A stretch of 64,000 nt of DNA. Origin: an uncultured Bacteroidales bacterium (GTDB lineage Bacteria > Bacteroidota > Bacteroidia > Bacteroidales > VadinHA17). Numbering within the stretch: position 1 is the stretch's first letter; each line of letters starts with the position of its first letter. This document shows positions 1 through 64,000 of the stretch, in pieces. The notes beneath the pieces were generated by a model. It did no database searches, was not told the origin of the DNA, and worked only from the letters and a program-made list of their open reading frames with translations. A program made the translations under genes and the position numbers. Location of the stretch: the NCBI GenBank assembly GCA_963732575.1, contig CAVTAA010000002.1, forward strand, positions 192,509-256,508. The letters are read 5' to 3'.

Positions 1-41089: not shown

Positions 41090-43309
41090 TCAGTTTATTG
41101 AAGCCATCGTTCTCAGTATGGACGCTGCCCAGGAATATATATTATGTCTTACAATCAACATCCTCATGTGCTTCATTCTCTGGTTTTGTTCTTCCGGAGG
41201 CATTTCCAATGCATCTTTTATCGCATCAGCTGCTTCTTCAATATCGTAGGGATTAATGATAATTGCGCTCTGAAGTTCCTGGGATGCCCCGGTGAACCGG
41301 CTCAGGATAAGAACACCGTCATTACGGTCACGGGAAGCTACAAATTCTTTCGCTACCAGGTTCATGCCGTCATGAAGCGATGTCACCATACAAAAGTTTG
41401 CTGATGAATACAACGGAGATATTTCCTGGTGGGTATGATGACGGTTGAGAAGGAGTATTGCCTTCCATTTTTTTGATTTGAATCTCAGATTAATTCTTGA
41501 AGCCTCTGCTTCAACTGCATCCATAGTGTCAGAATAGTCCTTAAGCTTCGTTCTGCTTGGTGCACCTATCTGAACGAAGGTAAATTTTTCGATATACGAA
41601 GGATTTTTCTCAAGGAATCTCTCAACCGCAAGAAATTTCTCGACAATACCTTTTGTGTAATCAATTCTGTCAACACCAATTCCGATATAATGAGACATGA
41701 TACCATGTTCTGCCAGAAAAGCATCAGCATTTACTTTAAAAGAGGCATGGTCATAGTCTTTAAGAGTAAATGCAATGCTGATGGGAAAAGGTTTAACGAT
41801 ACTTGTTCTTTTACCCATTTTAATGGAGTAATTTTCCCATAATACCCGGGACTTAAGTGCGCCATTTACTGTCTCGAGAAAATGGTTGCAGTGGTATTGG
41901 GTGTGAAAGCCGATAAGGTCAGCTCCCAACATACCCAATAATATTTCTTTCTGCCATGGACATATTCCAAATGATTCCGGATTTGGCCATGGGATATGCC
42001 AGAATATAGCTATCCTGGAATTAGGTTTTTCACTCTTAATTAATTCAGGCAATAAGGCAAAATGATAGTCCTGAATAAGAATGAACGGATTATCCTCATC
42101 TTTTACTTCCTCAAGGACAGCTTTGGCAAAATCTTCATTGACTTTTTTATAAAAGAGCCAGTCATTCTTACGGAAAGTCGGCCTGGTATGAGCAATGTGA
42201 CAGAGTGGCCACAGGCCTTCATTCGAAAAACCATAATAGTAGTGATCTTCCTCCTCTTTGGTGAGCCATACTCTTTTCAGGGTATATTTAGGTTCCTCAG
42301 GTGGCACTTCAACTTTGTTCTCGGCATTTACTGTTTCTCTGTCCGCATCTCCCATCCCCGATGCAATCCAGATTCCACCGCATGCTTCTAACACAGGTTC
42401 TATTGCAGTTATCATTCCGCTTGCAGGGACAATGCATTTAATCCTCTTTCCGTCATGAATATGCATATAAGGCTCGCGATTGGAAACCACTACTATTTTC
42501 TTATTCTGCAGAAGATTTCCCATTTCTGCCTTAAGTCGTTCCGGTGTCCAGATCGCCTCAGCTGTTGCTCTTAATCGTGCTTCTTCCTCCGCTGAAGCTT
42601 TAGCTATACGCATTTCAACTGCGATAGATTCAATCTCTTTGTGCAGAGGACCCAGAAACCTGAGATTTGATGGCGGATTATTATGCTCGACGTTTCCGGC
42701 ACGCATTGCTTTCATCCAGTTCAGAATCTTATTCATCGGGTTAAAAATCCCCCATCTTATAAGGGCGAACGTGACAAAGCCAATAAATAATGTCTGTAGG
42801 AACCAGCGCATGAAATTGCGAAACCAGATCTTACTGATGTTCTGGCCTATATACCCGGCATCAGAATAGAGTACCAGGGCACCATTTGCAAAATCAGACT
42901 TACTTACCGGTCTTATATATTGAAAAACATCTATCCCGGCGTGCTCAAAGAATGTACCGAAAGAAGAGTCCTTCTCAACGGCCTTTGGAACTAAATCTAC
43001 AGAGAAATTTATCAGGTCAAACGGTGAATTATTAAATAGCAGGCTATCCTCATCATAATAAAGCGCCAGCCCTAGTAAACCATTTCTGGCTTTAATGCTA
43101 TCTGCCAATCGCTCAAGACCTTTGTAATCCGGGTTGTCAATAATGGTTACAAGATAACCGGAAATTTCTTCTGCTCTGGCTGAAGTCAGAACTTCAAGTT
43201 CATTGTTCAGCTTACCTCTCTCAGCAGAAATCTGGAACACTGTGAACCCCAGAGCTACGAGGCTTACCGCAAGAATGATAGAGAGAATAAATGCAAGAGT
43301 ATTTCTCAT
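41090..43309 (-). CDS. otsA: Trehalose-6-phosphate synthase (GT20, OtsA-like) fused to an N-terminal TM / periplasmic sensor / TM / HAMP-like region
   Basis: Intact 739 aa. GT20 core VVVSNREPY..., GFSNEGLWPLCH, IQDYHFALLP and LIGFHTQYH. The N-terminal 260 aa has two TM helices and FNPMNKILNWMKAMRAGNV...LGPLHKEIESIAVEM. Confidence 0.85.
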   Translation of the reverse strand: MRNTLAFILSIILAVSLVALGFTVFQISAERGKLNNELEVLTSARAEEISGYLVTIIDNPDYKGLERLADSIKARNGLLGLALYYDEDSLLFNNSPFDLINFSVDLVPKAVEKDSSFGTFFEHAGIDVFQYIRPVSKSDFANGALVLYSDAGYIGQNISKIWFRNFMRWFLQTLFIGFVTFALIRWGIFNPMNKILNWMKAMRAGNVEHNNPPSNLRFLGPLHKEIESIAVEMRIAKASAEEEARLRATAEAIWTPERLKAEMGNLLQNKKIVVVSNREPYMHIHDGKRIKCIVPASGMITAIEPVLEACGGIWIASGMGDADRETVNAENKVEVPPEEPKYTLKRVWLTKEEEDHYYYGFSNEGLWPLCHIAHTRPTFRKNDWLFYKKVNEDFAKAVLEEVKDEDNPFILIQDYHFALLPELIKSEKPNSRIAIFWHIPWPNPESFGICPWQKEILLGMLGADLIGFHTQYHCNHFLETVNGALKSRVLWENYSIKMGKRTSIVKPFPISIAFTLKDYDHASFKVNADAFLAEHGIMSHYIGIGVDRIDYTKGIVEKFLAVERFLEKNPSYIEKFTFVQIGAPSRTKLKDYSDTMDAVEAEASRINLRFKSKKWKAILLLNRHHTHQEISPLYSSANFCMVTSLHDGMNLVAKEFVASRDRNDGVLILSRFTGASQELQSAIIINPYDIEEAADAIKDALEMPPEEQNQRMKHMRMLIVRHNIYSWAASILRTMASIN

Positions 43310-43441
43310 TCGGTTAATTGCTGTAATAATTTTTCCACTTCAAAAATATCCTCGAATTTATATCTGGCATAGGTTGCTCCAGTTCCGATTCCCGGGAAGA
43401 TTCAGTTATACTAACAACTGCCCGGTGTAACTGAATAATTC

Positions 43442-43449
43442 CAAAGTTA
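43442..43449 (-). promoter_or_regulatory. Candidate -7 box for the otsA-like gene
   Basis: The coding strand reads TAACTTTG, a perfect TAnnTTTG, about 130 nt upstream of the ATG at 43309. Confidence 0.3.
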
Positions 43450-43526
43450 CCAAATGTTTACTGTCGAGGCAATTTTATTGTCAGATGGGTAGAGTGAAAT
43501 TCTGCAACGCAGTCCAAATGCATTAG

Positions 43527-43534
43527 TATCTTTG
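43527..43534 (+). promoter_or_regulatory. Candidate -7 box for the GH15 gene
   Basis: TATCTTTG (TAnnTTTG), 72 nt upstream of the ATG at 43606. Confidence 0.3.
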
Positions 43535-43605
43535 TCAGTGTATTTCTTGTCTACCCACTTTCGGTTGATTGGTAGACGATTTGTTAACCTTAATTATGAT
43601 TTTAT

Positions 43606-45399
43606 ATGGATAATCTTAATTATGGTGTTATTGGGAACGGCAGGAGTGCCGCTCTTGTTTCGGATAAAGGCAGTATTGACTGGTGTTGCCTTCCTGACTT
43701 TGATTCCCCTTCAATGTTTGCTAAATTGCTTGATAGTGATAAGGGTGGGAGTTTTGAAATTATTGTTGACGATTCGTACAGCATATCTCAAAAGTACCTC
43801 TACCGGACAAACATACTTTGCACAGAATTCAAATCGACGGAAGGAACCTTTGAAGTCATCGATTTTATGCCAAGGTATAAAACGTCTGACCAGGACTACT
43901 TTGCCCCTGCCGAGTTATACCGATATATAAAATATATATCCGGAAAACCCTCATTCAGAGTAAAATATTGTCCCGCCTTTAATTATGCGCGAGAAGCAGT
44001 CGCCAGTATATCAGATGAAGAATGTATTGTAACATATTCAATTGAAAAACCTACAGATTGTATATATCTCTATACCAGCCTGAATTTTAATGATGTTCTC
44101 GAATCGAATAATATCGAACTTACACAACACCAGTTTATTTTACTGTCATACAATCAGAAAATTATTAAAATTGATATCAAAAGGGTCTACCTGGAGTTTC
44201 AGCGCACAAAAGTCTATTGGCTTAACTGGACAAACCGGTCCAGAAGATTTAAAAAATATCAGGAAGAAATAATAAGAAGTCAGCTGGTTTTAAAAATAAT
44301 GTCATTTCAATCTACCGGGGCTTTGCTTGCAGCACTGACAACCAGTATCCCTGAAACTATTGGTGAAGCCCGTAACTGGGATTATCGGTTCTGCTGGTTA
44401 CGTGATGCTTCGATGTCATTGGATACATTGCTTAATATGGGGCATTTTTATTCTGCACAGCGCTTCATGGGTTATTTGAAAGGTATTTTGAAGTCAAAAA
44501 ATGACACGTTCCAGATTATGTATGGCATCAGGGGTGAGCGTGAACTGACAGAACAGGAGCTACCTCATCTTGCAGGTTATGAAAATTCAAAACCTGTAAG
44601 AATTGGCAATGCAGCATTTTCACAAAGGCAAAATGATGTTTTTGGATATCTGCTGCATGTTATTTACCAGTATTATAAATTTTTTCCCGGCACATTAGAC
44701 GAAGTTGAAGATATATGGGAGATTGTACGACTGATTTGCCGGACGATTTCCACTCACTGGGAAAAGCCGGACAAGGGTATCTGGGAAATAAGGAATGAGG
44801 AGAAGCATTTTGTTATCTCAAAAGTAATGAGCTGGGTAGCTATGGACAGGGCAGTGAAAATTGCCGGATTACTTAATAAGAATAACTATGCTGAATCGTG
44901 GAGAGGAATTGCTGATGATATTAAAGAGGATGTATTAAAGAACGGATGGAAAGAGGACCTGCAGACCTTTACAAGAGCGTATAATGATTCAGATCTTGAT
45001 GCCTCTTTGCTCCTGATGGCTGAATATGGTTTTATTGATCCCTTTGATCCTAAGTATAAAAAAACAGTCATTGCCGTAAAGAAGGAGCTCTTTAATAACG
45101 GACTTGTTTATCGCTATATCAGTGCCGATGATTTTGGCAAGCCAAGCTCCTCATTTACAATATGTACTTTCTGGTTGATCCAGGCACTTTTCAGAATAGG
45201 AGAAAAAGATGAGGCAAAAAAAATATTTGAGGACTTATTGACTTATGGAAATCACCTCGGGCTTTTCAGTGAAGATATTGACTTCTCCACGAAGCGATTA
45301 CTTGGTAATTTCCCTCAGGCATATTCACACCTGGCTTTAATTAATTCAGCAACTTTATTTTCAGAAGAGGACATTTTGCCGAAATTCATCATGCCCTGA
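43606..45399 (+). CDS. Glycoside hydrolase family 15 (glucoamylase/trehalase-like)
   Basis: Intact 597 aa. N-terminus MDNLNYGVIGNGRSAALVSDKGSIDWCCLPDFDSPSMFAKLL, then NWDYRFCWLRDAS is typical GH15. Divergent from the otsA-like gene. Confidence 0.85.
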   Translation: MDNLNYGVIGNGRSAALVSDKGSIDWCCLPDFDSPSMFAKLLDSDKGGSFEIIVDDSYSISQKYLYRTNILCTEFKSTEGTFEVIDFMPRYKTSDQDYFAPAELYRYIKYISGKPSFRVKYCPAFNYAREAVASISDEECIVTYSIEKPTDCIYLYTSLNFNDVLESNNIELTQHQFILLSYNQKIIKIDIKRVYLEFQRTKVYWLNWTNRSRRFKKYQEEIIRSQLVLKIMSFQSTGALLAALTTSIPETIGEARNWDYRFCWLRDASMSLDTLLNMGHFYSAQRFMGYLKGILKSKNDTFQIMYGIRGERELTEQELPHLAGYENSKPVRIGNAAFSQRQNDVFGYLLHVIYQYYKFFPGTLDEVEDIWEIVRLICRTISTHWEKPDKGIWEIRNEEKHFVISKVMSWVAMDRAVKIAGLLNKNNYAESWRGIADDIKEDVLKNGWKEDLQTFTRAYNDSDLDASLLLMAEYGFIDPFDPKYKKTVIAVKKELFNNGLVYRYISADDFGKPSSSFTICTFWLIQALFRIGEKDEAKKIFEDLLTYGNHLGLFSEDIDFSTKRLLGNFPQAYSHLALINSATLFSEEDILPKFIMP

Positions 45400-45472
45400 T
45401 GTCGCCTTTATTGTCTTTCTGGCGGTAAGAGATGAAGATGTCGCATCCGTATCCGGGGATAAGGCTGTCCAT
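45392..45472 (-). pseudogene. 5' remnant (24 codons) of a fifth TIR-TPR paralog
   Basis: The ATG at 45472 directly abuts the TGA of paralog C. It reads MDSLIPGYGCDIFISYRQKDNKGD, then runs into the antisense of the GH15 stop codon. 45400-45472 matches 47818-47890 at about 64 of 73 nt. Confidence 0.7.
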
Positions 45473-47890
45473 TCAGTTAACGGTATATTTCTCTAAGATT
45501 CTCTCAAACTCAGGATCCTGTTTTAACGGGGCCCATCTTGGATCCAGTTCCAGAATTTTGGAAGAAAGCGGGCCTGGTATTGATAATAAATAATCTATTT
45601 GCTTTATTGCCTCGTGATATTTTCCCAGCAAAACATAGGTATAAGCCAGGCTTTCAACTAAGTAAACACCTTTCCATGCCTCTTCCTTCACAGGTAACAT
45701 TCTGACAGCCTTTTCACCTGAAGTGATTGCTTTTTCTTCTAAGCCCAGGCCTGCGTAAGCAATGCCCAATGAACTGTATAATCTTTGATCCTGCGGAAAA
45801 TCAATGACCTTCTTTTCAATTAGAATCCGTGTTGAGTCATAATAAGCGTGCTCTAACTCAGGCTTGTTCATTAAACCGTAAATAAAAGCGTAGTAGAGAT
45901 ATTTTGGACGGTAATACCACTGGGCTTCAAAAATATCGAATCCGGATCGAGTAAGATTTTTCAGAGCTTCCTCATAATCGCCATCATAAATATTAATTAA
46001 AACCAGTGTTTCTAATGTAAGAGAATCCTTAAAAAAGAATGCATTTTTCCGGGTTTCATCATCCAGGAGTTCTTTTGCCCGTATCGTATTACCATCAATT
46101 TTCATATACAGCTCGGCCAGATCTTTATAAGGATATGTCCAGTCCGGATTAATAGAAAGGGTTGTATTATAGTATTGGAGTGCTTCCGGATAATTCCTGA
46201 TCAGATCAAATGTCTCCCCGGTATTAAATGCAATACGTGCAGATTTGGGAGCAAGCTTGCTGGCTTTCACAAGAAAGGATTTTGACATTTCCCAGTTCCC
46301 GTCACGACGGTAGACACACCCTGCGTAGTAAAAGGCTTCAGAATTCCCCGGTTGTTCTTTTATGACCATTTCTAACTGCTCAAGAGCCCTGGAGTAATCC
46401 AGATGACCATTGTAGTAATAAACCCCCAGCGCAAGATGTGCGTCAGGTAACTGGGGATCTATGTCGAAAGCTCTGTCAATTGCCTCTCTGCACCTCTGCA
46501 ATACCTCTTCATTACGATTATGATAGAACCAGTATTGCGATAAATAACTCATCGCAAGCCTGGTATAGGCCAAAGCAAATCCTGGATCAAGCTCAATTAC
46601 TTTTTCGTACATGTGTACTGCCTGTTCATAGTCTTGTGAATCATAACTCTTCCAGTAATAGAAGTTGCCCTGGAGATATAGATTGTATGCTTCAAGATTT
46701 TCGGTTGGTCTCTTCTCAATATTTTCAATTTCATCCGGCGTGAGTACCGCTTTCATTTCCGCAGCGATTGACTTTGCTATTTCACTCTGAAGAGAAAATA
46801 TCTGTTCAATGGTCATCTCTCTCGTATAATCATTTGACCATAAGTGCTTATCGGCTTTTGTATCAATCAGCTGAACCCATATTTTTATATTATTCCCTTC
46901 GCGTCCTACACTGCCTTCAACTAAATAATTTACATTAAGCTCGTTACCTATTGCTGTTATAGACTTCTTCGTGTCTCTGTACTGATCGGTAGATGTTCTG
47001 GATCGTACCGTAAAACTTTGAATTTTTTGCAGATTATTTAAAATCTCTTCAGTAAAACCGTCACAAAAATATAACTGGGTAGAATTGTTGCTCAGATTAC
47101 GGAAAGGCAGAACGGCAATTGATTTTTCAACTTGCTCTGATGATTTAAACAGTTTTGGAATAAATAAAAAGCCAAGGAGCGTTAATATTATGGCTATTAT
47201 AGATATTGCAAGGATCCTTGTCTTACGATTTTTTTTTCGGACAGGTTCCGACTTAATTACTTCCTTTTCTACTTCTTCTTTCTGTGTACTATATTGGGTT
47301 ATCGAAGTAATGATTTCTCTTATTGCAAGGGCAACTTTATTAATCTGATTCCGGTAATTGGTTTTATTCAGATTTTTCTCCTCGTTATCCTTTGTCGTCA
47401 GCGGTCTGTCAACGCCTGGTTCTTTGTATATGAATTCAACTCCTCTGAGAACTCCATCCAGGACAGATTCACATAGTTTTATGTCGGCAGTGTCTAAATC
47501 ATGAATACGTACCGGCAGTACCCTGCTTGCAACATTACCGTTAGGCAGTTTAACTTTCAAACCAAACTGCTCATTTGAAGCCTGTTTCACAAATGCTTTG
47601 AATTCGTGTTCCCAGGCAAATGATTTCGGATCGCAATAAGTGCGTGAGATGATTGGGATAAAGACCAGACACTTTAGTTTCTCTTTCAGGGAAGCATCAA
47701 CATCATGTGTCTCCAGCAGTCCATCATGTGGATTGATATCGTAATAAACGCTAATCTCTTCCTTGAATGTTGACTCCAGTTCTGTCTTTAAAGCGTCAAC
47801 GAATTCGCTGACCCATCTGTCGCCTTTGTTGTCTTTCTGGCGGTAAGAGATGAAGATGTCGTATTCGTATCCGGGGGCAAGACTTGCCAT
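45473..47890 (-). CDS. TIR-domain / single-TM / TolB-N-like / TPR protein, paralog C
   Basis: Intact 805 aa. MASLAPGYEYDIFISYRQKDNKGDRW and SFAWEHEF are present. TM is ILAISIIAIILTLLGFLFIP. Then KSIAVLPFRNLSNNSTQLYFCDGFTEEILNNL and TPR-like repeats. Confidence 0.85.
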   Translation of the reverse strand: MASLAPGYEYDIFISYRQKDNKGDRWVSEFVDALKTELESTFKEEISVYYDINPHDGLLETHDVDASLKEKLKCLVFIPIISRTYCDPKSFAWEHEFKAFVKQASNEQFGLKVKLPNGNVASRVLPVRIHDLDTADIKLCESVLDGVLRGVEFIYKEPGVDRPLTTKDNEEKNLNKTNYRNQINKVALAIREIITSITQYSTQKEEVEKEVIKSEPVRKKNRKTRILAISIIAIILTLLGFLFIPKLFKSSEQVEKSIAVLPFRNLSNNSTQLYFCDGFTEEILNNLQKIQSFTVRSRTSTDQYRDTKKSITAIGNELNVNYLVEGSVGREGNNIKIWVQLIDTKADKHLWSNDYTREMTIEQIFSLQSEIAKSIAAEMKAVLTPDEIENIEKRPTENLEAYNLYLQGNFYYWKSYDSQDYEQAVHMYEKVIELDPGFALAYTRLAMSYLSQYWFYHNRNEEVLQRCREAIDRAFDIDPQLPDAHLALGVYYYNGHLDYSRALEQLEMVIKEQPGNSEAFYYAGCVYRRDGNWEMSKSFLVKASKLAPKSARIAFNTGETFDLIRNYPEALQYYNTTLSINPDWTYPYKDLAELYMKIDGNTIRAKELLDDETRKNAFFFKDSLTLETLVLINIYDGDYEEALKNLTRSGFDIFEAQWYYRPKYLYYAFIYGLMNKPELEHAYYDSTRILIEKKVIDFPQDQRLYSSLGIAYAGLGLEEKAITSGEKAVRMLPVKEEAWKGVYLVESLAYTYVLLGKYHEAIKQIDYLLSIPGPLSSKILELDPRWAPLKQDPEFERILEKYTVN

Positions 47891-47899
47891 GTCGATTAA

Positions 47900-50302
47900 T
47901 TACTGGTATTTTGTCTTATATTCTGTTGTGAGAATCTTTTGAAAGCGAGGTAAATCGCGCAGTTTATCGTAAGCCGGATCAATTTTAAGCAGCGGAACAG
48001 ACAACTCACCCGGGATTGTTAGGAGATATTCAATCTTATCCATTGCCAGATCATATTCTCCTGCAAGTATATAAATATTAGCAAGATCATTCTCCTTTAC
48101 AAATCCTTGCCAAACATCCATTTTCATTGGCTTAAGTTTTACGGCTTTTTGTGCGCTTTCGATAGCTTTTTTATTCTCTCCTTTATAAGCATAAGCATAT
48201 CCCAGGGCTGCATAAAACCTGTCATCATCAGGGAATTTCCTGATTTTCAAATTTAACTCAGTGATAGCAGAATCCGCATATCTCCTGCTCATCTGAATAT
48301 TTGAATTAAGAAAGTAAGCCTTTGCGAGATTTAAAGTCTTCGGAAAGTAGTTAAATTGAGTTTCAGTTTTTTCTGTTACTTGTAATAACTTATCAAATTT
48401 CCTGCTGTAATAATAATAGCTGTCCCCGGGATAGTAGTAAAACCACAATTCTGAATTACTTAACTCTGATACTTTCAGAGCTTCTTCTACATTACCCTTC
48501 CATAAAAGGATAGTCTGAAATTTGTCATATTTGATTTTTGTATCGGGATCAAGCTGTATCCCTAAAACCTGCGGTCTGTTAAAAAGATCCATAGCCTCAG
48601 AATATCTCCTTAACAAACGGTAGGAATAACCTGCCTCAATGATATATTCTCCATTAAACGGATCTAAAAGAAAGTACTTTTGTACTTCTTTCAGGTGTTC
48701 CTCCCAGAGTCCATTCCGTCGCAATACAAAACTTTTAAGATAAATACAATCTGAGAAATTTGGTGTTTGAGATAACAATTCATTCAATAATTCCAAGGCT
48801 CTGTCATTATCCCGATCAAGATTATAGAGCAACCTTGCTTGCGTAAATTTCACTCCAGGCAGATCGGGATTTATCTTCATTACAGTTTCAATATCTTCTC
48901 TTGCCAAATGATCAAAATCTTGCCAACTTTCAAAGTTTTTATACTCGTCTTTTGTAAAAAATATGTTGCTGTAATAAGAGGCTCTAAATAAATATGCCAA
49001 AACAAATTCCGGATCATGCTCAATGGCTTTATCCAGCATTCTGATCGCTGAATCCTGCTTTATTTCTGATGAATATTGTATTGCTCTGAGATAATAATCG
49101 TAAGCTATCGGATTTTTTGTTGGAATTTGCCGGATCTGGCTTTCTTCCTGACTTGTAAGAATAGCTTTTAATTCCCTGGCAACATTTTGAGCTACCTCAG
49201 TCTGTATTGAGAAAATATCCGCAAGGTTTTTATCATATGTTTCTGACCATAAATGCGTATCAGTTCTTGCGTCAATTAGTTGTGCGGTAATTCGTACATT
49301 GCTCCCGATCTTTTGTACACTGCCCTCGAGGATTGAAGAGACACCTAGCTCTTTGGAGATCTCTCTTAAAGAGAGTTCTGTATTCTTATATTTCTTCGTT
49401 GAAGTGCTGGAAATTACTTTTAGTTCACCAACCTTGAACAGGTGGTTTAAAATTGCCTCCACAACACCATCACTGAAATATTCTTGTTCAGGATCATTGC
49501 TGAGATTAACAAATGGTAACACAGCAACGGATTTTTCAGTTGGTTCTGAAGACTTAAACAACTTAGGAATAGTAAAATACCCAATGAATATCAGTACCAG
49601 CAAAATGACTGATGTAATAATAATCTTTGTTTTCAGGCTCTTAGGCTTTTTGTGATTTGCCTTAGTAACATTTTTTGTACCCTCTGCATTCTGTTGATTA
49701 TGCTTTTTTATTGCAGTAATTATCTCTTTAACAGCATTTGCAACTTTATTGATCTGATCGCGATAATAAGTCTTATTCAGGTTGTCCTGAGGGTGATCTT
49801 CATTGGCTCTCAAAGGACGATTTACACCAGATGACTTATAAATAAACTCTATGCATCGAAGTACTTCCTCAAGTTCATTCTCAAGAAGTGTATCATCGTC
49901 CGGGTCGAGATCATGAATCTTGATTGGCAATATCCTGCTGGCAACATTCCCACTTGCAAGTTTCAGGTCTCTTCCAAACCTGTCTTCCTTTGCCAGCTTA
50001 TTAAATGCGCAAAACTCGTGTTGCCAGGCAAAGCTTTTTGAATTGCAATAAGTTCTTGATATTACAGGAATGAAGATCAGGCATTTCAATTTATCCTCCA
50101 GAGAGCGATTTACTAAATGGGTTTCAAGTAAGCCATCTTGTGGATTGATATCAAAATAAACTGATATTTTGTCCTTAATGTTAGCCTCTAGTTCTTTGTT
50201 GAGATTATTTACAAACTCAGTAACCCAGCCATCATATTTATTATCATTCTGACGGTAACTAATGAAGATGTCGTATTCAAAGCCTGGGATGATGCTTGAC
50301 AT
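47900..50302 (-). CDS. TIR-domain / single-TM / TolB-N-like / TPR protein, paralog D
   Basis: Intact, 800 aa from MSSIIPGFEYDIFISYRQNDNKYDGW (the track ORF extends to 50356). SFAWQHEF is present. TM is IIITSVILLVLIFIGYFTIP. Then KSVAVLPFVNLSNDPEQEYFSDGVVEAILNHL. 9-nt spacer to paralog C. Confidence 0.85.
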   Translation of the reverse strand: MSSIIPGFEYDIFISYRQNDNKYDGWVTEFVNNLNKELEANIKDKISVYFDINPQDGLLETHLVNRSLEDKLKCLIFIPVISRTYCNSKSFAWQHEFCAFNKLAKEDRFGRDLKLASGNVASRILPIKIHDLDPDDDTLLENELEEVLRCIEFIYKSSGVNRPLRANEDHPQDNLNKTYYRDQINKVANAVKEIITAIKKHNQQNAEGTKNVTKANHKKPKSLKTKIIITSVILLVLIFIGYFTIPKLFKSSEPTEKSVAVLPFVNLSNDPEQEYFSDGVVEAILNHLFKVGELKVISSTSTKKYKNTELSLREISKELGVSSILEGSVQKIGSNVRITAQLIDARTDTHLWSETYDKNLADIFSIQTEVAQNVARELKAILTSQEESQIRQIPTKNPIAYDYYLRAIQYSSEIKQDSAIRMLDKAIEHDPEFVLAYLFRASYYSNIFFTKDEYKNFESWQDFDHLAREDIETVMKINPDLPGVKFTQARLLYNLDRDNDRALELLNELLSQTPNFSDCIYLKSFVLRRNGLWEEHLKEVQKYFLLDPFNGEYIIEAGYSYRLLRRYSEAMDLFNRPQVLGIQLDPDTKIKYDKFQTILLWKGNVEEALKVSELSNSELWFYYYPGDSYYYYSRKFDKLLQVTEKTETQFNYFPKTLNLAKAYFLNSNIQMSRRYADSAITELNLKIRKFPDDDRFYAALGYAYAYKGENKKAIESAQKAVKLKPMKMDVWQGFVKENDLANIYILAGEYDLAMDKIEYLLTIPGELSVPLLKIDPAYDKLRDLPRFQKILTTEYKTKYQ

Positions 50303-50508
50303 CAGGGTTCTATTTAATTCATTATCAAAAATAAACCTAAGTAAGGCCAAATGCAAATATTAGTTTACATTGGTAGGACAAAATCCTTAATTGATTTCCC
50401 TTTGACAAGGGTTTTAAAGATGTCGTTGATCAAATTAGCACTAGAATGGTGTTAATCACCAAAGACCACTGTTTATTGGAAAACGATTTCGTTGGAATTC
50501 TACCAAAA

Positions 50509-50530
50509 ACCTAGCAAGAACCTAGCAAGA
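50509..50530. repeat. Perfect 11-nt tandem duplication
   Basis: ACCTAGCAAGA ACCTAGCAAGA, read directly from the sequence. Confidence 0.8.
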
Positions 50531-50570
50531 TGAAAAAACCACTTATCAGGATTTCTTGTTAAGTAATTGA

Positions 50571-64000: not shown

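Follow-up and report, generated by a model that had tools for sequence, protein, structure and literature searches.

The gene at positions 41090..43309 (minus strand) of the window, i.e., of the whole 64,000-nucleotide stretch of Bacteroidales DNA that was analyzed, probably encodes a one-component transmembrane receptor-enzyme, likely a homodimer, in which a sensor half is joined to a cytoplasmic trehalose-6-phosphate synthase of the GT20 family. Judging from its architecture, this protein, referred to here as sensor-OtsA, most likely places trehalose-6-phosphate synthesis under post-translational control by a signal. The open reading frame is intact (739 codons, ATG start, stop codon at 41090-41092), and the encoded parts follow one another in the order first transmembrane helix (TM1), periplasmic domain, second transmembrane helix (TM2), HAMP-like unit, linker helix and GT20 domain. 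A sequence-only reading of this DNA had proposed such an arrangement, describing the linker as a coiled coil, and hydropathy, AlphaFold2 (AF2), Foldseek and conservation across phyla agree with it. The two transmembrane helices that it quoted coincide with the sole hydropathy peaks (residues 5-25 and 170-189), and the catalytic core that it placed near residue 265 is recovered as a Pfam Glyco_transf_20 match spanning residues 271-735. The N-terminal region is predicted to be membrane-embedded and HAMP-like, and an internal start codon that would yield a soluble enzyme is unsupported.

Reading frame and start codon

All 80 related genome loci keep the fusion, with the same length and order of parts and ~737-744 aa in total, length being judged where the contig carrying the locus is long enough. 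Across these loci the N-terminal 266 residues share 43-82% identity, and comparison with the closest relative (L001) gives a dN/dS of 0.18 for the N-terminal module and 0.08 for the GT20 part. By these sequence comparisons, the N-terminal module is genuinely coding and evolves under purifying selection. In the relatives, moreover, the annotated otsA ATG overlaps the otsB stop codon (ATGA), and the window has kept this overlap. It is hardly credible, therefore, that the annotation is an artefact, with the true start lying inside the gene, the product being a soluble OtsA of the usual kind and the 800 nt upstream being non-coding or a separate gene. Nothing speaks for such an artefact except a methionine in frame at residue 263, the sole one nearby, which shows a conservation of 0.7, some relatives having V or I in its place; against an artefact stand the full-length frame, kept in all these loci and across phyla, the low N-terminal dN/dS and the retained ATGA overlap. 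The internal start was thus rejected because the full-length fusion is conserved, the N-terminal part is under purifying selection and M263 is variable.

The catalytic domain

The GT20 domain, which is of trehalose-6-phosphate synthase (TPS) type, comprises residues 267-739 (41093..42511, minus strand) and matches Pfam PF00982 over nearly its whole profile (positions 2-471 of 473, E=5e-118, 395 bits against a cut-off of 32.5). It aligns end to end with the soluble TPS enzymes of known structure, E. coli OtsA (1gz5/1uqu), Candida albicans Tps1 (5huv) and mycobacterial OtsA (5jij), the best solved relative being 5huv (E=1e-74). The phmmer alignment to 5huv/5hut shows that the motifs SNR, DYH, H-P-P (H-x-P-x-P), GVDRxDYxKG, PSR and DGMNLVxxE are all present; going by the OtsA structures, these hold the catalytic and substrate-binding residues. 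Among the NCBIfam models, PRK14501 (474 against a cut-off of 634), TIGR02400 OtsA (419 against 564.85) and GgpS TIGR02398 (292 against 569) all score below their cut-offs, so that the domain belongs to a distinct subfamily, whose exact specificity we deduce from context. The protein ends with the GT20 domain: Pfam gives no match to a C-terminal Trehalose_PPase (PF02358), nor does it find HisKA/DHp or HATPase_c domains in the window protein.

The sub-threshold equivalog scores, together with the lack of otsB in the window and in several relatives, would also fit a GT20 domain that makes another product, e.g., a glucosyl-phosphate compatible solute, or that serves as a sugar-phosphate-binding regulatory domain, as GT20 does in the plant class II TPS proteins. 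We consider this quite improbable, given that all UDP-glucose and glucose-6-phosphate binding motifs of the solved TPS enzymes are present, that OtsA-type models far outscore GgpS, and that the usual genomic partners of the gene are Trehalose_PPase (E=1.6e-44) and trehalases of families GH15 and GH37. In what follows, the domain is regarded as a trehalose-6-phosphate synthase.

The N-terminal module

TM1 (residues 5-25, LAFILSIILAVSLVALGFTVF; 43235..43297, minus strand) has a hydropathy peak of 2.66 and a mean column conservation of 0.79, and in the AF2 model it forms part of a long helix (2-58). Kyte-Doolittle averages over 19-residue windows exceed 1.5 at two places only, with window starts at 1-12 and 166-171, the second of which belongs to a segment made up of a juxtamembrane helix and TM2 (residues 153-188; 42746..42853, minus strand; hydropathy peak 166-189). 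This segment carries the near-invariant motif IW-RNF-RWF-Q, with I161, W162, F166, W169, F170 and Q172 invariant. Since the enzyme needs UDP-glucose and glucose-6-phosphate from the cytoplasm, we infer an N-in, C-in topology, with the N-terminus in the cytoplasm.

Between the two helices lies a predicted periplasmic sensor domain of ~125 aa (residues 27-152; 42854..43231, minus strand) that is PDC/Cache-like, i.e., PAS-like, according to AF2 and Foldseek. In the PDC fold, a long helix at the N-terminus is combined with an antiparallel sheet of five strands that has helices on its flanks, and the order of secondary-structure elements in the AF2 model of this domain, set between two transmembrane helices, corresponds to it: the long first helix is followed by a helix (62-76), strands (78-84 and 90-93), helices (97-113) and further strands (117-150), with pLDDT values of 80-90. 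The model of the whole module (pLDDT 77) shows a helix, the PDC alpha/beta fold, TM2 and two more helices. Its best Foldseek match is a full-length model of WalK (9a5d_A, 274 columns, E=7e-8), and the other matches are PDC sensor domains, namely the WalK extracellular domain (4ywz, E=2e-5), KinD (4jgq), Tlp3, Mlp24 and the histidine-kinase domain HK1S-Z, all with a probability of 1.0 and E values from 2e-5 to 1e-3. In sequence searches, the window protein matches no Pfam Cache family even at E<=10, the isolated N-terminal 271 aa and residues 170-271 give no Pfam matches at the same threshold, and profile searches with the module against PDB sequences returned nothing meaningful. Sub-threshold Pfam matches do appear among 24 divergent relatives, to sCache_3_2 in seven (best 1.1e-4), SMP_2 in 10 and CHASE8 in five, as well as to dCache_1 and sCache_4.

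Of all parts of the module, the periplasmic domain shows the lowest conservation (0.55). Within Bacteroidota, D70, S71, D88, S89, S103, D114, Y148, D150 and Y153 are invariant or conserved to >=90%, but most of them vary across phyla, and the domain showed no polar pocket that is kept from phylum to phylum. These observations thus point to no conserved ligand, and the module might chiefly serve to anchor the protein in the membrane and to dimerize it, without a signaling role, so that trehalose-6-phosphate would be made at the inner face of the membrane, e.g., for local membrane protection or for channeling to a membrane-associated partner. That the transmembrane helices (0.77-0.79) are better conserved than the domain between them also fits an anchor, as does the lack of Pfam sensor or HAMP matches above threshold. 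We nevertheless judge it unlikely that the module is only this, on account of the features described below.

HAMP domains consist of two amphipathic helices of ~15 residues joined by a connector of ~14 residues, with a proline opening and a glycine closing the first helix. Directly after the last transmembrane helix, residues 189-236 (42602..42745, minus strand) show this layout, with helix 1 from P191 to G205, a connector (205-218) and helix 2 (219-236). AF2 places a helix at 189-203, a loop, and a second helix that starts at 214 or 217 and runs to 253, and its helix from residue 152 to 185 or 203 continues unbroken from TM2 into the HAMP-like segment. P191 and G205 are invariant or nearly so among the relatives, and the hydrophobic positions 219, 222, 226, 229 and 233, read from the sequence, follow a 3-4-3-4 spacing. 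P191 and G205 are as far apart as P283 and G297 of the Af1503 HAMP, a sequence that checked out as a HAMP. Pfam HAMP (PF00672) finds no match in the window protein even at E<=10, the gathering score of 25 bits not being reached, and yields sub-threshold matches in four of 81 close relatives (best E=0.003) and seven of 24 divergent ones (best E=3e-4). With hhalign, alignment to true HAMPs is confined to helix 1 and the Gly-Asn motif, which fall into register (26 columns, P=7.5e-4, probability 25%), the reference profile being small; control segments gave P=0.19 and 0.29. This reference comprised 10 Pfam-verified HAMPs, and enlarging it from related loci added only six more domains. The HAMP-like segment proposed by the sequence-only reading (residues 189-233) is thus borne out by layout and by AF2, but not by an above-threshold Pfam match. 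As the HAMP and sCache Pfam matches stay below threshold, we call residues 189-236 HAMP-like, which is short of proven HAMP membership.

The HAMP-like unit is joined to the enzyme by a linker helix (residues 237-266, AEEEARLR...WTPERLK; 42512..42601, minus strand), the best-conserved N-terminal part (0.81-0.83), in or near which A236, A240, E243, A244, R247, W254, T255, R258 and L259 are invariant. TM2, helix 2 and the linker are together the most conserved N-terminal parts (0.77-0.83), as would be expected of a path that transmits a signal. A folded PDC domain of ~125 aa, the invariant Pro and Gly of the HAMP-like unit and an invariant linker helix would be superfluous in a simple anchor, and the topology of the module is exactly that of the sensor half of WalK-type kinases. 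The full-length AF2 model (pTM 0.40, low confidence at residues 359-378, 439-521 and 723-739) has weak stretches in the GT20 domain and gives no reliable indication of how the domains are coupled.

Distribution and reuse of the module

The sensor-OtsA architecture is conserved across at least four phyla. Close relatives occur in Bacteroidota and Ignavibacteria, more distant members in Acidobacteriota (from soil) and Elusimicrobiota, and the nearest relatives are uncultured Bacteroidales metagenome-assembled genomes with 80-82% identity. The family is widespread among Bacteroidota of environmental and gut-related origin, a restrictive pattern scan having found it in at least 129 species-level genomes; one carrier, Solitalea koreensis DSM 21342 (L036), is cultured.

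Two proteins show the module in other settings: in P0148 it is fused, without the linker helix, to a GCS2 ligase domain, and in P0028 its periplasmic domain is duplicated. Such reuse with another enzyme and such a double-PDC version are typical of sensor modules and argue further against a mere anchor. The genomic context of the GCS2 fusion (L081), and that of P0013 (L082), which lies in a frameshift-rich assembly, was uninformative. A word-indexed search with a profile of divergent members gave only nine matches, all of them fragments of the sensor-OtsA family, so that the module appears largely specific to this enzyme family. Kinase, GGDEF or MCP outputs were not found on the module in these searches, nor could common ancestry with classical sensors be demonstrated by sequence; as no classical signaling output is attached, the standing of the module as a sensor is based on its fold and topology.

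Loss of otsB and gene neighborhood

Sufficient flanking sequence is available for 69 relatives, and in 48 of them sensor-otsA directly follows otsB, usually with a 4-nt overlap; this otsB encodes a Trehalose_PPase (E=1.6e-44). The sequence-only reading had noted that no otsB was visible. No otsB gene is indeed found in the window by tblastn, but a remnant of one stands directly upstream of the start codon: its last 27 codons and TGA (43306..43389, minus strand; translation GIGTGATYARYKFEDIFEVEKLLQQLTE up to the stop), the TGA overlapping the otsA ATG, are 85% identical to residues 222-248 of the L001 OtsB (tblastn). At the adjoining junction (43389..43409, minus strand), blastn aligns both flanks with two relatives (L001 and L002) at 87-91% identity, and ~700 nt of these relatives (L001 9221-9920, otsB codons 1 to ~221) correspond to ~20 nt in the window. 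From these alignments it appears that a deletion of ~680 bp removed otsB in this genome. The lack of otsB does not characterize the sensor-OtsA family, and similar losses are seen at three other loci (L008, L029 and L078). An assembly artefact seems less likely, as the sequence on either side of the junction aligns cleanly with two relatives and these three loci lost otsB similarly, though the junction is seen on one contig only.

A candidate Bacteroidetes-type -7 box (TAACTTTG; 43442..43449, minus strand) lies 140 nt upstream of the otsA ATG and may have served the former otsB-otsA operon. In 34 of 50 relatives, TAnnTTTG is present in the 200 nt upstream of otsB, its positions clustering at 71-78 nt upstream, against 0.125 occurrences expected per 230 nt; a promoter role would be in keeping with the published Bacteroides promoter consensus. 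The neighbors point to trehalose metabolism as well. Sensor-otsA adjoins a GH15 trehalase in 34 loci, where this gene almost always lies upstream, on the other strand, a GH37 trehalase in nine, and an MscS-type channel in nine. The divergent GH15 gene recognized in the window by the sequence-only reading (43606..45399, plus strand) is confirmed by Pfam as a trehalase-like protein of 597 aa (Glyco_hydro_15, E=1e-61; TREH_N, E=8.5e-16); it scores 446 bits with the NCBIfam trehalase model TreH1, below the cut-off.

Comparison with known systems

With WalK (YycG) and the kinases of the PhoQ/DcuS/CitA type, sensor-OtsA shares TM1, a periplasmic PDC domain, TM2, a HAMP-type unit of two helices and a helix that continues from it, sequence similarity to WalK-type sensors being below HMM thresholds. 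Differently from these kinases, its output is a GT-B glycosyltransferase, with neither DHp/HisKA nor HATPase domains, and no response regulator is needed. HAMP domains are also coupled to enzymes other than kinases, for instance in the mycobacterial adenylate cyclase Rv3645 and in HAMP-GGDEF and HAMP-PP2C proteins. The concept is the same in these proteins, i.e., a HAMP following a transmembrane helix relays a signal, in the form of a conformational change, to a dimeric catalytic domain, but their outputs make or remove signaling molecules, whereas that of sensor-OtsA is a metabolic enzyme for the precursor of a compatible solute.

Soluble TPS systems resemble sensor-OtsA not only in the catalytic domain but also in the Trehalose_PPase partner that most sensor-OtsA relatives have; they differ in lacking the extra ~266-aa N-terminal transmembrane module and the order otsB-otsA with a 4-nt overlap seen in the relatives. 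The bifunctional TPSP proteins of Bacteroidetes (PRK14501, the top NCBIfam model for the catalytic domain, at profile positions 2-462 of 729) come from the same phylum and have a similar total length (~730-740 aa). Sensor-OtsA, unlike them, has no C-terminal phosphatase, and it owes its extra length to an N-terminal, membrane-embedded region. One paper described nearly all TPS enzymes of Bacteroidetes as TPS-TPP fusions, with no mention of the sensor-OtsA architecture (PMC3634074). In the open-access papers and preprints searched, we found neither a description of a transmembrane or HAMP-linked TPS nor a report of a HAMP-glycosyltransferase, and the design is apparently undescribed so far. Family members are uniformly annotated as plain "trehalose-6-phosphate synthase," and the regulatory half has therefore been overlooked.

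Post-translational control of a GT20 compatible-solute enzyme, as proposed here for sensor-OtsA, has parallels. GgpS of Synechocystis is activated by salt. In the TPSP-GT-MSC complex of Thermoproteus tenax, the TPS genes are linked with a mechanosensitive channel gene (PMC3634074), much as such a gene lies beside sensor-otsA in the nine loci noted above. Both of these are soluble enzymes controlled by ionic strength or by a partner protein, whereas sensor-OtsA has a fused transmembrane receptor.

Proposed mechanism and significance

In the mechanism that we favor for the receptor-enzyme, TM2 would move in response to a change perceived either in the membrane or outside the cytoplasm; the cue would most plausibly be tied to osmotic, desiccation or envelope stress, or be a small ligand in the periplasm. 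Through the HAMP-like unit and the linker helix, this movement would be turned into an altered activity of the GT-B enzyme, e.g., by a shift in how the two catalytic domains are arranged or how far they close, so that trehalose-6-phosphate synthesis could be switched without new transcription. As otsB has been deleted upstream, the end product in this genome would be trehalose-6-phosphate, unless another part of the genome supplies a phosphatase to complete the pathway.

The cultured carrier, S. koreensis, makes the receptor hypothesis directly testable, and for protein engineers the family would offer a natural example of receptor control over a GT-B enzyme, if the hypothesis is true. Bacterial trehalose synthesis is described as being regulated mainly through transcription, e.g., when osmotic stress or stationary phase induces otsBA, or by soluble allosteric effectors. 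A receptor-wired enzyme would link a cue from outside or from the envelope to compatible-solute accumulation more quickly and independently of transcription, and it would extend the outputs of HAMP/PDC modules from signaling enzymes to a metabolic glycosyltransferase. More tentatively, sensor-OtsA may represent a previously unrecognized class of one-component transmembrane receptors with a metabolic GT-B output, in which a periplasmic or membrane signal, relayed by the HAMP-like unit, switches trehalose-6-phosphate synthesis on or off within seconds and without transcription, and whose sensor cassette is reusable. If so, the presence of the cassette on other biosynthetic enzymes, such as the GCS2 ligase of P0148, would imply a general design of "receptor-gated metabolism" that spans Bacteroidota, Acidobacteriota, Elusimicrobiota and Ignavibacteria.

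Catalytic half of the fusion protein

The sensor-otsA gene, which joins an N-terminal module of about 266 residues to a GT20 trehalose-6-phosphate synthase (TPS), proved to be an intact reading frame of 739 aa with an ATG start where the sequence-only reading had placed it [41090..43309 (-)], and its product has a full-length Glyco_transf_20 domain (residues 271-735; Pfam, E=5e-118). The top NCBIfam models were PRK14501, describing bifunctional TPS/trehalose-phosphate phosphatase (TPP) proteins and matched in its TPS half only (474 bits), and OtsA TIGR02400 (419 bits), both scoring below their equivalog cut-offs; the glucosylglycerol-phosphate synthase model scored far lower (292 bits). The closest solved TPS structure found by phmmer was C. 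albicans Tps1 (5huv, E=1e-74), the OtsA structures of M. thermoresistibile and E. coli being matched as well, and the alignment to these structures revealed retention of the GT20 motifs SNR, DYH, H-x-P-x-P, GVDRxDYxKG, PSR and DGMNLVxxE. In OtsA structures these motifs hold the UDP-glucose- and glucose-6-phosphate-binding residues. Judged from the Pfam and NCBIfam scores and the conserved substrate-binding motifs, the catalytic half looks like a competent TPS, and it appears quite improbable that the GT20 domain makes another product or acts non-catalytically.

Architecture of the N-terminal module

Kyte-Doolittle analysis of the N-terminal 266 residues revealed exactly two hydrophobic segments (~5-25 and ~166-189), which coincide with the two transmembrane (TM) helices proposed earlier; this region of the window protein has no Pfam match, even at E<=10. 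As the substrates of the GT20 domain are cytoplasmic, this domain must be cytoplasmic too, which, given the two TM helices, necessarily puts residues 27-152 in the periplasm. An AlphaFold2 model of the module, built from 14 homologous N-terminal sequences (mean pLDDT 77), predicts a long helix (2-58) containing TM1, a helix at 62-76, two strands and two short helices, followed by three long strands (117-150), a long helix (152-185) holding TM2, a helix at 189-203, a loop and a long helix at 214-253. The full-length AlphaFold2 model is concordant, TM2 running on unbroken into the first post-membrane helix. The top Foldseek match of the module in the PDB was the full-length WalK model 9a5d_A (E=7e-8, 274 aligned columns), followed by extracellular PDC/Cache-type sensor domains of WalK (4ywz, 5is1, 7dud), KinD, Tlp3, Mlp24 and several histidine kinases (probability 1.0, E=2e-5 to 1e-3). 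Based on these matches, the periplasmic part is predicted to adopt a PDC/Cache-like sensor fold, and the whole module is modelled with the topology seen in the sensor half of WalK-type kinases. The sequence-only reading of the protein as a synthase joined to a membrane-spanning sensor is supported at the level of architecture.

The segment immediately following TM2 had been described as HAMP-like, and its position, length and key residues fit this description. P191 and G205 are near-invariant or invariant, also across phyla, and their spacing equals that of P283 and G297 in the Af1503 HAMP, a sequence that itself scores as a HAMP (E=1.2e-13). The Asn and the hydrophobic residue that come after G205 fit the 'G-D/N-L' motif, and a connector of ~13-14 residues leads to hydrophobic positions 219, 222, 226, 229 and 233 in 3-4-3-4 spacing. 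When the family segment was aligned by hhalign to ten Pfam-verified HAMPs, helix 1 and the Gly-Asn motif fell in the expected register (P=7.5e-4, vs P=0.19 and 0.29 for two control helices), with helix 2 left unaligned. Sub-threshold Pfam HAMP matches were obtained for 4 of 81 close and 7 of 24 divergent relatives, the latter set also giving sCache_3_2 (7), CHASE8 (5), SMP_2 (10) and other Cache-type models. No member among these 81 and 24 relatives reached the Pfam HAMP threshold, and formal HAMP membership is unproven.

Conservation and distribution

When one genome per GTDB species was scanned with a degenerate pattern, at least 129 species proved to encode the module, and all 80 loci returned encode the same ~737-744-aa protein wherever the contig is long enough. 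Carriers are chiefly Bacteroidales, but include Chitinophagaceae, Sphingobacteriales (among them the cultured Solitalea koreensis DSM 21342), Paludibacter, Saprospiraceae, Crocinitomicaceae and Ignavibacteriaceae; the closest relatives of the window protein are from uncultured Bacteroidales MAGs (80-82% identity). Run by HMMER against the complete set of 1.84 billion representative proteins, the module profile yielded 1038 matches at E<=1e-3 (507 at E<=1e-10), and full-length members were found in Acidobacteriota (e.g. PYV27934.1, 761 aa) and Elusimicrobiota. In comparison with the close relative L001, the module shows a dN/dS of 0.18 and the GT20 part one of 0.08. Conservation within the module is highest in TM1 (0.79), TM2 (0.77), helix 2 (0.78) and the linker 237-266 (0.81-0.83), a region with invariant A236, A240, E243, A244 and R247 and a W-T-P-E-R-L motif, and lowest in the periplasmic domain (0.55). 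By these comparisons the fusion is a conserved family and not an artefact. Mis-annotation, in which an internal start would yield a soluble enzyme, is extremely improbable, since conservation of the module across the family excludes such a start.

Two database proteins carry variants of the module. P0148 (690 aa; locus L081 3373-5445) has the TM-PDC-TM-HAMP-like module (profile E=5e-30) joined to a GCS2 domain (glutamate-cysteine ligase family 2 / carboxylate-amine ligase) that replaces GT20, and lacks the GT20-specific linker; its gene neighbourhood holds nothing informative. It would be a second 'receptor-enzyme' built on the sensor cassette. P0028 (913 aa) carries two tandem periplasmic PDC domains, then TM2, the HAMP-like unit and GT20. 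The profile searches of representative proteins found the module on no kinases, cyclases or chemoreceptors. Both variants support, at the level of domain architecture, a sensor cassette; the main rival, that the module serves purely as an anchor or dimeriser, we consider rather unlikely.

Gene context and loss of otsB

Clustering of neighbouring genes across the 80 loci identified a Trehalose_PPase of ~250 aa (OtsB; Pfam E=1.6e-44), a GH15 trehalase-like gene (34 loci, in most cases upstream on the opposite strand), a GH37 trehalase (9) and an MscS-type channel (9). Of 69 informative loci, 48 have otsB immediately upstream of sensor-otsA on the same strand, usually with a 4-nt overlap at the otsA ATG. 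The commonest arrangement is GH15< otsB> sensor-otsA>, followed by MscS> otsB> sensor-otsA> GH37> and otsB> GH37> sensor-otsA>. The MscS-type gene is within or beside the cluster in loci L014, L032, L034, L036, L040, L043, L046, L057 and L075, echoing the msc-tpsp gene linkage reported for Thermoproteus tenax (PMC3634074). Together, these neighbours speak for a trehalose pathway and a role in osmotic homeostasis. Upstream of otsB, 34 of 50 relatives have a TAnnTTTG box, clustered 71-78 nt upstream (expected 0.125 per 230 nt), which matches the Bacteroidetes -7 promoter consensus.

The earlier remark that no otsB is visible in the window holds: no intact gene is present, and a deletion has left its last 27 codons [43389-43309 (-)], 85% identical to L001 OtsB residues 222-248, beyond which the 64-kb window contains no otsB-like sequence. 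The window and its close relatives L001 and L002 share 87-91% identity on either side of the gap, and the junction [43389-43409 (-)] spans ~20 nt vs ~700 nt in the relatives (L001 9221-9920). The ATGA stop/start overlap with otsA is preserved (region 43306-43409), otsA is intact, and the candidate promoter box [43449-43442 (-)] is retained, now 140 nt from the otsA ATG. As otsB is also lost in L008 and L078 (completely) and in L029 (~24-codon remnant), its loss, read here from one contig, seems recurrent rather than an assembly error.

The flanks are rearranged with respect to L001: ~7 kb downstream of otsA in L001 are missing from the window, which has ~10.7 kb extra beyond GH15. This block, lying between GH15 and the next L001-shared region, includes a bacterial serpin [50567-52096 (+); Pfam Serpin E=1e-98], extended at its N-terminus by ~140 aa, and two of four ~800-aa paralogues [28042-30519, 36262-38655, 45473-47890 and 47900-50356, all (-)]. 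In each paralogue a hydrophobic segment lies centrally between a conserved N-terminus (…[FY]DIFISYRQKDNK…) and C-terminal TPR repeats; this N-terminus is TIR-like by eye, with no Pfam match at E<=1e-3. A further protein [30608-32455 (-)] combines RyR (E=1.5e-16) with a SpoIIE/PP2C phosphatase (E=6.5e-21). The 208-aa ORF convergent with otsA [40398-41024 (+)], without significant Pfam or NCBIfam match, is conserved in L001 (19560-20338, 83% nt identity), there ~7 kb from otsA.

Proposed mechanism and relation to known systems

We propose that the sensor-otsA product would act as a dimeric receptor-enzyme, in which a periplasmic or membrane-borne cue would displace TM2 and the HAMP-like unit and invariant linker helix would relay this change to the GT-B domains. 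The neighbouring trehalase and MscS genes suggest osmotic or desiccation stress as the cue. Relative to the periplasmic domain, the TM helices and a juxtamembrane motif, IW-RNF-RWF-Q, are strongly conserved, which would allow the cue to be sensed within or at the membrane instead of by binding of a specific ligand.

By analogy, the sensor half would work in the same mode as the PDC-TM-HAMP modules of WalK, PhoQ and DcuS type, although it belongs to none of these families by sequence and their kinase domains are absent. The nearest kin of the catalytic half is the TPS half of Bacteroidetes TPS-TPP fusions, which, unlike the sensor-otsA protein, have a phosphatase domain. In a phylogenetic study from 2013, almost every Bacteroidetes TPS counted as such a fusion and no membrane form was mentioned (PMC3634074), and the word 'transmembrane' is absent from a 2025 review of T6P synthesis (PMC12125463). 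No account of a TPS that is transmembrane or linked to HAMP or Cache domains was found in the open-access literature, and family members, where named in the sources, are called plain 'trehalose-6-phosphate synthase'. Judging from domain architecture, sensor-otsA would represent a receptor-type module whose output is new and metabolic, in a family that is widespread, has been passed over in annotation and is directly testable.

Follow-up and report, generated by a model that had tools for sequence, protein, structure and literature searches.

A truncated TIR-like gene start between a family paralog and a GH15 gene in an uncultured Bacteroidales genome: probably an old remnant, partly converted by its neighbour

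The window analysed here, a stretch of 64,000 nucleotides from an uncultured Bacteroidales bacterium, contains four paralogs of one gene family, all on the minus strand: A (28042-30510), B (36262-38655), C (45473-47890) and D (47900-50302). Paralog C encodes a protein of 805 aa with a TIR-like N-terminal domain, a transmembrane segment, a TolB_N-like domain and a TPR region, and D lies 9 nt upstream of it. Convergent with C is a GH15 trehalase-like gene on the plus strand (43606-45399, stop codon at 45397-45399), which belongs to an otsA-GH15 block (41059-45400), the sole part of the neighbourhood for which close relatives show homology at the nucleotide level (88-93%). Exact-protein look-ups with the window's GH15 and C proteins matched no record. 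On the other side of D, a tRNA-Gln gene (CTG; 56189-56262, minus strand) turns its 3' side towards a variable segment that holds D, C and, wedged between C and the GH15 gene, a stub of 72 nt; the proximal edge of this segment, just upstream of D, carries an att-like remnant composed of a degenerate partial tRNA-Gln 3' half and a 'flank B' (50507-50702, minus strand).

The stub (45401-45472, minus strand) comprises codons 1-24 of a downstream paralog that has been lost, referred to here as X (MDSLIPGYGCDIFISYRQKDNKGD), and is matched by the nucleotide profile of the family at model positions 1-79 (nhmmer, E=1e-15). Its ATG (45472) lies directly 3' of the TGA of C (45473-45475), and its right-hand end is the junction with the otsA-GH15 block. 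Read on the minus strand, the sequence runs ...GTTAAC TGA ATG GAC AGC CTT ATC CCC GGA TAC GGA TGC GAC ATC TTC ATC TCT TAC CGC CAG AAA GAC AAT AAA GGC GAC ATC AGG GCA TGA. The frame opened by this ATG forms an incidental ORF of 27 codons (45389-45472, minus strand; MDSLIPGYGCDIFISYRQKDNKGDIRA and a stop), of which the final three codons (IRA) and the stop lie inside the GH15 coding end. An earlier note on this DNA had described 24 codons of a TIR-TPR gene beginning immediately after the TGA of C, as the minus strand confirms. It also had the fragment stop exactly at 45400: the abutment on the GH15 stop stands, whereas the final stub codon ends at 45401, and base 45400 is ambiguous, being assignable to the stub and to the GH15 flank alike, with at most one base common to both sources.

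Alignment with the 5' ends of all four paralogs places 45400-45472 closest to C (47818-47890; 89%, 65/73), followed by A (74%), D (70%) and B (~58%). The homology to C reported in the earlier note is thus upheld, its figure of about 64/73 giving way to 65/73 on a recount, and the near-identity with a single mismatch that it described for the distal part holds over 42 nt. This distal segment (45401-45442, minus strand) differs by one base from 47819-47860 (41/42), within the stretch of C that is homologous to the stub and is its likely gene-conversion partner (47819-47890, minus strand), and it has probably been homogenised with C in this way. The proximal segment (45443-45472, minus strand) is decayed, with A2D, E9G and Y10C relative to the family consensus. 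No chance match of this kind arose in 100 shuffled sequences, and the stub shows all three marks of a truncated pseudogene fragment, namely specific homology from the start codon, absence of the rest of the gene and no constraint at the protein level. What is present here is the truncated 5' part of a family gene, closest to C, and the match is not due to chance. Insertion of the otsA-GH15-MBL block into a gene whose remainder is now paralog B was considered as an origin and rejected: B, on the far side of that block, has a promoter and a complete 5' end of its own, to which the stub is only ~58% similar.

For the domain from which the stub derives, 'TIR-like' is a fair term, TIR evidence being weak. 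With the N-terminus of C, the Pfam model TIR_2 (PF13676) scores 16.5-17.1 bits, below its cut-off of 28; across the family, 24 of 25 members match this model below threshold, the best with E=1.4e-4. A FxsC TIR-like match has E=0.0024, and a profile search of the PDB ranks the TIR domain of flax L6 first, with an E-value of only 0.39. The AF2 model of the domain has a mean pLDDT of only 59, so that the fold search is just indicative; its top Foldseek matches in the PDB are bacterial TIR domains (BtpA, E=1.2e-3, and AbTir), with MAL and TLR2 also found, at TM-scores of 0.32-0.48. A glutamate in a WEHEF motif, Glu96 (at ~nt 286), is invariant in family alignments and, by analogy with known TIR NADases, is putatively catalytic. 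Isolated TIR domains can be toxic NADases. Among the PADLOC defence models, none matched full-length C and one, PDC-S66, matched its N-terminal 170 aa weakly (E=0.0012), and a literature search on this domain architecture returned nothing specific.

The stub itself is probably inert. Its reading frame has 27 codons here, 20 in L081, 7 in L085 (with a stop at codon 8) and 46 in L172, and in L169 there is no ATG: what the lineages have in common at this site is sequence, not an ORF, and a conserved functional small ORF, which the earlier note had held up as the finding that would count against it, is not present. Neither strand folds more stably than shuffled sequence (z = +0.56 and +0.89), and searches at the stub revealed neither terminator-like sites nor a relevant Rfam match. 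Nor is the stub an att repeat of an integrative element, the sole other close copy of it being the 5' end of C.

Orthologs of C were identified by protein search and the contigs flanking them were then compared. In all lineages that keep the C-terminal ...KYTVN of C and its stop, a family-gene start follows the stop codon directly or one base later. This stop|ATG junction is common to the C orthologs of 12 lineages, that of the window and 11 others at 60-91% amino-acid identity, on contigs whose flanking genes are different to the left and to the right in every case and where the stubs range from ~6 to 160 nt. In the lineage closest by C identity (L081/L082, 91%), a stub of 57 nt gives way to unrelated DNA; next comes a stub of ~101 nt with an in-frame TAA, followed by a gene of the MBL fold (L084-86, 89%). 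The possibility that this last gene is an ortholog of the MBL gene in the window (39120-40127) was discarded, BLASTP detecting no similarity between the two. At 86% identity (L169) the ATG has become AGG and the decayed stub is recognisable to ~43 nt, and at 83% (L083/87/88) a mere 18 nt are followed by 70 nt and then by another full paralog with its own promoter. At 82% (L170), X is intact: TGA ATG GCC AGC CTG ATC... continues for at least 175 codons to the end of the contig. Further out are a decayed stub of ~40 nt (L089, 74%), ~6 nt running into the stop of a convergent gene (L171, 69%), a decayed ~125 nt (L172/173, 69%), decayed traces in both L090 (67%) and L091 (65%), and 160 nt with an insertion (L097/98, 60%).

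Since stubs follow C orthologs down to ~60% identity in such unlike contexts, the C|X junction is older than this genome, and the truncation probably is too. A tree of the C gene body places L170 inside the stub-bearing lineages. This leaves two readings: at least three to four separate truncations of X, none of which left more than 160 nt, or, in L170, the re-extension of an old stub through recombination. Under either reading, the C|X junction long predates the junction of the stub with GH15 in the window, whose nearest C relatives, L081 (91%) and L085 (89%), carry stubs only. Several expectations of the earlier note are borne out by these comparisons: an ancestral full-length copy, which it had proposed seeking in related genomes, stands at the same junction in L170, and the array, with the stub read as the remnant of a third copy, formerly consisted of at least three tandem genes (D, C and the remnant). 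Birth-and-death turnover of the family is likewise attested, by pseudogenes, stubs and a D/C chimera in L081. The description of the stub as direct evidence that this turnover was recent did not survive, given the same junction in 11 other lineages and a near-identity to C that is better explained by gene conversion.

The argument for conversion rests on the mosaic composition of the stub. Codons 1-10 contain the three replacements and codons 11-24 none, and one of the residues lost, Tyr10, is invariant in family alignments of 25 and 32 sequences but Cys in the stub. The proximal segment matches the window's own C at 23 of 30 positions, against 26 of 30 for the stub of L081. Further along, the stub and C both encode Ser by TCT, a rare choice made by 2 of 86 family genes, most of which have AGC or AGT; in L097, likewise, both stub and gene have TCC. 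When stubs were compared by BLAST with ~90 family 5' ends, 87 in the case of the window, the best match was that of the upstream neighbour itself for the stubs of the window, L107 and L151, while the stub of L097 ranked its own upstream gene third; for L085, whose own gene is absent from the database, the identical copy in L084 also ranked third. Taken together as a sequence pattern, the distal near-identity is best explained by gene conversion with C, and if this tract was converted, a similarity with one mismatch carries no information on how old the remnant is.

The beginning of the stub complicates this picture to some degree. Between lineages, its first 18 nt are identical at 14-17 of 18 positions, and identity is lower (0.63-0.73) at the synonymous positions of C's final 100 codons in the same lineages. 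Most of this similarity can be put down to conversion from functional 5' ends, which are strongly conserved, but the GAC at codon 2 cannot: it is common to the stubs of three distant lineages and occurs in 0 of 90 functional genes. The conservation of the first 18 nt and the common GAC could therefore reflect some constraint beyond gene conversion.

The right-hand end of the stub has a different history. GH15 proteins 93-94% identical to that of the window were found on three contigs (L166, L167 and L168), whose nucleotide homology to the window covers 41059-45400 only and ends one base past the GH15 stop. On the window's side, homology to the stub ends abruptly at 45400/45401, the adjoining bases being the end of the GH15 coding sequence, which is conserved in relatives. 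That the stub ends where the otsA/GH15 block ends, as the earlier note had stated, is thus seen from both directions, the homology of the block to relatives also ending at 45400. After the GH15 stop, the three contigs have ~12 nt in common among themselves and then diverge, with no TIR-like gene downstream of GH15 in any of them. As relatives diverge right after this stop, the 3' side of GH15 is a rearrangement point in the whole group, and the stub-GH15 junction is specific to the lineage of the window. Scanning GTDB species representatives with GH15 yielded only distant relatives, at no more than 77% amino-acid identity, in which the otsA-GH15 pair is retained; beyond the pair there is no synteny and no TIR-like gene within 10 kb, and these genomes are too distant to show an empty site. 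None of the genomes found is near enough to display the state just before the GH15 junction arose.

The setting on the other side is also a variable one. A GlnS - tRNA-Gln backbone is common to L081 and the window, and in L081 the 3' end of the tRNA recurs in three additional partial copies, with ~130 nt of conserved sequence ahead of each. There, the C ortholog and its stub are cargo of one 3.1-kb module between partial tRNA-Gln repeats. In the window, the degenerate copy upstream of D, accompanied by the same 'flank B', is separated from tRNA-Gln by a 5.5-kb block encoding a serpin, an LVIVD-repeat protein, two OMP beta-barrel proteins and an ECF sigma factor; the window has no integrase at 50.5-56.2 kb, and no att-like tRNA-Gln repeat beside the stub, the only copy being that upstream of D. 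This variable, tRNA-Gln-linked setting is the reason why the neighbours of C differ in every genome. A 'GH15 - tRNA-Gln' synteny in L167 is only suggestive, the anticodon of the tRNA there being TTG and not CTG.

To place the stub within the family as a whole, all full-length genes were masked in 85 loci; the queries run against the remainder were a nucleotide profile built on the first 600 nt and a set of 92 full-length proteins. They recovered ~18 orphan 5' fragments, all beginning at model position 1 and all of 213 nt or less, together with four near-full-length pseudogenes (L095, L101, L113 and L156) and only 3-4 fragments of the 3' region. The asymmetry between 5' and 3' fragments may in part be an effect of detection, the N-terminal domain being ~85-90% conserved and the C-terminus much less so. 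The shortness of the stubs can be explained neutrally, a remnant pressed against the stop of a needed gene being the last part to be deleted. One gene in L081 has the promoter and first 15 nt of D joined to the body of C, and this chimera shows that the conserved 5' ends of the family do recombine.

We consider it likely that the stub is a non-functional, old remnant of the start of X that has been partly converted by C and whose right end was set by a lineage-specific event. On this account, X would formerly have stood in tandem after C, with its ATG directly at the stop codon of C; the junction would be old and the first truncation probably old too. Conversion with the neighbouring C would have kept the distal two thirds like functional 5' ends, leaving the first 10 codons free to decay, and the right-hand end seen here would be the product of a deletion or rearrangement, particular to this lineage, which joined the stub to the base after the GH15 stop in the variable zone that flanks tRNA-Gln on its 3' side. 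The stub may have persisted because it occupies a narrow space by the stop of C, where further deletions would damage C. For looping out or duplicating C, it offers at most ~40 nt of near-perfect homology. An alternative history, in which a third full copy was present here until recently and was lost in one recent deletion to the GH15 stop, takes the high similarity to C as the sign of a young duplication. It accommodates a distal 42 nt only one base off C and an end placed exactly at the GH15 block, and L170 demonstrates that a full-length X is possible at this junction; we nevertheless judge it improbable in view of the stubs at the same junction in 11 other lineages, to ~60% C identity, and of the nearest C relatives (L081 and L085) being already stub-only. 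The mosaic weighs against it in the same way: a young copy sits poorly with three replacements in codons 1-10, including invariant Y10, and none in codons 11-24, and the rare TCT in common points to conversion over a young whole-gene duplicate. Least credible of all, to the point that we give it almost no weight, is a chimeric assembly joining a contig that ended in the 5' repeat of the family to the GH15 contig. In its favour, the junction falls precisely where a gene ends and the 5' region is repeated in multiple copies, but a join mediated by that repeat would run into the body of another paralog and not into unrelated DNA, equivalent stubs recur across independent assemblies whose samples and sources differ (L081/L082, L084-86 and L172/L173), and the source contig exceeds 1 Mb.

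Other alternatives concern why such a stub should be kept, or kept short. A useful stub, whether an array-end homology anchor that allows the terminal gene to be duplicated, deleted or replaced through recombination with the 5' ends of paralogs or a 3'-UTR or translational element of C, would fit the presence of the junction in every C ortholog examined, the first 18 nt being more conserved than nearby synonymous sites, the recombination of 5' ends evident from the D/C fusion in L081 and the intact X of L170 nested among stub lineages. Lengths that vary from ~6 to 160 nt and heavy decay in L169, L089, L090, L091 and L172 make a useful element highly doubtful, as do the lack of a common structure, terminator or RNA family, an ORF that is not conserved, and a perfect identity of only ~31 nt for RecA-type recombination. 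A more specific variant, that short 5' stubs are homology anchors maintained near consensus by conversion or selection and used for the loss, duplication or replacement of terminal genes and for re-creation of full genes, perhaps including that of L170, deserves little credence on present evidence; if true, such anchor stubs would in effect provide a site for cassette exchange without a recombinase, placed in a tRNA-Gln-linked variable zone. Selection could instead act as a filter, copies with the whole TIR-like domain but no sensor being harmful and only truncations within the first ~70 codons, before Glu96, surviving. All ~18 stubs are indeed no longer than 213 nt, short of Glu96 at ~nt 286, with a single longer TIR-containing remnant (L113). 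This filter is in our view unlikely, although it is the least implausible of the alternatives: the pseudogenes of L095 and L156, with stops at codons 351 and 406, retain the whole domain, the NADase activity of so divergent a domain is unproven, with TIR_2 below threshold, and a slow neutral deletion of short remnants beside a needed gene gives the same bias.

An old, partly converted remnant has counterparts in several known systems. Like the gene remnants of birth-and-death tandem arrays, the stub is a partial copy beside full paralogs, with conserved residues replaced and a length that varies between lineages; it differs from ordinary remnants in being unusually long-lived, with the same junction to ~60% identity, and in being partly homogenised with a functional neighbour. 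Cases of concerted evolution, or gene conversion, between pseudogene and paralog offer the same mosaic, in which a near-identical tract that includes a rare synonymous codon adjoins a diverged flank; for the stub, the evidence is comparative. The orphan modules of Rhs and CdiA are alike in that a truncated copy lies directly downstream of a full gene and a conserved piece can serve as recombination homology; unlike the stub, which is only the conserved 5' piece encoding the N-terminus and has no cargo, they keep a variable functional tip and an immunity gene. CIME-like accretion of modules that lack an integrase, and att duplications at tRNA genes, are paralleled by the position of the locus on the 3' side of tRNA-Gln, by the L081 module between partial copies and by the degenerate copy upstream of D. 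In contrast to these, the stub is the 5' end of a protein gene and not an att repeat, the other boundary has no repeat that matches, and the segment contains no integrase.

The stub is therefore an ordinary kind of genome decay, and marks the place where an array was broken and attached to a conserved block of trehalose metabolism. It also holds a lesson for dating, namely that similarity within a genome can mislead, since an old remnant looks young once part of it has been homogenised with its neighbour. More broadly, short 5' stubs after the terminal genes of arrays, in combination with 5' ends that recombine, provide a workable case for following turnover in a large group of Bacteroidota membrane sensors, so far uncharacterised, whose cytoplasmic domain is TIR-like.

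Gene starts that lack the body of their gene are common downstream of the terminal array genes of the TIR-like/TPR family, to which the four minus-strand paralogs of the window (A to D) belong. Such orphan 5' stubs occur at loci L107, L151, L143, L120, L130, L116, L165, L119, L108 and L083 (3408-3520 in the last, a contig with an ortholog of paralog C), and every one of them begins at ATG and is no longer than 213 nt. The stub at L130 is joined to a 3' fragment, a fusion that points to internal deletion. Beside the C ortholog of contig L171, the stub that follows the gene has been cut back to about 6 nt (8422-8433), and the stop codon of a convergent gene lies 9 nt past that of the ortholog. 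This tight convergent layout matches that of C and the GH15 gene (43606-45399) in the window.

Conserved 5' ends of the family also appear to have recombined with one another. The C ortholog of contig L081 is a chimera, in which the promoter region of the window's paralog D and the first 15 nt of that gene are fused to a C body (L081 1584-1647 against window 50288-50351); the body of D was apparently removed by recombination between these ends. In L084, an IS21-type element comprising a transposase and IstB (146-2415) lies immediately upstream of an 89% C ortholog.

The tRNA-Gln gene is an accretion site, with positions in L081 at 948-1021, 1265-1297, 4379-4421 and 8281-8326, and in the window at 50507-50702 and 56189-56262. 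In L081 the 3' end of the tRNA recurs as three partial copies, and a conserved stretch of about 130 nt, the 'right end', stands before each of them. These repeats bound small modules that lack an integrase, and the C ortholog sits inside one such module. A degenerate partial copy likewise lies upstream of D in the window, within an att-like remnant that is overlapped by the 5' part of the serpin-family ORF adjoining the array. As listed, this ORF spans 50567-52096; because its serpin Pfam domain begins only at residue 144, the gene itself probably starts further downstream.

In contig L167, whose GH15 is 93% identical to that of the window, a tRNA-Gln (anticodon TTG; 12653-12726) lies downstream of GH15, at a distance of 0.85 kb, and is oriented like the tRNA-Gln (CTG) of the window. 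Old synteny of GH15 with the tRNA may be the cause, though the two tRNAs are different isoacceptors. Comparison with the close relatives L166-L168 showed that otsB, a trehalose-phosphatase of 247 aa located between otsA and GH15 in L167 and L168 and disrupted in L166, is absent from the window at 43390-43425, where some 700 nt are lacking.

Paralogs A and B and an MBL-fold gene (39120-40127) share a conserved upstream motif, TCTTTCGTAACTTTATCA, at a distance of 10-70 nt (30520-30564, 38665-38709 and 40150-40194), and it is present upstream of many C orthologs too. It resembles the Bacteroidota -7 promoter box (TAnnTTTG) and is a putative promoter element. Within C itself (45473-47890), the periplasmic part is similar to CadC/HilA-type sensor modules of TolB_N-like and TPR domains, and the C-terminus (residues 748-800) matches the NCBIfam 'TPR end-of-group' model at 44 bits against a cut-off of 32.
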